From positions 1 to 61,597 of the forward strand of contig CALXRZ010000002.1 in assembly GCA_944391015.1 (NCBI GenBank): a DNA stretch of 61,597 nt. Reading direction: 5' to 3'. The translations under genes were made by a program, and so were the position numbers. The stretch comes from an uncultured Clostridia bacterium (lineage in GTDB: Bacteria; Bacillota; Clostridia; TANB77; CAG-508). The notes beneath the pieces are model-generated. The model saw only the letters and a program-made list of their open reading frames with translations. It ran no database searches and was not told the DNA's origin. Below, piece by piece: positions 1-61,597 of the stretch. The number at the start of each line of letters is the position of its first letter. Within the stretch, counting starts at the first letter, position 1.

Positions 1-124
1 AAGAAAAAATTGACAAAAAAATTAAGCATTTTAAATGCTTACATCAATTTTATATTTTCAAAAGTGTCAAACTCCCGGGACTAGTAAGGTCGTTCTCTAC
101 ATCTTATAAGTAACTCTATTTAAT

Positions 125-149
125 CCCCACCTTCTGATAGAAGGTGGGG
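125..149 (+). terminator. GC-rich stem-loop, probable end of a transcript entering from the left edge
   Basis: Perfect 11-bp inverted repeat CCCCACCTTCT/AGAAGGTGGGG with a 3-nt loop, followed by a weak T tract. Confidence 0.45.
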
Positions 150-232
150 AAATCTTTTGTGTATACTTTAAGAAGTATATTCTTTTAAAAAAGTAAAATA
201 TTTCCTAAACTATAGCATTATGTAAAATAATA

Positions 233-241
233 TGATATAAT
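233..241 (+). promoter_or_regulatory. Extended -10 element TGATATAAT upstream of ORF 285..620
   Basis: TGnTATAAT match 44 nt before the ATG; no clear -35. Confidence 0.35.
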
Positions 242-284
242 ATAGTTACGCTTAAACACATATAGTAGAAAGGGGTTCTAAAAA

Positions 285-620
285 ATGCGAACCAGAGACT
301 ACAGAGTATCAAAAACAATGAAGGATCTCAAGGAGATGAAGCATAACGGAAAGAAATTCGTTATTTGGTCTTTGCCAAATAAGGAAGTAAAGGCACAAGT
401 GGAAAAACGGTATAATACTATACCGTGGATATTCGAGCTAAAAACAAGAACATTTAGCAGAGTTGCGACAAAGCCTACTCTGATTAAGGATGTTCATTAC
501 GCCAAAAAGAGAGGCAAAGACAGAATGTCTCTTCACTTAGAGAATAGCGAGATTTCTATATTACAAGAATATGGTGTACAATATCGTGAGGCAAAATATA
601 TGATTGTCCTAAATGAATAA
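285..620 (+). CDS. Hypothetical small basic protein (111 aa) in a GC-richer islet
   Basis: ORF track; AAAGGGG RBS before the ATG; a sampled line is about 37% GC versus about 22-28% for the backbone; no family recognised. Confidence 0.55.
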   Translation: MRTRDYRVSKTMKDLKEMKHNGKKFVIWSLPNKEVKAQVEKRYNTIPWIFELKTRTFSRVATKPTLIKDVHYAKKRGKDRMSLHLENSEISILQEYGVQYREAKYMIVLNE

Positions 621-654
621 TTTTTGGCAACGAGTATGCAAAACTAACCCCTTT

Positions 655-687
655 AACGCCCTGCTGGAAAATTTCTGGCAGGGCGTT
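655..687. terminator. Stem-loop downstream of ORF 285..620, no T tract
   Basis: AACGCCCTGC ... GCAGGGCGTT inverted repeat read directly. Confidence 0.35.
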
Positions 688-734
688 CGCTACGTCATAA
701 ATTTTGTAAATAAGGTACGATACATTTGATAAAA

Positions 735-799
735 CTATTATTACAGGATAACTTGGTAATAGTGCCTAGATTTTATTAAACACCATTATCCAGTAACAG
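735..799. repeat. Imperfect palindromic element upstream of fba, related to 1920..1986
   Basis: Shares CTATTATT, GTGCCTAGA and the 13-mer ATTATCCAGTAAC (reverse complement of GTTACTGGATAAT) with the element downstream of fba. Confidence 0.6.
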
Positions 800-826
800 T
801 ATATTAGCAAAAGACCACAAAACCTC

Positions 827-855
827 TTGCTAAAAATTTGAAAGTAATATATAAT
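827..855 (+). promoter_or_regulatory. Sigma-A-like promoter of fba
   Basis: TTGCTA, 17-nt spacer, TATAAT, about 42 nt upstream of the ATG. Confidence 0.5.
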
Positions 856-896
856 AACATTGAAATTTTAAGGTATATATAAAGGAGGAATTTTTT

Positions 897-1826
897 ATGC
901 CATTAGTAACAACTAAGGATATGTTTGAAAAATCTATGAAGGAGAAATTTGCAATAGGTGCATTCAATGTAAATAATATGGAAATTATACAAGGAATAGT
1001 AGATGCAGCAGCTGCACAAAACTCACCAGTTATTCTACAAGCCTCTTCTAGTGCAATAAAATATGCAAGAATAGGATACTTAAGAAAAATGGTGGAAGCA
1101 GCATTAGATGAATACGATATTCCAGTAGCACTACATTTAGATCACGGACCAGATTTTGAAACTTGTAAAATGTGTATAGATAACGGTTTCTCATCTGTAA
1201 TGATAGACGGTTCTAAATATGATTTTGAAGAAAATGTTGCATTGACTAAAAAAGTAGTTGATTATGCTCATTCTAAAGGAGTAGTAGTTGAGGCAGAGCT
1301 TGGAAAATTAGCTGGAGTAGAGGATGAGGTTAATGTAGAAGCAAAGGATGCAATGTATACAGACCCAGACCAAGCAAAAGAATTTGTTGAGAGAACAGGT
1401 TGTGACTCTTTAGCCATAGCTATAGGTACAAGCCACGGAGCGTATAAATTCAAAGGAGAAGCAAAACTAAGATTTGATATATTAGCTAAAGTTAAAGAGA
1501 GAATACCAAATACTCCAATAGTATTACACGGAGCATCAACAGTTATACCAGAACTTGTAGAAATGTGTAACAAATATGGAGGAGACATACCAGGTGCAAA
1601 AGGTGTACCAGATGAAATGCTACACGAAGCAAGCTTATCTGGAGTGTCAAAAATAAATGTAGATACTGATTTAAGATTAGCTATGACAGCAGCCATAAGA
1701 AAAGTATTTGCAGAAGAACCATCAAAATTTGACCCAAGAGCATATTTAACTCCTGCAAGAGACTTAATTAAACAAACAGTAGAGCATAAAATAAGAGATG
1801 TATTCGGTTCAAGCAACAAAGCATAA
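897..1826 (+). CDS. fba: Fructose-1,6-bisphosphate aldolase, class II
   Basis: 309 aa; AFNVNNME, LHLDHG and GTSHGAYKF blocks typical of class II FBA; AGGAGG RBS. Confidence 0.95.
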   Translation: MPLVTTKDMFEKSMKEKFAIGAFNVNNMEIIQGIVDAAAAQNSPVILQASSSAIKYARIGYLRKMVEAALDEYDIPVALHLDHGPDFETCKMCIDNGFSSVMIDGSKYDFEENVALTKKVVDYAHSKGVVVEAELGKLAGVEDEVNVEAKDAMYTDPDQAKEFVERTGCDSLAIAIGTSHGAYKFKGEAKLRFDILAKVKERIPNTPIVLHGASTVIPELVEMCNKYGGDIPGAKGVPDEMLHEASLSGVSKINVDTDLRLAMTAAIRKVFAEEPSKFDPRAYLTPARDLIKQTVEHKIRDVFGSSNKA

Positions 1827-1830
1827 TAAA

Positions 1831-1862
1831 TTTGCAAAAGGGGGACGGACCTAACTTGTAAA
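1831..1862 (+). repeat. ACGG-loop hairpin motif, copy a
   Basis: TTTGCAAAAGGGGGACGGACCTAACTTGTAAA, 4 nt after the fba stop. Confidence 0.75.
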
Positions 1863-1919
1863 TATTATCTAAAATAAATAATTCTAAGTAAAATCTAATC
1901 TTTATCACCGAAAATAGGC

Positions 1920-1986
1920 CTATTATTGTTACTGGATAATGGTGCCTAGATAAAGAAAAATACTATTACCCGGTAACCAATTATTG
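1920..1986. repeat. Imperfect palindromic element downstream of fba, related to 735..799
   Basis: CTATTATTGTTACTGGATAATGGTGCCTAGA ... CTATTACCCGGTAACCAATTATTG. Confidence 0.6.
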
Positions 1987-2080
1987 CTGTAGATAGGCAA
2001 TTTTAGTTGACATATACAATAAAAAACTATATAATATAAAAATCACGATATACATTTTTATGACTTTAGGAGGAAAAATT

Positions 2081-2518
2081 ATGCTTAAAAAGATTGCAAC
2101 TTTCTTCGTGGTATGGGCTATTGTTATTTTTGCTTATTTGCTGGTGTTTTCAATTATTGAACGGTTAAAGTGGAAAACAACTAGAAAAGTAGTAATCACA
2201 GTTGACGACAACGAACTTTTGAACTTGAAAGAGTTGATCAAGCTTTATCCAAGCAATGTAAGAATCTTTTATGGCGTTTTAGAATATGAAGATTTCATTT
2301 TTTACGCAAATCAAACTTTTGGTGCCAATATTTCAAAAATATATATGACACCTGCAAACTATCGTAGAGTAGTATATTCTTTAATTGATGATGGAACCGG
2401 TGCTTGGATTGATTGGTTAAAAAGTAAAATTAAGCAAAAAAAAATTAACTTAGAAACCGAAAAAGTTTTATTTAGAATCAATGAGCAAGACAGAGGAGAA
2501 ATTGTAGAATTTAAGTAA
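2081..2518 (+). CDS. Hypothetical membrane-anchored protein
   Basis: ORF track; start moved to the ATG at 2081, 7 nt after AGGAGG; N-terminal hydrophobic helix. Confidence 0.6.
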   Translation: MLKKIATFFVVWAIVIFAYLLVFSIIERLKWKTTRKVVITVDDNELLNLKELIKLYPSNVRIFYGVLEYEDFIFYANQTFGANISKIYMTPANYRRVVYSLIDDGTGAWIDWLKSKIKQKKINLETEKVLFRINEQDRGEIVEFK

Positions 2519-2544
2519 AGCATAAGAAAATTTTATATTCCTGA

Positions 2545-2578
2545 AAGGGCCTTTTACTATAATTAGTAAAGGGCCCTT
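2545..2578. terminator. Bidirectional terminator hairpin between convergent genes
   Basis: AAGGGCCTTTTACT ... AGTAAAGGGCCCTT. Confidence 0.65.
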
Positions 2579-2594
2579 GGCATAGCTGGGAAAT

Positions 2595-3044
2595 TTAGTT
2601 TTTTAAACTCATCTGTTTTCGCATTCGAATTTCAGCGTCCCTTTTAGCAATATCTTGCCTTTTATCATATAGCTTTTTACCTTTGCCGACACCAAGTTCT
2701 ATTTTTAAAAAATTTCCATTAAAATACAAACAAATAGGAACTAAGGTCAATCCTTTTTGCTTTATTAAACCTGTTAATTTATTGATTTCTCTTCTATTCA
2801 AAAGAAGTTTTCTAGTTCGTAAAGGGTCTTTATTATATATATTACCGTGCTCATATGGACTTATATGCATACCATAAATAAACACTTCACCATTTTTTAT
2901 ATTGGCATAACTATCTTTTAAGTTTACTTTGCCATTGCGAATTGATTTTATTTCTGTACCTGTTAAAACAATACCTGCTTCATAAGTATCTTCTATTGTA
3001 TAATTATGTTTCGCAGTCGGATTATTTGCAACTATCTTTTTCAT
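2595..3044 (-). CDS. smpB: SsrA-binding protein SmpB
   Basis: [13 protein letters not shown] and [10 protein letters not shown] blocks; start set at the ATG after GAGGT (residue 7 of the track ORF). Confidence 0.93.
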
Positions 3045-3282
3045 AATAACCTCACATTTCAATTCTCACAAAATTGCACAAAACAATGCTTTGGTACAAT
3101 CTATGAGGACAAATTTATTTATGTTTTTAATTATATCACTTATATGCCTAATTGTGAAGATTATTAAGAATAATTATGACAATAAACAAATAGCTAGCAA
3201 ACTAAATTACTAGCTATACATTTGATATTGTTTTAGACAACAAAATTCTGAGGTACCTACTGCAATTTTTTATAGATGCCCC

Positions 3283-3744
3283 TTATTCATCATCTGAATC
3301 TATATATAAGTCATTAGTGTTTCTTTGTTTTATATATGCCCAAATTAAAATTCCTATAGCAAGGGCAGTAATACCTATAATAATCCAAGTCCAAGTATTT
3401 GTACTCATACCAGCAACAGTTACATCATCAGTAGCAGTTCTAGTGGCAGTGTAACCTCCACCATTATTATTATCTGTAGCTATTCCACCAGCCATAGAAT
3501 TTTCGGTATTGTTCATACCATTTTTTACATCAGATACAACATTCTGAGTACCTTGACCTACAGTGTTTATACCGTTTTTTATGCCTCCAGAAATTGTATT
3601 TCCTGCATCTTCAAGCATATTTTCGGCGCCACCAACCATATTTCTTACACCATTTGCAACATTATCCATCGCAAATACTGGTATAGAAATTGATATAAGT
3701 AATATAGCTATAATAGAAACTATTAAAAATCTTTTTTTCATCAT
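3283..3744 (-). CDS. Hypothetical secreted/anchored Asn-Gly-rich protein
   Basis: N-terminal signal-like helix, low-complexity N/G-rich middle, C-terminal TM helix; GGAGG RBS. Confidence 0.6.
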   Translation of the reverse strand: MMKKRFLIVSIIAILLISISIPVFAMDNVANGVRNMVGGAENMLEDAGNTISGGIKNGINTVGQGTQNVVSDVKNGMNNTENSMAGGIATDNNNGGGYTATRTATDDVTVAGMSTNTWTWIIIGITALAIGILIWAYIKQRNTNDLYIDSDDE

Positions 3745-3903
3745 AAACCTCCTTCAACTGAATATAAATTTTTATTCTAAATTTGCATTTAAAATAAAAG
3801 CTCTATTTATATTATTTCTTTTTTAAAATAAAATATACAAAAAAAGTCCAACTTTTAATATTAGTTGAACTTTTAAAATAAATTTTGAAATTATAAAAAA
3901 ATT

Positions 3904-4293
3904 TTAATTTTTTAATCTAATAAGTATTGCTATTGCAAGTAATATAAGAATAACTCCTACAGTAATTACTAAAATATTTAATACATTAGAAAAGCTCATA
4001 TTTTCCTGTGCTATACTACTTACTCCAGATGGTGCAACAGAACCACCAATATTATCTTGCTCAAAATTATCATCTGCTAAGGTGTCATTTGTATCTACAG
4101 TATTGGAATCTGTGATAGTATTTGAATCAACTGCATTTCCATTATCAGTAACACTGTTTGAGTCAGTTGCAGAATTTGTATCTGTTTGATTTTGGTTTTC
4201 TAAATTCATATTTATATCTGTAGCATAAACTAAAGTTGTAACAGAAAATAATATTATAACTAAAATAACTAAAGTTTTAAAAATTCTTGACAT
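3904..4293 (-). CDS. Hypothetical secreted/anchored Asp-Asn-Thr-rich protein
   Basis: Same architecture as 3283..3744: signal-like N-terminus, reiterated TDSN-type low complexity, C-terminal TM. Confidence 0.55.
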   Translation of the reverse strand: MSRIFKTLVILVIILFSVTTLVYATDINMNLENQNQTDTNSATDSNSVTDNGNAVDSNTITDSNTVDTNDTLADDNFEQDNIGGSVAPSGVSSIAQENMSFSNVLNILVITVGVILILLAIAILIRLKN

Positions 4294-4492
4294 TTATATC
4301 CCTCCATAAATTTAATCCTATGTTACATACATAATCATACACAAAAATGGAAAAAAAGTCTAGTATATTTATAAATTTTTTAAAACTTTATCCATTTATG
4401 AAGCAAAAAATAAAAGCATTTTTAACTTCATAAATAGAAATTGCTTTTACACGTGATAAGTTACTGGATAATAAAATTTTATTCAAAAAGGC

Positions 4493-4521
4493 TTGTCAAA
4501 AACAAACCTAAATTATATAAT
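4493..4521 (+). promoter_or_regulatory. Sigma-A-like promoter of the P-type ATPase gene
   Basis: TTGTCA, 17-nt spacer, TATAAT. Confidence 0.5.
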
Positions 4522-4595
4522 ATATTCTGTTTAAAGACCTCTTCGTTTTATTTTAGAGGTTGACAAAAGCTAAACTAGTACTATTGGAGGCTAAA

Positions 4596-6908
4596 ATGGA
4601 AAATTTAAAAGGTTTAACAAATGAAGAAGTAAAAGAAAGAATAGAAAAGGGGCAAGTAAACAGCTCAAATACAAATAATTTGAAATCAAACTGGCAAATT
4701 GTAAGAGACAATGTTTGTACATTGTTTAACTTATTCAATTTAATAATTGCAATTGCGCTAGCGTGTGTTCATGCATATACCAATATGGTATTTATTCTAA
4801 TTATTATTGTAAATGTGTTAATTGGAATAATTCAAGAAATTCACGGAAAAAATTTAGTAAAACAATTATCAATTTTAACAACAGCAAAAACAAAAGTTAT
4901 AAGAGATGGGGAAGAGAAGGAGATAAATATAAATGAAATAGTATTAGATGATGTGGTACTTTTATCACAAGGTGACCAAATTCCATCTGATTCAGTTGTA
5001 TTAGATGGAGAAGTAGAGGTTAATGAAGCACTTCTTACCGGTGAATCTGATACAATTTTAAAGAAAAAAGAGGACAAGCTTTTGTCTGGCAGTTATATAG
5101 TTAGTGGAAAATGTTATGCAAAAATAGAAAAAGTAGGAGACGACAACTTTGCAAACCAAATAATAAATGCTACTAAAAAGCATAAAAAAGTAAACTCAGA
5201 GCTTTTAAATTCAATGAAAAAAGTTACAAATTTTACAAGCTTTGTAATAATACCAGCTGGAGTAATCTTGTTTGTCCAAGCGTATATATTTAGAGAGGTA
5301 GATTTACAACAATCTGTAATAGCTACTGCAGCAGCACTTTTAGGTATGCTTCCAAAAGGCTTTGTATTACTTACAAGTATATCGCTTGAGACAGGTGTAA
5401 TAAAACTAGCCAAGAAACAAGTTTTGGTGCAAGATTTATATAGTGTAGAAACCTTAGCACACATAGATACTTTATGCTTAGACAAAACAGGAACTATAAC
5501 AGAAGGAAAAATGAAAGTTATAGATGTAGAAAAATACAACGAAGCTGTACTTCCAGATACATTAGAAAATATAATGAATTCATATGTAAATCTAACAGAT
5601 GATAGCAACAGTACATTTAATGCATTAAAAAATTATTTTAATGGTGAGTCAAAATACGAAAAACAAAGCGATATTTCTTTTTCATCTGAAAGAAAATGGA
5701 GCAGTGTTACTTTTAAAAACTTAGGAACAATTATAGTAGGTGCGCCAGAAAGATTATCTGCAATGGCAAATGTGGAGTTACCAAAAAGCATTGTAGAAGC
5801 TCAAGAAGATGGAAAAAGAGCTCTATGCATTGGATATACTAAAGAAGAAATTAGTGTTGAACAATTACCACATATAAGCTTAGTAGCAGGAATAATATTA
5901 GCAGACCCTCTAAGAAAAAATGCAAAAGAAATGCTTGGATATTTTAAAACACAATCAGTGGACATAAAAATTATATCTGGTGACAATCCAATAACTGTTT
6001 CAACAATTGCAAAAAGAGCAGGCTTAGAAGATTATGAATCATATATAGATTTATCAACACTTAAATCTGATGCAGAAATAGTAGATATAGTTGATAAATA
6101 TAGTATATTTGCAAGAGTATTGCCACAGCAAAAAAGTATAATAGTAAAAGCACTTCAAGCTAAAGGACATAGTGTAGCAATGACAGGAGATGGGGTAAAT
6201 GATGTAATTGCATTAAGAGAATCAGACCTAAGCATTACATTGCCAGAGGCAAATGACGCGGCAAAACAAGTATCACAAATAGTACTTCTAAACCAAGACT
6301 TTAGTGTATTAAAAGATGTACTAATGGAGGGAAGAAGAGTAGTAAACAACCTTACAAGTGTTGCAAGAATCTTCTTTATAAAAACAATATATTCAGTACT
6401 TCTATCGCTATTCTGTATAATAACAAATACTGCATTCCCATTTATACCAATACAAATAACACTAATAGACTTAGTAATAGAAGCATACACATCATTCTTC
6501 ATATCATTTGAACCAAATAATAAACCTGTAAAAGGAGTATTTTTGCACACCGTTCTGCGAAATGCAGCACCATTTGCAATAGTAATATTGCTTAACATCA
6601 TATTCTTAACATATATGGGACCAGTACTTGGAATAGCAGAAGGACCACTTGTAACAATAATGTACTTACTAATAGGCTTTGTAAGCATCTTAGCTGTTTT
6701 AGAAGTATGTATACCATTTAACAAATTACACGCATTCTTATTCAGCACAACATTTATAGGCTTCTTTGTAGCAGTATACTTGTTTAGAAGCATATTACAT
6801 ATATCAGATATAACAATGAATGAGTTAGGCATATTTGTTGTATTTGCAGTAATTAGTGCGATAGTGCTAACAATAAAGCAAAAGATATATAAGAAATTGG
6901 GATATTAG
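4596..6908 (+). CDS. Cation-transporting P-type (HAD) ATPase
   Basis: DKTGTITEG phosphorylation motif, TGES, MTGDGVNDVIAL hinge, multiple TM helices; start set at the ATG after GGAGG (residue 13 of the track ORF). Confidence 0.9.
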   Translation: MENLKGLTNEEVKERIEKGQVNSSNTNNLKSNWQIVRDNVCTLFNLFNLIIAIALACVHAYTNMVFILIIIVNVLIGIIQEIHGKNLVKQLSILTTAKTKVIRDGEEKEININEIVLDDVVLLSQGDQIPSDSVVLDGEVEVNEALLTGESDTILKKKEDKLLSGSYIVSGKCYAKIEKVGDDNFANQIINATKKHKKVNSELLNSMKKVTNFTSFVIIPAGVILFVQAYIFREVDLQQSVIATAAALLGMLPKGFVLLTSISLETGVIKLAKKQVLVQDLYSVETLAHIDTLCLDKTGTITEGKMKVIDVEKYNEAVLPDTLENIMNSYVNLTDDSNSTFNALKNYFNGESKYEKQSDISFSSERKWSSVTFKNLGTIIVGAPERLSAMANVELPKSIVEAQEDGKRALCIGYTKEEISVEQLPHISLVAGIILADPLRKNAKEMLGYFKTQSVDIKIISGDNPITVSTIAKRAGLEDYESYIDLSTLKSDAEIVDIVDKYSIFARVLPQQKSIIVKALQAKGHSVAMTGDGVNDVIALRESDLSITLPEANDAAKQVSQIVLLNQDFSVLKDVLMEGRRVVNNLTSVARIFFIKTIYSVLLSLFCIITNTAFPFIPIQITLIDLVIEAYTSFFISFEPNNKPVKGVFLHTVLRNAAPFAIVILLNIIFLTYMGPVLGIAEGPLVTIMYLLIGFVSILAVLEVCIPFNKLHAFLFSTTFIGFFVAVYLFRSILHISDITMNELGIFVVFAVISAIVLTIKQKIYKKLGY

Positions 6909-6921
6909 AAAATTATGTCAA

Positions 6922-6962
6922 CAAAATTAGAAAAAGGGGACAGTCCCCTTTTTCTAATTTTG
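6922..6962. terminator. Bidirectional terminator
   Basis: Near-perfect palindrome CAAAATTAGAAAAAGGGGAC / GTCCCCTTTTTCTAATTTTG. Confidence 0.8.
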
Positions 6963-6972
6963 TTTATTTGGC

Positions 6973-7866
6973 TTATTTTGCAACTTTAGCTAAAAATTGC
7001 ATATCGGATGGTAGTTCTGCAATAAAAGTAACCTCTTCTCTAGAAATAGGATGAATAAATTTTACTCTGTATGAATGTAAAGCTTGCCTGTGTATTAAAT
7101 TTGATGGATTACCATATAGGGTATCGCCTAAGATAGGATGTCTTATATAACTAAGATGTACTCGTATTTGATGTGTACGACCTGTTTTTAAATTGCATTT
7201 AACGATTGAATAATTATTAGTTTCGTCATACTTTAAAACCTTATATTCTGTAATTGCTGTATCTCCATTTTCATTTACGCATCTTTCTATGATGCTATTT
7301 TCTTTTCTACCAATAGGAGCATTTATAACACCATCTTCGCGTTCAAACTTACCTTCACAAATGGCTATATATTTTTTCTTAAACATACCAGCTTTCATTT
7401 GCCTTACTAAACATTCTTGAATATATTCATTCTTTGCAAATATTACAATGCCAGAAGTATTTTTATCCAATCTATTTACAGGTCTAATTTTCTTTTTTAA
7501 ATTTATAGAATCGAAATAATAGCGTATACCATTAGACAAACTATCTGTGAAATGATCCATAGAAGGATGAACTGGTATACCAGCAGGCTTATTTACTATT
7601 AACAAAGCATCATCTTCATATAATATGTTTAAATCCATTTTAACAGGAATAATATTAGAATTATCCTCTTCGAAATCAAGCAAAACTTCTACCAAATCAT
7701 TAAATGACAATGCACTGTTTATGTTTGCTACATTACCATTTACTAGTATTTTATTATTTTTCTTTAGTCTCAATAGCAATCTATCCGAAATGTAAAAATA
7801 TACTTTAAGCAATTCTTTTAGATTAGAAAAATTATCATCATTATTTATCCTCTTCGTCAAAATCAT
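6973..7866 (-). CDS. RluA-family 23S rRNA pseudouridine synthase
   Basis: NKPAGIPVHP, RLDKNTSG and GRTHQIRVHL motifs. Confidence 0.88.
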   Translation of the reverse strand: MILTKRINNDDNFSNLKELLKVYFYISDRLLLRLKKNNKILVNGNVANINSALSFNDLVEVLLDFEEDNSNIIPVKMDLNILYEDDALLIVNKPAGIPVHPSMDHFTDSLSNGIRYYFDSINLKKKIRPVNRLDKNTSGIVIFAKNEYIQECLVRQMKAGMFKKKYIAICEGKFEREDGVINAPIGRKENSIIERCVNENGDTAITEYKVLKYDETNNYSIVKCNLKTGRTHQIRVHLSYIRHPILGDTLYGNPSNLIHRQALHSYRVKFIHPISREEVTFIAELPSDMQFLAKVAK

Positions 7867-8011
7867 AAAACTACTCCTAAAAACTTTTTCTTAATATTCT
7901 CTTAAATTATACCATACTAATTGTAATTTAAGTATGGGTATGATAGAATTTATTTATATGAAATGATAGATTTACCATTCATATTTAAAATTTTATACAG
8001 GAGATGGCAAA

Positions 8012-8596
8012 ATGAAGAGAATATATATAGTATTAACTTATTCGGGTACTAATCTATCTAAAATAATAAAGCATTGGACAAAAGACGAGTTCTCTCACGT
8101 ATCTATTGCACTAGATGAAGATTTAAAGGAAATGTATAGCTTTGGAAGATTACACCCATACAATCCATTTTGGGCAGGATTGGTGCACGAAGTGCCAAAT
8201 GAAGGAACATATAAAAGATTTTTTAGAACTAAGGCTAATGTATATTCAATAGAAGTAGAAGACCATCAATTTGTGGATATTAGAAATACAATATATAAAA
8301 TGTGGGAAAATAGAAAGAAATATAAATTTAATATAATTGGTCTATTAGCAATTGGCTTTAAAAAAGAGGTTAAAATGCATAATTACTTCTATTGTGCAGA
8401 GTTTGTAAAATATGTACTTGAAAAAGCACATATTGACTTGAATTTGCCAGATAAAATGATAAGACCAGAAGATTTTAAAAGTATTGAAAACAAAACACTG
8501 GAATATAGTGGACTGCTAAATAAATATAAGAAAAAATCATTGTTAAAAGATTATATAGAAATATTAAAATATAAGCCAGCAAATCAGAATAAGTAG
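8012..8596 (+). CDS. Hypothetical protein, possibly a permuted papain-like (YiiX/COG3863-type) hydrolase
   Basis: FSHVSIA (His) followed much later by YFYCAEFV (Cys), the pattern I associate with permuted NlpC/P60-like enzymes. Confidence 0.45.
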   Translation: MKRIYIVLTYSGTNLSKIIKHWTKDEFSHVSIALDEDLKEMYSFGRLHPYNPFWAGLVHEVPNEGTYKRFFRTKANVYSIEVEDHQFVDIRNTIYKMWENRKKYKFNIIGLLAIGFKKEVKMHNYFYCAEFVKYVLEKAHIDLNLPDKMIRPEDFKSIENKTLEYSGLLNKYKKKSLLKDYIEILKYKPANQNK

Positions 8597-8637
8597 TATA
8601 AAAACTTGTAGCTATTATGAAGTAGTTACAAGTTTTT

Positions 8638-8722
8638 TGGTGCGAGTAATGGGACTTGAACCCATACGCTATAAAGCACACGCCCCTCAAACGTGCCTGT
8701 CTGCCAGTTCCAGCATACTCGC
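8638..8722 (-). tRNA. tRNA-Leu (anticodon GAG), class II with long variable arm, CCA encoded
   Basis: Acceptor GCGAGTA/TACTCGC; anticodon stem CACGT/GCGTG with loop TTGAGGG; T arm GGGTTCAAGTCCC; 85 nt. Confidence 0.9.
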
Positions 8723-8772
8723 ATTTGATGAACTATATTATATTATAAATGCAATTAAAAATCTAGTATTTG

Positions 8773-9052
8773 AAAAAAGTTTGTGGCTTTGAAATTACAT
8801 AAAAGCTATATTTATTATACGGTTAGAGTGGGCTTCTAAAAAAAGTATGAAAATATGGAATGGAGAGTACTTTGAATTAGAAATTCTTAAATAATTTTAT
8901 GGAAAGAGTTCATCTTTGATGGAAAGGTGCCATAAAATTATTTTAGAATTTCTATGAAAAAGTAGCTGGACCGACATATTTGAAATACTTTTTTTAGAAG
9001 TTTACTCTAACTGATTAAATAATTTATGTAGTTTTATATCCACAAACTTTTT
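8773..9052. repeat. Long nested palindromic element, copy A (conserved 191-bp core 8821..9011)
   Basis: Core about 95% identical by eye to 60976..61166; terminal inverted repeats GGTTAGAGTGGGCTTCTAAAAAAAGTAT / ATACTTTTTTTAGAAGTTTACTCTAAC; outer locus-specific arms AAAAAAGTTTGTGG / CCACAAACTTTTT. Confidence 0.85.
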
Positions 9053-9118
9053 AAGCTTAATTTAAGCATACTTTTTTATAATTCCATTTGTAAGCTATTA
9101 TGAAAGGAATTATAATTT

Positions 9119-9811
9119 ATGCTTAAAGCAAATGATGGAAAACAATTAGAAATTGAAGTTGAATCAAATAAATATTGTAGATATGCAATACATACACATT
9201 TTATACAAATTGGTGAAGATTATATAGACATTATAGAAAAATACGTAAAGCCAATATATAAACCAGGAGACTTTATATCAATTAGTGAAAAGATTATTTC
9301 ACTGTGCCAAAAAAGGGTTATATACAAAAAAGATATGAAAGTTAGCTTTCTAGCTAAATTTTTATCAAAGTTTGCAATGAGAAGCGATGCTGGAATTGGA
9401 GTTGATTGTCCATATAAAATGCAAGTCGCGATAGACCTTTGTGGACGTTTTAAAGTTATATATGCAGCAGTTAGAGCTGGAATAGGGAAGATATGTAAAA
9501 AGAAAGGAATCTTTTACGATATAGTAGGGCAAGAAATAAGTGGCTTAGATGGCTTTTATGGAAAAGCATTCCCAGAATATGCAGAATTTGGCATACGTAT
9601 ACCAGAAAAACCGGATAAAGTATGTAATGAAATATATCAAAAACTAGGAATAAACTCAATGATTGTAGATGCAAACGATTTTAATGTAGAAATACTAGGA
9701 AAATCAAATAATCTATGTTATAATGATGAAGAATTAAAACAAATTATACAAGATAATCCAGCTGGACAATCGAATCAGTTAACACCAATTGTTTTAATTA
9801 GAAAAATGTAG
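9119..9811 (+). CDS. F420-0:gamma-glutamyl ligase-like (CofE/COG1478 family) protein
   Basis: ISEKIISLCQ and C-terminal NPAGQSNQLTPIVLIR resemble CofE-family blocks. Confidence 0.5.
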   Translation: MLKANDGKQLEIEVESNKYCRYAIHTHFIQIGEDYIDIIEKYVKPIYKPGDFISISEKIISLCQKRVIYKKDMKVSFLAKFLSKFAMRSDAGIGVDCPYKMQVAIDLCGRFKVIYAAVRAGIGKICKKKGIFYDIVGQEISGLDGFYGKAFPEYAEFGIRIPEKPDKVCNEIYQKLGINSMIVDANDFNVEILGKSNNLCYNDEELKQIIQDNPAGQSNQLTPIVLIRKM

Positions 9812-9874
9812 GTAAAAATAGGTAATTCGTACCTATACTAGAAATATACTACAGGTAAAGGAACATAACAAGTT

Positions 9875-10543
9875 ATGAAAGTTTTAATTATAGAAGATGA
9901 TAAAATATTATCTGACACAATAAAACAATGTATAGAAAAAATATATGATGTCTCACAAGAATTTGATGGATATTCTGGATATATGATGGCAAAAGAGGGA
10001 ATATATGACATAATTATACTTGACCTTATGCTTCCAGAAATGTCTGGATATGATGTACTAAAAAAATTGAGGGAAGAAAAGGTATACACACCAGTACTAA
10101 TTTTAACTGCTAAAGATGGGTTAGATGACAAGCTAAAAGGCTTTAATTATGGTGCTGATGATTACTTAGTAAAGCCTTTTGAAAGAGAAGAACTAATAGC
10201 AAGACTTAATGCAATTATACGAAGAACTACAAATAACTTTACTGAAAATGTGCTAGAATTTAAAAATATGAAATTGTATTTAAACTCAAGAAAATTAATA
10301 ATAAACGATGAAGAGGTACCATTACAAGGAAAGCAATTTGACATATTAGAGTATTTAATAAGTTCTAAAAATACAATCATAACTAAAGAACAAATTTTTG
10401 AAAGAATATGGGGCTTTGACTCTGCCACAACTACAAATGTTGTTGAAGTATATGCAAGTGGGCTTAGGAAAATTTTGAAAAAATATGATTGTGATAAATA
10501 TATAAAAACCATAAGAGGAGTTGGATATATTTTAAATGAGTGA
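9875..10543 (+). CDS. OmpR-family response regulator
   Basis: Receiver domain (IILDLMLP) plus winged-helix C-terminus (IRGVGYIL). Confidence 0.92.
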   Translation: MKVLIIEDDKILSDTIKQCIEKIYDVSQEFDGYSGYMMAKEGIYDIIILDLMLPEMSGYDVLKKLREEKVYTPVLILTAKDGLDDKLKGFNYGADDYLVKPFEREELIARLNAIIRRTTNNFTENVLEFKNMKLYLNSRKLIINDEEVPLQGKQFDILEYLISSKNTIITKEQIFERIWGFDSATTTNVVEVYASGLRKILKKYDCDKYIKTIRGVGYILNE

Positions 10544-11822
10544 AGAAAAGAAGATGAAAAGGAACTTACTAAAGAATATGCTATTTAGTTTTATTGTGTT
10601 TGCAATATTACTTTTGATATTTGATTTTATAATATATAATCAAATATCAATTTCTCTATATAAAGATATAGATAAAGAACTATATATGCAAAAAGCTAAG
10701 TATGATGGGGAGGAACAATCCGAAAAACCTACGAATATGGTAGATACAAATAAAAATTCTGGCAAAAAAGATTATTATAACATAAAGAATCTAAATCCAA
10801 GAATTATACTAGTACTAAGAAATGAAAATGGTGAAATTACTAACAAGGAAGCATTGGGAAAAATATATGAAAAGTATAGTGATACAATTCCATTTAATAA
10901 TAAAAACTTAATGCAAATATATAATTTAAAGTTGGATGATAAATACAACTATAGAGCTTTGAACTTTGAAACTACAAACGATGATGGAAAAACAACGTAT
11001 ATCCAACTATTAGCTAATGTTGATGGTGAAGAAAAAACTCTAAACAATCTTTTACAAATGTTAATAATAGGAACAATCATCTTAGATACTATATCTATTT
11101 TAGCAAGTTACATATTGTCTAAAAAAATGATGATGCCAATATATAATGCATATAAAAGGCAAACTGAATTTGTGGAAAATGCTTCACACGAACTTCGTAC
11201 ACCACTTACCATAATTCAAGCAAAGCAAGAACTTTTATTGCAAGAACCAGAAAGCAAAATAATAGATAAATCAGAAGACATAAATTTAACATTAAAAGAA
11301 ACAAGAAGACTATCTAAAATGATAAAAGAGCTTATGGCTTTAGCAAGGTCAGACTCAAATGAATATGTTTTAAACAAAGAAGAAATAAACATAGATGAAC
11401 TGATACAAGAAATAGTAAAACCATACATAGATTATGCAAAGGTTGAAAACAAGACTATAAAATTAGAACTAAGCTATAAAAAAGAAATAAAAGTAGACAG
11501 AAATAAAATAACAGAACTTTTGATAATTCTTTTGGACAACGCAATAAAATACACTGGCGAGAATGACACTATTACAATAAAGACATACAGTAAAGACGGA
11601 AAATGCAATATAGAAGTTGCTGACACAGGAATAGGAATTAGTGACGAGGGCTTAAAAAGAGTATTTGAAAGATTTTACAGAGAAGATAAGGCTAGAACAA
11701 GAGAAAAGGGAGGCACGGGTCTTGGATTATCTATAGCACATACCATTGTGACTAGACACAAAGGTAGTATAAGAGCAATGCATAATAAGCCAAAGGGAAC
11801 GGTGTTTTTGGTTAGGATATAG
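10536..11822 (+). CDS. Sensor histidine kinase
   Basis: Two TM segments, H-box SHELRTPLT, N and G boxes (DNAIKY, DTGIGI, GGTGLGLSI); ATGA overlap with the regulator gene. Confidence 0.92.
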   Translation: MSEEKKMKRNLLKNMLFSFIVFAILLLIFDFIIYNQISISLYKDIDKELYMQKAKYDGEEQSEKPTNMVDTNKNSGKKDYYNIKNLNPRIILVLRNENGEITNKEALGKIYEKYSDTIPFNNKNLMQIYNLKLDDKYNYRALNFETTNDDGKTTYIQLLANVDGEEKTLNNLLQMLIIGTIILDTISILASYILSKKMMMPIYNAYKRQTEFVENASHELRTPLTIIQAKQELLLQEPESKIIDKSEDINLTLKETRRLSKMIKELMALARSDSNEYVLNKEEINIDELIQEIVKPYIDYAKVENKTIKLELSYKKEIKVDRNKITELLIILLDNAIKYTGENDTITIKTYSKDGKCNIEVADTGIGISDEGLKRVFERFYREDKARTREKGGTGLGLSIAHTIVTRHKGSIRAMHNKPKGTVFLVRI

Positions 11823-11844
11823 GAGGTGCAAAAAAAATTAACTT

Positions 11845-11878
11845 TTTGCACCCTTTTTGCGTTAAACTTATATCTAAT
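11845..11878 (+). promoter_or_regulatory. Promoter/operator-like motif shared with 14157..14190
   Basis: TTTGCACCCTTTTTG, 10 nt, ATATCTAAT; both blocks identical at the same spacing in both copies. Confidence 0.5.
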
Positions 11879-11897
11879 AATAAGGAGAGAAAATACA

Positions 11898-12449
11898 GTG
11901 GAAGAATTAGTTATTCGTAGCCTTAATGGAGATAAAGATGCATTCACACAATTAGTAAAACTTATAGATGTAGATTTATATAGAATTGCCAATGCAAAAC
12001 TTGAAAATATAGAAGACATTAACGATGCAATACAAGAAACTATATTGATAGGCTATAAATCTATTCAAAATTTAGAAGAACCTAAATACTTTAAAACGTG
12101 GATAATAAAAATACTAATTAACGAGTGTAATAAAATATACAAACAGAACAAGAGAAAAAAAGGTGTATTTGATGAACTTACAAATGCTGATGACTATATT
12201 GTAAATGAAGATATAAATTTACTAAATATTGAATACAAATTAGATTTAGAAAATATTTTTGAATTTTTAAATTATGATGAAAAAATTGCTATAGTACTAT
12301 TTTATGATTGTAATTATACACTAAAAGAAGTTGCAAAATTGTTAAATACTAGCACAAATACTATAAAAAGTAGAATAAATAGAGCAAAGAAAAAAATAAA
12401 AATATATTATAAAGGAGGTGTGGAAAGTGAAACAACAGGAAGAAAATGA
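11898..12449 (+). CDS. ECF-type (sigma-70 family) RNA polymerase sigma factor
   Basis: Region 2-like DLYRIA...AIQETILIGY and region 4 HTH YTLKEVAKLLNTSTNTIKSRINRAKKKI; start set at the GTG after AAGGAGA. Confidence 0.85.
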   Translation: MEELVIRSLNGDKDAFTQLVKLIDVDLYRIANAKLENIEDINDAIQETILIGYKSIQNLEEPKYFKTWIIKILINECNKIYKQNKRKKGVFDELTNADDYIVNEDINLLNIEYKLDLENIFEFLNYDEKIAIVLFYDCNYTLKEVAKLLNTSTNTIKSRINRAKKKIKIYYKGGVESETTGRK

Positions 12450-13572
12450 AAAACAAAACCATAGTCAAATAAGTAATAATAAAAATACTGACTGTTCTTC
12501 AGAAAAAGAAAAAACAGATGAAATAGATGAACTATTATACAACTATTTTAAACAAAACAGAGAAGTTCCCGAATCAACTACCAAAGTAATTGAAACAACT
12601 CTTTATAATAAGAAAAATGCAAAGGCTAAATCAACTAAAAATATGCATAATTTTAGATTTATTTTATCAAAAGTAGCTATATTTATATTATGCATTTCTG
12701 TTATAGGCACAGGGGTTACTTTTGCAAGCAATATAAGCAATTTTTTTAAGAATTTATTTGGCTTAAATAATGTAGGAATAAATAACGCCAGCGTAGTTAG
12801 TGCAATAGAGAATAATTATGTACAAAACGTAGATATGGATTATATTAAAGTAAATGATGACTATAGTATAAAAATAGATTATTTAATGATGGACGATATA
12901 AATTTGTATACTGTATTCAATATGTATTCAGAAAATGGATTCGATACGAATTATAGAATATCGATATTGGATTTAAAAATTATAGCAGATGACGAGTTGA
13001 TATATGATATTTCTAAGGAGAATAATTGTACTATTGATGTATCAACAGGATATAAGCAAATAGTACAAGAAGAAAATACGATAAAGCGAGAGCTAATGTT
13101 TTTAATGTCTGATGAATTTCCAAAGGCTAAAAAGTTGGAATATAAATTTTCAAAAATTACTTTGTATAATAATTCTGCACCAACTGAAAATATAATAGAA
13201 ATAAATTGTGATAAAGAAATAACGATTGAAATTGATGTTATAGATAAGTTTATAAATAGAGATGTTTTATATATTGATGTTAATAATGAGAGCAGTTTAT
13301 ATAAAATTAACAAATTCATCGCAAATGATACGGGTACATATTTAGTGTATGAGACTGAAAAACCAGAAGTGCAGATTGAATTAGTATATAATAGTAAAGT
13401 TTATGAGGGGGAACAAGGAGGATTAGGTTTTAATGGCGATAGTTATGTCTTTGTTCTACAATATAATATAAATATGTATGAAATTACAGAGGCAAGTAAA
13501 ATAGAACTAAAGGAAGAAATGGGTGAGAAAATGGAAATAGAACCAATAGAAAATATGAATCAAATAGAGTAA
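12427..13572 (+). CDS. Putative anti-sigma factor (single-pass membrane protein)
   Basis: Overlaps the sigma gene 3' end; cytoplasmic N-terminus, one TM helix (VAIFILCISVIGTGV), about 280-aa external domain; function inferred from position only. Confidence 0.5.
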   Translation: MKQQEENEKQNHSQISNNKNTDCSSEKEKTDEIDELLYNYFKQNREVPESTTKVIETTLYNKKNAKAKSTKNMHNFRFILSKVAIFILCISVIGTGVTFASNISNFFKNLFGLNNVGINNASVVSAIENNYVQNVDMDYIKVNDDYSIKIDYLMMDDINLYTVFNMYSENGFDTNYRISILDLKIIADDELIYDISKENNCTIDVSTGYKQIVQEENTIKRELMFLMSDEFPKAKKLEYKFSKITLYNNSAPTENIIEINCDKEITIEIDVIDKFINRDVLYIDVNNESSLYKINKFIANDTGTYLVYETEKPEVQIELVYNSKVYEGEQGGLGFNGDSYVFVLQYNINMYEITEASKIELKEEMGEKMEIEPIENMNQIE

Positions 13573-13574
13573 GA

Positions 13575-13621
13575 AAAAAGCTAGTAAAAGAAGTGTTAAT
13601 ACTTATATTTACTAGCTTTTT
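13575..13621. terminator. Bidirectional terminator
   Basis: AAAAAGCTAGTAAA ... TTTACTAGCTTTTT. Confidence 0.7.
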
Positions 13622-13638
13622 AGAATTAAATATATTTA

Positions 13639-14061
13639 CTATTGTTGCCAGCTATATGTTTTTAAGTCTAAAGTAATATTGGCAGATTTGTCGGTACAGG
13701 TTATTTTTAGTGATACATAACTTCCACCATTACCAATAGGAATATGGTCAGCTTTTCTATTTACACCATCCGTATACATTCTGTATTGCTTTGTTGTATT
13801 TGTATTACTTATATATACTGTAATTATTATTTCGTGTGATTCTCCATCTGAAGCTATTGCTTTTGCTTCGAATGCCATATAATTTCCATCAAAATTATCA
13901 TAATAATTATAAGTTCCTTTAAAAGTTACTGGACTTGGATCATAATACGAAAATGGTGAAATCTCCACTGCTTGTGCTTTTAGTGGAAAACAGCACATAA
14001 ATAAAGATAAGATGCAAAAAAATGTTAAAATCAATATGATTGATTTTCTTTTTAGACTCAT
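13639..14061 (-). CDS. Hypothetical secreted protein
   Basis: Start set at the ATG after AAGGGGG (residue 16 of the track ORF); signal peptide ending KAQA. Confidence 0.6.
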   Translation of the reverse strand: MSLKRKSIILILTFFCILSLFMCCFPLKAQAVEISPFSYYDPSPVTFKGTYNYYDNFDGNYMAFEAKAIASDGESHEIIITVYISNTNTTKQYRMYTDGVNRKADHIPIGNGGSYVSLKITCTDKSANITLDLKTYSWQQ

Positions 14062-14156
14062 AAAAAGTCCCCCTTTCCTAATTTTTAATGTAATTATATC
14101 AAACAAAAATGCTTAAACAAGAAAAGACACAAAAAGACACAAAATATTTTGGAAAA

Positions 14157-14190
14157 TTTGCACCCTTTTTGTAGAATCTTAATATCTAAT
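14157..14190 (+). promoter_or_regulatory. Second copy of the motif found upstream of the sigma gene
   Basis: TTTGCACCCTTTTTGTAGAATCTTAATATCTAAT upstream of 14221..14310 and the 14326..16814 cluster. Confidence 0.5.
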
Positions 14191-14220
14191 GTATAGAAAG
14201 AAAAATGAAGAGGATATTTT

Positions 14221-14310
14221 ATGATAAATATTTTAATTGCAGACAATGATATAAAATATGCTGTTAATTTAATGAATAAATTTGATTATATGTACAATAA
14301 CAAATATTAA
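14221..14310 (+). pseudogene. 29-aa ORF resembling the first strand of a response-regulator receiver domain; probable gene remnant
   Basis: MINILIADNDIKYAVNLMN..., AGAGGA RBS; too short to be a receiver domain. Confidence 0.3.
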
Positions 14311-14325
14311 TTTTAGGAGGAATTT

Positions 14326-15006
14326 ATGAAAAAAAATAAAATTATATTTATTGTGATTGCAATTATCCTTATATTAACAATTGCAATAATTACAATAATG
14401 CAATTATATTATAGAAAAGGTATAAAAAACTCAAACTTAGAATTATATAATGGTTTACCAGTAAATATTTCAAGAGCTTCATATTTATTTGATACATCTA
14501 CACCAGAAAAAGCAGTAGGAATTAGTGATTATGTATTTGTAGCTAAAATAAATAAAATTGCAAGAACGGAATATCGAGACCCAGTTACCATAGAGACTGG
14601 ATTATTCAGTAGTGAAGTTTGGACAACTCCATATACATACTACGAAATAGAAGTAGTGAAAAATATAAAAGGAGAATTAATAACTTCAGAGCCAATAGAA
14701 TATATGCAATATGGTGGCTTAGAAGAAGATGGAAAAAGTTATACGTTTATTCAAGGTACAAGCTTATTAGAAATAGGAAAATATTATATTCTTATGGCAG
14801 ATACATATGGTGAAAATGGTGGAGACATCAGTGGAACAGAACCTAATAGAATAGTGTTGTTAGATGGGGTCACAAGTAATGAAGAAGTAGAAAGCTCTGA
14901 ATTAGTAAAGAGATATGAAGAGGCATATGAAAATGAATTTATCCCAGAGGGATTTTATAATTGGGAAAGATATACTTCAAAATATGATGTGAACTACGAT
15001 GGGTAG
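14326..15006 (+). CDS. Membrane-anchored hypothetical protein, family A
   Basis: N-terminal TM; paralog of 16170..16814 (shared AVGISDYVFVAK, VVKNIKGELITSEPIEYMQYGG, SKYDVNY). Confidence 0.75.
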   Translation: MKKNKIIFIVIAIILILTIAIITIMQLYYRKGIKNSNLELYNGLPVNISRASYLFDTSTPEKAVGISDYVFVAKINKIARTEYRDPVTIETGLFSSEVWTTPYTYYEIEVVKNIKGELITSEPIEYMQYGGLEEDGKSYTFIQGTSLLEIGKYYILMADTYGENGGDISGTEPNRIVLLDGVTSNEEVESSELVKRYEEAYENEFIPEGFYNWERYTSKYDVNYDG

Positions 15007-15136
15007 TGGCTATAAATTATTTATTAAGATAAAAGGCAGTGACAAAATTCACTACTTTTTATCTTTAAAAAAATAATTTACTTGCAAAAAATAGATACTT
15101 ATGTTATCTTAAAATAAAAAAAGGAGATGTAAACTT

Positions 15137-15571
15137 ATGAAAAAAATAATAATTGGAGCTTTAATATTTATAATGACTATAATAATTATAGTATTATCAG
15201 TTTTACTTGTACATTATAAAAATCTATATAAAGAAGCGAGTGAACCAGTATTCGGATATTATATAAACAAAGAATTACAAATTACTAATCTTGATTTAAT
15301 AAATCACAATAGCATATATGAATATTTTTTTATAGGTGAATATAATTATGAAGAAACAATCAGACGTATAAAAATTTTACAAGCAGAAAGTGGCTCAAGT
15401 ATAGTTGATGTCAATATAATTCTAAATGATGTTGAATATAGTTCAAATAAATTAGACAACTATAAAACTATGGAGAATATAATACAAAAAAATAAGGGAA
15501 ATTATTTTATAAATGTTGATTATGACGAAGAGAGTGGCTTTATAAATTTAGTAAAAATAACAAGTATTTAA
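15137..15571 (+). CDS. Membrane-anchored hypothetical protein, family B
   Basis: N-terminal TM; paralog of 15659..16099 (shared ASEPV..YY...ELQITN). Confidence 0.7.
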   Translation: MKKIIIGALIFIMTIIIIVLSVLLVHYKNLYKEASEPVFGYYINKELQITNLDLINHNSIYEYFFIGEYNYEETIRRIKILQAESGSSIVDVNIILNDVEYSSNKLDNYKTMENIIQKNKGNYFINVDYDEESGFINLVKITSI

Positions 15572-15658
15572 TATAAAATGAGTATATAAGGTGAGAAAGT
15601 TGAAAAATTTAATTCTTTTCCAACCAGATTTGTGCCTTAGAAAGGAATGCGATAAAAT

Positions 15659-16099
15659 ATGAAAAAAATAATAATTAGAACTTTAATAATTATAATGGTT
15701 ATAACAATTATAATACTAACTGTGTTTTTAATTAAATATATTAAAATGTATAAAATTGCAAGTGAGCCAGTACGTAGCTATTATAGAGATAGTGAGTTAC
15801 AGATTACGAATGCAGATTTTGATAATCATAATGCACTTTATGTAGTGCTATCCGAAGAAGATAAACTCGAAAAAAAGGAAATATTAAGACTTATTGAATA
15901 CATCAGATATGCTAATAGTTATAACTATGATAACAAGTATTTGTATGTAAAAATACTATATAACAACAAGGAATACGATGTATTACAAGATGAAGATTAT
16001 AATTCTATATATAAAATTATAGAAAACGATAAAGACAGTTATTCATTAAACTGTATATATCTTAATGATGGTACTGTGAATTTAGTAGAAATAAGTTAA
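15659..16099 (+). CDS. Membrane-anchored hypothetical protein, family B (second copy)
   Basis: Paralog of 15137..15571. Confidence 0.7.
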   Translation: MKKIIIRTLIIIMVITIIILTVFLIKYIKMYKIASEPVRSYYRDSELQITNADFDNHNALYVVLSEEDKLEKKEILRLIEYIRYANSYNYDNKYLYVKILYNNKEYDVLQDEDYNSIYKIIENDKDSYSLNCIYLNDGTVNLVEIS

Positions 16100-16169
16100 T
16101 ATAATAAAATGTTTTAAAATGAAAAATCAATATGGCCATTATAAAACCAAAAAAAGGAGATGCAAACTT

Positions 16170-16814
16170 ATGAAAAAAAGTAAAAAATTTATTATTATGT
16201 CAGTAGTATTTGTACTAATAATTGTAGTAGCAGTAAGTGTTTACTTATTTTACAAATCAATTTCATATATTACAATAACATCTGTTTTATATATGTATGA
16301 CACATCAATTCCTGAGCAAGCAGTGGGAATAAGTGACTATGTATTTGTAGCAAAAGTTAACGGAATAGCTAGAACAGATTACATTGATATGGGAACTGTT
16401 GAACTTAAATTAACAGGTAACCAAAAAAAGTTATCACCATATACCGTTTACAACATAGATGTTGTAAAAAATATTAAAGGGGAACTAATAACTTCAGAGC
16501 CAATCGAATATATGCAATATGGTGGAATAAATGAAGATGGAAAAGGCTATACATATATTCCAGAAACTGACTTCTTAGAATCTGGAAAGTACTATTTATT
16601 ATTGGTAAATACGTTTAGAGCAGATGGAGGAATACTTGAAACATCTGATAAAAATAGAATTATATTATTAGATGATGTTGAAAGCAATGAAGACGTAGAA
16701 AATTCTGAATTAGTGAAAAAATACGAAGAGGCTTATAAAAACGAATACATTCCAGAGGGAGCCGAGGATGAAACAAGGCATATATCTAAATATGATGTGA
16801 ATTATAAAGAATAA
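16170..16814 (+). CDS. Membrane-anchored hypothetical protein, family A (second copy)
   Basis: Start set at the ATG after AAGGAG (residue 18 of the track ORF); its leader is 29/30 identical to the leader of 15137..15571. Confidence 0.75.
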   Translation: MKKSKKFIIMSVVFVLIIVVAVSVYLFYKSISYITITSVLYMYDTSIPEQAVGISDYVFVAKVNGIARTDYIDMGTVELKLTGNQKKLSPYTVYNIDVVKNIKGELITSEPIEYMQYGGINEDGKGYTYIPETDFLESGKYYLLLVNTFRADGGILETSDKNRIILLDDVESNEDVENSELVKKYEEAYKNEYIPEGAEDETRHISKYDVNYKE

Positions 16815-16832
16815 AAAAAGAGTTAATATTAA

Positions 16833-16862
16833 AAGGAGAAAACCTTAAAAAGTTTTTTCCTT
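16833..16862 (+). terminator. Terminator of the 14326..16814 cluster
   Basis: AAGGAGAAAAC / GTTTTTTCCTT followed by a T-rich tract. Confidence 0.6.
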
Positions 16863-17097
16863 TAGTTTTTATTTCTACCAACAAAAACTAAATTAAGTCT
16901 TGTCTAAAAAAGGGCATAGGTGATAAAAATGAATACGTAATAAGTTATAGAAAAAGCGCTGAAATTTACAGTTGCTAAACCAAAAGAAGTATGATATTAT
17001 TGTATCCAATAAAAAATTGAAAAAAACTGTAACAAAAATGATTTTTCTGAGACTAAATATATTGAAAGAGATTGTATAAAAAATAAGGGAGGAACTT

Positions 17098-18243
17098 ATG
17101 AAAAAGAAATTCATTTCAATAGTACTAATATTTATATTGCTGTACATAACAACAGTGCCTGCTATAGCATCTGACTTAACAGAGCTACAAGAGCAAAAAG
17201 AAGAAGCCGAAAATAAAAAAGAAGAGGTAACTCAAGAAAAAGAATCTGTTTTAGATGAAATAAGTGAATTAAATGGCCAAATTTCACAATATGAAAATGA
17301 AATAGGAAAATTAAATAGTAAAATTGAAAATTTAGAAAATTCTATTACAAATAAAGAAGAGGAAATAAAAACACTAGAAAAGGAAATAGAAGAGAAAAAA
17401 GATATGCTAATAAACAGACTTGTTGCAATGTATGAGGCTGGACAAACTACATATTTAGATGCGCTTCTTGGCTCAGAAGATTTTTCATCTTTGATATCAA
17501 ATTACTATAGAATTGAGGAAATTGCAGAAGCAGACCAAGCTGTTATAGATTCAATTACTGACAAACAGCAAAAGGCAGAAGAAGCAAAGCAAGAACTAGA
17601 AAATGAAAAAGAAGAAGTAAATAGTGCAAAAAAAGAAGTACAACAAAAAAGTAATCAGCTAGAAAAAGTTAAACTTGAAAAAGAGGAAAAAGTAGATAGT
17701 CTGTCAGAAGAGGAGAAAGAGCTACAACAAACAATAGATGATTTCGAAGAGGCAATAAAAAAAGCAAAAGAAGAAATTAAAAATTCAGTAAATTCTGGTT
17801 CAGGTTATGAAGGAACATTTGAAGGAATGTTTTCGTGGCCATTAGACTATTCAGAAAATCAAATTACATCGTTATTTGGTTATAGAGATGCACCTACAGC
17901 AGGAGCATCAGAAAACCACGGGGCAATTGACATTGCAGTAAATTATGTACCAGTTTATGCACCAGCTGATGGAAAAGTAATAATTGCAAGATGGTTATCA
18001 GGATATGGCAACTATATAATGATAGACCACGGTGATGGCTACTATACAGGTTTTGGACACTTGAATTCATATAATGTAAGTCAAGGACAAACAGTATCAA
18101 GAGGGCAACAAATTGCTGTATCGGGTAGTACTGGAATTTCAACAGGTCCACATTTACATTATGAAGTATATATTGGTGGAATAGATAATTGGTATAGAGT
18201 TGACCCATTACAGTATACAAGTCATCCTAGTTTAATATTTTAA
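17098..18243 (+). CDS. M23-family peptidoglycan endopeptidase with N-terminal coiled coil
   Basis: Signal peptide, long E/K-rich coiled coil, HGAIDIA and GPHLHYEV motifs. Confidence 0.9.
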   Translation: MKKKFISIVLIFILLYITTVPAIASDLTELQEQKEEAENKKEEVTQEKESVLDEISELNGQISQYENEIGKLNSKIENLENSITNKEEEIKTLEKEIEEKKDMLINRLVAMYEAGQTTYLDALLGSEDFSSLISNYYRIEEIAEADQAVIDSITDKQQKAEEAKQELENEKEEVNSAKKEVQQKSNQLEKVKLEKEEKVDSLSEEEKELQQTIDDFEEAIKKAKEEIKNSVNSGSGYEGTFEGMFSWPLDYSENQITSLFGYRDAPTAGASENHGAIDIAVNYVPVYAPADGKVIIARWLSGYGNYIMIDHGDGYYTGFGHLNSYNVSQGQTVSRGQQIAVSGSTGISTGPHLHYEVYIGGIDNWYRVDPLQYTSHPSLIF

Positions 18244-18251
18244 TAAAAAAG

Positions 18252-18285
18252 TACCTACTTTATGAAAATAGAGTAGGTATTATTG
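18252..18285 (+). repeat. 34-bp direct repeat 1 (terminator hairpin of the M23 gene)
   Basis: TACCTACTTTATGAAAATAGAGTAGGTATTATTG; 33/34 identical to 19745..19778. Confidence 0.85.
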
Positions 18286-18355
18286 ACTTCAATAAAATTT
18301 TATGATACAATAATAATGCCATCAAAAAGTGGCACAATAATAAAGGAGATGGCAT

Positions 18356-18712
18356 ATGAATACTATAGAAGACCAGATACGAAATCAAGGATTACTAAGA
18401 ATAAAGAAAATTATTGACAAAGATAGAAATGGAGATAGATTTATTATTGTAAGAACTAAAAAGAACATAGAATTTATGAGGGAATATAGTCTTGAATTAG
18501 AAGACATAAAAGACATAATTAGACAACTATCTATAGAAGATTGCTTTTCAGGTCCAGAAGCTGATAGAGACCCTCAGTATAAAGGTTGGATATTTAAGTT
18601 TAGCCCTATGTTCGAAGAAACAAAGCTTTATATTAAGATTAGAATTGAAAGTACAGAAAAATCAGTATGTTTATCGGTACACGAATTTGGTAAATATGAT
18701 GAGGTGGTTTAA
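18356..18712 (+). CDS. MqsR-like type II toxin (candidate)
   Basis: 118 aa; pattern DIKDIIRQLSIEDCFSGPE ... KLYIKIRI resembles MqsR-family toxins as I recall them; sits immediately 5' of a MqsA-like gene. Confidence 0.5.
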   Translation: MNTIEDQIRNQGLLRIKKIIDKDRNGDRFIIVRTKKNIEFMREYSLELEDIKDIIRQLSIEDCFSGPEADRDPQYKGWIFKFSPMFEETKLYIKIRIESTEKSVCLSVHEFGKYDEVV

Positions 18713-18713
18713 A

Positions 18714-19739
18714 ATGAAAGTTTATTGTCCATATTGTAAAAAAGAAGTAGATTACAAAATTGAAGAAAGGCAATTAAAAGAATTTAGAGGAATAGAAATA
18801 AATACTTATGAAAATGTAGCAATATGCAAAGAGTGTAATAATGATTTATATGTAGATAAAATAGAAAGTGATAATAACAAAAGAATATATGAAATATATA
18901 GAGATAAAGCTAATATTATCAAACCACAAGATATAATTGAATTAAGGGAAAAATACAACATATCGCAAAGAGAATTAACTTCTATTTTAGGATTTGGTAA
19001 AATGACAATAAATAGATATGAAAAAGGTGGTGTGCCTACTAAATCTCAAAGTGATTATATAAAGTTATTGATAGCTAATGATAGTGAATTTATAAAAAAA
19101 GCAAGTGAAGCATATAAAAATGGTAGTATAAGTCAAAAGACTTATGAAAAAATAATTTCGAAACAAGAAAATAATAAAGTTAGTAAGGAAGATATTCAAG
19201 ATTTGTATAGAAAACATATAAAAGAAATACTAAATAGGAAACCTGACATATATAATGGATATACTCAATTAGATTTGGAAAAAATCGAAAATATAATTTC
19301 ATATATAGCAAGTAAAGTTAAAAACTTAACTATTACAAGTTTAAATAAATACTTATGGTATATTGATATGTTATCATTTAATCAAAGAAGTTTAGGAATT
19401 ACTGGACTAACATATCAACACGAGAAATTTGGACCAACTATAATTGAACAAGAATATAATGAAATTTCTTTGTTGGATAATAAATATAAAAGAGAAGACT
19501 ATGAAAATGAAAATGGAACTATAACTAAAATCGTAAGCAACAAAAATTTTGATTTAAGTAAGTTAAATGAAAACGAAATACACATAATTGACACAATAAT
19601 TAAACTACTAAAAGATAAAACTGTAACGGATATATCTGATATGTCTCACAAAGAAGATGGATGGAAAAAAACAAAAAGATTTGAAAGAATATCATTTGAA
19701 TATGCTATGAATTTAAGTATAGTTAAGAATAATATATAA
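18714..19739 (+). CDS. MqsA-like zinc-ribbon + XRE-HTH antitoxin with a candidate DUF4065/Panacea-like C-terminal domain
   Basis: CPYC...CKEC zinc ribbon, HTH ISQRELTSILGFGKMTINRYEKG, C-terminal about 190 aa (NKYLWYIDMLSF...) resembling SocA/DUF4065; start set at the ATG 1 nt after the toxin stop, GAGGTGG RBS. Confidence 0.65.
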   Translation: MKVYCPYCKKEVDYKIEERQLKEFRGIEINTYENVAICKECNNDLYVDKIESDNNKRIYEIYRDKANIIKPQDIIELREKYNISQRELTSILGFGKMTINRYEKGGVPTKSQSDYIKLLIANDSEFIKKASEAYKNGSISQKTYEKIISKQENNKVSKEDIQDLYRKHIKEILNRKPDIYNGYTQLDLEKIENIISYIASKVKNLTITSLNKYLWYIDMLSFNQRSLGITGLTYQHEKFGPTIIEQEYNEISLLDNKYKREDYENENGTITKIVSNKNFDLSKLNENEIHIIDTIIKLLKDKTVTDISDMSHKEDGWKKTKRFERISFEYAMNLSIVKNNI

Positions 19740-19744
19740 GCTAA

Positions 19745-19778
19745 TACCTACTTTATGGAAATAGAGTAGGTATTATTG
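19745..19778 (+). repeat. 34-bp direct repeat 2
   Basis: TACCTACTTTATGGAAATAGAGTAGGTATTATTG. Confidence 0.85.
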
Positions 19779-19846
19779 TAGAAGACAACAAGGTTCTGGA
19801 GTACCCGACTACGAGCTTTGATTGCTATGCCGGGTCAGGTTCTTAT
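19775..19846 (+). repeat. 72-nt conserved intergenic repeat, copy 1
   Basis: ATTGTAGAAGACAACAAGGTTCT...GATTGCTATG...TCAGGTTCTTAT; second copy at 37183..37254, same orientation. Confidence 0.8.
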
Positions 19847-19957
19847 AAAAATATAAAATTTGATATTTTTAAAGAATATTATAAATTTTAAAAGAAAAGT
19901 ATTTCAATTTAATAAAACTTATAATATAATGAAGAAAAAAATAGAAAGAGGAAACTT

Positions 19958-21625
19958 ATGAAAGCAAAAAAAGTTGTAATAATTATTATTTTACTTATAT
20001 TCTTAGCAATTATAGCAGTAGGAGCATTATATGCAGTAAAAAAACTAGCACCAGGTTTTGCAAACGAAGAAATATCAGATATGACAAATTTAGTCATAAA
20101 TGGTAGCAATGTCACAGATTATTTAAAGGAAAATAACACAAAGGTTTATGTTAAAGACAATGTAACATATCTATCACTAAGTGATATGCAAAACTTCTTT
20201 GATAAATATATATATGTTGATGAAAAATATGGAAAAGTAATAAGTACATACAATTCAAACATAGTAACTTTAGACATAAACAATGGACAAATGCAATTAA
20301 ATGATGGAAATGTAAGTGTAGTACAAACTCCACTTAAAGTAGATGACGTGCTATATATTCCTTTTTCACAAATGGAAGAGGCTTATGACGCAACCTGCAC
20401 ATACATTTCTGAAACTGACACTGTAATCATAGATACAGAGGATAGAGATAAAACCTTTGCAACATTAGCAAAAGACACAAATTTAAAAAGTCGTACGAGA
20501 AACTTAAGTAGGACTATTGCTAAACTAGAGGAAAACGAAGAGGTTATGATAGTAAAACAAGATGATGATTGGTCTGAAGTCAGAACAAGTAAAGGAAAAA
20601 TTGGCTATATCAATAATTCTGCAATAGGCAGTAAATCAGAAGTGAAGTCTACTAAAACAGAAGAAGATAAATCTGATGAAAAAATAAATATGTTTTGGGA
20701 TTATTTTTATGCAGAAGAAAGTATTCCGGATAGAACAGGTGAAAGCTATGAAGGGGTAAACGTGGTTTCTCCATCATTTTTCGTACTAGATAGCACAGGA
20801 GCAATAAGAGAGAGCATTGGCAGTAAAGGAGATGCTTATATAAACTGGGCACATAGTAATGGTTATGAAGTATGGTCAATGTTTTCAAATGATTCATTAC
20901 AACAATTAACTTCGCAAATATTAAACGATTACGAGGCAAGAGAAAATTTAATATTAAATATTGTACAAAAGGCTAAACAATACAACCTAGACGGTATAAA
21001 CATAGACTTTGAAAATATGTATATGGAAGATGCAGATGTATTTTCAAGATTTATAATCGAGCTTGAACCACGTCTAAAAATACTAGGAAAAACCTTATCT
21101 GTAGATGTTACAGCACCAGATGGAGCAGAAAGCTGGTCTATGTGTTATGACAGAAATGTAATAGGAGATGTTGCAGATTATATAGTATTTATGGCTTATG
21201 ACCAATACGGAGAAGCAAGTACGGAACCTGGAACAACCTCTGGGTATGAATGGGTAAAGGTAAATTTAGACAAGTTTTTAGAAACAGAAGAAATTGAGCC
21301 AGAAAAAATAATATTAGGGCTACCATTTTATACTAGAGTATGGACAACACAAAACGGAAATTTAGTACGTACAGATGTAGTAGCAATGAAAAATGTTGAC
21401 ACAAACATACCAGCAGGAGTAGAAAAAGTTTGGGACGAAGTTACAAGGCAAAACTATATAAAATATGATTCAAACGGATACACGCGTGAAATGTGGATAG
21501 AAGATATTGATTCTTATAAAGAAAAATTGCTACTCATAAATGAATATGGCTTAGGTGGAGTAGCAAACTGGTGCAAAGATATGGAGCCAGAAGAAATATG
21601 GAGTGTTATAAACGAAAATTTATAG
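19958..21625 (+). CDS. Glycoside hydrolase family 18 protein, YaaH/SleL-like
   Basis: N-terminal TM, SH3b-like segment (DDDWSEVRTSKGKIGYI), GH18 catalytic DGINIDFE motif. Confidence 0.8.
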   Translation: MKAKKVVIIIILLIFLAIIAVGALYAVKKLAPGFANEEISDMTNLVINGSNVTDYLKENNTKVYVKDNVTYLSLSDMQNFFDKYIYVDEKYGKVISTYNSNIVTLDINNGQMQLNDGNVSVVQTPLKVDDVLYIPFSQMEEAYDATCTYISETDTVIIDTEDRDKTFATLAKDTNLKSRTRNLSRTIAKLEENEEVMIVKQDDDWSEVRTSKGKIGYINNSAIGSKSEVKSTKTEEDKSDEKINMFWDYFYAEESIPDRTGESYEGVNVVSPSFFVLDSTGAIRESIGSKGDAYINWAHSNGYEVWSMFSNDSLQQLTSQILNDYEARENLILNIVQKAKQYNLDGINIDFENMYMEDADVFSRFIIELEPRLKILGKTLSVDVTAPDGAESWSMCYDRNVIGDVADYIVFMAYDQYGEASTEPGTTSGYEWVKVNLDKFLETEEIEPEKIILGLPFYTRVWTTQNGNLVRTDVVAMKNVDTNIPAGVEKVWDEVTRQNYIKYDSNGYTREMWIEDIDSYKEKLLLINEYGLGGVANWCKDMEPEEIWSVINENL

Positions 21626-21712
21626 TTATTATAGTACTTATCTAATTTTATTAAATATAATATGTGATATTGTGATATTATAGTGGAAATTTAAGATAGA
21701 GGAGGAAATCTT

Positions 21713-22228
21713 ATGGAAAATAAGAAGAATTTAAGCTTATATGTAATTATATTATTATTGGTTATAATAATTATAGGTCTACTATTTTATATAGTTATAC
21801 AAAATAATAAACCATTAACCACTACGGAGCCTAATACAAATAGCACATCAATAGATTTAAGTAACGAAACTGAAAATTCGACGCAAAATGTAAGTGATGA
21901 AAATACTACAAGCCCAGAAATAGAATTTGTTAGAACATTTTCAGTAGATGCAAAACTAAATTATAGTGATACTACAGGAAAATATGGATATATTGTAGTA
22001 AATCAATTTCAACAAGATATGCCAACAGTTATGAAAATAGAAAATGACTTATTTGAACAATTAGAAATAGGTAATAGCTATGAATTTACTTTTAGAGGAG
22101 AAGTAAAAAGCAATAACGATTATTCTAAATTATACGATATTGTAAATGATTTTGAATGTGTGGAAGTAAATGAAACAAACAAAACTGGTTTAGAACAAAG
22201 ACAAGATGCGATTGTAAATGAAAAGTAA
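21713..22228 (+). CDS. Hypothetical membrane-anchored protein
   Basis: ORF track; GGAGG RBS; N-terminal TM. Confidence 0.6.
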   Translation: MENKKNLSLYVIILLLVIIIIGLLFYIVIQNNKPLTTTEPNTNSTSIDLSNETENSTQNVSDENTTSPEIEFVRTFSVDAKLNYSDTTGKYGYIVVNQFQQDMPTVMKIENDLFEQLEIGNSYEFTFRGEVKSNNDYSKLYDIVNDFECVEVNETNKTGLEQRQDAIVNEK

Positions 22229-22286
22229 AATTGAAATATATAACAAAAAACTTAACATCTCATATAATAATGTGAGGTGTTTTTTT

Positions 22287-22733
22287 ATGGCTTATTCCGA
22301 TAGAGAACTAATTGCAAGGCTAGTACAATGCGAAGCTGGGGGCGAGGGCGAGAATGGCATGAAAGCGATTGCTACGATAGTTATGAATAGAGTGCAAGTA
22401 ACGGAAGGAGAATATGCTAGAGTGTCACAAGGAGGAAATATCCAAAATATTATATTTCAACCAGGGCAATTCGACTGCGTAAGAGAAACAATAAACGGCA
22501 AGTATAATCCACAAAACATATATAATATGAATCCAACTGATGTGCATTATGAAATAGCTGATTGGGCTCTGTCTGGAAACAAGTTAAATGAAATAGGGGA
22601 GTGCTTATGGTATTTAAATCCTTTTAGACCTAATTGCGGAAGCACTTTTCCTACAAACGGGTCTGGTACATTTCATACCAGAATCGGAGAGCATTGCTTT
22701 TACAGGCCTACTAGTACGTATGCTAATACTTAA
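22287..22733 (+). CDS. Spore cortex-lytic cell wall hydrolase (CwlJ/SleB family)
   Basis: LIARLVQCEAGGEGENGMKAIATIVMNRV and QPGQF blocks; start set at the ATG after GAGGTG. Confidence 0.8.
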   Translation: MAYSDRELIARLVQCEAGGEGENGMKAIATIVMNRVQVTEGEYARVSQGGNIQNIIFQPGQFDCVRETINGKYNPQNIYNMNPTDVHYEIADWALSGNKLNEIGECLWYLNPFRPNCGSTFPTNGSGTFHTRIGEHCFYRPTSTYANT

Positions 22734-22832
22734 AATTGAGAATAATGTTTTTCTCAAATAAAGTCAATGCTAAAGTAGAGAATAAAAATTTTTAACCAGA
22801 AGTTTTATTTTAAGAAAGGAAGAATAATAATT

Positions 22833-23246
22833 ATGGATAATGAAAAAAGTGTTGAAACCAAAGAAAACAGAAATGTTAATATTAACCAAAATTCACCAGA
22901 AATACTTACGAACAATATTTATACACCTGCATTTTTAAGAGAGAACATAGGAAAACTTATGAGAGTAGAATTTTTAATAGGAACAAACAATTTAGTTGAT
23001 AGAACAGGAATACTAATAGATGTTGGTGCAAGCTATATTTTACTTAGAGCATTAGAAAGTGATGTAATAACTTATGCTGATTTATACTCAATAAAATTTA
23101 TAACAATTTCTAATTTGCCATATAATATGATTTTGAATTTCAATAATGGCAATGGGATAAATATGATAGGAAATAACAACTATTCTAACTCGTACTTAAA
23201 CAATACACAAATTCCAAATCAAGAGACGAATTATAGATATTACTAA
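22833..23246 (+). CDS. GerQ-like spore coat protein (candidate)
   Basis: Position directly after the cwlJ-like gene; central block GKLMRVEFLIGTNNLVDRTGILIDVGASYILL resembles GerQ/YwdL. Confidence 0.5.
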   Translation: MDNEKSVETKENRNVNINQNSPEILTNNIYTPAFLRENIGKLMRVEFLIGTNNLVDRTGILIDVGASYILLRALESDVITYADLYSIKFITISNLPYNMILNFNNGNGINMIGNNNYSNSYLNNTQIPNQETNYRYY

Positions 23247-23337
23247 AATTAAAATTAACTCAAAACTACTTGTACTTTTCTTAAATAACATATATAATAT
23301 AGGTGTTATTTTGTAATTTAAGGGAGGTACAATTTTT

Positions 23338-24339
23338 ATGTCATTTATTGATGGACTAAAGGATAAAGCAAAGCAAAGCATAAAAACTATAATATTAACA
23401 GAAAGTGAAGATAAAAGAGTGCTAGAAGCAGCTCAAAAAGTAAAAAAGCAAGGGTTTGCAAATATCATTCTTATTGGAAATGAAGAAGATGCAAATAAGC
23501 TAGCAAAAGAGAATAATATAGATATTTCTGGAATTCCAGTAATAAACCCAGAAACTTCAGATAAATTTGATGAATATGCAAATGCATTTTATGAACTAAG
23601 AAAAGCTAAAGGAATGACAGAAGACAAGGCAAAAGAGATGTTAAAGGATAATATGTACTTTGGAACTATGATGGTAAAAATGGGAGATGCTGACGGATTA
23701 GTATCAGGCGCGTGTCATTCAACAGCAAATACATTAAGACCTGCACTTCAAATATTAAAAACAGCTCCTGGAACAAAACTAGTTTCTGCATTTTTCTTAA
23801 TGGTTGTACCAGACTGCAAATACGGAGAAAATGGAATATTCATATTTGGAGATAGTGGATTAGTAGAAAACCCAACAGCAGACGAATTATCAGAAATAGC
23901 AATATCTTCAAGCAAAAGCTTTGAACAATTAACTGGAAAAGAGTCAAAAGTAGCAATGCTTTCATATTCTACTTATGGAAGTGCACATTCTGAATTAACA
24001 GAAAAAGTTGTAGAAGCTACAAAATTGTTAAAAGAAAAGATGCCAAACTTAGTATGTGATGGAGAATTACAATTAGATGCTGCAATAATTCCAGAAATAA
24101 ATGCAAGCAAAGCACCAGGTAGCCCTTTAAAAGGCGAAGCAAATACTTTAATATTCCCTAACCTAGATGCAGGAAATATAGGGTATAAATTAGTACAAAG
24201 ATTAGCAAAAGCTGAGGCTTATGGACCTTTGTGTCAAGGTATTGCAAAGCCAGTAAATGACTTGTCAAGAGGATGCAATAGTGATGATATAGTAGGAGTT
24301 GTAGCAATAACAGCTGTACAAGCTCAAGCTATGGATTAA
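23338..24339 (+). CDS. pta: Phosphate acetyltransferase
   Basis: 333 aa; GDADGLVSGACHSTANTLRPALQI block; followed by ackA. Confidence 0.95.
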   Translation: MSFIDGLKDKAKQSIKTIILTESEDKRVLEAAQKVKKQGFANIILIGNEEDANKLAKENNIDISGIPVINPETSDKFDEYANAFYELRKAKGMTEDKAKEMLKDNMYFGTMMVKMGDADGLVSGACHSTANTLRPALQILKTAPGTKLVSAFFLMVVPDCKYGENGIFIFGDSGLVENPTADELSEIAISSSKSFEQLTGKESKVAMLSYSTYGSAHSELTEKVVEATKLLKEKMPNLVCDGELQLDAAIIPEINASKAPGSPLKGEANTLIFPNLDAGNIGYKLVQRLAKAEAYGPLCQGIAKPVNDLSRGCNSDDIVGVVAITAVQAQAMD

Positions 24340-24408
24340 GCTATTTAATTAGGTTTATAGGTAGAGCCTTTAAAAACCTAAATATATAATGCAAGGAATG
24401 ATTTTTTA

Positions 24409-25599
24409 ATGAAAATTTTAGTTGTAAACTGTGGAAGTTCATCTTTAAAATATCAGCTAATTGATATGGAAACAGAAGAAGTAATGGCAAAAGGATACTT
24501 AGAGAGAATTGGGTTGGAGGACTCTTTTTTAACACACACTGTAAAAGGTGAAAAACATAGAATAGAGAAAAAGATTGCAAACCACGAAGAAGGAATCAAA
24601 TTAGTTATAGAACAACTACTAGATAAAGATTATGGAGTAATTAAAGACTTAAGTGAAATTGATGCAGTAGGACATAGAATAGTTCACGGAGGAGAAAAAT
24701 TCAGCAAATCTGTAGTTATTACAGATGAGGTTGAAAATACAATAAAGGAATGTATACCTCTTGCACCATTACATAATCCAGCTGGAATTACAGGAATAGA
24801 AGCTTGCAAAAAAGCTTTAAAGGGTGTACCAATGGTTGCAGTTTTCGATACAGCATTTCATCAAACTCTACCTAAAAAAGCGTATATGTATGCTATACCT
24901 TACGAATATTATGAAAAATATGGTGTACGTAAATATGGCTTCCACGGAACATCACATAGATTTGTTTCAAAAAGAGTAGCAGAAGTTATGGGAAAACCTG
25001 TTGAAGACTTAAAAATAATAGCTTGCCACTTAGGCCAGGGCGCAAGTTTATGTGCAATAGATGGAGGAAAATCTATAGAAACAACAATGGGCTTAACACC
25101 ACTTGCAGGTGTGCCTATGGGTTCTAGGTGTGGTGACATAGATCCATCAATAGTAACATTTTTAATGAAAAAAGAGAACTTAACTTGTGACGAAATGGAT
25201 ACGATTTTAAATAAAAAATCAGGTAAATTAGGTCTTTCAGGAGTAAGCATAGATGATAGAGATATAGAAGCTGAAGCAGAGAAAGGCAATGAAAGAGCAC
25301 AGCTTACAATAGATAACTTTGTATACCAAGTCGCTGGATATATAGGAAAACTTGCTGTACAAATGAAAGGTGTAGATGTTATTACATTTGCAGGTGGCAT
25401 AGGAGAAAATGGCATAGATGCTAGAAAACAAATTTGCGAATACCTAGAATGTATGGGTGTAAAAATAGATGACGAGAAAAATAATTGTAGAGGAAAAGAA
25501 GTAGAAATTACCACACCTGACTCTAAAGTAAAAGTATATGTAATACCAACTAACGAAGAGCTTATGATAGCAAGAGATACTGCAGAATTAGTAAAATAG
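24409..25599 (+). CDS. ackA: Acetate kinase
   Basis: [18 protein letters not shown]-terminus, HRIVHGG, GFHGTSH. Confidence 0.97.
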
Positions 25600-25645
25600 T
25601 ATAAATAAGAAGAGTATTAAAAAATAGATATAGAAAGATTTTTAA

Positions 25646-25680
25646 TTAAGCATTAAGTAGATATTCTATTTAGTGCTTAA
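25646..25680 (+). terminator. ackA terminator
   Basis: TTAAGCATTAAGTAG / CTATTTAGTGCTTAA followed by TTTG. Confidence 0.6.
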
Positions 25681-25751
25681 TTTGAATTACAATAATAAAT
25701 CATAAATCAAAAGAGTACGGAAGTTTAATTTTGAAAATAAAGAGGGATTAT

Positions 25752-26891
25752 ATGGAGCAAACAAATGTGCAAAACAGTGTAAAAGCAAGAGAAGCAAATA
25801 TGGAATTATTAAGAATTGTTGCAATGCTTATGGTTATAACCTTGCATTGCGTTGGCAGAGGTCTATTACTAAGCAATTCAGTGATAAGTAATGTAAACTT
25901 ACTCTTAATTCAGTTTTTAGATTCTTTTTCGCTCACAGCAAATTCACTTTTTATATTGCTAACTGGTTATTATTATATTGGTAAAAAGTTTAATTTACGA
26001 AAAATATTATCATTATGGGGGAAAACATTATTTTACTGCATCTTAATATTTACAATTTATAGCATATTAAATTTAAAGACTAACTTTCTAAATTCATTCT
26101 TCCCTGTTTTTTCAGGAGCATATTGGTTTATTACTTCATATATTGCATTATACTTTATTATGCCTTTTTTAAATATTGCAATAAATAAATTTAGCCAAAA
26201 ACAGTGCAAATTTTTAATTATTTTTTTAGTTATACTAATGGGAGTAATAAGAATAATATTCAATCCAGCTGATTTATTTAACAGCACATTTATGCATATA
26301 ATAGTAATATATATAATAGGTGCATACATTAAAAAATATGTTAAAATTGAGCCCAATAAGCAATATTTTATTAAATATGTACTAGTGGCAATTATATTTA
26401 CAGTAGCAATTACAATTTTAAATGTATTGGTTCACATTGTTCCAAAAACTTTAGATGTATGGATTATTATAGCTAATATACTTTCATACTTTAGAAACTT
26501 TATCAACATAATACTTGTATATATGGCCATATTGCTTTTTATGAAATTTAAAACTATAAATATAAAATCAAATAAGCTTTCAAAGCTAATATTATATATA
26601 TCACCATCAGTTTTTTCAATCTACATCATACACGATAATGTACACTTAAGAGATATGATTTGGCAAAAATTTAGTTTTATAAATTTAGCTAATTCGTGGC
26701 TAATGATTCCATACATAATATTGGCAATACTAATAGTCTTTACAGTTTGCTTAGCCATAGACTTAATAAGACGTGGAATATATACAGGGTTAAAGAAAAT
26801 AAAAATAATTAACAAAGGAATACAAAAAATAAATGAGCAAATTGATAAAGTAAATACAAAAATCAACTGCATATTTGAGTCCGAAGTTTAG
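25752..26891 (+). CDS. Acyltransferase family 3 membrane protein
   Basis: MELLRIVAMLMVITLHC-type N-terminus, about 10 TM helices; start set at the ATG after AGAGGGA. Confidence 0.8.
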   Translation: MEQTNVQNSVKAREANMELLRIVAMLMVITLHCVGRGLLLSNSVISNVNLLLIQFLDSFSLTANSLFILLTGYYYIGKKFNLRKILSLWGKTLFYCILIFTIYSILNLKTNFLNSFFPVFSGAYWFITSYIALYFIMPFLNIAINKFSQKQCKFLIIFLVILMGVIRIIFNPADLFNSTFMHIIVIYIIGAYIKKYVKIEPNKQYFIKYVLVAIIFTVAITILNVLVHIVPKTLDVWIIIANILSYFRNFINIILVYMAILLFMKFKTINIKSNKLSKLILYISPSVFSIYIIHDNVHLRDMIWQKFSFINLANSWLMIPYIILAILIVFTVCLAIDLIRRGIYTGLKKIKIINKGIQKINEQIDKVNTKINCIFESEV

Positions 26892-26918
26892 CAAAAGGGG
26901 ACGGGCTTAAATTGTAAA
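26888..26918 (+). repeat. ACGG-loop hairpin motif, copy b
   Basis: TTAGCAAAAGGGGACGGGCTTAAATTGTAAA; overlaps the acyltransferase stop; 48 nt before the pbp ATG. Confidence 0.8.
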
Positions 26919-26966
26919 AAAATATTCTAAATTAACCAAAAAGAAGTAACGAAAGGACTGAAAAGA

Positions 26967-28868
26967 ATGGAAGAAGAAAATAAAAAAAGTTCAAAAAAAG
27001 TTGGAATAATTATATCTGTAATTATAATTATACTTCTAATAGCAGGAATTATAGCGTGGTACACTATATCAAATATGGATAAAAATAAGCCAGACGAAGT
27101 TTTATATGCGTACATAGACTGCTTAAAAAATCAAGATTATGAAGGAATGTATTCACTAATTTCTGATTCAACAAAGCAAAGCATCGATAAAGACACATAT
27201 TTGGCAAGAAATAAAAATATATACGAGGGAATAGAAGCTACTAATATTGAAATTAGCAATGTGGAGACTACAATCAACAAAAAGCCTAAAAAATATAGTG
27301 TTAAATATACAATGACTTTTGATACTTTAGCAGGCAAATTAAGTTATGATTATGAAATGAACTTCGATAGACAAGATGATAATAAATACTATATTAACTG
27401 GGATTCTGGTTTGATTTTTCCAGATTTAAAAGAAAGTTATAAAATTAGAGTATATTCAAATTCTGGTTCAAGAGGAGATATACTAGATAGAAACGGAAAA
27501 GTGCTTGCTACAAATAATGAAAATGGTGAAAGAGAATATCCATATGGAGAAATAACAGCACATCTTGTTGGATATGTAAGAGGAATAAGCGAGGAAGAAT
27601 TAGAAGCACATAAAGGCGAAGGATACACTGCAAGTAGCATAATAGGAAAAAACGGTTTAGAATTAGCATTTGAAGATAGACTAAAAGGAAAAAATGGCAC
27701 AGGGATATATATGGTGGATGAAAACGAGAACGTACTTGAAACTATTGCAGAAACAGATATGGAAGATGGAGAAGACATTAAAACTACAATAGATGTAGAA
27801 TTACAACAAAAAATATATGAAGAATATGGAAATGACAATGGTTTTTCGGTTGCGATGAACCCTAAAACAGGAGAAGTACTAGCAATGGTAAGCACACCAA
27901 GCTTTGACTCAAACAAATTTATAACAGGCTTTACAGATGAAGAGTGGGAAGCTTTAAGCACCGATGAAGATACACCAATGTTTGCAAGGTATGAAAGCAC
28001 CTGGGTTCCTGGTTCATCATTTAAACCAATTACAGGGGCTATAGGACTTACAACAAATAGCTTCACAGCTACAGAAAGCTTTGGTAACAGTACATTAAGT
28101 TGGCAGAAAGATGAAAGTTGGGGAGACTACAAAGTTACAACATTAACTACTTATGGAGGAGCATCTAACCTAAGAAATGCACTTATATACTCTGATAATG
28201 TATACTTTGCAAAAGCAGCTATTCGTATTGGGGCAGATACATTTGCAAAACAATTGCTAAAAATTGGCTTTGATAAAGAAATGGACTTTCCAATTTCAAT
28301 GTCAACATCACAATTTGGAAGCAATAACGAATTCTCATCAGAAATAAGCTTAGCTGACTCTGGATATGGACAAGGTAAAATACTAGTAAACCCATTACAC
28401 ATCGCTTCAGTTTATTCAGCATTTGTAAATGACGGAAATATGATAAAACCTTACATAGAATATGCAAAAACAAATACTGATACTGATTTGAATGAAAAAA
28501 CAGATGAAAGTAAAGAAAAAAGCACAGAAGAAAGTGAGCAAAAATACTGGATAGAAAATGCTTTTTCAAAAGAAGTAGCCAATGAGATAAGAGATGACTT
28601 AATACAAGTAGTAGAAAACCCAAATGGAACTGGATACGAAGCAAGAATAAATGGATTAACACTTGCTGGAAAAACAGGAACAGCAGAACTAAAAGGAGCA
28701 GGAGAAGATGAGGGAGAAGAGCTAGGATGGTTTAACACTTTTGTAGTAAGTGACGAGGATGACGAACAACTACTAATGATAAATATGATAGAAAATGTAG
28801 AAAATAGAGGAGGAAGCCATTATTTACTTCCAATTATAAAAAGAATAATACAAGATTATTTATTATAA
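26967..28868 (+). CDS. Class B penicillin-binding protein (transpeptidase)
   Basis: N-terminal TM, SSFKP (SxxK), YSDN (SxN), KTGTAE (KTG). Confidence 0.9.
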   Translation: MEEENKKSSKKVGIIISVIIIILLIAGIIAWYTISNMDKNKPDEVLYAYIDCLKNQDYEGMYSLISDSTKQSIDKDTYLARNKNIYEGIEATNIEISNVETTINKKPKKYSVKYTMTFDTLAGKLSYDYEMNFDRQDDNKYYINWDSGLIFPDLKESYKIRVYSNSGSRGDILDRNGKVLATNNENGEREYPYGEITAHLVGYVRGISEEELEAHKGEGYTASSIIGKNGLELAFEDRLKGKNGTGIYMVDENENVLETIAETDMEDGEDIKTTIDVELQQKIYEEYGNDNGFSVAMNPKTGEVLAMVSTPSFDSNKFITGFTDEEWEALSTDEDTPMFARYESTWVPGSSFKPITGAIGLTTNSFTATESFGNSTLSWQKDESWGDYKVTTLTTYGGASNLRNALIYSDNVYFAKAAIRIGADTFAKQLLKIGFDKEMDFPISMSTSQFGSNNEFSSEISLADSGYGQGKILVNPLHIASVYSAFVNDGNMIKPYIEYAKTNTDTDLNEKTDESKEKSTEESEQKYWIENAFSKEVANEIRDDLIQVVENPNGTGYEARINGLTLAGKTGTAELKGAGEDEGEELGWFNTFVVSDEDDEQLLMINMIENVENRGGSHYLLPIIKRIIQDYLL

Positions 28869-28919
28869 CATATTTATTATGAAATAGATTAATATGTCCT
28901 TAAATTTTATGCAAACTGA

Positions 28920-28950
28920 TTTGCAATTAGGAACGGGCCTATATTGTAAA
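28920..28950 (+). repeat. ACGG-loop hairpin motif, copy c
   Basis: TTTGCAATTAGGAACGGGCCTATATTGTAAA. Confidence 0.75.
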
Positions 28951-29005
28951 TCGGTTTATATATTGTAAAAAATAAAGGCATCTTAATTTTCTATTACATA
29001 GGGAT

Positions 29006-29052
29006 GTATAGGAAAAATCGACTTTTTTGAAATGTCGATTTTTTCCGTATAC
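29006..29052. terminator. Bidirectional terminator between pbp and dpaB
   Basis: GTATAGGAAAAATCGAC / GTCGATTTTTTCCGTATAC; contains a 22-mer repeated at 37280..37301. Confidence 0.65.
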
Positions 29053-29068
29053 AACTAGGTAGTTATAT

Positions 29069-29650
29069 TCATAAAATTATTGGTTCAATTTGTTCTCTAT
29101 CCAAAGCCTTTTCTATAGTAGGAATTAGATATTTAAAATCAGCTACCAAAGAGCGAGGCTTTGTGATTGGATTATCCTGTTTAAATGGTACGAAAAAATA
29201 ATTATTTCTATTTAATAATTTCCCTATATTTTCGGCACTACCAGATAGCCCATCATTTGTGGAGATAGCTATTACAACCGGATTATTATTTCGCAAATGA
29301 GATTTTGTAGCCATAAGTACTGGAGTATCTGTTATACCATTTGCAAGTTTCGCAATAGTATTTCCAGAGCACGGAGCAATTACCATTATGTCTGTAAGCT
29401 TTTTTGGTCCTATAGGTTCAGCACCTTGAATTGTATGGATTATATCTGACTTTCCGGTAATCTCTTTAACTTCATCTATATAATCTTGAGCTTTACCAAA
29501 TTTAGTATCTAACGTATATGAATTATATGACATTATCGGCAAAATATCTGCATTTTCATTTTTGAGTTTTTTAAGCTCTTCTAATACTGTTTTAAAAGTA
29601 CAGAAAGAACCAGTAAATGCAAAGCCTACTTTTTTATTTTCTAACTTCAA
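29069..29650 (-). CDS. dpaB: Dipicolinate synthase subunit B (SpoVFB)
   Basis: Aligns by eye along its length with B. subtilis SpoVFB as I recall it (GFAFTGSFCT, VIAPCSGNTIAKLANGITDTPVLMA, VVIAISTND); start tentatively at the TTG after AAGGAAG (track ORF extends to 29674). Confidence 0.8.
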   Translation of the reverse strand: MKLENKKVGFAFTGSFCTFKTVLEELKKLKNENADILPIMSYNSYTLDTKFGKAQDYIDEVKEITGKSDIIHTIQGAEPIGPKKLTDIMVIAPCSGNTIAKLANGITDTPVLMATKSHLRNNNPVVIAISTNDGLSGSAENIGKLLNRNNYFFVPFKQDNPITKPRSLVADFKYLIPTIEKALDREQIEPIIL

Positions 29651-29717
29651 AAAAAACACTTCCTTTCCAAACAACGTATTACTATATAATATGTCATTAT
29701 GTAAAGCAAAGTGAATT

Positions 29718-29748
29718 TTTACAATTTAAGCCCGTCTCCAATTGCAAA
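29718..29748 (-). repeat. ACGG-loop hairpin motif, copy d
   Basis: Reverse complement TTTGCAATTGGAGACGGGCTTAAATTGTAAA; 5 nt after the recombinase stop, upstream of dpaB. Confidence 0.8.
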
Positions 29749-29753
29749 TTGGT

Positions 29754-30734
29754 TCACACAAAGTTTAAAGGATTAGACTCAACTGCGTTTCTAACTTGTT
29801 CGTTACTAACGTGAGTATATATTTCAGTAGTTGCAATACTTTCGTGACCTAAAAGTTCTTGTAAGGCGCGTATGTCTACGTGCCCATATTGATACATTAA
29901 AGTAGCCGCAGTGTGTCTTAATTTGTGAGTAGAATATTTAGAGGTATCTAAGCCAGCTTTCATTAGTTCTCGTTCGACTATATACTGTACCATACGGTTG
30001 CTGATTCGTTCTTTTCTTTTACTTAAAAATAATGCTTTATTAGAGCCTTTTGAATCAACTTTAACACCTTCTTTTGGCCTAACAGACATATAATCTTGTA
30101 TCGCTTTTATACAAGATCCATTTAGGTAAATAGTGCGCTCTTTGTTACCTTTACCTATTACAGTAAGTCTATTTTCACTAAAATCAATATTTGAAATATT
30201 GATTCCTACTAGCTCTGACAAACGCAATCCACAATTTAGAAATAGCGTAATAATAGCATAATCTCTTTCTTTGTTTTCATCATTTTCATCAGCTGTAACA
30301 TTTAAAAGCTTTTTACTATCATCCAAAGACAAATATTTAGGCATACGTTTTTCTTGTTTAGGAGTTTTTATACCTATAGCAGGATTGTCATCAATTAGTT
30401 TTTGATCAAATAAATATGCAAAAAATATTCTTATGGTAGATATTTTTCTCGCTCTAGTAGCAGGCTTGCTCCCTTGATTTAAAGCAAGGTAGGAGAGAAA
30501 GGAGTTAATATCATTTGTAGTTATTTTTTTTAAAGTTTGTATATCGAAATCTTTAATATTTATTTTAGAAAAGTCATTTTCTTTAGTTAATTTAAAGTTG
30601 ATTTTCATATATTTTAAAAACATATTTAAGTCATAATTATATTCTTTAACAGAATTTGGAGATTTATTTAGAACCACAGCTGAATAGTCTAAAAATGAAT
30701 TTATGTATTCGGGATTTAAATCAGAATTTATCAT
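29754..30734 (-). CDS. Tyrosine site-specific recombinase (XerC/XerD-like integrase)
   Basis: SAM-like N-terminal domain; HKLRHTAAT and LLGHESIATTEIYTHV catalytic blocks. Confidence 0.9.
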   Translation of the reverse strand: MINSDLNPEYINSFLDYSAVVLNKSPNSVKEYNYDLNMFLKYMKINFKLTKENDFSKINIKDFDIQTLKKITTNDINSFLSYLALNQGSKPATRARKISTIRIFFAYLFDQKLIDDNPAIGIKTPKQEKRMPKYLSLDDSKKLLNVTADENDENKERDYAIITLFLNCGLRLSELVGINISNIDFSENRLTVIGKGNKERTIYLNGSCIKAIQDYMSVRPKEGVKVDSKGSNKALFLSKRKERISNRMVQYIVERELMKAGLDTSKYSTHKLRHTAATLMYQYGHVDIRALQELLGHESIATTEIYTHVSNEQVRNAVESNPLNFV

Positions 30735-30946
30735 AATATGTTCACCTCTAAAATTTCGTTTGTTATAATATCCTTTTACTAAAATATTTAGATATTATAA
30801 CGTGATTTTTATCATAGTTTTTTAATTGCACAAAATGTTCTGAAAATAATATATACTAATTTTGTAATAAATTCAAGAAATTTACTTGATTTTTTCAGCA
30901 AAATATTTCATAATGATAATTATAAATAGCAAAGGGAGAATTAAGT

Positions 30947-31936
30947 ATGAACAGTAATATTGAAAATGTTGAAAAAATGATAATAGAAAATTTACAAAAT
31001 AAAATTTATTTTAATATGAGCATTAGCTATAGCGAATTTTTGAACTTATATAATCCATACAAGGAGATAGTTAGTGAGGAAGAATTTGCAAAGATTTTAG
31101 GAATAAGCTATGACAACTTAATAATTATGAAGTATAGAGGAACTAGATCTAAAATTAAAACTTCACTTTTAGAAAATAAAGTTTCAGAGGAAAGACTAAG
31201 TCAAATTAAGGAAACATTAAAAAGTCAAGGATTAGAAAATGCAACTATAGATTATGATAAATTTTTACAATTATATGAACAATTTAAATTTGAAATGTCA
31301 GAACCAGAATTTGCACAGTTAATAGGTATTTCTTATACCAACTGGAGTAATATGAAAAATGCAAATTCAAGAGCGATAATACTAAAATCTACAAGCAAAC
31401 CAATATCTGAAGAAAGAAAAGATGAAATCAAACAAAAAATTATAAAAAGTGGTTATGCCAATAAACTTATAGGTTATGAAGAATTTTTGCAATTATTTAA
31501 TCAATTTAAAGGAGAAATGATAGAATCCGATTTTGCACAATTGTTAGGCATTACTTATTTGAATTGGAATAATTTGAAAACTGGTAAAAGAAGAGTAAGA
31601 ATTTTAAAGTTAAATGATGAAAATACGGTTGAAGAAGATAAAGCAATAAAGAGCTCAAGTATTCATTCTATAGAAGAAATAAAGCAACAAGTAGAAATGC
31701 AGATAAGTGAAAGCTCAACTCCTATAGATGTAATGCAAATGTGCTTACAAGCTGGAATGAAAAGAAATCAAACTTTAAAATATTGTATGGATAAATTTAG
31801 CTTAACTAAAACAGAACTTTTGAAGATGATAACACAATGCTTGCAAGATAAGAAAACGAGTAAAAATGTAATGAAAGAGAATCGTAAGAATAAAGACATA
31901 GGGGAGAATAAAGGCTCTGATAACAAATGTATTTAA
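30947..31936 (+). CDS. Hypothetical protein with three tandem HTH-like repeats
   Basis: Three repeats of about 75 aa of the type I.Y.(E/K)FL.L(Y/F)N.(Y/F)K.E(M/I).E.(E/D)FA.(I/L)LGI(S/T)Y.N; divergent from the recombinase gene. Confidence 0.6.
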   Translation: MNSNIENVEKMIIENLQNKIYFNMSISYSEFLNLYNPYKEIVSEEEFAKILGISYDNLIIMKYRGTRSKIKTSLLENKVSEERLSQIKETLKSQGLENATIDYDKFLQLYEQFKFEMSEPEFAQLIGISYTNWSNMKNANSRAIILKSTSKPISEERKDEIKQKIIKSGYANKLIGYEEFLQLFNQFKGEMIESDFAQLLGITYLNWNNLKTGKRRVRILKLNDENTVEEDKAIKSSSIHSIEEIKQQVEMQISESSTPIDVMQMCLQAGMKRNQTLKYCMDKFSLTKTELLKMITQCLQDKKTSKNVMKENRKNKDIGENKGSDNKCI

Positions 31937-32288
31937 TTTTTTAAGACTATGATAAAATGAAATGACAGAAATATTAAGAGTTGATTACGAGAAATGGGCT
32001 CCAATTGCCCAATCTGGTTCAATCAACTCTGTATAAATAATATATCATAAGTTTATGTAATAGCCAATATAAAGTTAATGCTAATTTTTATATAAAAAAT
32101 AATATAAAAATTTTTATTCTGTAAATAATTAGAAAGGGGAAATGATGGCACTTTCAAAAGAACAAACAATGTTATTGGACTTATTAAAGAGTTTAAAATT
32201 TGTATGATTTAAATATTTACTTGTATGCAAGATATTTAGTATAGAATAAGAAGTAGGGAGTGCAATAAATAACTCATATAAAAAAGGA

Positions 32289-32328
32289 ATCTCTTATTGC
32301 ACAAAATCAAAGTTTTGTGCAATAAGAG
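32289..32328 (-). terminator. Strong intrinsic terminator on the minus strand with no annotated gene upstream
   Basis: 17-bp perfect stem TCTCTTATTGCACAAAA / TTTTGTGCAATAAGAGA; on the minus strand it is followed by TTCCTTTTTAT. Confidence 0.6.
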
Positions 32329-32857
32329 ATAGGAGCATAATATAATACAGCCATAAACCTCTACTATCTATAATTTTTTCTTTTTAAATATTAAATTCTA
32401 TGAAAATTTTTCAAAAATCTCCAAAGTGCCTATTTCTCTGTATTTGCCTTATTTCACAGACAACAAACTATATGCCTAAAAAATAAAAACGGCTTAAAAT
32501 CGATTCTCGTGCGTCGCATTTTTGATACTTCTTTGCAAATCTACATATGATAGTAGTTTCTTCAAAAAAATCTACTTTTTAATGGTAATCTTGTAAAATC
32601 AATATTTAATCTAAAATTTTAAGCAAGTATTTTATCAACTTAAAAATAAAAATGCCTTAAAATTGATTTTGGAAAGCCAGTAACATTATTTTGTATGTTT
32701 TTAGCTTGTAATTTATTTTTTATATTTAAAAAAGTTTTCTATTTATTATTTTTATTCTAAATTAAAAGATTGCACAAAATTTTATTATATATTATTATAT
32801 ATTTTGATAATTTATATATATTAAAACTGTGCTATACCCCCTACTCTATCGTTTTAT

Positions 32858-32891
32858 CTAAAAAAAGATTAGTTATATTTCAAACTAATCT
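32858..32891 (-). terminator. Terminator of the fic gene
   Basis: AGATTAGTT / AACTAATCT stem; T7 tract on the minus strand. Confidence 0.65.
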
Positions 32892-32971
32892 ATAAATTGT
32901 AATTTGTATTATAAGTAACCCTTAAAACTATTTATCTTTTTTTTATTAAATTAGTTTATATTTATAATATA

Positions 32972-34033
32972 CTAGTTCTCAGATAAAAGTTTTATTAATC
33001 TTGTATTTTTATATAATTTTTCTCTACCTATTTTTTCGGATTCTAAAAGTCCTATTTCTTCTAACTGATTTAAATATGAAGTTGCAGTAATTCTAGTAAC
33101 GTTACAAGCTTTTTCTATATAGGCTATTTTCGTATAAACTTCATAAAATAAACTTTCTAATAATTCTTTTGAGTATATTTTAGGTAGTTTACTTCTAAAT
33201 TCTTCTTTGTAATTTATCATTTCATTTTGAATCTTTTTAATTAATAATATTGTTTCTTTAGATGTAATTTCAATACCTTTTAAAATATATAAAATCCATT
33301 CCTCAAAATTGTTATTATTTCTAACTTCATTAAATAATTTATAATATTCTTGTTTTGTCTTATTTATATATTTACTCAAGTATAGAATTGGGCTATCAAT
33401 TAAGTTATGTAATACAAGATATAGAATATTTAATATTCTTCCTGTTCTTCCATTTCCATCATAAAAAGGATGAATACTTTCAAATTGATAATGTATCAGA
33501 CAAACTTTTGTTAATGGGTCTATTCCATCTTCATTATTGTTTATAAAGTCTTCTAAATTCTTTAAATAAGTTCTTATTTCTTGTTCGCTTTGAGGTGGAG
33601 TATATATTGTTTCTCCAGTAATTGAATTTTTTAATTCCGTACCTGGTAATTTTCTAATCCCAGCATTATTATGCTCAATAGTTCCTTGTATTTTAATAAT
33701 AGTGTTTGTATTTATATAACCATCTTTTTTAATTTGTTCATATCCAAGCCAAATAGCATTTCTATAATCCACAACTTCTTTTGCATTTTCTTCTTTATAA
33801 CCACTTTCTGTTAGTACTTTATAAATATCATCGTGAGTTGTAACAATATTTTCAATAGCACTACTATCTTTCGCTTCATTAATAGTTACTGCGTTTATTA
33901 AAATATGCATATTTGGAATTGTATTTGAATATCCTTTTAATTCTGCTAATGCTCTTGATGATAAAGTTAATTGTTCTAAAATTTTATTTGTTTTTAGATT
34001 AACATTTTTATATGGTAACATTTCTAGTTTCAT
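32972..34033 (-). CDS. Fic-family protein (AMPylase-type)
   Basis: Canonical HPFYDGNGRTGR motif; C-terminal winged-helix-like segment. Confidence 0.9.
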   Translation of the reverse strand: MKLEMLPYKNVNLKTNKILEQLTLSSRALAELKGYSNTIPNMHILINAVTINEAKDSSAIENIVTTHDDIYKVLTESGYKEENAKEVVDYRNAIWLGYEQIKKDGYINTNTIIKIQGTIEHNNAGIRKLPGTELKNSITGETIYTPPQSEQEIRTYLKNLEDFINNNEDGIDPLTKVCLIHYQFESIHPFYDGNGRTGRILNILYLVLHNLIDSPILYLSKYINKTKQEYYKLFNEVRNNNNFEEWILYILKGIEITSKETILLIKKIQNEMINYKEEFRSKLPKIYSKELLESLFYEVYTKIAYIEKACNVTRITATSYLNQLEEIGLLESEKIGREKLYKNTRLIKLLSEN

Positions 34034-34247
34034 ATTTTACCTCCATATATATAAAATATCATATTTTTTATATGTTTTCAATAAATATGTATAAAAAATT
34101 TTTAAAATTATACATATATTTTAAAAAATAGACTAAATTTTATTAGATAATTTTATTTAATATAATAATAATGTAAAACTACCATTATATGCTATTATCC
34201 TGTAAAATTTAATCTAAGTTAAAGATTTTTTCTATTCTATGTATAAA

Positions 34248-35618
34248 TTATATTTGTTTTTTCAAAATGTTAGACATTTTATCTAAAAATTCCTCATTAT
34301 TTTTTGTTGCCATCATTTGCTCAATCAACTCTTCTGTTACATCTGCTACAGATTTTGTTGACATTGCTTTTCTTAATGCATATACAACTTCTTGCTCTTT
34401 TGGTGAAAGTAATAATTCTTCACGTCTTGTTCCTGATTTATTTATATCAATTGCTGGGAATATTCTTTTTTCAGATAAGCCTCTATCAAGATGTACTTCC
34501 ATATTTCCTGTACCTTTAAATTCCTCAAATATAACATCATCCATTCTAGAACCTGTTTCAATTAGCGCTGTAGCTAAGATTGTTAGGCTTCCGCCGTTTT
34601 CAATATTTCTTGCAGCACCGAAGAATTTTTTAGGTTTATGTAATGCGCTTGGGTCTAATCCACCAGATAGTGTTCTTCCTGATGAAGGTATAACTAAGTT
34701 GTATGCTCTTGCAAGTCTTGTAATACTATCTAATAATATTACTACATCTTTATTTTGCTCTGTTAATCTTTTTGCTCTTTCTAATACTATTTCAGCTACT
34801 TTTACGTGATGTTCTGGTAATTCATCAAATGTAGAATATATAACATCACCCTTTATAGAACGACGCATATCTGTAACTTCTTCAGGTCTTTCGTCTATAA
34901 GAAGTACTATCAATTCTATTTCTGGGTTATTGGTAGATATACTATTTGCAATTTTCTTTAATAAAGTTGTTTTTCCTACTTTTGGAGGTGCTACAATCAT
35001 ACCTCTTTGGCCTTTGCCTATAGGTGACATTAAGTCAATAATTCTCATTGCATATTCTGTTGGTGTAGTTTCTAAATGAATTCTTTCATTTGGATGTATT
35101 GGAGTTAAGTCATCAAATTTTTTCCTTTTAAAAGCCATTTCTGGCGCATCTCCATTAACTTTTCCAACAAATATTAGCGCTGGAAATTTTTCTCCTTCTT
35201 TTGGCATTCTTGCAATTCCTGTTACTTTATCACCATTGTCTAATTTGAATCTTCTAATCTGTACAGGTGAAATATATACATCATCAGCTGTTGATAAATA
35301 ATTGTCTCCTCTTAAAAAGCCATACCCGTCAGGTAGAACTTCTAATATTCCTTCTACAATTTTATCTCCATTATTTGTTAATTTATATCCCATTGAGTTA
35401 AATTCTTCTGCTCTTTCTTCATCCACTACTTCTTGCTCTTCAGGGTTTTCATTTTTGATTTCTGCAGTTCTCGTATTTTCATCCTCCATTTTTTCTTTTT
35501 TGGCGTTATTTTCTAAAAAATCTAATAACTCTTCTTTTTTTAATTTTGAAACATTTTTTGCGCCATATTCCTTTGCTAATTGGCGTAATTCAACTAACGT
35601 ATAATTTGTATAATCCAT
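34248..35618 (-). CDS. rho: Transcription termination factor Rho
   Basis: N-terminal Rho_N ([12 protein letters not shown]), acidic insertion, OB/RNA-binding part, Walker [12 protein letters not shown]. Confidence 0.96.
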
Positions 35619-35790
35619 ATACTAATCCCCCTATATTTTAAATATTTATTATTATTATCTATTGAAATTTAATAAGAAATTAAATAAATTGAAAAAAGAA
35701 TAAAAACAAGTTAAACTATTTTTTGAGTTCTCTGAGCAAAGCGATAATTATTTCGCTAATGCTCAAGAGACTTTATACAAAACAGCTTTC

Positions 35791-36072
35791 TTATTTTTCG
35801 ATATCAATATAAACTCTTTCGTTTGGATAGTACATTCCTAATTTTTCTCTTGCAATTTGTTCTATATATTCATCTGAATTTATATTATCTTTCATTTCTT
35901 TTAGCTCATCTTGCTCCTCTTGAGCAGTCTCTATATTGTCATTATATTTATCTTTTTCTTGTGCATAACTATTTAAAGTTTTTTGTTGTGCTATAACTGT
36001 ATAAACAAAGTAAATAATAAACATTAGCACTAAAACTTTTCCAAATAATTTATTTATTTTTTTATTTTTCAT
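35791..36072 (-). CDS. divIC: Septum formation initiator (DivIC/FtsB family)
   Basis: 93 aa, one TM plus coiled coil, C-terminal EYIEQIAREKLGM block; follows yabP-yabQ. Confidence 0.7.
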   Translation of the reverse strand: MKNKKINKLFGKVLVLMFIIYFVYTVIAQQKTLNSYAQEKDKYNDNIETAQEEQDELKEMKDNINSDEYIEQIAREKLGMYYPNERVYIDIEK

Positions 36073-36164
36073 ATATGTTTTTCACTCCAAATTTCATCTA
36101 TATATTTATTTCTACATTTTTCCAAAAAATCCTTCTAAAATTATCCGATTTTTTATATTTTTTG

Positions 36165-36602
36165 TCATTTCATTTCTTTTTTCTTATTATATTTAAAATT
36201 TCCTAATATAGTTTTTATTTTATTTACTATTTTTATAAAATGCTCTATAATATGTTTTTTTATAAAATTTATGATAAATTTTATAGGTGTATATATTATT
36301 TTCTTTAATATATTTATTATTGCAACAGAAATTTTTACAAAATATTTACTTAAAATTAACATATACAATATTATACCAAGTATAACTCCAATAAAAATAT
36401 ATCCCCTCAATTCTCCATTATTGAATGAAAAAATACTATATAAAAGAATTGCTCCTGCCAAAAGCCAAAATAAAAAATCTTGGATGTATGTAATAAAATC
36501 TATAGTTTTAAAACTTTTCCTTAAAATTCGAAAAATGTCGAATAAAATTCCTATGCTCATTCCTGTTAAAATAAATAGCAAAAATATATAAATTTCATTC
36601 AA
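36165..36602 (-). CDS. yabQ: Spore cortex biosynthesis protein YabQ
   Basis: Polytopic small membrane protein, GILFDIFRILRK block, position after yabP. Confidence 0.75.
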   Translation of the reverse strand: MNEIYIFLLFILTGMSIGILFDIFRILRKSFKTIDFITYIQDFLFWLLAGAILLYSIFSFNNGELRGYIFIGVILGIILYMLILSKYFVKISVAIINILKKIIYTPIKFIINFIKKHIIEHFIKIVNKIKTILGNFKYNKKKEMK

Positions 36603-36648
36603 AAAATGTGCCTCCTTTAAAAGCTAATTTAAAATAATATTGCTTATA

Positions 36649-36969
36649 CTATTTGAATATTTTGCCTAATAGTCCTCCCCCACTTTTCTTTTCTAAATCT
36701 TTTTCACTATAACCCAAATTATATATTTCTCCATCAACTATTACATCAGCGGTATCTAAGCTTAATTTGTTTATTCTTAAATTTTCTCCCTTTACTGTAA
36801 GTAAACCTAATTCTGTTTCCAGAATTACTATTTGGTCATCAAAGCTAAGAACGTCTAGTACTCCTGAAATTGTTAGCTTTTCTCTGTTTTCTAATAACAA
36901 GTTTTGAACTGCATTATTAGTTGTAATATTATTATTTTTTCTTTCATCAATAGTCATATTTACTCTCAT
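36649..36969 (-). CDS. yabP: Sporulation protein YabP
   Basis: LTISGVLDVLSFDDQIVILETELGLLTVKGENLRI block; true start may be the ATG at 36957. Confidence 0.8.
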   Translation of the reverse strand: MRVNMTIDERKNNNITTNNAVQNLLLENREKLTISGVLDVLSFDDQIVILETELGLLTVKGENLRINKLSLDTADVIVDGEIYNLGYSEKDLEKKSGGGLLGKIFK

Positions 36970-37182
36970 TCCTTTCTAAAGGTTGATTTTACCTTTTACA
37001 ATATATAATTATTATATTCAGAACTTGTCTATTTTAGAACAAACAAAAAGTAAGAAAAATTGCTTCCCTCTATGCGCATTTAATATATGTACGGATACTA
37101 ATATGTGCATTCAGTTTCACTATTATGCTAAACAACAAAAAAAGTGTGCGTATAAAATTTAAAATTAAAACGCACACTTTTT

Positions 37183-37254
37183 ATTGTAGAAGACAACAAG
37201 GTTCTAGGGTACTCTACTTCAATCTTTGATTGCTATGTCGGATCAGGTTCTTAT
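37183..37254 (+). repeat. 72-nt conserved intergenic repeat, copy 2
   Basis: Same length and orientation as 19775..19846; about 61 of 72 positions identical by eye. Confidence 0.8.
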
Positions 37255-37284
37255 TAAATTTATTTTTGCCCTTACTTATTGTAT

Positions 37285-37305
37285 AGGAAAAATCGACTTT
37301 TTCCT
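37285..37305 (-). terminator. Short hairpin downstream of the ATP-grasp gene
   Basis: AGGAAAAA-TCGAC-TTTTTCCT; no clear T tract. Confidence 0.35.
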
Positions 37306-37321
37306 TGAGTTTTCAGTACTT

Positions 37322-38323
37322 TTAACGATTTTTTTTATGCTTTTTTATATCTGCTAATACATCATCCACAATATCAGTTCTTCCTCCTGATAAAACTTGT
37401 ACAATGTCAAAGCCTGGTCGTCTGTTTCCTTCAATTATAACTGGTCCATTTTCAGAAATAGCAACATCCCATCCTACAACAAGTATTTTATCGCTTTCCA
37501 AACTAGCTTCTAACACCATTTGCTTTGCTTCTTCAAAAAAAGGTATTTGAAATCCGTCGAATCTTGTATGTGACACTGGATGTTCTTTATATTCGTTCAA
37601 GTCTTTATCTATAGCATTTCCTACAAGCCTGCCAGTGTCCATATCTATATTTACTGCCATTCCTCTAGCGTGAAAATTGTCTATAGCATTTACGCCATTT
37701 CCTACTCTTAATCCCATCCATAGAATTCGTGGTGTTCCATAATCATTAAAGGTCATTATACGCATTGTATTTACACTTCTTGTACATAAGTTATTCATTA
37801 TTGGATGCTGAATAACTAACTCTTCTAAGAATATTCTATTTTTAATTGCATTATTAAAATATTCTTCTTTATTTACTATATCTTTTGTATATTCTTTTTT
37901 TACATTTGCACCGCCAAGTCCATCATAAGGCTTAGACATAAAGGCCTCGTGGGTATCTAAAAAATGCAAAAATTCTTGATAATTTCCTTCTTGTGGCACA
38001 AAAAAATCTCTTTTAGTATATTTTTTAAAATCTTCTAAAAAGTTAGGTTTTATTGTATACCTTTGCTTATACTCGCTAGGAGACACAATTTCGTAAAACT
38101 TATTTTCTTTACGTGTACTTAAATACTTTTTCCTTTCGGCTTTATTTTTATTATATAATTTGTAATTTAGATAGTCGCTAAGAGCAAAACCGTATCTAAA
38201 AACGCAGTATCCTGTGTCTAATATCAATTTTATAAAATTTTTATCTTCGCGTTGTGATACTTTTTTTAAGTTATAAAAGTATCTTTTATAATTTGCTGAA
38301 AAAATATATGAATAAAAAGCCAT
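37322..38323 (-). CDS. ATP-grasp family protein (sugar-transfer-associated ATP-grasp type, candidate)
   Basis: 333 aa; overall resemblance to that family as I recall it; no catalytic motif verified. Confidence 0.45.
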   Translation of the reverse strand: MAFYSYIFSANYKRYFYNLKKVSQREDKNFIKLILDTGYCVFRYGFALSDYLNYKLYNKNKAERKKYLSTRKENKFYEIVSPSEYKQRYTIKPNFLEDFKKYTKRDFFVPQEGNYQEFLHFLDTHEAFMSKPYDGLGGANVKKEYTKDIVNKEEYFNNAIKNRIFLEELVIQHPIMNNLCTRSVNTMRIMTFNDYGTPRILWMGLRVGNGVNAIDNFHARGMAVNIDMDTGRLVGNAIDKDLNEYKEHPVSHTRFDGFQIPFFEEAKQMVLEASLESDKILVVGWDVAISENGPVIIEGNRRPGFDIVQVLSGGRTDIVDDVLADIKKHKKNR

Positions 38324-38385
38324 ATTAGTTTATTAACCTAAATATTTTTTAGGTTTTCTCCTTTCTCATTTATTAAATTTTAAAC

Positions 38386-39564
38386 TTAAATTAGTTCGTG
38401 GTGTAATTGTTCCAGTAATTTATTGCTAACTTTTTCTTTCGTCATTATAGATAGTTTGCACTCTTCTAACTGCATTGAAAATATATCTACTGAATTCATA
38501 TTTAATATTTCTAATGTCTTTTTTATTACACTCTCATTTCCCATAATTCCATAGCCAACAAGAGAAATTCTGGATATATTGGTAAAAGAAGATGTAAAAC
38601 CTCCTAATTCATTTTCTAATAATTCTTGGAATTTACCTAAATCACTGGCTTTAATTGTAAAACTTATGTTAAAACTATTTATGCTATTATTTATCATATT
38701 TGCTGGTATGATTCCATTGTTCAACAATGAAAAATACAATTTATTTAGCATATCGGCATTATAGCTTTCGTATTTTAATGTGATTAGAAATAAATTGTCA
38801 TTTTTAACAATGCTTTTGACCTTACTTTCTTCTATTTTGTTGTTTATTTTTGTTCCAATGTTATTATTAAATGTAGAACCTGTTTCTATTAAAACATTAA
38901 ATTTTTGAGCAATTTCTACACATCTGTTATGCAAAACTTTTGCTCCCTCATTAGATAGGTCAAGCATTTCATCATAAGATAGTTCCTCTATTTTTTTTGC
39001 ATCGGTTATTTTATTTGGGTCTGTAGAGTATACTCCATCCACATCAGAAAAAATATAACAATGGTCTGCTTTTATTGCTGATGCAATGGCAACAGCAGTT
39101 GAGTCTGAGCCTCCCCTACCTAAAGTTGTAATATCTTTATTATCATTTATTCCTTGAAATCCTGCTACCACTACTATATTGCCCTTATCAAGCTCCTGCT
39201 TTATTCTTGTGGTATTTATATATTCAATTTTTGCTTCTTCATTTGTGTTTGAAGTATAAATTCCAGCTTGCCAACCTGTTAAAGAAATTGCATTATATCC
39301 TAGCCTTTTTAACAATATTGCAAGCTTAGAAATTGATGCTTGTTCTCCTGTACTAAGTAGTACATCCATTTCTCTTTTATCTGGTTCATAAGATAATTCT
39401 TTTGCTTCTTTTATTAAATTATCCGTTGTTTTTCCTTGTGCAGAGAGCACAACAATAATTTTATTTTTTTTATTATAAAAATCAATGATTTTGTTTGCAA
39501 CAATATTTAATTTTATATTATCTGCAAGTGAACTTCCTCCAAATTTTAAAACTATAGTTTCCAT
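38386..39564 (-). CDS. Aspartate kinase
   Basis: VLKFGGSSLA N-terminus, GRGGSDSTAVAIA block, C-terminal ACT-like repeats. Confidence 0.9.
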   Translation of the reverse strand: METIVLKFGGSSLADNIKLNIVANKIIDFYNKKNKIIVVLSAQGKTTDNLIKEAKELSYEPDKREMDVLLSTGEQASISKLAILLKRLGYNAISLTGWQAGIYTSNTNEEAKIEYINTTRIKQELDKGNIVVVAGFQGINDNKDITTLGRGGSDSTAVAIASAIKADHCYIFSDVDGVYSTDPNKITDAKKIEELSYDEMLDLSNEGAKVLHNRCVEIAQKFNVLIETGSTFNNNIGTKINNKIEESKVKSIVKNDNLFLITLKYESYNADMLNKLYFSLLNNGIIPANMINNSINSFNISFTIKASDLGKFQELLENELGGFTSSFTNISRISLVGYGIMGNESVIKKTLEILNMNSVDIFSMQLEECKLSIMTKEKVSNKLLEQLHHELI

Positions 39565-39706
39565 ATAAAGCAGTCCTTTATACTTAAATGTATAAGGCTT
39601 AAATATAATTATATTTTGCCTATAATATATTTTATTTATTTTAATGTAAATAGTTACTTTAGTATGTAATTTATTTGTACCAGTTTTAAATTATTTGTAG
39701 TAGCTA

Positions 39707-40808
39707 TCATACTATACTTCTTAAATAACTATCTATAAAACCGTTCAAATCTCCGTCCATTACTGCTTGAATATTACCAACCTCATAATTTGTTCTATGG
39801 TCCTTTACCATTGTATATGGGCAAAAAACATATGAACGTATTTGGCTTCCCCAAGCAATATCCATTTGTATACCTTTTAGTTCGTCTATTGTTTCTTTAT
39901 GCTCTTGCTCTTTTAAATGGAGCAATTTTGATTTTAACATTTTCATTGCAGTTTCTCTATTTTGAATTTGCGATCTTTCTGTTTGGCAAGCTACAACAAT
40001 TCCAGTTGGTATATGCGTAATTCTTACTGCAGATGATGTTTTGTTAATATGTTGGCCTCCTGCACCGGATGCTCTATATGTATCTATTTTTAAGTCATCT
40101 GGGTTTATGTCTACCTCAATATCTTCTGTAATTTCTGGTAAAACCTCAACTGAAGCAAATGAAGTATGTCTTCTGCCTCCTGCATCAAATGGTGAAATTC
40201 TTACAAGTCTATGTACTCCTTGTTCTCCTTTTAAGTATCCATAAGCATAATCTCCAGACACTAAAAAAGTTACACTTTTTATTCCAGCTTCTTCACCTGC
40301 TAAATAGTCTAGCTCTTCTACCTTATACCCATTATCGTTTGCCCATCTGGTATACATTCTATATAACATTTCTACCCAATCTTGAGCCTCTGTTCCACCA
40401 GCTCCAGGATGGAGAGTTATAATAGCATTGTTAATATCATATTTTCCAGACAAAAGAGTTGAAGTTTCTAGCTTTTCAACCTCTTTTTCTAATTTTGGCA
40501 CACCGACTTCTAGTTCCTTTTCCAATTCTTCATCACTTTCTTGAAGCAATAAATTCTTTATTTCTATCAGATTATCTAAATCACTTTTTACATTTTTAAA
40601 TTGTCCTACTTTATTTTTTAATTCGGTGATTTTTTTTAATATTTTAGAGCTATTTTTGGAATCACTCCAAAATTCTGCTTGATTCGTTTGATTTTCTAAC
40701 TGTGCCAATTCTTTTTCTAAATTTGCTATGTCAAAGTGAATCACCTATTTTGCCTAATTTTTTATTTTGTTCTTCTAATTTTAAACCTATTTCCTGTAAA
40801 TCTATCAA
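39707..40808 (-). CDS. prfB: Peptide chain release factor 2, requires a programmed +1 frameshift
   Basis: Frame 0 runs from TTG at 40808 for 25 codons to CTT TGA C (40736..40730); the +1 frame continues DIANLEK... to 39707; SPF (RISPFD) and GGQ (SGAGGQHINKT) motifs. Confidence 0.93.
40730..40736 (-). promoter_or_regulatory. RF2 autoregulatory recoding site CTT TGA C
   Basis: Canonical slippery/stop context preceded by the SD-like AGGTGA a few nt upstream. Confidence 0.85.
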
Positions 40809-40835
40809 TTTATCACATCCTTTTAATACACTAAT

Positions 40836-40863
40836 TTTATATAAAATATATATATTTTGTCAA
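40836..40863 (-). promoter_or_regulatory. Sigma-A-like promoter of prfB
   Basis: TTGACA, 16-nt spacer, TATAAA on the minus strand. Confidence 0.5.
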
Positions 40864-40923
40864 GTGTACATAATGATGGGTTAGAAAGTAATTATCTATT
40901 AGTGCAGGCGGAAGCTACAAATA

Positions 40924-40968
40924 CCAAAAGAGCAGGAACTATATTATATAGTTTTCCTGCTCTTTTGG
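40924..40968 (-). terminator. Hairpin downstream of the MYG1-like gene
   Basis: CCAAAAGAGCAGGAA / TTCCTGCTCTTTTGG, perfect 15-bp stem; weak T tract. Confidence 0.5.
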
Positions 40969-41018
40969 TGTGGCACTAAGTTATAATTAACAAATTACGA
41001 CTCAGTGATTTGAAAACG

Positions 41019-41954
41019 TTATGCTGAAGAAAGCATCGTTGCCATCTTCATTGCTCCTTCAAAAGATTCCGCCGCCCCCATAAAGCCAGCAGCGTGAACA
41101 AATGTAGCATCTTGCACACCAGTAACTTTTTTTAAAGTTTCCGGTGATGCTCCACGCCAAGATTTAGGAACAGCCTTGCGCTGGTCTCCTTCGCCTTGTC
41201 TTGTAGGAACACATTGGAAATTGTATCCACCACGCCGGCTAGGATAAACAAGAAACCAAATGTCATTAGCTTTCGGGTTGTGACTACTAAAAAGCCAATC
41301 CTGCCAAGGAACATAAGTGGGTAAGACCATAATATGATTTTTGCTATCTTCGATAGCATCGTCAACAATGTCTTTAGCCTCAGCCTTGCCCAGCTCCTGA
41401 TTAAACAGTTGCTCGAATACCGTTCGTGCGAAATTGCACGCTTCAATGAAGCACTTGTTTTCATCAAGATTTGAATTCCAAGTGGGATTAAACCGAGCAA
41501 TAATGTTAGAAATTGTGTACGGCTTTGCAGGGTACACGACCTTAGGCATTGCTCCGCAATCCGTGGCATCGATGGATTGAATCAACTCTTCATCAATCCA
41601 TTTCCATACCAGCTCCGGTTCTTTTGTACCGGTTCTTTTTACAATTTCGGGGCCAAATTTTTTCCATATAAGCCCACACGAGGCATATGGAACTCCATTT
41701 TCTCTAACACCGTTTCCACCGTATTGATGGTGGTCAAATTCACCTTTACCAATATCATAAATTATAACGTTGGCAGGTGGCTCTTTTGGTATGTTTTGAT
41801 CCAGTACACGGAGAACACAGAGTTCCCCAAAATACATTTCGAGTATTATTGTGGCGAACACTTCGTCTGCGTGGAATTTCCCAATATGGGTTATTCCATA
41901 CCATTTATTGCACCAAAACTCTACATTCCGGACGTCTTTTATCATCTTAAGCAT
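41019..41954 (-). CDS. MYG1/UPF0160-family metal-dependent hydrolase
   Basis: GKFHADEV and GEFDHHQ metal-binding blocks, WRG...FVHAAGFMG C-terminus; sampled lines are 42-48% GC. Confidence 0.75.
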   Translation of the reverse strand: MLKMIKDVRNVEFWCNKWYGITHIGKFHADEVFATIILEMYFGELCVLRVLDQNIPKEPPANVIIYDIGKGEFDHHQYGGNGVRENGVPYASCGLIWKKFGPEIVKRTGTKEPELVWKWIDEELIQSIDATDCGAMPKVVYPAKPYTISNIIARFNPTWNSNLDENKCFIEACNFARTVFEQLFNQELGKAEAKDIVDDAIEDSKNHIMVLPTYVPWQDWLFSSHNPKANDIWFLVYPSRRGGYNFQCVPTRQGEGDQRKAVPKSWRGASPETLKKVTGVQDATFVHAAGFMGAAESFEGAMKMATMLSSA

Positions 41955-42052
41955 AACGCTTTCCCCTTTCTTTTTTATTTATTGCAAAAATTTTAACGTT
42001 CGAATATTATTTTAACATATTTTATGTAAATTTTCAAGCATTTGGCTATAAA

Positions 42053-42093
42053 ATATAGGGTAAAAAATGTAAGAGAATTATTTTACCCTATAT
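42053..42093. terminator. Bidirectional hairpin
   Basis: ATATAGGGTAAAA / TTTTACCCTATAT. Confidence 0.55.
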
Positions 42094-42198
42094 AAATTAT
42101 GCGATTCTTGAGGATACGCCAATTGTATATTTGTTTAACTATACCGGAGTAATGAACAAAATTTTCTCAAAAACTACATATCTTTTAATTTATTTTAA

Positions 42199-42837
42199 TT
42201 ATTTGGATAAGCATTTTTTAATAAAGTCCTTTATTTCTCCATCTTCTGCATTTTCAAAATAGTACTTCTTAAATTGTTCTCTATTTATTGTTTGATAAAG
42301 AAATTCTTTATCTATGTTCCTTAAAATAGTCATCATATCGTTATGAGTTATTTTCTTAACTTCGTCCAATATTTTCCTATTGGCTTGCTCTGGCTCTCTT
42401 CTTTCTACCGGATAGCCACCACCTGCTTCTGTTTCAAATAGTTTTTCGAAAATATATTTAAGCGTAAGCTCACTTCCCCATCCAAAGCCTTTTGCAAATG
42501 GAATGGCTACTGCATTTCCCGCGTTTATTTGACTAAATAAATACGCATCTGTTGGGTCCGTTATATGTCCACAAAGTACACTTGGAAAGCTATTTAGTGC
42601 AAGTGTTGCACCTTCTCCTGTTCCACACCCTGTTACTATAAAATCTGCTGCTTTTGAGTTTATTAAAATTGCGGAAAGTAAACCTGCTTGAACATAAGTT
42701 AAATTGTTTTCTTCAGAGTTTTCCATTCCATAATTGTATACTTCATATCCGTATTTGTCTGCCACTTCTTTTAATGCATCAAATATAATTTTGTTTTTTG
42801 ATGCTTGACTATTTTCATTTATTAAAGCTATTTTCAT
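42199..42837 (-). CDS. RpiB/LacA/LacB-family sugar-phosphate isomerase-like protein
   Basis: 212 aa, MKIALINENSQ... N-terminus, TGCGTGEG block; adjacent to kduD. Confidence 0.6.
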   Translation of the reverse strand: MKIALINENSQASKNKIIFDALKEVADKYGYEVYNYGMENSEENNLTYVQAGLLSAILINSKAADFIVTGCGTGEGATLALNSFPSVLCGHITDPTDAYLFSQINAGNAVAIPFAKGFGWGSELTLKYIFEKLFETEAGGGYPVERREPEQANRKILDEVKKITHNDMMTILRNIDKEFLYQTINREQFKKYYFENAEDGEIKDFIKKCLSK

Positions 42838-42875
42838 AAATCTTAATCTCCTTTTTCTATTTTTTTCATAGAACT

Positions 42876-43637
42876 TTATCTTGCAAGCCAGCCTCCATCT
42901 ACTGCTAAGGTATAACCATTTACATAGTCAGAGGCTTTTGAAGCTAAGAATACTACTGCTCCTGCTAAATCTTCTGGTGTTCCCCATCTTCCAGCAGGTA
43001 TTCTATCTAATATTTCTTTTTCTCTTTTCGCATCTTCTCTTATTGCTTTTGTATTATCTGTAGCCATATATCCTGGTGCAATTGCATTTACATTTATGTT
43101 AAATTTAGCCCACTCATTTGCTAATGCTTTTGTTATACCTGCAACACCACTTTTGCTTGCTGTATATGCTGGTACTCTAATTCCTCCTTGGAAAGATAAC
43201 ATTGACGCAATGCTTATAATTTTTCCTCCTGATTTTTGTTTCATAAATTCTTTAGCTACTCTTTGTGATAAGAAAAATACTGTTTTTAAATTCAAGCTTA
43301 AAATGTCATCCCAGTCTTTTTCTGTATAGTCTATTGCGTCTTGTCTTCTTATGGTTCCTGCATTATTTACTAAAATGTCAACTCTTCCAAATTTTTCTAC
43401 AGTTTTTTCTACAATCTCATTTACTTTGTCTGTAGATGTTAAATCTGCTTTTATTCCTAAAAATTCTTTTCCTACTTTTTTTATTTCTGTTTCTGTGTCA
43501 GACATATCGCTCTGCCCTACTCCTACTATATTTGCTCCTGCTTCAGCCAAAGCAATTGCCATACCTTGTCCAAGACCTCTGCTTGCGCCTGTAACTATTG
43601 CAACTTTTCCTTCTAAATTAAATAAATCTTTTACCAT
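42876..43637 (-). CDS. kduD: 2-dehydro-3-deoxy-D-gluconate 5-dehydrogenase-like SDR
   Basis: TGASRGLGQGMA cofactor motif, YTASK active site; KduD-like N-terminus. Confidence 0.7.
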   Translation of the reverse strand: MVKDLFNLEGKVAIVTGASRGLGQGMAIALAEAGANIVGVGQSDMSDTETEIKKVGKEFLGIKADLTSTDKVNEIVEKTVEKFGRVDILVNNAGTIRRQDAIDYTEKDWDDILSLNLKTVFFLSQRVAKEFMKQKSGGKIISIASMLSFQGGIRVPAYTASKSGVAGITKALANEWAKFNINVNAIAPGYMATDNTKAIREDAKREKEILDRIPAGRWGTPEDLAGAVVFLASKASDYVNGYTLAVDGGWLAR

Positions 43638-43863
43638 AGTATATTCCTTCTTTCAACTTTTTTATAATTTATTTTAATCGATTTTTTTCATTTTAGCAAT
43701 AGCTTTATCTATTGAAGTGAAGCAATTTATTTATTAAAATAAAAATGCCTAGGTGGCAGCGTACTTAACATACGCTTAGCATTTAGCTACCATACCTGGG
43801 TCTTACTATAAATATTTTACCAAGCAAAAAATTGCATGTCAAATATTTTATGCATAAATTTTA

Positions 43864-44790
43864 TTATACTCTAGGTCCTATAAATTTATCTCCGTTCAGA
43901 TGTATCATATGATCAGGCATTTCTGCTAACCATACTTCTGTTTCCCACGCTAAATCTTCTGCAAATTTCTTAAATGTCTTCATATCAAGAAAAGCTGTAA
44001 CATATATTTTTCCATATCCACAATTAGTTGTCATCTCACTTATTTCTACTAATCTTTTTGGACTAATCGGTCCGACACTCGTAACAGCTTCAATAAAATA
44101 AATCCATCTTTTTTCCTTTTCATACAGTATAACATCAGGCAATTTGTCGTGTTCACCCATCGAAATGTGCAATCTTTCTAAAATATCTTTGTCTTTATAT
44201 AGGTCTTTATCTTTTGTATCTCCAACATAAGCAACAATACTATTTGGAGCAAATCTAGGAGCAAATTCTTCTATAATTGCTTTTTGCAAATCATTATGTT
44301 TTCCTGGACTAAATTTAAATTCTTTACCATTAATTTTGATAGGAACTTTTATTAATTTTCTTTTATTTTCATAAATTTTTATTAATTTTTCATGTGTAGA
44401 CAAATATTTATTTAATTCTTCTTCCCAATTATTTGTTTTATAATTTCTTACTAATTTTAGTGCCTCTTCGGTGATTCTGTATCTATAGTTTGGACTATTC
44501 GTAGCTAATCCATTATCTTCTATTAATGCTGAAATTCTAAAATGGTGTAATGCCTGTTTTCTGAATGTTTCTCTACTGTTTTCAGCATATGTGATATTGT
44601 AGTTTTCTTTAATAAATTCAATTATATCATGTATTCTAATATACTCATTGGTTGCTTTACTCCATTCATCTTGATTTTTAATATTAAGTAAAGCTAATAA
44701 AGTATATGCACACAAGTCACTCTGTTGCTTTTTTGGCATTCCTACATCCATAAGTATTTGTCTAGCTTCTTCTATTTTACTCATTATCAA
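43864..44790 (-). CDS. Type II restriction endonuclease, BsuBI/PstI family
   Basis: LLALLN, SPGKHN, YVGDT, LPDVILY, EAVTSVGP, AWETEVW and HMIHLNGDKFIGP blocks match my recollection of the family. Confidence 0.7.
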   Translation of the reverse strand: MIMSKIEEARQILMDVGMPKKQQSDLCAYTLLALLNIKNQDEWSKATNEYIRIHDIIEFIKENYNITYAENSRETFRKQALHHFRISALIEDNGLATNSPNYRYRITEEALKLVRNYKTNNWEEELNKYLSTHEKLIKIYENKRKLIKVPIKINGKEFKFSPGKHNDLQKAIIEEFAPRFAPNSIVAYVGDTKDKDLYKDKDILERLHISMGEHDKLPDVILYEKEKRWIYFIEAVTSVGPISPKRLVEISEMTTNCGYGKIYVTAFLDMKTFKKFAEDLAWETEVWLAEMPDHMIHLNGDKFIGPRV

Positions 44791-46246
44791 TTACCTCCAT
44801 TAAAATATTATTACAATTATCTGATGATAAATCTTTATTTTCTCTTAAATATTTACCCATTTTTTTAATTTCATTTTCATTTGGTATTGGAATATTGTTT
44901 ACCTCAGTCGCATTTACTTGAGTAGAACCATTTAATATTCTATAATATTGATCATATAATGTACTATTATATAACACATATAATCCATATAATAAATCTT
45001 CTTGTATTTCACTATTATCAGAAGTGCAAATATAATTTATATGATTTTCTGTTGATATAAAATCATAATTATTAAATTGATTTTTCAAAAAAATTGCAGG
45101 CTGAACTCTTCTATTCTCTTCTTTACTGCTAAATCTTTTGATAAATAGATAATTCATATTTTTTTGTAATAAGGATGTATTATCTTTTTTTATATATTGA
45201 GGTTCTTCTAATTTACTCGGAAATTGTATTATACCATTTTTAAAGTGAATGGATGATAAAAGCGGTACATTATTACTATTTGCTTTTTTTTCGAGTGAAG
45301 ATTCATTTCTAAAATCTACCGTTAGTCCCGTTTTTAATTTTAATCCTAAATCATTTAATTTTGTATCAAATCTATTTATTGTTCTTAAAACCTTTATATC
45401 TTTTTCATTGGTTGGTAAATAAACATATCTTTCATCATTATTTTCAACACATAAATCGTAGTTAATTTCGTATTTATTTATTTTATTAAAATCAGAATTA
45501 CTATATGATTCGGTTATAATTACTTTTGGTGGAGTTTCTTTGCTTTTTATTGCTCTTAATATCATGGTCTCTTGTAATACATTTTCCCTACTAAACACTT
45601 TATCTCTACTTACAAATAAATGAATATTAGTTAATTTAACATTATCCAAAAATTTCTGCCTAAATTTTTTAAAATATGCTCCTGATGTCCACGATCTTGG
45701 TACAATAAAAATCATTTCTCCATCATCTTTTAAAACTCTTTCTGCCATTTCCATAAACAGAAAATATATATTAGGTTGTCCATAAACAACATCTTTCATT
45801 GCGATAGCTTCTTTAGAGTTTTTTCCTATCTTTTTGTATGGAGGATTACTAATTATAATATCATAAATTCTTTCTGTTGTATTTTCGTTGTGTAAAATAA
45901 AGTTGTCTTTTATAATTTTGATTTTTTTTAATTTAGTAATTGAATTCTTTACTCTTTGCATATTTTTTTCTAATATTAAAGCAATATTTTCATCATTTTC
46001 ATATAAATCAATTTCTATACTCTTGATATCTTGAATATTATTAAGCTTTTCAAGTAGAGCAATACTCAATATTCCTGTCCCTGCTCCTGCATCTAGTATT
46101 TTTATCTTTTCTTTATGCGACCTAGATAAATTTGCCATAAAAATAGCTGTTTCTTTTGAAGTAAAGAATTGTCCTATTTTCTTTCTCTCAACTTTTGATT
46201 TGGTGTTAATATATTTATCTGTAACATTAATAATTTCATCTATCAT
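44777..46246 (-). CDS. N6-adenine DNA methyltransferase (Eco57I/PstI-methylase-like)
   Basis: Motif I LDAGAGTGILS, motif IV SNPPY; 14-nt overlap with the endonuclease gene. Confidence 0.85.
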   Translation of the reverse strand: MIDEIINVTDKYINTKSKVERKKIGQFFTSKETAIFMANLSRSHKEKIKILDAGAGTGILSIALLEKLNNIQDIKSIEIDLYENDENIALILEKNMQRVKNSITKLKKIKIIKDNFILHNENTTERIYDIIISNPPYKKIGKNSKEAIAMKDVVYGQPNIYFLFMEMAERVLKDDGEMIFIVPRSWTSGAYFKKFRQKFLDNVKLTNIHLFVSRDKVFSRENVLQETMILRAIKSKETPPKVIITESYSNSDFNKINKYEINYDLCVENNDERYVYLPTNEKDIKVLRTINRFDTKLNDLGLKLKTGLTVDFRNESSLEKKANSNNVPLLSSIHFKNGIIQFPSKLEEPQYIKKDNTSLLQKNMNYLFIKRFSSKEENRRVQPAIFLKNQFNNYDFISTENHINYICTSDNSEIQEDLLYGLYVLYNSTLYDQYYRILNGSTQVNATEVNNIPIPNENEIKKMGKYLRENKDLSSDNCNNILMEVIDNE

Positions 46247-46531
46247 ATTTCTTTAGCTCCTTTACAAAGATGTTTTCCAGTTCATTATCTTCTCAGACAT
46301 TATATCATAATTTATTTACTTTGTCTTTTATATTTATAAAAATTCCTTCGTCATTTATTTCTACTTTACTATTACTCATGCAGGACACACTATAAAAAGA
46401 AGTGTCACCCTTTTTATTTAGGTTACACTTCTTTAATTTTAAGCTTTTATAAATTTTTTATTTAAGTTTGGGTGACAACCTAATTTTGTCACCCAATTTT
46501 CGATTTTTGTAAAATGCTTTAAACACAGGCG

Positions 46532-49294
46532 CTATGCGTTCTTTCCGCAGCAATTCTTATATTTTTTTCCTGAACCACATGGGCAAGGGTCATTTCTTCC
46601 AATTTTTGGCTCTGTGTTAACTATAGGTGTGTGGCTTTTTTCTTGTTTTGGAGCACTACCATTTAGTGACATATTTGTATTTTCAAAGCCTTCTCCCGTA
46701 ATTTTTACAGATTCGTGTCTTGTTGGAGCGCCCTCTCTTTTTCTTGCATTCATCAATACTTTTACTACGTTTAATTGAATATCTTCTATCATTTGGTCAA
46801 ACATATCAAAGCCTTCTATTCTGTATTGTACAACTGGGTCTTTTTGTCCATAAGCACGAAGTCCTATTCCGTCTTTTAGCTCATCCATTGCATCGATGTG
46901 ATCCATCCATCTTTCATCAACTATTTTAAGCATTACGACTCTTTCAAGTTCTCTTAAAACATTTTCGCCAAACTCTTGCTCTTTTTGTGCATATTTTTGA
47001 TGTGCTTTTTCAATTAGTTCTTTAGCTACATCTTCTGTTTTTATTCTTCCTTTGTTTGATGCTTCAGATGAATCTAGTGCATCAAGCTCAGTAATTCCAA
47101 ATGTAGTTGCTACATCTTGCATAAATGGTTCTTTGTTTATACCATTTTCTGTTGTATATGCAGATACTAGTTTGTTTGCTACTGTGTCTATTATTTTTTC
47201 TATACTGCTTTTTAAGTTTTCTCCATCTAAAACTTCTCTTCTTTGTTTATAGATTATTTCTCTTTGAGTGTTCATAACATCATCATATTGAAGTACATTC
47301 TTTCTAATTGTAAAGTTACGTCCCTCAACTTTCTTTTGAGCATTTTCTACTGCTTTTGATAGCATTTTAGATTGAATAGGCATATTTTCGTCTGCACCTA
47401 ATGTATTGTATACGTTGGTAATCATATCTCCACCAAAGATTTTCATTAGGTCATCATCTAGTCCAATGTAGAATTTAGATTCACCAGGGTCTCCTTGACG
47501 TCCACTACGTCCTCTTAACTGATTGTCTATTCTTCTTGATTCGTGTCTTTCTGTACCTATTATTTTTAATCCACCTGCATTTATTACTTTTTCTTTTTCT
47601 TCTTTTATTTCTTTATCAAATTTTTCTTCTAATTCTTTGTATTTTTTTCTTGCGTCTAGTATTTCTTGGTCGTCTGTTTCGTTAAATGCTGTTGATTGCT
47701 CAATTAGTTCTGGAGAATATTTTAGTTTTGCCATTTCTTGTTTTGCTAAGAATTCACTATTTCCTCCAAGCATAATATCGGTACCACGGCCTGCCATATT
47801 TGTAGCTATTGTAACTGCTCCAAATTTACCAGCTTGTGCAACTATTTGTGCTTCTTTTTCGTGGAATTTAGCATTTAATACTTCGTGCTTTATTCCCTCT
47901 TTAGAAAGTAGCTTACTTAGTTTTTCTGATTTTTCAATAGATACAGTACCAACTAAAACTGGTTGACCTTTTTTGTGGCTTTCTTTTATGTCCTCTATTA
48001 CTGCTCTAAATTTAGCATTCTCGTTTTTATATATTGTGTCTGGGTGGTCGACCCTCTGTACAGGCTTATTTGTTGGTATTTCTATAACATCTAATTTGTA
48101 TATTTCTTCGAATTCGTCTTCCTCTGTCATAGCAGTACCAGTCATACCAGACAATTTGTCGTACATTCTGAAATAATTCTGGAATGTAATTGTAGCTAGT
48201 GTTTTAGATTCATCAGCTATTTTTACGTGCTCTTTTGCTTCTATTGCTTGGTGCAAGCCATTGTTATATCTTCTTCCATACATAATACGTCCTGTAAATT
48301 CGTCTACAATTAAAACTTCGCCATCTTTTACAATATAATCAATGTCTTTCTTCATTATTCCGTGTGCACGAAGTGCTTGATTTACATTATGTACTAATTC
48401 AGAATTTTCTATATCATTAAAATTCTCTAATCCAAATTCTTGCTCTGCTTTTTTAATACCCTTTTGTGTAAGTGATGCAGATTTTGCTTTTAAGTCTACT
48501 ATGTAGTCATATTTTTCATTATCTTCAGCTTGAGCGATGTCTTTTACATCTTCTTCTACAATAACTTTTGGAGTTAATTTTCTTACAAAGTTATCAGCTT
48601 TTTTATATAAGTCCGATGATTGTGCTCCCCTACCTGATATTATTAAAGGTGTACGAGCCTCATCAATTAAAATACTATCAATCTCATCGACTATAGCATA
48701 ATTTAATTTTCTTTGTACTAATTGGTCTTTGTATATAACCATATTATCTCTTAAATAATCAAAACCAAATTCGTTGTTTGTACCATAAGTAACATCTGCA
48801 CTATAAGCTTTTTGCTTATCTTTAGGAGACATACCGGCTATTACTAGACCAACTGTTAGGCCTAAGAATTTATATAATTTTCCCATCCATTCACTGTCTC
48901 TTTTAGCTAGGTAATCGTTTACTGTAATTACGTGTACTCCCTTTCCAGTTAAAGCATTTAGGTATACAGGAAGTGTTGCAACTAATGTTTTACCTTCACC
49001 AGTCTTCATTTCAGCAATTCTACCTTGGTGTAAAATAATTCCACCAATAAGTTGTACATCAAAATGTCTCATTCCTAAAACTCTTTTAGATGCTTCTCTA
49101 ACCACAGCAAAAGCTTCTGGTAATAAGTCGTCTAAGCTTTCGCCTTTTTCCAATCTATTTTTAAATTCAGTGGTTTTTCCTTTTAATTCACTATCTGATA
49201 ATTTTTGTATACTTTCCTCTAGTCCATTTATTTTTTGAACTAATGGCATAATTCTTTTTACTTCTTTTTCACTATATGATTTGAATAAACCCAT
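46532..49294 (-). CDS. secA: Preprotein translocase ATPase SecA
   Basis: 920 aa, Walker [14 protein letters not shown]-type box [18 protein letters not shown]-terminal zinc motif [14 protein letters not shown]. Confidence 0.98.
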
Positions 49295-49467
49295 TATTTT
49301 TCTTCCTTCCTCAAGTTTAATTTTACTCTATTGCGATGTAGATTCATCACTATATTAGGTATCTAATTTAACCTAAATTATACTATGATACTATACCACT
49401 TTTTATATAAAACTGCAAGCTTTTTTAAAAGTTTACTATGACAAATAACTGAAACGTTACTATTTTA

Positions 49468-49617
49468 GCAAGCAATGTAAGTTTTAAATTTTTCTTTGAG
49501 TGCTTAAGGTGGGGACCAACAAGCTTACAAACTGTAAAATGAAGCTTTAGCTGAATTTTTTACAGTTTGTGCGATGTTGGGGGCCGAAAAGAAAAATTTA
49601 AAACTTACATTGTTTGC
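49468..49617. repeat. 150-nt imperfect palindrome upstream of secA
   Basis: 29-bp arms GCAAGCAATGTAAGTTTTAAATTTTTCTT / AAGAAAAATTTAAAACTTACATTGTTTGC (1 mismatch) plus inner arms ACAAACTGTAAAA / TTTTACAGTTTGT. Confidence 0.8.
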
Positions 49618-49670
49618 AATAAATTTATATCATAATTCTTCTGTTACTAACATACACATCTATTAAGAAT

Positions 49671-49702
49671 TTTCAGCAATGGGGACGGACTCATTTTGTA
49701 AA
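49671..49702 (+). repeat. ACGG-loop hairpin motif, copy e
   Basis: TTTCAGCAATGGGGACGGACTCATTTTGTAAA; 43 nt before the ATG at 49746. Confidence 0.7.
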
Positions 49703-49745
49703 TATCATATTGTCCCACTTTTAATATGAGAAGAGGTTTGTATAT

Positions 49746-50291
49746 ATGTTTATTTTTAATTTTAAAATCAATGGAAACAAAACTGCAAAAATATTTATGG
49801 CAATATTATGTATTATTGTTTTAATAATTACAGCTTTTATTTGCTACAAGGTTATTTTCAACAATTTTTTTAAAACAAATGATACGTATCTTTCAGAAAA
49901 TACGGTTTATACTATCGAGGCAAGAAATTACACAAATGTGCTTCAGCAAGTACACAATGATATTGATACTTATGTTGGTCAAAAAATAAAGTTTACAGGG
50001 TATGTTTACAGAATATATGATTTTACTGATGAGCAATTTGTATTGGCAAGAAATATGATAGTATCTTCAGATTTTCAAACTGTGGTTGTTGGCTTTTTGT
50101 GTCACTATAATTTAGCTAAAAATTTTGAAACAGGCTCTTGGGTAGAAATTGAGGGAACAATTACCAAAGGTAACTATTATGGAGATATGCCAATCATTGA
50201 AATAGAAGAGATTAAGCAAGTAGATGTACCAGATGAAGAGTATGTATATCCACCAGATGACAGTTTTGTTACTACTTCTACTGTGTTATAA
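49746..50291 (+). CDS. Hypothetical membrane-anchored protein (weak DUF1980/TIGR03943-like resemblance)
   Basis: N-terminal TM; the C-terminal domain pattern is only loosely reminiscent. Confidence 0.55.
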   Translation: MFIFNFKINGNKTAKIFMAILCIIVLIITAFICYKVIFNNFFKTNDTYLSENTVYTIEARNYTNVLQQVHNDIDTYVGQKIKFTGYVYRIYDFTDEQFVLARNMIVSSDFQTVVVGFLCHYNLAKNFETGSWVEIEGTITKGNYYGDMPIIEIEEIKQVDVPDEEYVYPPDDSFVTTSTVL

Positions 50292-50434
50292 GATTTATTT
50301 TAACTAACTAAAAAAGACCGTTACAGGTAGAAGCTTTTTTTAGCAGTCTATTGTAACAGTCCTTTTAGTTCAGAGTGATTTTCATAATTATTTACAATTT
50401 TTTATCTTAACAATTGATATAAACATTTATATAT

Positions 50435-50872
50435 TTATTTTTTTAATATACTGGTTATTTTATTCCATATTTTTTTAAACAATGATTGTTTATATTTAAC
50501 CATTGGTAATTCAATAACTTTTTCTTTTTTATCAGATTTGCTAAATAAATTATCTGGATTATACATTTCTCTTTTCATTAATTCATCTTGTATATCATTA
50601 TATTTTTCTTTTAACTTTATTTTATCTTTTTGCTCAGGTGTAGCCCAGTAATCTTTAAATAATATAGCTAAAATTATTTTTGTTTCCTCTAAAATAGGTT
50701 GCTTTTCAAAATTTGCTTCTGTAATTGTATACTCATAATTTATATCTTTATATTTTATAAACATATCTATCAATTTTGAGGGGATTTTTTTATATTCTTC
50801 AATACTTATATTGTTTAAAATTGTTAATGTTTCAGTATATGCTCGTGGTATATTATTAATGTCAACCATCAT
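50435..50872 (-). CDS. Hypothetical 145-aa protein, downstream partner of 50872..51753
   Basis: TAATG stop/start overlap; AAGGAGG RBS 7 nt upstream inside the preceding gene. Confidence 0.7.
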   Translation of the reverse strand: MMVDINNIPRAYTETLTILNNISIEEYKKIPSKLIDMFIKYKDINYEYTITEANFEKQPILEETKIILAILFKDYWATPEQKDKIKLKEKYNDIQDELMKREMYNPDNLFSKSDKKEKVIELPMVKYKQSLFKKIWNKITSILKK

Positions 50873-51753
50873 TATCTATCCTCCTTTTGAATTAGTTCAT
50901 TATACATTTTATCTAAATAATCGTTCAATATTTTTTCCATTACTCCTAGGTCATCATCTAATCTAGTTCCGAGAATAGTTACTTTACCAATTGATTGAGT
51001 AGAATATGCTGAAGATCTTTGTGGCAATTCTATTCCACTACATTGTTTTCTTACATCATTTTCATCTAATATTGGTAAATCAAGAGTATTAAAGTGGTTA
51101 ATTACATCCATAACGTCTAAATCGTCTTTCCCTAGCTTTGTTTTATAATAAACCTCTACCATTTTAGCTAACTCGCTATCAATTTTATTTTTAATTAGCT
51201 GTATTCTCTTCTCTCTAGCAAAAGAGTCTAATGACTCATCCTCCAATATTGTATTGAGTTGATTTAATAATTCATCAAAATCATTTGGCACCTCAATTCC
51301 AATTTTTGATAAAACAGCAAGTGCACTTTTAGCAATAGGTACAATACTTTCATATGCTGGTTTTCCTAGAATCGATAATTGACTAATTTTCTTTTTACGT
51401 ATATTTGAATTTACTATAATTCCTGATATTCGATTTTTTGGTATCTCATCAAACACAAATGCTTCATCAGGATAACCAGAATCGTGATTTGTTTCGCTAG
51501 CTAATGTATATGAAACGTTTCTTATGTAAAAAGATATTCCTCCATCCATTATATATACTCTTAATGCACCAAAATTATCTTTATGTGGTATAGCAACTGA
51601 AATATTATTTTGCCCATTATAACACCACGTACCATTTACTTCAAATCCATCTATCTTATTACCTTTGTTTGCTGAAAGTATACCTGTATTCATTATGCTT
51701 TCATATCTCAATAAATTTTCTCCAATACCGTGATAGCAAAAACCATTACTCAT
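50872..51753 (-). CDS. Hypothetical 293-aa protein with ADP-ribosyltransferase-like sequence patterns (speculative)
   Basis: Start set at the ATG after GAGGAGG (residue 11 of the track ORF); N-terminal FCYHGIGENLLRYESIMNTGIL and later DEAFVFDEIPKNRISGIIV. Confidence 0.65.
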   Translation of the reverse strand: MSNGFCYHGIGENLLRYESIMNTGILSANKGNKIDGFEVNGTWCYNGQNNISVAIPHKDNFGALRVYIMDGGISFYIRNVSYTLASETNHDSGYPDEAFVFDEIPKNRISGIIVNSNIRKKKISQLSILGKPAYESIVPIAKSALAVLSKIGIEVPNDFDELLNQLNTILEDESLDSFAREKRIQLIKNKIDSELAKMVEVYYKTKLGKDDLDVMDVINHFNTLDLPILDENDVRKQCSGIELPQRSSAYSTQSIGKVTILGTRLDDDLGVMEKILNDYLDKMYNELIQKEDR

Positions 51754-51816
51754 AAAAATATATACCTCCTCTATACGATACATAATATATCATAGTATAT
51801 ATTTTTTTGCAACCAT

Positions 51817-51847
51817 TTTACAATTTAAGCCCGTCCCCTTTTGCAAA
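51817..51847 (-). repeat. ACGG-loop hairpin motif, copy f
   Basis: Reverse complement identical to copy b over 29 nt; 1 nt after the ytvI-like stop. Confidence 0.8.
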
Positions 51848-51848
51848 T

Positions 51849-52944
51849 TTATCTCTCTAATATAGATTTAACAACTCCTTTATCAATTATTGTTCCATAT
51901 ATGTTTTTTAGTATTATTAGTACTATTGGTCCAAAGAGTAAGCCCCACACTCCTATAAATTTAAAGCCTGTATACATTGCAATTAGTGTAAATATAGGAT
52001 GTATTCCGATACTACCACTAACTATTTTAGGTTCAACAAATTGTCTAACTATACTCATTACGCACCATAATGCAAAAATACCTATTGCTAATTTTAAATC
52101 TCCCGAAAAAGCCAAAATTACTGTCCAAGGTATCATTACAGTTCCAGAGCCGAATATAGGTAAGGCATCAACAAAGGCAATTCCGAATTGCAATTAGCAA
52201 AGGGAACTCTATATTCCAACCTAAAAAGTAAAAAATGTATAATCCTACTAATGAAATGAAGAATGATATTACTACTAATGTTAACTCTGCTTTTAAATAT
52301 CCACCTAATGTTTTTATTAAGGCACGTAAATGCACACCTATTCTTTTTACCCACGTTTCCGGCAAATGATGCTCTAATTGATCAATCATATATATTTTGT
52401 CTACACACATAAAATATAGTGCTATTAAAGTAATTACTGTATATATTCCAAGAGTTGGCATTGAGGTTATAAATTCTATTGTTTTGGTTAGTACTCCTTT
52501 TATCCAGTCTGTTACAGTATCTAAAAATTCAAGGCCAGAATTTTGAACTATATCCATTACCTCTTGTGGAATATTAAATTTACTTAAGTCTATACTTGAA
52601 ACAATGTTTTGAAAAATTTGACTTCCAGTATCTATATACACATTTATATTTGACATTAAATTAGATGTTTCTGTAACTAAAGTGGTAATTATCCAAATTA
52701 AAATACCTACGATTATTGCTATGGCTATAATAAAAATAATTATTGAACTTGTTCTTCTACTTAGCTTTACTTTTTTCATCAGTAACCTAATAATTGGTTC
52801 TAATAGCAAAGATATGACAAATGCAACTAAAAAAGGCATATAGAATACGGCTAATTTGAAAGCTAAATACACTACAACAATGCTTAAAACTAGTATAAAA
52901 ATATTTTTTATTATTTTATTTAAGTGGTTCATATCTACTACCAT
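51849..52944 (-). pseudogene. ytvI: AI-2E/PerM-family transporter (YtvI-like) split by a 1-nt frameshift
   Basis: Track ORFs 52168..52944 and 51849..52193 are the N- and C-terminal parts of one permease; removing the base at about 52185 gives ...PLLIAIGIAFVDALPIFGSG... Confidence 0.7.
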
Positions 52945-53095
52945 TATGTATTACTCCTTTGTTTTATAACTTGTCCTTTATTATATTTTATGCTTTTAAT
53001 TAAAATTTATTCATTTACCAGTTGTTTGGAACTGCATAAGTAGTTTTGTAAAATTATTTTAAGCTAGTACAAGAATGTTAAACAAACTAGGGAGA

Positions 53096-53470
53096 GATGC
53101 CTAAAAAAGCTAGCACACAGGTTTTCAAAAAAATTTCTGATTGTCCTGAATTATTTCAGTTAGCAGAGGTGTGTCTAAAAAAATAGTATGAAAAGATGGA
53201 ATTGAAAGTGACTTGAGCATACAAATACTAAGAAAATTTTGGTAGGGAATCTCGCACACTTGTGAGGGCGCTACCAAAATTTCTCATAGTATTTGTGCTA
53301 AACTCAGCTTGAACGACAGATTTTCATACTATTTTTTTAGACATATCTCTGCTAATTTTTTAAGCATTCTATTCCAAGTTTTTAGACATACCCCTGCTAA
53401 TTTTTTAAGCATTATATCCTAAGTTTCTAGACACACTGTGACACATACTGTGCTAGCTTTTTTAGGCATC
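53096..53470. repeat. 375-bp three-layer nested palindrome with an internal 45-bp tandem duplication
   Basis: Outer arms GATGCCTAAAAAAGCTAGCACA / TGTGCTAGCTTTTTTAGGCATC; middle arms related to the 8821/60976 cores; centre GAAAATTTTGGTAG / CTACCAAAATTTC; tandem units 53334..53378 and 53379..53423. Confidence 0.85.
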
Positions 53471-53569
53471 CTGCATTAAGCTTTTTAGAGACTTTTGTAC
53501 TAGAATACAAAAAACATTTTAAAAAACTATTTATTTTAAGTTCATATTACAAAGTATAGCAATCCAATT

Positions 53570-54007
53570 CTATTCAGCATTCTTCTTATCGCAGTCACAA
53601 ATATTTTCTAAAGTTGCATAAATTCCTTCTGGGTTTATTTCTTTGTTTTTTGCTAAATCTCCCAATGTTAGTATACCCACTATTTTGTTGTTTTCCATTA
53701 CAGGTATTCTTCTAACTTGGTTTGTTCCCATCATTTTTTCTGCATCGTTTACTTCTTGATCTGGAGTACAGCAAGTTACATTGCAAGTCATAATATCACT
53801 AACTGGCGTGTGCTTTATTTCTTTTCCACACCCAATTGTTCTTAGTAAAATATCTCTATCAGTTACTAAACCAACAACTTTTTTAGAGTCATCGCAAACT
53901 GGTATACATCCTATATGATTTTGACACATTAGTTTTGCACACTCTTCTGTATCGCAATCAGGCTTAACAAATACCACTTCTTTACACATACAATCTTTAA
54001 CTTTCAT
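53570..54007 (-). CDS. CBS-domain pair protein
   Basis: Two CBS repeats (IGCIPVCDD..VVGLVTDRDIL; VRRIPVMENNKIVGILTLGDL). Confidence 0.8.
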   Translation of the reverse strand: MKVKDCMCKEVVFVKPDCDTEECAKLMCQNHIGCIPVCDDSKKVVGLVTDRDILLRTIGCGKEIKHTPVSDIMTCNVTCCTPDQEVNDAEKMMGTNQVRRIPVMENNKIVGILTLGDLAKNKEINPEGIYATLENICDCDKKNAE

Positions 54008-54178
54008 TTTTTAATCACTCCTTATTTAAAACTTTAATGCTCAGATTTTAAATTTTCTAAGCTTTTTTTCAAACGTGCATATTTGCAAAAAAATGCACAT
54101 AAAATGAAGCTTCTTATCATATTATTGACTAAAAAAATAAAGATATGCAATTTAATATTACATATCTTGGAAATTTTT

Positions 54179-56452
54179 TCATTTTTTTAATTTTATGCTT
54201 TTTGCTAATGTTATTGTCACAATTAACGACATCACAAATAGCATTAGTATAAATAGGCAAATGCTTACAAGTGGTATTTGTAACTTTTCTAGTACAATAA
54301 TATTTTGCATAGATTTTACAATTATATATATTATTGGTATAGATATAATTATTGAAATAATTGTTGCTTTTGAAAACATATAAATATCTTCATATAAAAG
54401 AATGTTTTTAATATTCTTTTTCTGTGCACCTATATCACTTATTATTTTAAATTCTTGTTTTCTTTCACTTAAACTTGCATTTAAAATATTTACTGTGCTT
54501 ATAATTCCTATAATAATTATTGCAAGCAATATAGAATTTAACATTAGTTTTATAATATTTATATAAATTATTTTTTCCTGATTATCTAATGTATAATATG
54601 TAGCATCTATTTCAATATTTTGTTTTTGCTTAATATTCTCTATATAATTTGAAAATCCTATAATATTATCACATTTTATTCTTGCATAAGTAGCATCCAC
54701 ATCAGACCATATAAATTTTGTAATTTGATAGTTATTTGATAAATTATATTTTTCTACATCACTGTTTATTGATTGTAACATATCCATATTAACAAAAATA
54801 ATTGGTGCTTGATATTTTGTTGTAAAATCACTAAATTCTTCAAGCAAATGGTCTGTTAGAATTATGTTATTTTTTAGAGTATTACAATTTACTTTTTGGT
54901 ATTTATAATCCACACTATCTGTCATATAATTTGTTGCAATTAGACTAATTTGCAAATTATAATCTTCTTTAAAGGCTTTTTTAGAATAGTATGTTGTCGT
55001 AAAATCATCATTGATTTCGGCAATTGTTTTGTTGTTATAAATTATAATATCACCATAGATTCCTCCAGCTTTTTCAATATAATCCCTATACACTGTATCT
55101 TCCAAGCCAATAACTACCATATTTTCACTTTTTTTGCCATCATCATATGTGTCACTTGAATTTGTTAGTATAGCTTCTGTAGGTTCAATTAAAAAATTTA
55201 GCCCTGTCATTTTATATTCTATATATTTTAGATTATCACTATACTCTTTCTCATAATTACTTAGAATAGTTTTATAATCTATGTTTTGCTCAGTGTCAAC
55301 AGAAATTTGAGCATCCACTTTATATTTATCTACTAAACTTTCAGTTACTTCTTCATATTTAATGTAAGTGTTTACTGTTATATATGATGTTATGCATACT
55401 ACAAGAAGTATTATAATAGTTCTGTATTTATTTCGGTTTCTTTTTGCATCTCGTAATGCTAATTTTCCCTCTATTGGAAGAATTTTTTCTAAAAAGCTAT
55501 TTTTTCTTTTATATTTTATTTGTTTATTATTTCGAATATTTTGCATTATAGAAGTTGAGCTTGCTTTTACACTTGGTATTATTGATGAAATATATATGTT
55601 TATAATTATAATTACAAGTGATAGTAGTATATATTTTGCGTCTATGTATAAAGTAAATGTAAAACCAGAATTAAGCATAATGTTATTTAATTGATGTAAC
55701 AATACACTACTGAAAATTATGGAAAGCATTCCACCTATAATAATGCCTATTATCCCAATAATACATTCTTCTATGAAAATCATTTTTAGTATTTGTTTTT
55801 CTGTGCTACCAACACTTCTTAATACTGCATAATCTTTTTTTCGCTCATTTATGGTTATTAAAAATGCATTATAAAGTATTATTATAAACAATATTGAAAA
55901 TACTACTAAAACTAGCACTATTAGTAAGTCTACAATATATGAATAATTAGCTTGCATAGTACAAATAAGATTACCATTTATTCCAACACCAATTAAACCA
56001 TACATTGTTAGTAATTTTTCATTAAATTCTACTTTATTTGAAGCTTCTCGTACGTTGATGAATAGAGTGTTAACTATATCTGTAGAGTTTTTACATACAT
56101 CTTTTACATCGGTGTATTTTATAAATATGTTAAAGTTTTGAGCCGAATTTATAAAATACGGCTTCTCTAAAGTTTGTAATTCTCCATCATCAGTATATTG
56201 TATATATATTTTTTCTATAAAATCTTTATCTTTTATTTTATTAAAGTCGTTTGTACTAATATTTCTTATTATAATCTGATAGTCATTATACTCTGTTTCT
56301 AAACCACTTGTTATTCCTTTTTTTAGACTTGATATTACTAAAATTGTAGTGAATAATAGTGTAGTACATAATATAATTGAGATGATTGTATATATAGCTC
56401 TTTTATAATTTTTTTGTATATTGGCGGTCGCTAATTTGGTTTCTATTTTCAT
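54179..56452 (-). CDS. FtsX-like ABC transporter permease, no adjacent ATPase gene
   Basis: 757 aa, two blocks of TM helices separated by large external domains; typical N-terminus (ANIQKNYKRAIYTI). Confidence 0.7.
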   Translation of the reverse strand: MKIETKLATANIQKNYKRAIYTIISIILCTTLLFTTILVISSLKKGITSGLETEYNDYQIIIRNISTNDFNKIKDKDFIEKIYIQYTDDGELQTLEKPYFINSAQNFNIFIKYTDVKDVCKNSTDIVNTLFINVREASNKVEFNEKLLTMYGLIGVGINGNLICTMQANYSYIVDLLIVLVLVVFSILFIIILYNAFLITINERKKDYAVLRSVGSTEKQILKMIFIEECIIGIIGIIIGGMLSIIFSSVLLHQLNNIMLNSGFTFTLYIDAKYILLSLVIIIINIYISSIIPSVKASSTSIMQNIRNNKQIKYKRKNSFLEKILPIEGKLALRDAKRNRNKYRTIIILLVVCITSYITVNTYIKYEEVTESLVDKYKVDAQISVDTEQNIDYKTILSNYEKEYSDNLKYIEYKMTGLNFLIEPTEAILTNSSDTYDDGKKSENMVVIGLEDTVYRDYIEKAGGIYGDIIIYNNKTIAEINDDFTTTYYSKKAFKEDYNLQISLIATNYMTDSVDYKYQKVNCNTLKNNIILTDHLLEEFSDFTTKYQAPIIFVNMDMLQSINSDVEKYNLSNNYQITKFIWSDVDATYARIKCDNIIGFSNYIENIKQKQNIEIDATYYTLDNQEKIIYINIIKLMLNSILLAIIIIGIISTVNILNASLSERKQEFKIISDIGAQKKNIKNILLYEDIYMFSKATIISIIISIPIIYIIVKSMQNIIVLEKLQIPLVSICLFILMLFVMSLIVTITLAKSIKLKK

Positions 56453-56587
56453 TTGTTACTCCTTTTTTTGGATTAAAAATTAAATAAAAGGAAAGTTCAG
56501 AATCTGAACTTTCCCTAAAAACAAGGTAAATGTGTGAATTTAATTACAAATTAGAATTCAATAAACAGTATTAAACTATTTATGATT

Positions 56588-57043
56588 TTAGTTTGTAAAA
56601 TACAAGTCTACATCATATGGAGAGCCAGATGCAACTAAGTGGACTGATACTTCGTAATCTCCTGCAGGAAGTTTCGAAGTCCACGTCATAGACTTCAATT
56701 CATTATTAGCTGTAGCAGATATGTCTCGTACTTCTCCAGTACTCATATTTGTAAGCCTTATAATGACTCGTCCACTAGAATTAGTCCTTCCTACAGTCCA
56801 AGATACCGTCTTTGCACCTAAAGGCAGTTTAAATGTTCCCAAAACCTTGCCTTGGGTCAATTTTCCTGTGTAATGGTACTGCGCTACAAGACTAGTTGCA
56901 GCACGAGAAACGGCACTCATATCGCTATACTTAATTGCTTCATTGCCATCAAGACAATTAGGTTCAGCTGCAAATGCAGGAACACTAAAGCATACCAACA
57001 TCACAGCTAGCAAAGATACCAAAGCGACTTTAAAACGTTTCAT
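56588..57043 (-). CDS. Hypothetical secreted protein in a GC-richer islet
   Basis: Signal peptide ending PAFAAEP; a sampled line is about 43% GC. Confidence 0.6.
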   Translation of the reverse strand: MKRFKVALVSLLAVMLVCFSVPAFAAEPNCLDGNEAIKYSDMSAVSRAATSLVAQYHYTGKLTQGKVLGTFKLPLGAKTVSWTVGRTNSSGRVIIRLTNMSTGEVRDISATANNELKSMTWTSKLPAGDYEVSVHLVASGSPYDVDLYFTN

Positions 57044-57198
57044 CCTAAAAGTATACCTCCCTTAAAAGCCTTGAATCACACATTTACGCCCGTCTTTATC
57101 AATATTAACCATTGATGTTTATATAATAATATTTTTTTTTCAATTTGTCAATACTTTTTTCTACATTTATTTAACTCTTTCATTTTTTTGTGTACTTG

Positions 57199-57822
57199 TT
57201 AGACTTTTGTTTTAATAAAATTAGTCTTTATAGTTTCCTCATAAGCTGGTCTTGGTAAATTAGCTTTTTCCATACATTTTAAAATATAGGCCATATTTTT
57301 TCCTATATTTCTCATTGTTTGTAGTCCTTCTAGGTCTTGCATTGCTTCTTCCTTGTTGTTTCCGTGTATTTGATTCCAATATGAACTACCTACAACATAC
57401 ATATTGTTTATAAGTGGATATTTATTTAGTTGGTCGAATGTAGCAGTTGCTCCTCCACGTCTACAACTTGCAACTGAGCTACATACTTTGCCTGTAAAGT
57501 ATTTTCCACCAGCATAAAATGCTCTATCTAAAAATGAAGTAATAGCCCCTGAAGCTGATGCGAAATGTACAGGTGAGCCCAAAACAAAACCATCAGCTTC
57601 CTTGGCTTTATCTAAGAATTCATTTACCACATCATCTTCAAAACATCTATTATTTGTTTTTCTGCACTTTCCACAGCCTATGCAACCACGAATTGGTTCG
57701 TTTCCAAGCCATAATATTTCTGTTTCAATATTTTCCTTATTTAGTTCTTTTGCAATTTCTTCCAAAGCTAAATTTGTAGCACCATCTTTATGTGGTCCTC
57801 CGTTAACTAAAATTACTTTCAT
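57199..57822 (-). CDS. Flavodoxin-like FMN reductase / iron-sulfur flavoprotein
   Basis: MKVILVNGGPHKDG N-terminus, CIGCGKC cysteine cluster. Confidence 0.7.
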   Translation of the reverse strand: MKVILVNGGPHKDGATNLALEEIAKELNKENIETEILWLGNEPIRGCIGCGKCRKTNNRCFEDDVVNEFLDKAKEADGFVLGSPVHFASASGAITSFLDRAFYAGGKYFTGKVCSSVASCRRGGATATFDQLNKYPLINNMYVVGSSYWNQIHGNNKEEAMQDLEGLQTMRNIGKNMAYILKCMEKANLPRPAYEETIKTNFIKTKV

Positions 57823-57917
57823 TTGATTGCCTCCATTTTTTTTAATTTGTAATTGTATTACGTTTTTGGATAAACATTATCTAATGATATTACATTATAT
57901 GTTTTTGAAGAATTTTA

Positions 57918-58613
57918 TTACATAAGTCCATTCATTAGTGGTCGAGGAGTTTGTAAGCCCTGCATAGGTCCTCTTTGGTATGGTGGACGAGGTCTTGGTG
58001 GTCTATGTTGTGGCCTATTATTTCCCAATAATTGATTTAAAATCAAAATTTTTATTAAATCTCTAAGAGTTGTATTTCTTCTAACTTGCCTGTTTTGTGG
58101 AACTAAATTCTCATTTTCTTGTTTTTGCTTGCTTGATATATTTTCTGGTTTTACCCTAGTTTCTGTCAATCTTGAATTGTTTTCCACAGATGATGTCCTG
58201 TTTTGCTTTAATTGAGTTTGTACTGCATTGTTTTTGCTTGGCGAGCTAGAATTTGTACTTCTTTGTGAATTTTCTTTTTCACTAGGAACAGTAACTCGTA
58301 TGTTTACAGTGTCTTCCTCAAGGTTTGTATTTCCTTCTATATTTAGATATATTTCGTCTGTCATTTGTTCCACTAATTCTTTGGTGATTGGCTTAGTATT
58401 TGCCTCACAAATTTTACATACCATTGGATTAACTATTTTATATATTTCAGGGTACAAGTCTAACACATCATTACTATATTTAGGCATAGTATTTGCTGTA
58501 TATTCATATTCTTCCCCTAAATACTTGTATGTATTATTAGAATTAACCACACTATTTTGAGTTGGATAACCTAAAATACTTCTTATATAATCTTCATAAC
58601 TTTGATAATACAT
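57918..58613 (-). CDS. Hypothetical protein with a Pro/Arg-rich C-terminus
   Basis: ORF track; GGAGG RBS; no family recognised. Confidence 0.55.
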   Translation of the reverse strand: MYYQSYEDYIRSILGYPTQNSVVNSNNTYKYLGEEYEYTANTMPKYSNDVLDLYPEIYKIVNPMVCKICEANTKPITKELVEQMTDEIYLNIEGNTNLEEDTVNIRVTVPSEKENSQRSTNSSSPSKNNAVQTQLKQNRTSSVENNSRLTETRVKPENISSKQKQENENLVPQNRQVRRNTTLRDLIKILILNQLLGNNRPQHRPPRPRPPYQRGPMQGLQTPRPLMNGLM

Positions 58614-58726
58614 ATTATACCTCCTTAAAACTTTGTATATAATATGTATTATGCAATAGAAAGTGTGATTTTTTTATAAATCAAATTACATAAGTTTTTT
58701 CCGGAGGTAATGTATAAATTCTTGTG

Positions 58727-60118
58727 TTATAGATTGTTAACTAATTCTTTAAATTTTTCTCCTCTTTCTGCAAAGTTTTTGAACATATCAAAGCTTGCGC
58801 TTGCAGGTGAAAATAGTACGATTTCACCTGGTTCAGCATATTTACGTGCTAATTCTACCGCTTGCTCTACTCCCTTTGCTCTATATATTGGAAATACTTC
58901 ATCAGGGTCAAGTTCATTAACAACTGCATCATATATTTTAGGCGCTGTTTTGCCCATTATAATTAGTTTAGTAACTTTATCTAATATAGGTCTTGCTAGA
59001 GGTGCATAGTCTAAGTTTTTGTCATATCCACCTGCAATTAACACAATCTTTTCGTCAAAAGAGTTTAAGCCTGCTATAGTTCTAGTTGGGCTTGTTCCAA
59101 TAGAGTCATTATACCATTTAACTCCATTTAGCTCCCTTACGAATTCTAACCTATGCTCTACACCTTTAAATTCTTTTATTGCTTCTACTTGTGTTTCTGT
59201 ACTTACTAAATCAGACGTTGCTGCAATGGCTGCACATACATTTTCGTAATTGTGCACTCCTCTTAGATGTATATCTTTTACATCTATAAGATGTTTTCTT
59301 ACTCCATCTTCACACTCTTTTATCATTCCGTCATCATAAATTACACCATCGTCTAATTTTTCCTTACTGCTAAAGAACACTACCTTGCCTTCTGCTTCAT
59401 TTTTAAATCCACGAGTAATATCATTATCATAATTTAATACAACTTTTCCTGTTGAATCTTGATAATTAAATATATTCTTTTTTGCTTCTATGTATTCCTC
59501 ATAAGATTTATGTTTGTCTAAATGATTTGGAGATATATTTGTAATTACTGAAATATCTGGACTAATTTCCATTCCCATTAGTTGAAAACTACTTAATTCT
59601 AGGACTACAATGTCATCTTCTTTAAAGTCTCTAACTTTGGTAAATAGTGGTATACCTATGTTACCACCTAAGTGACAGTTATACCCACCTTTTTTCAATA
59701 TTTCATAAATTAGTGTTGTAGTTGTGGTCTTTCCATCACTTCCTGTTACTCCTATAATTTTGCAAGGACAAGTGTTCATAAGCATCTCTATTTCGGAAGT
59801 TACTATTGCTCCTCTTTTTTGCTCAGAATTTAACTGTAAAGTAGTTGGCAAGCAACTTGGAGAACGAAATATAATATTATACCCTCTTAAAAAATGAAGA
59901 GCATTTTTACCAGTTACTAGTTCAAAACCATAATTTTCAATTTTATTTACAATATCTTCTTCTAGCTTTTCTTTATCTCTCTCGTCAAAAACTGTAACAT
60001 TTGCTTGCAAATTAAATAAATAATCAATTAGAGGAATATTACTTACACCCAAGCCTATAATAGCTACTCTTTTTCCTCTTATATTTCTTTCAAACGCATC
60101 TAATTTTAAATTTTCCAT
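58727..60118 (-). CDS. murD: UDP-N-acetylmuramoyl-L-alanine--D-glutamate ligase
   Basis: GLGVSN, GVTGSDGKTTTTTL P-loop; start set at the ATG after AAAGGGGA (residue 27 of the track ORF). Confidence 0.9.
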   Translation of the reverse strand: MENLKLDAFERNIRGKRVAIIGLGVSNIPLIDYLFNLQANVTVFDERDKEKLEEDIVNKIENYGFELVTGKNALHFLRGYNIIFRSPSCLPTTLQLNSEQKRGAIVTSEIEMLMNTCPCKIIGVTGSDGKTTTTTLIYEILKKGGYNCHLGGNIGIPLFTKVRDFKEDDIVVLELSSFQLMGMEISPDISVITNISPNHLDKHKSYEEYIEAKKNIFNYQDSTGKVVLNYDNDITRGFKNEAEGKVVFFSSKEKLDDGVIYDDGMIKECEDGVRKHLIDVKDIHLRGVHNYENVCAAIAATSDLVSTETQVEAIKEFKGVEHRLEFVRELNGVKWYNDSIGTSPTRTIAGLNSFDEKIVLIAGGYDKNLDYAPLARPILDKVTKLIIMGKTAPKIYDAVVNELDPDEVFPIYRAKGVEQAVELARKYAEPGEIVLFSPASASFDMFKNFAERGEKFKELVNNL

Positions 60119-60127
60119 AATTTCCCC

Positions 60128-60159
60128 TTTCAGCAATTTTGGACGGTCCCAATTGCAAA
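60128..60159 (+). repeat. ACGG-loop hairpin motif, divergent copy g
   Basis: TTTCAGCAATTTTGGACGGTCCCAATTGCAAA; overlaps the last codons of the cmk-like gene on the opposite strand. Confidence 0.45.
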
Positions 60160-60825
60160 TAATACTTTTTCGGTTGCTTTTTTTACGGTATTGCAATCAG
60201 TTACATCAACTCGTATTGTTTTGTCATAAATATTATAATATCCTGCTTTTTCTTGCAATTTATCTCTTTGCACAATATTTTGTTTTACTTCGTCATAATT
60301 GGCACTTTCTCCATATTGTTTCATTTTTCTTTTTACTCGTTCTTCTAAATCTGCCTCTATAAATAAATGATAATCTAGGTCTGGATATATATTCATTAAG
60401 TCTCTTCCAGATACAATCACATTAAACTTTTGCTTATACATATCAATTAGTTTTCTGGCAAAGCCATATAATTCAGAATTATCTGCATTTGCACCAGCTA
60501 TAGAAACAGCCATAGATGCTTCTTCTGATTGTAAATTATCTTCATCAATTTTTTCGCCATTTATATATATCACTGTTTCACCGTTCTCTATCTTAAATTC
60601 AACACCAAGTTTATCCATCATATCTTTAATGTCTATATTTTTTATGTTGTTCTTTAAACTGTTTAAATCAATATGTTTAGAAGACATTAGTGCATATACA
60701 ATTCCTCTATATAAATTTCCTCCGTGTAATATAATACTATTCGGTATGTGTTTTAATAATTCTCTACAAATTGAAGTTTTTCCACTTCCTACTAGTCCTT
60801 CAATTCCTATTACTTTATTGCTCAT
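60130..60825 (-). CDS. Cytidylate-kinase-like P-loop NMP kinase
   Basis: GIEGLVGSGKTS Walker A, GGNLYRG; the exact substrate was not determined. Confidence 0.5.
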   Translation of the reverse strand: MSNKVIGIEGLVGSGKTSICRELLKHIPNSIILHGGNLYRGIVYALMSSKHIDLNSLKNNIKNIDIKDMMDKLGVEFKIENGETVIYINGEKIDEDNLQSEEASMAVSIAGANADNSELYGFARKLIDMYKQKFNVIVSGRDLMNIYPDLDYHLFIEADLEERVKRKMKQYGESANYDEVKQNIVQRDKLQEKAGYYNIYDKTIRVDVTDCNTVKKATEKVLFAIGTVQNC

Positions 60826-60919
60826 AGAATTCCCTCTCTTTTATTCAAATTACTTTGAAAATTATACCACAATATTATAAAATTTCAACTTTTTTTGAAA
60901 ACTTAGGCTAGATGTGTAA

Positions 60920-61217
60920 GTTACTTTGATAATGTTTTTTATACTTTGCAATTTAAATAAACATTTTATTAAGTAGGTTAGAGTAGGCTTCTAAAAAAAG
61001 TATGAAAATATGGAATGGAGAGTACTTTGAGTTAGAAATTCTTAATAAATTTTATGGAAAGAGTTCATCTCGATGGAAGGGTGCCATAAAATTTATTTAG
61101 AATTTCTATGAAAAAGTAGCTGGACCGACATATTTGAAATACTTTTTTTAGAAGTTTACTCTAACCATAATTATAATTGCAAAAATTGCAAAGTATAAAA
61201 ACCATTATCAAAGTAAC
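60920..61217. repeat. Long nested palindromic element, copy B (core 60976..61166)
   Basis: Core about 95% identical to 8821..9011; outer locus-specific arms GTTACTTTGATAATGTTTTTTATACTTTGCAATT / AATTGCAAAGTATAAAAACCATTATCAAAGTAAC. Confidence 0.85.
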
Positions 61218-61291
61218 ATATTTAAAAAAATAAGTTTTGTATAAAATTTATTTTTTTGTGCATAATTGTATTAGATTGGAGGTGCTTCAAT

Positions 61292-61381
61292 ATGTCAGAA
61301 AACAATAATTCAAAGAAAAACAACAAAAAGAATAATGGAAAACAAAACGAAAATAATAATAGAAACAATAATAATCAATAA
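61292..61381 (+). CDS. Candidate 29-aa Asn/Lys-rich small protein
   Basis: MSENNNSKKNNKKNNGKQNENNNRNNNNQ; GGAGGTG RBS 7 nt upstream; terminator hairpin downstream; not in the ORF track (too short). Confidence 0.35.
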   Translation: MSENNNSKKNNKKNNGKQNENNNRNNNNQ

Positions 61382-61421
61382 TTAAATTACTCTTTCTCTT
61401 ATTTTTATAACTAGTAATTCA

Positions 61422-61474
61422 AAAAGGCTATTAAGTTTAGGTCATAGTGACCCATTATAACTTAGTAGCCTTTT
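61422..61474. terminator. Bidirectional terminator between the small ORF and uvrA
   Basis: AAAAGGCTATTAAGTT / AACTTAGTAGCCTTTT. Confidence 0.65.
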
Positions 61475-61489
61475 ATGTATTATAGCTTT

Positions 61490-61597
61490 TTATCTTTCTA
61501 AATATTTCTTCAAGAACTTGCCTGTATAGCTTCTGTCATTTTTTACTATTTGCTCAGGTGTTCCAACTCCAACGATTTCTCCTCCACCGTCTCCACC
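61490..61597 (-). CDS. uvrA: Excinuclease ABC subunit A, C-terminal 35 codons (partial, runs off the window)
   Basis: Hand translation [35 protein letters not shown] matches the UvrA C-terminus pattern. Confidence 0.8.

Follow-up and report, generated by a model that had tools for sequence, protein, structure and literature searches.

A Dispersed Long-hairpin Repeat Family of Gut Clostridia (TANB77) with Mirrored Arm Changes, Inversion in Place, and Conserved Asymmetric Loops

The segment at positions 8773-9052 of the 61,597-nucleotide stretch of DNA analyzed here (termed the window) is one copy of a dispersed hairpin repeat family, with many copies in its own genome and in related genomes rather than only the two seen at first in the window. 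The preferred reading, given a probability of about 0.6, is that of a selfish, MITE/REPIN-like non-coding foldback repeat of the gut Clostridia order TANB77, whose arms exchange sequence and whose center carries a strand-specific module. Each copy is built as one long quasi-palindrome with a conserved center of ~150 nt surrounded by self-complementary layers that are successively less conserved outward, the center holding three asymmetric internal loops of conserved sequence (M1/M2 and the apex AAAGAG/AGGGUG) and the palindrome ending in a few locus-specific bases. The repeat is undescribed, and an earlier sequence-only reading of the window was right to take it for a hairpin repeat family.

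RESULTS

Architecture of the Copies in the Window

The window has a G+C content of ~28% and belongs to a MAG (G000) of 1.51 Mb in 83 contigs that is 85% complete. Core A (8821-9011) and core B (60976-61165/6) are 95.3% identical over 191 aligned columns, in line with the ~95% first estimated, and each forms one long near-perfect hairpin. RNA folding of core A gives -79.4 kcal/mol for the + strand (z = -12) and -63.0 kcal/mol for the - strand (z = -14), the + strand folding 16 kcal/mol better than the - strand, and the whole of 8773-9052 folds end to end as single-stranded DNA with -62.3 (+) and -56.7 (-) kcal/mol (z of about -13 to -14).

The layers of copy A, all given on the + strand, are arranged around the apex. 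The outermost left arm AAAAAAGTTTGTGG (8773-8786) pairs with the outermost right arm (9040-9052), and inside it a left middle layer or junction (8787-8820) pairs imperfectly with the right junction (9012-9039). The 191-bp core (8821-9011), which is the part matched by BLAST, nhmmer, and covariance model (CM), has the subfamily ends GGTTAGAGTGGGC...GTTTACTCTAAC and includes a basal stem in which the A-tract CTAAAAAAAG (8836-8845) pairs with the T-tract at 8988-8997. Further in, a large internal loop is formed by the unpaired motifs M1 (ATATGGAATGGAGAG, 8853-8867) on its 5' side and M2 (AGCTGGACCGACAT / AGCTKGACCGACAT, 8964-8977) on its 3' side, and the hairpin is closed by the apex module TTTTATGG-AAAGAG-TTCATC ttt GATGGA-AAGGTG-CCATAAAA (8895-8937). 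Copy B with its nested arms spans 60920-61217 (+ strand, core 60976-61166), the outer arms being 60920-60934/61203-61217 and the second layer 60940-60954/61183-61197. A third, diverged copy with a type-2 apex GGTAGGGAATCTCGCACACTTGTGAGGGCGCTACC is placed at 53162-53356 on the + strand (nhmmer E = 1.6e-20; CM 121 bits at 53177-53335).

The mirrored dinucleotide swap described between the two cores is present as CTTAAATAATTTT/AAAATTATTTTAG in A and CTTAATAAATTTT/AAAATTTATTTAG in B. The 15-aa and 32-aa open reading frames of the two copies can be read in the sequence and no frame is conserved between them, and copy A adjoins a tRNA-Leu(GAG) gene on the - strand (8638-8722), both as originally noted. 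Right of copy B an Asn/Lys-rich 29-aa open reading frame (MSENNNSKKNNKKNNGKQNENNNRNNNNQ) is followed by a hairpin (61293-61382), which may be a small protein gene or an accident of composition. Elsewhere in the window, at ~31000-32000, both GC skew and AT skew reverse their sign (with the cumulative skew at its maximum, ~2.47, in the 30001-32000 bin) and the gene strand changes from + to -, as would fit a replication terminus (or origin) within the window.

Size and Distribution of the Family

G000 contains 24 BLAST matches to the repeat and, by covariance model, 11 distinct full-length + strand loci, the third window copy included, together with five remnants, a copy count far beyond chance. 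The repeat is 190-330 bases long, and every copy in G000 is intergenic, with both orientations relative to the neighboring genes represented. A stretch shared by contigs C4 (15796-18985) and C20 (16064-19253) carries an identical repeat copy with flanks identical over more than 3 kb and is probably an assembly artifact (a duplicated stretch) and not two loci.

BLAST detects the repeat in 15 of 40 other genomes (0 to 20 matches each), 12 of these belonging to the same genus and the other three having a single weak partial match each. Distribution within that one genus is patchy, with sister species carrying anything from none to over 20 copies. When one genome per species is scanned for the motif, 76 loci emerge, all in ~12 uncultured Clostridia/Clostridium gut MAGs; the motif scan of viral contigs gives no matches, and a repeat scan of JGI/ENA metagenome contigs gives nine, on short contigs only. 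Of 151 genomes from the order TANB77, 25 have matches to the covariance model built from the genus; these extend to 9 of 28 sampled genera and to two other families, and on inspection these are real relatives of the repeat. Rfam 15 (including 6S, TwoAYGGAY, and ribozymes) has no match in the window at the gathering score, and at E <= 10 it returns only chance miRNA-hairpin matches for the repeat.

Conserved Loops and Pairing of the Center

The anatomy of the family was read from an alignment of 67 distinct cores and the pairing statistics from 36 diverse copies. Across the 67 cores the stems vary and covary, and M1, M2, the apex, and the basal tracts are nearly invariant. M1, at least 97% conserved among the 67 distinct copies, lies opposite M2 in a roughly 10x10 internal loop, and a looser version of the pair (CGAAUGYGAUUGGAG / GUAUUGARCCGAG) is found order-wide. 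M2 survives even in the deletion remnants C3, C10, and C47. The apex module has the form GG-AAAGAG-[TTC..hairpin..GGA]-AGGGTG-CC or is of the related type-2 form. At the base of the hairpin the A7/T7 tract pair is nearly invariant among copies (in 32-36 of the 36 sequences of alignment A2, columns 5-8 form A-U pairs with columns 170-173), an arrangement whose geometry may be terminator-like.

Arm changes are mirrored in the family at large, as in the two window cores, with 96.5% of the cells in the 36 copies being standard pairs. Both sides have changed in 25 of 53 pairs, and the both-sides-changed cells number 233 compared with 66 in shuffles (0 of 500 shuffles reach 233) and no more than 31 with slid partners. 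Two-sided changes exceed one-sided (wobble) states about tenfold. On the strand with M1 5' of M2, G.U exceeds A.C by 205 to 32 cells and by 13 to 3 columns, which marks this strand as the better-pairing one. Among 42 distinct apex versions from at least eight genera, both loop sequences are kept (TTTTATGG-AAAGAG-TTC...GGA-AGGGTG-CCATAAAA) while the closing stem covaries (ATGG/CCAT, GTGG/CCAC, CTGG/CCAG, ACGG/CCGT) and the terminal hairpin, of differing length, shows free covariation, U.G alternating with U-A. The terminal hairpin of the apex is enlarged in four distant relatives, L196 (G154), L198 (G100), L201 (G162), and L205 (G181), by a common insert, CGTCGAGCG(T)TAGCGAGGACTAAGTG, that resembles a conserved sub-module of its own.

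Inversion in Place

In inverted copies the reverse-complemented left flank matches the right flank of the ortholog over ~100 nt (scores 50-84). Both orientations occur in 9 of 16 orthologous groups of 2-4 genomes each, the difference being seen between genomes only, compared with ~10.8 of 16 expected by our arithmetic for fully randomized orientation. What inverts as one unit is the core with its junctions and the inner portions of the arms, between unique flanks that are still collinear and almost the same in sequence. Switch points map inside the outer arms or, for the pair L063/L067, inside a perfect basal stem. Such variable crossover points in locus-specific repeats favor homology-driven exchange over a site-specific invertase. 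Two MAGs with flanks 93.7% identical differ by inversion at 4 of 11 common copies, from which the inversion rate per locus is estimated at ~20 times the per-site substitution rate. A rate only this far above substitution is evolutionary and not that of phase variation, and a dedicated invertase is unnecessary to account for it. Copy orientation relative to the flanking GC skew is divided 29:47 (p = 0.05), a value obtained from copies that are not independent.

Outer Arms and Mirrored Change

The sequence-only reading placed each core at the apex of a longer palindrome with arms unrelated between loci. The longer palindrome is a general feature, with self-complementary flanks on every full copy and arm-versus-arm scores of median 16 compared with 8.5 for mismatched loci; the arms, however, are in part related, several loci having a common outer layer (nATAATGGTTTTATAMTTTACAATT). 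Truly locus-specific sequence is limited to the outermost 3-16 nt and a 12-25-nt imperfect junction beside the GGTTAGAG end. These flank comparisons were made by local alignments, and the arm changes were scored by four-arm site patterns, owing to the AT-rich DNA and the indels.

Mirrored changes, including indels and multi-base patches, extend into the non-conserved outer arms of orthologs. The left arm of copy A is AAAAAAGTTTGTGG compared with GAAAAAGTTTATAACTGCAAAACT in the ortholog of G048/BRZ_ML bin92, and both arms differ together. The outer arms of C7 and L127 read agggttggtt/aaccaaccct and attggggtaa/ttaccccaat, and those of copy B and L109 ctttgataatg/cattatcaaag and cttcataatgg/ccttatgaag. 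In the copy B orthologs L099, L109, and L112 the outer-arm changes are mirrored with one indel included, and mirrored patches or indels also distinguish C10 from L116 and C55 from L066. The four-arm patterns contain 37 XXYY sites, at which the two arms of one genome agree in differing from the two arms of the other, and 174 indel columns of this concerted kind, compared with 172 single-arm changes. At the observed rate of single changes, independent hits would by our estimate give ~1 XXYY site. There are also 211 stable arm-specific differences, and the persistence of so many mismatches shows that homogenization is not frequent. Arms can diverge faster than the adjoining unique spacer, as in L088 and C4:42736, where ~8 of 19 arm positions differ compared with ~2 of 40 flank positions.

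The compensated changes emphasized at the outset are thus mirrored as described, but they do not by themselves prove selection for pairing, because mirrored change also occurs in non-conserved outer arms and because whole elements invert. Selection for pairing may nonetheless contribute to the compensation.

Gain, Loss, and Replacement of Copies

Copies are gained, lost, internally deleted, and replaced in the manner of selfish DNA. In the remnants C3 and C10 everything between two TATGAAAAT direct repeats is deleted and in the remnant C7 the deletion lies between TACTTT repeats, the orthologs of all three in sister MAGs being full length; two further short hairpin copies, C47 and C8:70, complete the five remnants. 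The history of locus A is similarly varied. In G048 the element is present with outer arms that are different yet again match each other, and in G043 it is a flipped, deleted remnant with a right arm that is the exact reverse complement of the G000 left arm plus junction (8787-8820). The more distant species G020 and G024 are without the element, and in G020 the whole block corresponding to 8778-9048 is absent with a short hairpin in its place.

Two empty sites in G000 are clean and have no hairpin (C12:~1500 compared with L073, and C6:~32680 compared with L058). At these sites the core and its outer arms are either both there or both missing, and so behave as one unit. Two other empty sites in G000 have a short hairpin, TAAAATTAT/ATAATTTTA at C16:~8620 and a 15-bp stem at C16:~26560, and the resemblance of the latter to the basal stem of the repeat indicates that it is probably a symmetrized remnant. 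No direct target-site duplication is found at the element ends in the clean occupied/empty pairs, where very short ones are possible, and the direct-repeat control scores of the flanks are at background (median 8.5 compared with 8.5). No sharp, universal element ends can be defined. With neither target duplication nor universal ends, transposition is deduced only from the dispersed near-identical copies.

A third long-hairpin family with the core GGGGACCAAC..ACAAACTGT..ACAGTTTGT..GTTGGGGGC is found in G000 at C76:2083-2384, C7:40667-40999, and C15:18247-18654. The same three spacers hold the repeat studied here in sister MAGs, and the occupation of the same spacers by different hairpin families indicates that hairpin cassettes are exchanged at fixed intergenic sites.

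Genes Near the Copies and Candidate Enzymes

Clustering of the genes within 2.2 kb of 86 copies identifies no recurrent enzyme gene, whether transposase, recombinase, or other. At one locus only (L056/L063/L067), an open reading frame ~1.1 kb away from the repeat encodes an HNH-like motif (CFYCHEKF...TLDHLYPQ). Around the copies, consensus scans find neither promoters nor terminators above chance. A search for an IS200/IS605-type transposase, proposed in the sequence-only reading, leads to a RAYT-like Y1 gene of 253 aa at C12:27835-28596 (NF047646, 70.6 bits, below the cut-off of 80), but the presence of Y1 does not track copy number. A Y1_Tnp match occurs in 27 of 38 genomes of the genus; G006 has eight matches to the long-hairpin repeat (both strands counted) and no Y1 match, and several genomes with Y1 carry no copies. 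The RAYT-like gene is bracketed by two inverted copies of a different REP (GGGGACWGTCCCC / AGAAAWWGGGGACWGTCCCCWWTTTCT, at C12:27745 and C12:28602), which has 11 copies in G000, one of them in the window at 6936-6948. Of 38 genomes of the genus, 7 carry IS110, and G000 is not among them. The repeat was also considered as an IS110 target or bridge-RNA-associated repeat, and this was rejected, there being no family match within 1.5 kb of eight IS110 copies.

DISCUSSION

The inversions and the concerted change of the arms are direct observations, and the enzymology proposed for them is the conditional part of the model. Since the arms are inverted repeats, a DNA-level exchange can repeatedly copy one arm onto the other. 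This exchange would be replication template switching or homologous recombination; it would yield apparently compensated substitutions, mirrored indels, and multi-base patches, and the same event could flip the inter-arm segment in place and let the palindrome creep outward into flanking DNA. Template switching is known to homogenize the arms of inverted repeats, to invert spacers, and to extend inverted repeats (PMC8604942, PMC8794818, PMC13100816), results that ordinary recombination of one arm with the other would also produce. Because template switching is documented mainly for short spacers and the segments inverted here are 150-330 bp, RecA-type recombination may be the route.

The sequence- and strand-specific conservation inside a repeat that otherwise looks selfish suggests recognition of a folded single strand, either single-stranded DNA or RNA. 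The conserved loops, the conserved U.G, and the 6:1 excess of G.U point to one defined strand of the center as the one that is recognized. By analogy with REP/RAYT or IS200/IS605, this would most likely be single-stranded DNA bound by a trans-acting mobilizing enzyme, with RNA as the alternative. A more specific proposal, advanced tentatively as a possibility with the odds against it, is that the ~150-nt center is an undescribed structured module of TANB77, a single-strand recognition site or functional RNA carried on a flip-flop palindromic cassette. It would comprise the M1/M2 bubble and the apex with covarying stems and strand-specific U.G across at least nine genera; a mobilizing or regulatory protein would recognize it, and inversion of the cassette would change the strand that is exposed or transcribed.

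Several of these features would also be expected of a multi-copy structured non-coding RNA gene family in which the + strand is transcribed, the hairpin acts as a protein sponge or binding RNA, and compensation is under selection. The strong covariation, the one-strand excess of G.U over A.C, the 16 kcal/mol advantage of the + strand, and the purine-rich, GGA-containing loops, kept with the U.G/U-A alternation across genera and families, all agree with such a family. It is nevertheless rather unlikely, given a repeat that has no Rfam family even at E <= 10, varies from 0 to more than 20 copies within one genus, is randomly oriented with respect to neighboring genes, flips in place, and lacks a conserved promoter or terminator context; deletion remnants occur, another family substitutes at the same spacers, and the mirrored changes reach into outer arms that are not conserved. 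Related candidates were considered and dropped for lack of support: 6S RNA; a small protein gene, the M2-initiated open reading frame varying from 11 to 26 aa with no ribosome-binding site; and a CsrA-type sponge, the GGA motifs being partly base-paired. The evidence on an intrinsic (bidirectional) terminator is mixed: conserved A7/T7 tracts bracket the hairpin and many copies lie 30-80 nt past stop codons; no terminator is called by the scan, and the neighbors of copies A, B, and C35 are divergent genes.

The remaining alternatives concern how the element moves or flips. One option of the sequence-only reading, insertion into hairpin apices, would have the mobile core targeting the apices or loops of pre-existing host hairpins such as terminators, with the outer palindromes older than the core. 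A short hairpin exactly at the position of the element in three empty sites (locus A of G020, C16:~8620, and C16:~26560) and the absence of the element from locus A in the more distant G020 and G024 fit this order of events, which is judged unlikely when set against the two clean empty sites without a hairpin, outer arms that come and go with the core, and outer layers partly common to unrelated loci. The three hairpin sites could be either target or deletion remnant, the hairpin at C16:~26560 is probably a symmetrized remnant, and small-hairpin remnants demonstrably arise by internal deletion (C3, C10, and C7). Movement of a REPIN-type population by the single RAYT-like Y1 transposase of the genome would account for the long-hairpin, extragenic, multi-copy, strand-asymmetric design, the gene itself (NF047646, 70.6 bits) and the Y1_Tnp matches in the genus being at hand; the different REP (GGGGACWGTCCCC, 11 copies) flanking that gene, the occurrence of copies without Y1 (G006) and of Y1 without copies, and the lack of a conserved GTAG/CGTC tag make it quite unlikely. 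Programmed invertons, meaning phase-variable switches that control neighboring genes through a dedicated site-specific invertase, are highly improbable. An inverted-repeat-bounded segment is indeed found in both orientations at orthologous loci, and the spacers holding several copies (A, B, and C35) are divergent promoter regions, but the bounding repeats are locus-specific with crossovers that vary between outer arms and basal stem, no recombinase gene is adjacent, no promoter signal exceeds chance, many copies are downstream of genes, and the inversion rate of ~20 times the per-site substitution rate is evolutionary.

The selfish foldback repeat preferred here provides a natural case in which textbook compensatory base changes are better explained by arm-to-arm DNA copying and inversion than by RNA selection alone, and it counsels care when RNAs are sought by covariation in repeat-rich genomes. 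It also puts on record a repeat family from a gut lineage that is uncultured and has small genomes, with turnover of spacers, flipping in place, and competition with other hairpin families for sites, which is of use for typing strains and for tracing how spacers evolve. The asymmetric loops found order-wide point to a strand-specific binding partner that, if found, would define a new mobilization or regulatory system of Clostridia.

Among the closest known systems are the REPIN/REP-BIME elements with their RAYT (TnpAREP) enzymes (PMC3116915, PMC2817692, PMC3733652). The similarities are an extragenic, non-coding, multi-copy, long imperfect hairpin with strand-asymmetric mismatches, vertical persistence in a lineage, a RAYT-like gene in the genome, and probably movement in trans as single-stranded DNA. 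REPINs, however, have conserved REP ends and a variable spacer, whereas here the center is conserved and the ends vary between subfamilies and species. The unit of 190-330 bp compares with REPs of 20-40 bp, there is no GTAG/CGTC tag (the GTAG in M2 is TCAG in most copies), and the host is a member of the Clostridia and not of the Proteobacteria. A cognate RAYT would be flanked by the same repeat, whereas the RAYT-like gene here is flanked by another REP.

Correia repeat-enclosed elements (CREE/NEMIS) and other bacterial MITEs (ERIC, RUP, BOX) are likewise small, non-coding, intergenic, hairpin-forming when transcribed, present in both orientations, and polymorphic for presence or absence between strains. 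The repeat differs from them in that no TA or other target duplication is seen, no recurrent transposase that could mark a parent IS with matching ends is found within 2.2 kb of 86 copies, conservation does not lie in the terminal repeats, the arms are nested and locus-specific at their outermost, and inversion in place is frequent. The invertible promoters of gut bacteria (invertons, with Clostridioides difficile cwpV/flgB as examples, PMC2784873) share the length of 150-330 bp, the bounding inverted repeats, the two orientations, and the gut Firmicutes host; the repeat is distinguished by having no dedicated recombinase, conserved recombination site, or promoter, by an interior that is repeated family sequence, and by an inferred rate that is evolutionary and not that of phase variation. 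With 6S RNA and TwoAYGGAY it has in common a ~190-nt hairpin with a large internal bubble that is asymmetric and with recurring loop motifs that resemble AUGGA, but its many copies in each genome, its flipping, and its deletion remnants do not fit a housekeeping 6S gene. Template-switch (quasipalindrome) mutagenesis in the Ripley model (PMC8604942, PMC8794818, PMC13100816) is a mutational process and not an element, and its documented spacer inversions are of a few bases compared with 150-330 bp here; it accounts for multi-base changes that look "compensatory" yet arise in one step, for the inversion of spacers, and for the extension of inverted repeats, all of which are seen in this family.

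Follow-up and report, generated by a model that had tools for sequence, protein, structure and literature searches.

A 31-nt motif that recurs at gene boundaries in a 61,597-nt stretch of DNA from an uncultured Clostridia bacterium (hereafter, the window) is probably the unit of a young, lineage-restricted and non-autonomous family of interspersed repeats of the REP/REPIN kind, although a description as MITEs with 31-nt terminal inverted repeats also fits. The repeat is a selfish-DNA family that spread through the gene boundaries of a narrow uncultured group of AT-rich Clostridia, and not a new RNA signal. The REP-like reading was favoured by the lineage restriction of the repeat, the near-identity of its copies, the insertion of inverted doublets as units, presence/absence polymorphism and palindrome collapse. 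A first-pass annotation, made from the letters of the window, had described a stem-loop family of seven copies and offered three options for it: a hairpin bound by a protein at the RNA level, a DNA element resembling REPs, or a site of recombination. Among these, the evidence favoured the second over the other two.

Copies in the Window and Range of the Family

The family consensus of the unit is TTTGCAAAAGGGGACGGGCTTAAATTGTAAA, and six copies were found within the 61.6-kb window. These copies, the seventh candidate and a plain palindrome considered below are the following:

1831 to 1862, plus strand: copy a, a single unit that carries an extra G and has diverged from the consensus (HMM 25.8 bits, CM 28.9 bits)
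26888 to 26918, plus strand: copy b, a single unit of the TTAGCAA variant (CM 52 bits)
28908 to 28962, plus strand: copy c, with its core at 28920-28950 (CM 43.5 bits)
29718 to 29748, minus strand: copy d, a single unit (CM 47.7 bits)
49672 to 49702, plus strand: copy e, a degenerate single unit (TTCAGCAAT...; HMM 23.5 bits, CM 25.1 bits)
51817 to 51847, minus strand: copy f, equal to the family consensus (HMM 40.1 bits, CM 54.4 bits)
60128 to 60159, plus strand: candidate g, a short hairpin overlapping the end of a cmk-like gene, not a family member
6920 to 6964, no strand: plain perfect palindrome, AACAAAATTAGAAAAAGGGGAC-AGT-CCCCTTTTTCTAATTTTGTT (fold -27.9 kcal/mol, z -7.9; CM 17.6 bits)

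When the covariance model (CM) was run with filters off, copies a-f scored 25-54 bits at E <= 4e-5, far above chance, and the next-best matches had E >= 0.009. Their positions had been given correctly in the first-pass annotation, copy e being better set at 49672-49702, but its seventh member was rejected: candidate g reached 12.1 bits with an E of 0.77 (60130-60159), which is noise, gave no nhmmer match at E <= 10, and is a plain GGAC/GTCC hairpin within coding sequence. The sub-pattern ACGG-N7-TTGTAAA occurred in the window six times exactly and once with one mismatch, against an expected 1.09, and none of 100 shuffled windows reached seven matches. The ACGG core, which had been called invariant, is so in the window, but ACAGG and ACGAG variants occur elsewhere.

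It was confirmed that four copies abut same-strand stop codons. Copy a starts 4 nt past the stop of a class-II fructose-bisphosphate aldolase gene, copy d 5 nt past that of an Xer-like tyrosine recombinase and upstream of dpaB, and copy f 1 nt past that of an AI-2E transporter fragment, while copy b contains the TAG stop of an acyltransferase gene (its start lying at -4 nt relative to the stop). The reported spacing to the next start also held, since copy b ends 48 nt ahead of the PBP start, copy e 43 nt ahead of a DUF1980 gene and 60 nt past a structured repeat at 49468-49612, and copy f 33 nt ahead of the next start; for copy d, the distance is 43 nt to the first possible ORF start and 67 nt to the start called in metagenome contigs. 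As had been noted, no T tract follows any copy, and a scan for terminator-like sites made no call at b, c or d. The core of copy c is extended by 12-13 nt per side (TTATGCAAAC-tga ... tcg-GTTTATATA), resulting in a 55-nt hairpin (fold -21.9 kcal/mol, z -5.2) that is situated past the PBP stop and ahead of the real bidirectional terminator, which lies at about 29012-29048.

The unit was found 80 times in 413 kb, and every copy came from the species of the window, from one of four sister MAGs or from one of a few metagenome contigs; the copy density is about one per 10 kb, and 20 of 59 copies were identical to the consensus. Among 185,579 species genomes, four 'uncultured Clostridia BRZ' MAGs were the only ones with multi-copy matches, and the matches elsewhere were single and due to chance; a metagenome scan revealed 13 loci, and a scan of viral sequences none. 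The copies are intergenic or overlap gene ends by the last codons alone, and they can provide new C-termini and stop codons, as in ...FSAKGDGLKL* of L030.

The occupation of orthologous sites varied among close relatives. Copy b was found in strains 98-100% identical (L001-L007 and L128) and was missing in the relatives L124, L125, L126 and L127, in which the pre-PBP gap is just 11-19 nt. Copy c was identical in L127, a 91% relative, and missing in L124-L126. The site of copy d is occupied by 17 unrelated nt in L124 and L125, and in a strain 98.7% identical overall this copy differed at 2 of its 31 nt. L078 lacks copy f at the end of the orthologous gene, a point at which homology likewise ceases, and the ortholog of copy a (L030:36-66) equals the consensus, from which the window copy has about five differences. 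In relatives at 79-86% PBP identity, zero copies were found in ~65 kb, and the b, c and d sites were empty. Edges of indels between genomes coincide with repeat copies. Divergence between orthologous copies was 1.7% vs 3-5% in their flanks; the copies evolve near-neutrally, at about the rate of the flanks.

Folding and Covariation of the Unit

The motif had been proposed as a stem-loop in which the loop is fixed and the inner stem covaries and always stays complementary, which was not borne out. At -3.5 kcal/mol (z -0.8), the fold of the consensus unit, which is the commonest variant, did not surpass that of shuffled sequence; the GTT variant reached -8.6 kcal/mol (z -2.9), and this range indicates a weak palindrome. 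A covariation check of the unit found none (score 0.119 vs 0.120 in shuffles), and among 42 unique sites, positions 8-9 and 23-24 were most often AA/AA (21 sites), followed by AA/TT (10), TT/TT (4) and TT/AA (2). The claim that pairing occurs on the written strand only, by means of G:U pairs, was upheld, the antisense strand folding at 0 kcal/mol. The repeat also stayed unassigned to known RNAs. No Rfam match was obtained in the window at gathering thresholds, in a scan that also missed the tRNA-Leu found at 8638-8722 by ARAGORN, and at E <= 1 the sole match in five loci with 11 copies was RNase P.

Placement of Single Units

Single units lie in sense orientation, mostly 0-5 nt past stop codons, with 14 such sites and no mirror-image site. 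Of the 23 single units, 14 have a sense-strand stop at the 5′ end and none has an antisense one at the 3′ end; a first sample contained 20 sense-stop cases vs 2 mirror cases. The sense orientation relative to flanking genes and the abutment on stop codons, both noticed in the window, were statistically strong in the larger sample. Copies d and e are oriented by gene strand and not by GC-skew arm. Single units present no T tract and a weak hairpin, which is not the make-up of an intrinsic terminator; in doublets, antisense copies directly precede ribosome-binding sites. Random insertion does not predict the strand and position bias of single units, and an added assumption is needed.

Doublets, Insertion and Probable Palindrome Collapse

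About half of the copies are paired as inverted doublets whose TTTGCAA ends face outward, and 20 of the 21 doublets counted have the '-> <-' arrangement. Both arms belong to one subvariant (AAA, GTT or ATT) in nearly all doublets, and they are separated by spacers of 4-255 nt, unrelated in sequence. The energy of a 77-nt doublet hairpin was -52 kcal/mol.

A comparison of filled and empty sites revealed a segment of 31+107+31 nt in L069 and L099 that is missing in L081. The insert separates a stop codon (TAA) from the ribosome-binding site that follows it (AAGGAG) and is bordered on both sides by TTTT(A), an apparent 4-5 nt duplication that is ambiguous, as the target is an A/T run. The doublet as a unit has entered at least one site, between stop codon and ribosome-binding site, in the only clean filled/empty pair found, the direction of change being read from one outgroup-free comparison. 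Moreover, the inter-arm segment of one doublet was 94% identical between L135 and L141 when inverted and 71% when read directly; five other orthologous doublets were not inverted.

At three doublet sites, a plain long palindrome was found in other genomes, including the one at 6920-6964 of the window, which lies between convergent genes and has an arm matching the left half of the repeat unit. At the same site, L030 (5062-5880) has two inverted units that enclose 757 bp with a 137-aa gene that the window lacks. Since a sister genome has an inverted doublet at this site, the palindrome is likely a collapsed doublet. The same relation was seen again between L052 and L025, and between L093 and both L135 and L141. 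In fact, 'long palindromic REP singlets' arise through excision of the REPIN centre, and the plain palindromes described here match them (PMC3337134). Doublets and plain palindromes have the structure of intrinsic terminators, a G+C-rich hairpin followed by a U tract, and the palindrome at 6920-6964 would work as a bidirectional terminator.

Proposed Life Cycle

The doublet, as a long hairpin in single-stranded DNA, would be moved by a putative transposase, either a single-copy enzyme of the Y1/RAYT type or a DDE enzyme encoded elsewhere. Single units may have arisen as solo insertions or through the decay of one half of a doublet. After insertion, doublets and collapsed palindromes may serve as bidirectional terminators, in a layout of an A tract, GGGGACGGGC paired with GCCCGTCCCC, and a U tract. 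Single units would be retained only where they are least harmful or slightly useful, on the mRNA of the preceding gene at its 3′ end, and retention in this orientation and position is proposed to result in their sense, post-stop placement. Against this reading, no transposase was matched by tblastn in ~430 kb, which cover only part of each genome, with queries for IS200 TnpA and the RAYT of E. coli, and the genes adjacent to copies that were scanned against Pfam were not transposases either. Paired copies were not significantly better conserved than single ones (mean HMM score 36.2 vs 34.3 bits; Mann-Whitney p 0.24).

Alternative Explanations

A functional RNA element would also explain the placement of single units. 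In this unlikely reading, the sense unit would fold as a G:U-dependent hairpin, or present the G-rich, Shine-Dalgarno-like AAAGGGGACGGG right after the stop, and would bind a protein or the ribosome, stabilising or processing the upstream message or coupling translation to the next gene, so that selection for this role would have led to its spread and placement. The 14 vs 0 bias, the folding confined to the written strand, the z of -2.9 of the GTT variant and the orientation of d and e by gene strand rather than replication arm are consistent with it. Nevertheless, the commonest variant folds no better than shuffles, covariation and an Rfam family match are lacking, the sequence drifts at about the neutral rate, close relatives have the same gene boundaries without the repeat, and antisense doublet copies lie directly ahead of ribosome-binding sites. 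A related idea combines both origins: single units could be a strand-specific post-stop signal domesticated in Clostridia from a REP, whose same G-rich core, with its G:U-only hairpin 0-5 nt past stops, would act on the terminating ribosome or the mRNA 3′ end. This is also unlikely; if true, such a signal could, for example, retain ribosomes for the next cistron or block 3′ exonucleases.

The inverted segment between strains and the 757-bp segment of L030, with its gene absent from the window, would instead fit sites of a site-specific recombinase. Inverted units would then be the crossovers of invertible segments or of small cassettes of genes, and the enzyme would be a tyrosine recombinase, for instance the Xer-like one, whose gene belongs to the Phage_integrase family and has its end 5 nt from copy d; the RecV-dependent switches of C. 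difficile, the model for this reading, likewise have short inverted repeats around 150-300 bp (PMC5386303, PMC5903667). It is very unlikely, considering that about half of the copies are single, that some spacers (4-22 nt) are too short for inversion, that five other orthologous doublets keep the same orientation and that relatives without any copies also have the Xer-like gene, in synteny; homologous recombination between perfect 31-bp repeats could equally invert a segment. Even more improbable is a reading as ordinary terminators, or as a motif for binding or uptake at the DNA level, that only seem repeated through the stereotyped sequence of the clade. Doublets and plain palindromes do have terminator architecture at the places expected for terminators, and a G-rich core between A/T-rich arms resembles the design of uptake sequences. 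However, single units have no U tract and were not called terminator-like, convergence cannot give 31 identical bases at dozens of sites, the gene-strand bias is unexpected for uptake or binding motifs, and both the density of about one copy per 10 kb and the insertion event partly shown by L069/L099 vs L081 argue against it.

Significance of the Family

To our knowledge, nearly all work on REP/REPIN-type repeats has concerned Proteobacteria. The family described here is a clean and young one in uncultured, spore-forming, AT-rich gut Clostridia, and its filled and empty sites, inversion and collapsed palindromes make the life cycle of such elements comparable in a very different genomic background. 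These repeats reshape gene boundaries by supplying stop codons, replacing terminators and marking the edges of indels. In annotation, the family is to be treated as a repeat and masked, rather than entered as a novel RNA gene. It also raises a concrete question, namely why single units show such an extreme preference for the sense strand and for sites just past stop codons.

Comparison with Known Systems

We know of no report of a gene-strand and stop-codon bias of REPs as strong as that of the single units, nor are we aware of a parent insertion sequence that shares the ends of the repeat. Among MITEs with terminal inverted repeats, such as the Correia elements of Neisseria and bcr1 of the Bacillus cereus group, similarities include inverted 31-bp ends, an A/T-rich intergenic target with an apparent short duplication, stop codons supplied where the repeat overlaps the end of a gene, the nesting of small elements and possible outward promoter or terminator activity. 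Unlike MITEs, the Clostridia repeat has no conserved internal sequence or fixed length (spacers of 4-255 nt, and one site of 757 bp with a gene), half of its copies are single ends, and no parent element was seen. Bidirectional intrinsic terminators share with the doublets and the palindrome at 6920-6964 the A tract, the G+C-rich stem, the U tract and the convergent-gene setting, whereas single units have neither a second arm nor a U tract, and their sequence is shared by descent and not by convergence. The C. difficile RecV switches also have inverted repeats, of ~20-30 bp, around intergenic segments of 100-250 bp (PMC5386303, PMC5903667), and one segment of the Clostridia repeat was seen in both orientations, once, between strains; in contrast, the repeat occurs at dozens of loci, often singly, with spacers down to 4 nt, and no recombinase tracks the family.

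The RAYT-mobilised REP/REPIN elements of Pseudomonas and Enterobacteria (PMC3116915, PMC3337134, PMC5581495) also consist of a short, imperfect and extragenic palindrome in many near-identical copies, with inverted doublets of same-subtype units whose spacers vary in length and sequence, singlets beside doublets, and long perfect palindromes where the doublet centre was lost, in a lineage-restricted and vertically inherited family. The differences are that the host is a Gram-positive Clostridia lineage of 28-29% GC, that the unit has a weak, A/U-rich stem and a G-rich, asymmetric core, that no RAYT was matched by the tblastn search in ~430 kb, that one insertion has an apparent 4-5 nt duplication, and that the better conservation of paired copies in Pseudomonas REPINs has no measurable counterpart. 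The Clostridia repeat represents a further member of an established class of elements.

Copies in the Window and Their Host

A family of 31-nt units with TTTGCAA and TTGTAAA ends was proposed by the first-pass annotation, and the sequences it gave for copies a to f agreed with the window, as did their distances to stop and start codons.

1831-1862 (+), copy a
26888-26918 (+), copy b
28920-28950 (+), copy c
29718-29748 (-), copy d
49672-49702 (+), copy e
51817-51847 (-), copy f
60128-60159 (+), site g, proposed as a seventh copy

The string ACGG-N7-TTGTAAA was found six times exactly, against about one occurrence expected at ≤1 mismatch. With filters off, a covariance model recovered copies a to f at 25-54 bits (E ≤ 4e-5), all other window matches having E ≥ 0.009; site g reached 12.1 bits (E 0.77) and is therefore no member. 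The observation holds for six of the proposed copies. No terminator-like site was called at b, c or d in the scan. No Rfam match was obtained for the window at gathering thresholds, and five loci with 11 copies gave only RNase P at E ≤ 1. The gathering-threshold negative needs some caution, since that scan, which listed zero matches in the window, also missed a tRNA-Leu(GAG) placed by ARAGORN at 8638-8722 (-).

The window has a G+C content of 28.7%, and its pbp region was found again in metagenome contigs. Genes for YabP, YabQ, DivIC, a DpaB-like flavoprotein, Rho and SecA at the locus indicate that the host belongs to an uncultured spore-forming Clostridia lineage.

Folding and Sequence Constraint

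The family consensus, TTTGCAAAAGGGGACGGGCTTAAATTGTAAA, was identical in 20 of the 59 first copies. As RNA it folded at -3.5 kcal/mol (z -0.8), a variant ending CTTGTTTTGTAAA folded at -8.6 kcal/mol, and the antisense strand gave no fold at all; by these predictions, the unit would be only weakly a stem-loop. It had been argued that the G:U pairs restrict folding to the written orientation, which is correct, because the antisense strand does not fold. The covarying inner stem did not hold up: unpaired AA/AA was the commonest combination, TT accompanied TT more often than AA, and the formal covariation score was 0.119 versus 0.120 in shuffles, with none between the two variable blocks. A stem-loop with covariation is thus not supported. 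Selection on the unit sequence was rejected as well, the divergence of orthologous copies across metagenome-assembled genomes (MAGs) being 1.7%, which is not clearly different from the 3.1-5.2% of the flanks. Copy d had 2 of 31 nt changed between strains 98.7% identical overall. There appears from these alignments to be no sign of strong constraint on the unit sequence.

Doublets and Differences between Genomes

About half of the copies occurred in inverted doublets, with the TTTGCAA ends outward in 20 of 21. The spacers ranged from 4 to 255 nt without sequence relationship between them, and the arms of one doublet nearly always belonged to the same subvariant (AAA/AAA, GTT/GTT, ATT/ATT; TT/TT in locus L137), so the conserved pairing is between copies and not inside one copy. 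A 77-nt doublet folded at -52 kcal/mol. At loci L069 and L099, a doublet of 31+107+31 nt was placed precisely between one gene's TAA and the following gene's AAGGAG, with TTTT(A) on each side of the insert; at the same site in L081, the 21-nt gap was intact.

At three loci, one genome carried a doublet and another a plain perfect palindrome whose arm corresponded to the left half of the unit.

Window 6920-6964 (plain palindrome) versus L030 (doublet)
L052 versus L025
L093 versus L135 and L141

Family copies also coincided with the edges of differences between genomes.

L030, a 757-bp segment that contains a 137-aa gene
L078 versus the window, a 3.2-kb two-gene difference and homology loss
L093, a truncated Fic gene

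Copies that reached into genes, such as b, L019:5447 and L030:5850, supplied a stop codon or a new C-terminus.

Extent and Age of the Family

When one genome was scanned for each species, multi-copy matches were confined to four 'uncultured Clostridia BRZ' MAGs, and all others were single chance matches in unrelated genomes. Metagenomes contributed 13 further loci, and a profile search yielded 80 copies at 54 unique sites in 413 kb. A phage origin of the repeat was rejected, since the scanned viral collection gave zero matches. Relatives were ordered by PBP identity to delimit the family: copies b, c and d were all present in a 98% strain, c was present and b absent in a 91% relative, and zero copies were found in 65 kb of the 86%, 84% and 79% relatives, whose acyltransferase-PBP gap was 11-19 nt versus 75 nt in the window. 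The family is thus young and confined to a narrow clade.

In the 86% relative, and apparently also in the 91% one, two tandem acyltransferase genes precede the PBP gene (L124:7650-9988 versus window 25731-26891), a single one being found in the window and L125; in the window, copy b occupies the junction where the second gene is missing. A hairpin at window 804-833 (TTAGCAAAAGACCACAAAACCTCTTGCTAA), located upstream of the aldolase gene, has the same beginning as copy b (TTAGCAAAAG). The family model gave it 17.2 bits, and it may be a chance resemblance or a family relative in advanced decay.

Position Relative to Genes and Flanking Sequence

The post-stop, sense-only placement of single, unpaired units is the one genuinely odd property. 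When genes of at least 90 codons were considered, 14 of 23 single sites had the stop of a sense-strand gene between -30 and +17 nt relative to their TTTGCAA end, in most cases at 0-5 nt, and none had the mirror arrangement (20 versus 2 in the first sample). A replication-strand bias is contradicted by copies d and e, which follow the gene strand and not the GC-skew arm, so that a purely replication-linked insertion bias is unlikely. Possible causes of the polarity are that units insert into the A run after TAA stops, that the C-rich antisense form is selected against in mRNAs, that a 3' hairpin on the sense strand is modestly beneficial, or that insertion into the non-template strand is coupled to transcription.

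An additional motif of 10 nt, TTATGTTAAC (or its variants TTATGTAAAG and TTATGTCAAC), was present at about a third of the family sites (~16/42), exactly 3 nt from either unit end, and also adjoined plain palindromes. Examples are listed below.

Window 28907-28916
L030:5049-5058
L030:5837-5846

Copy c has the motif on both sides, giving a 55-nt hairpin of -21.9 kcal/mol. Palindrome extension, target and cleavage-site context are candidate roles. The motif resembles a XerD arm, but a dif/Xer site was rejected for want of a XerC arm and a 6-nt spacer; two simple patterns revealed no dif-like site in the window.

Promoter readings fared poorly. For sigma-54, judged by eye, the GG-to-GC spacing is 13 nt versus the required 10, and for sigma-70 the -10 match offered by the arms TTGCAA and TTGTAA is poor. 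With the 3' TTGTAA taken as an outward -35, a -10-like hexamer (≥5/6) followed at 16-18 nt in 13 of 66 copies, a count inflated by orthologous copies, versus 7.6% in shifted controls. This is only a weak hint, because of that inflation and because no excess over the controls was seen at ≥4/6. A start-stop mini-ORF (AAGGGG...TTG TAA) was also discarded, as the GTT variant does not keep it.

Other Elements Nearby

A second repeat of ~130-190 nt, unrelated to the 31-nt family, was present in at least 14 copies.

Window 49468-49612
L040:4893-5081
L019:5478-5672
L053:3000-3134 and 5162-5294
L031:767-917 and 2673-2816
L088:3637-3794
L135, L137, L138 and L141

The repeat folds into a rod-like hairpin whose core is almost invariant (GAGTGCTTAAGGTGGGGACCAACAAGTTTACAAACTGT ... 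ACAGTTTGTACGATGTTGGGGGCCGAAG) and whose closing stem of 20-30 bp has new sequence at each locus while pairing is kept, with compensatory changes in 25 of 58 pairs; the window copy folded at -57 kcal/mol (z -8.4), and no Rfam match was found. One copy lies inside about a third of the 31-nt-family doublets, others standing alone. Candidate identities are a structured RNA and a mobile element landing in palindromes. A further MITE-like insert, bounded by inverted ends of its own (TAGGCAATATGTATATTTA ... TAAATATACATATTGCCTA), occupies L032:1085-1330 in place of the left half of the second repeat seen at the orthologous L040 site; nested small elements pile up at these intergenic spots.

Near 32 kb (window ~30000-34000), GC skew and gene orientation flip at the cumulative skew maximum, which suggests the replication terminus or the boundary of a large inversion. 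A 1-kb non-coding stretch of ~24% G+C occupies 31937-32971, and L124 and L125 carry prophage-like or ParA/ParB-bearing inserts at the matching place. The AI-2E transporter gene at 51849-52944 (-), whose stop is followed by copy f, is split into ORFs of 258 aa (Pfam profile 4-217) and 114 aa (229-325), the result of either a frameshift in a pseudogene or an error in assembly.

Comparison with Known Systems

L135 and L141 represent one locus from two samples, and between them the inter-arm segment was inverted over its full length (94% identity inverted versus 71% direct). Site-specific inversion like that of the C. difficile RecV switches (PMC5386303, PMC5903667) is a minority interpretation: the Xer-like gene adjoining copy d also occurs in relatives without copies, and many doublet spacers are too short for inversion. 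A MITE bounded by 31-bp terminal repeats and producing a target duplication of 4-5 bp suits one clean insertion as well as a REPIN does, but fits poorly with the absence of a conserved interior.

A transposase is the defining feature of REP/REPIN systems, and one RAYT group has been reported in Clostridia (PMC5581495). No RAYT, Y1 or other transposase was found in the ~430 kb searched, a fraction of each genome, either by tblastn with IS200 TnpA and E. coli RAYT queries or among the genes beside copies that were scanned against Pfam. The literature gave nothing relevant on REPIN/RAYT in Firmicutes or MITEs at Clostridium stop codons. In Pseudomonas, REPINs are doublets of one REP subtype with spacers different at each locus, singlets are regarded as decaying remnants, and excision of the doublet centre leaves long palindromic singlets (PMC3337134, PMC3116915); the anatomy of the 31-nt family matches this. 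The evidence does not support the covarying stem-loop of the first-pass annotation; it supports the REP-like alternative, and the family is a further example of an already known kind of element.
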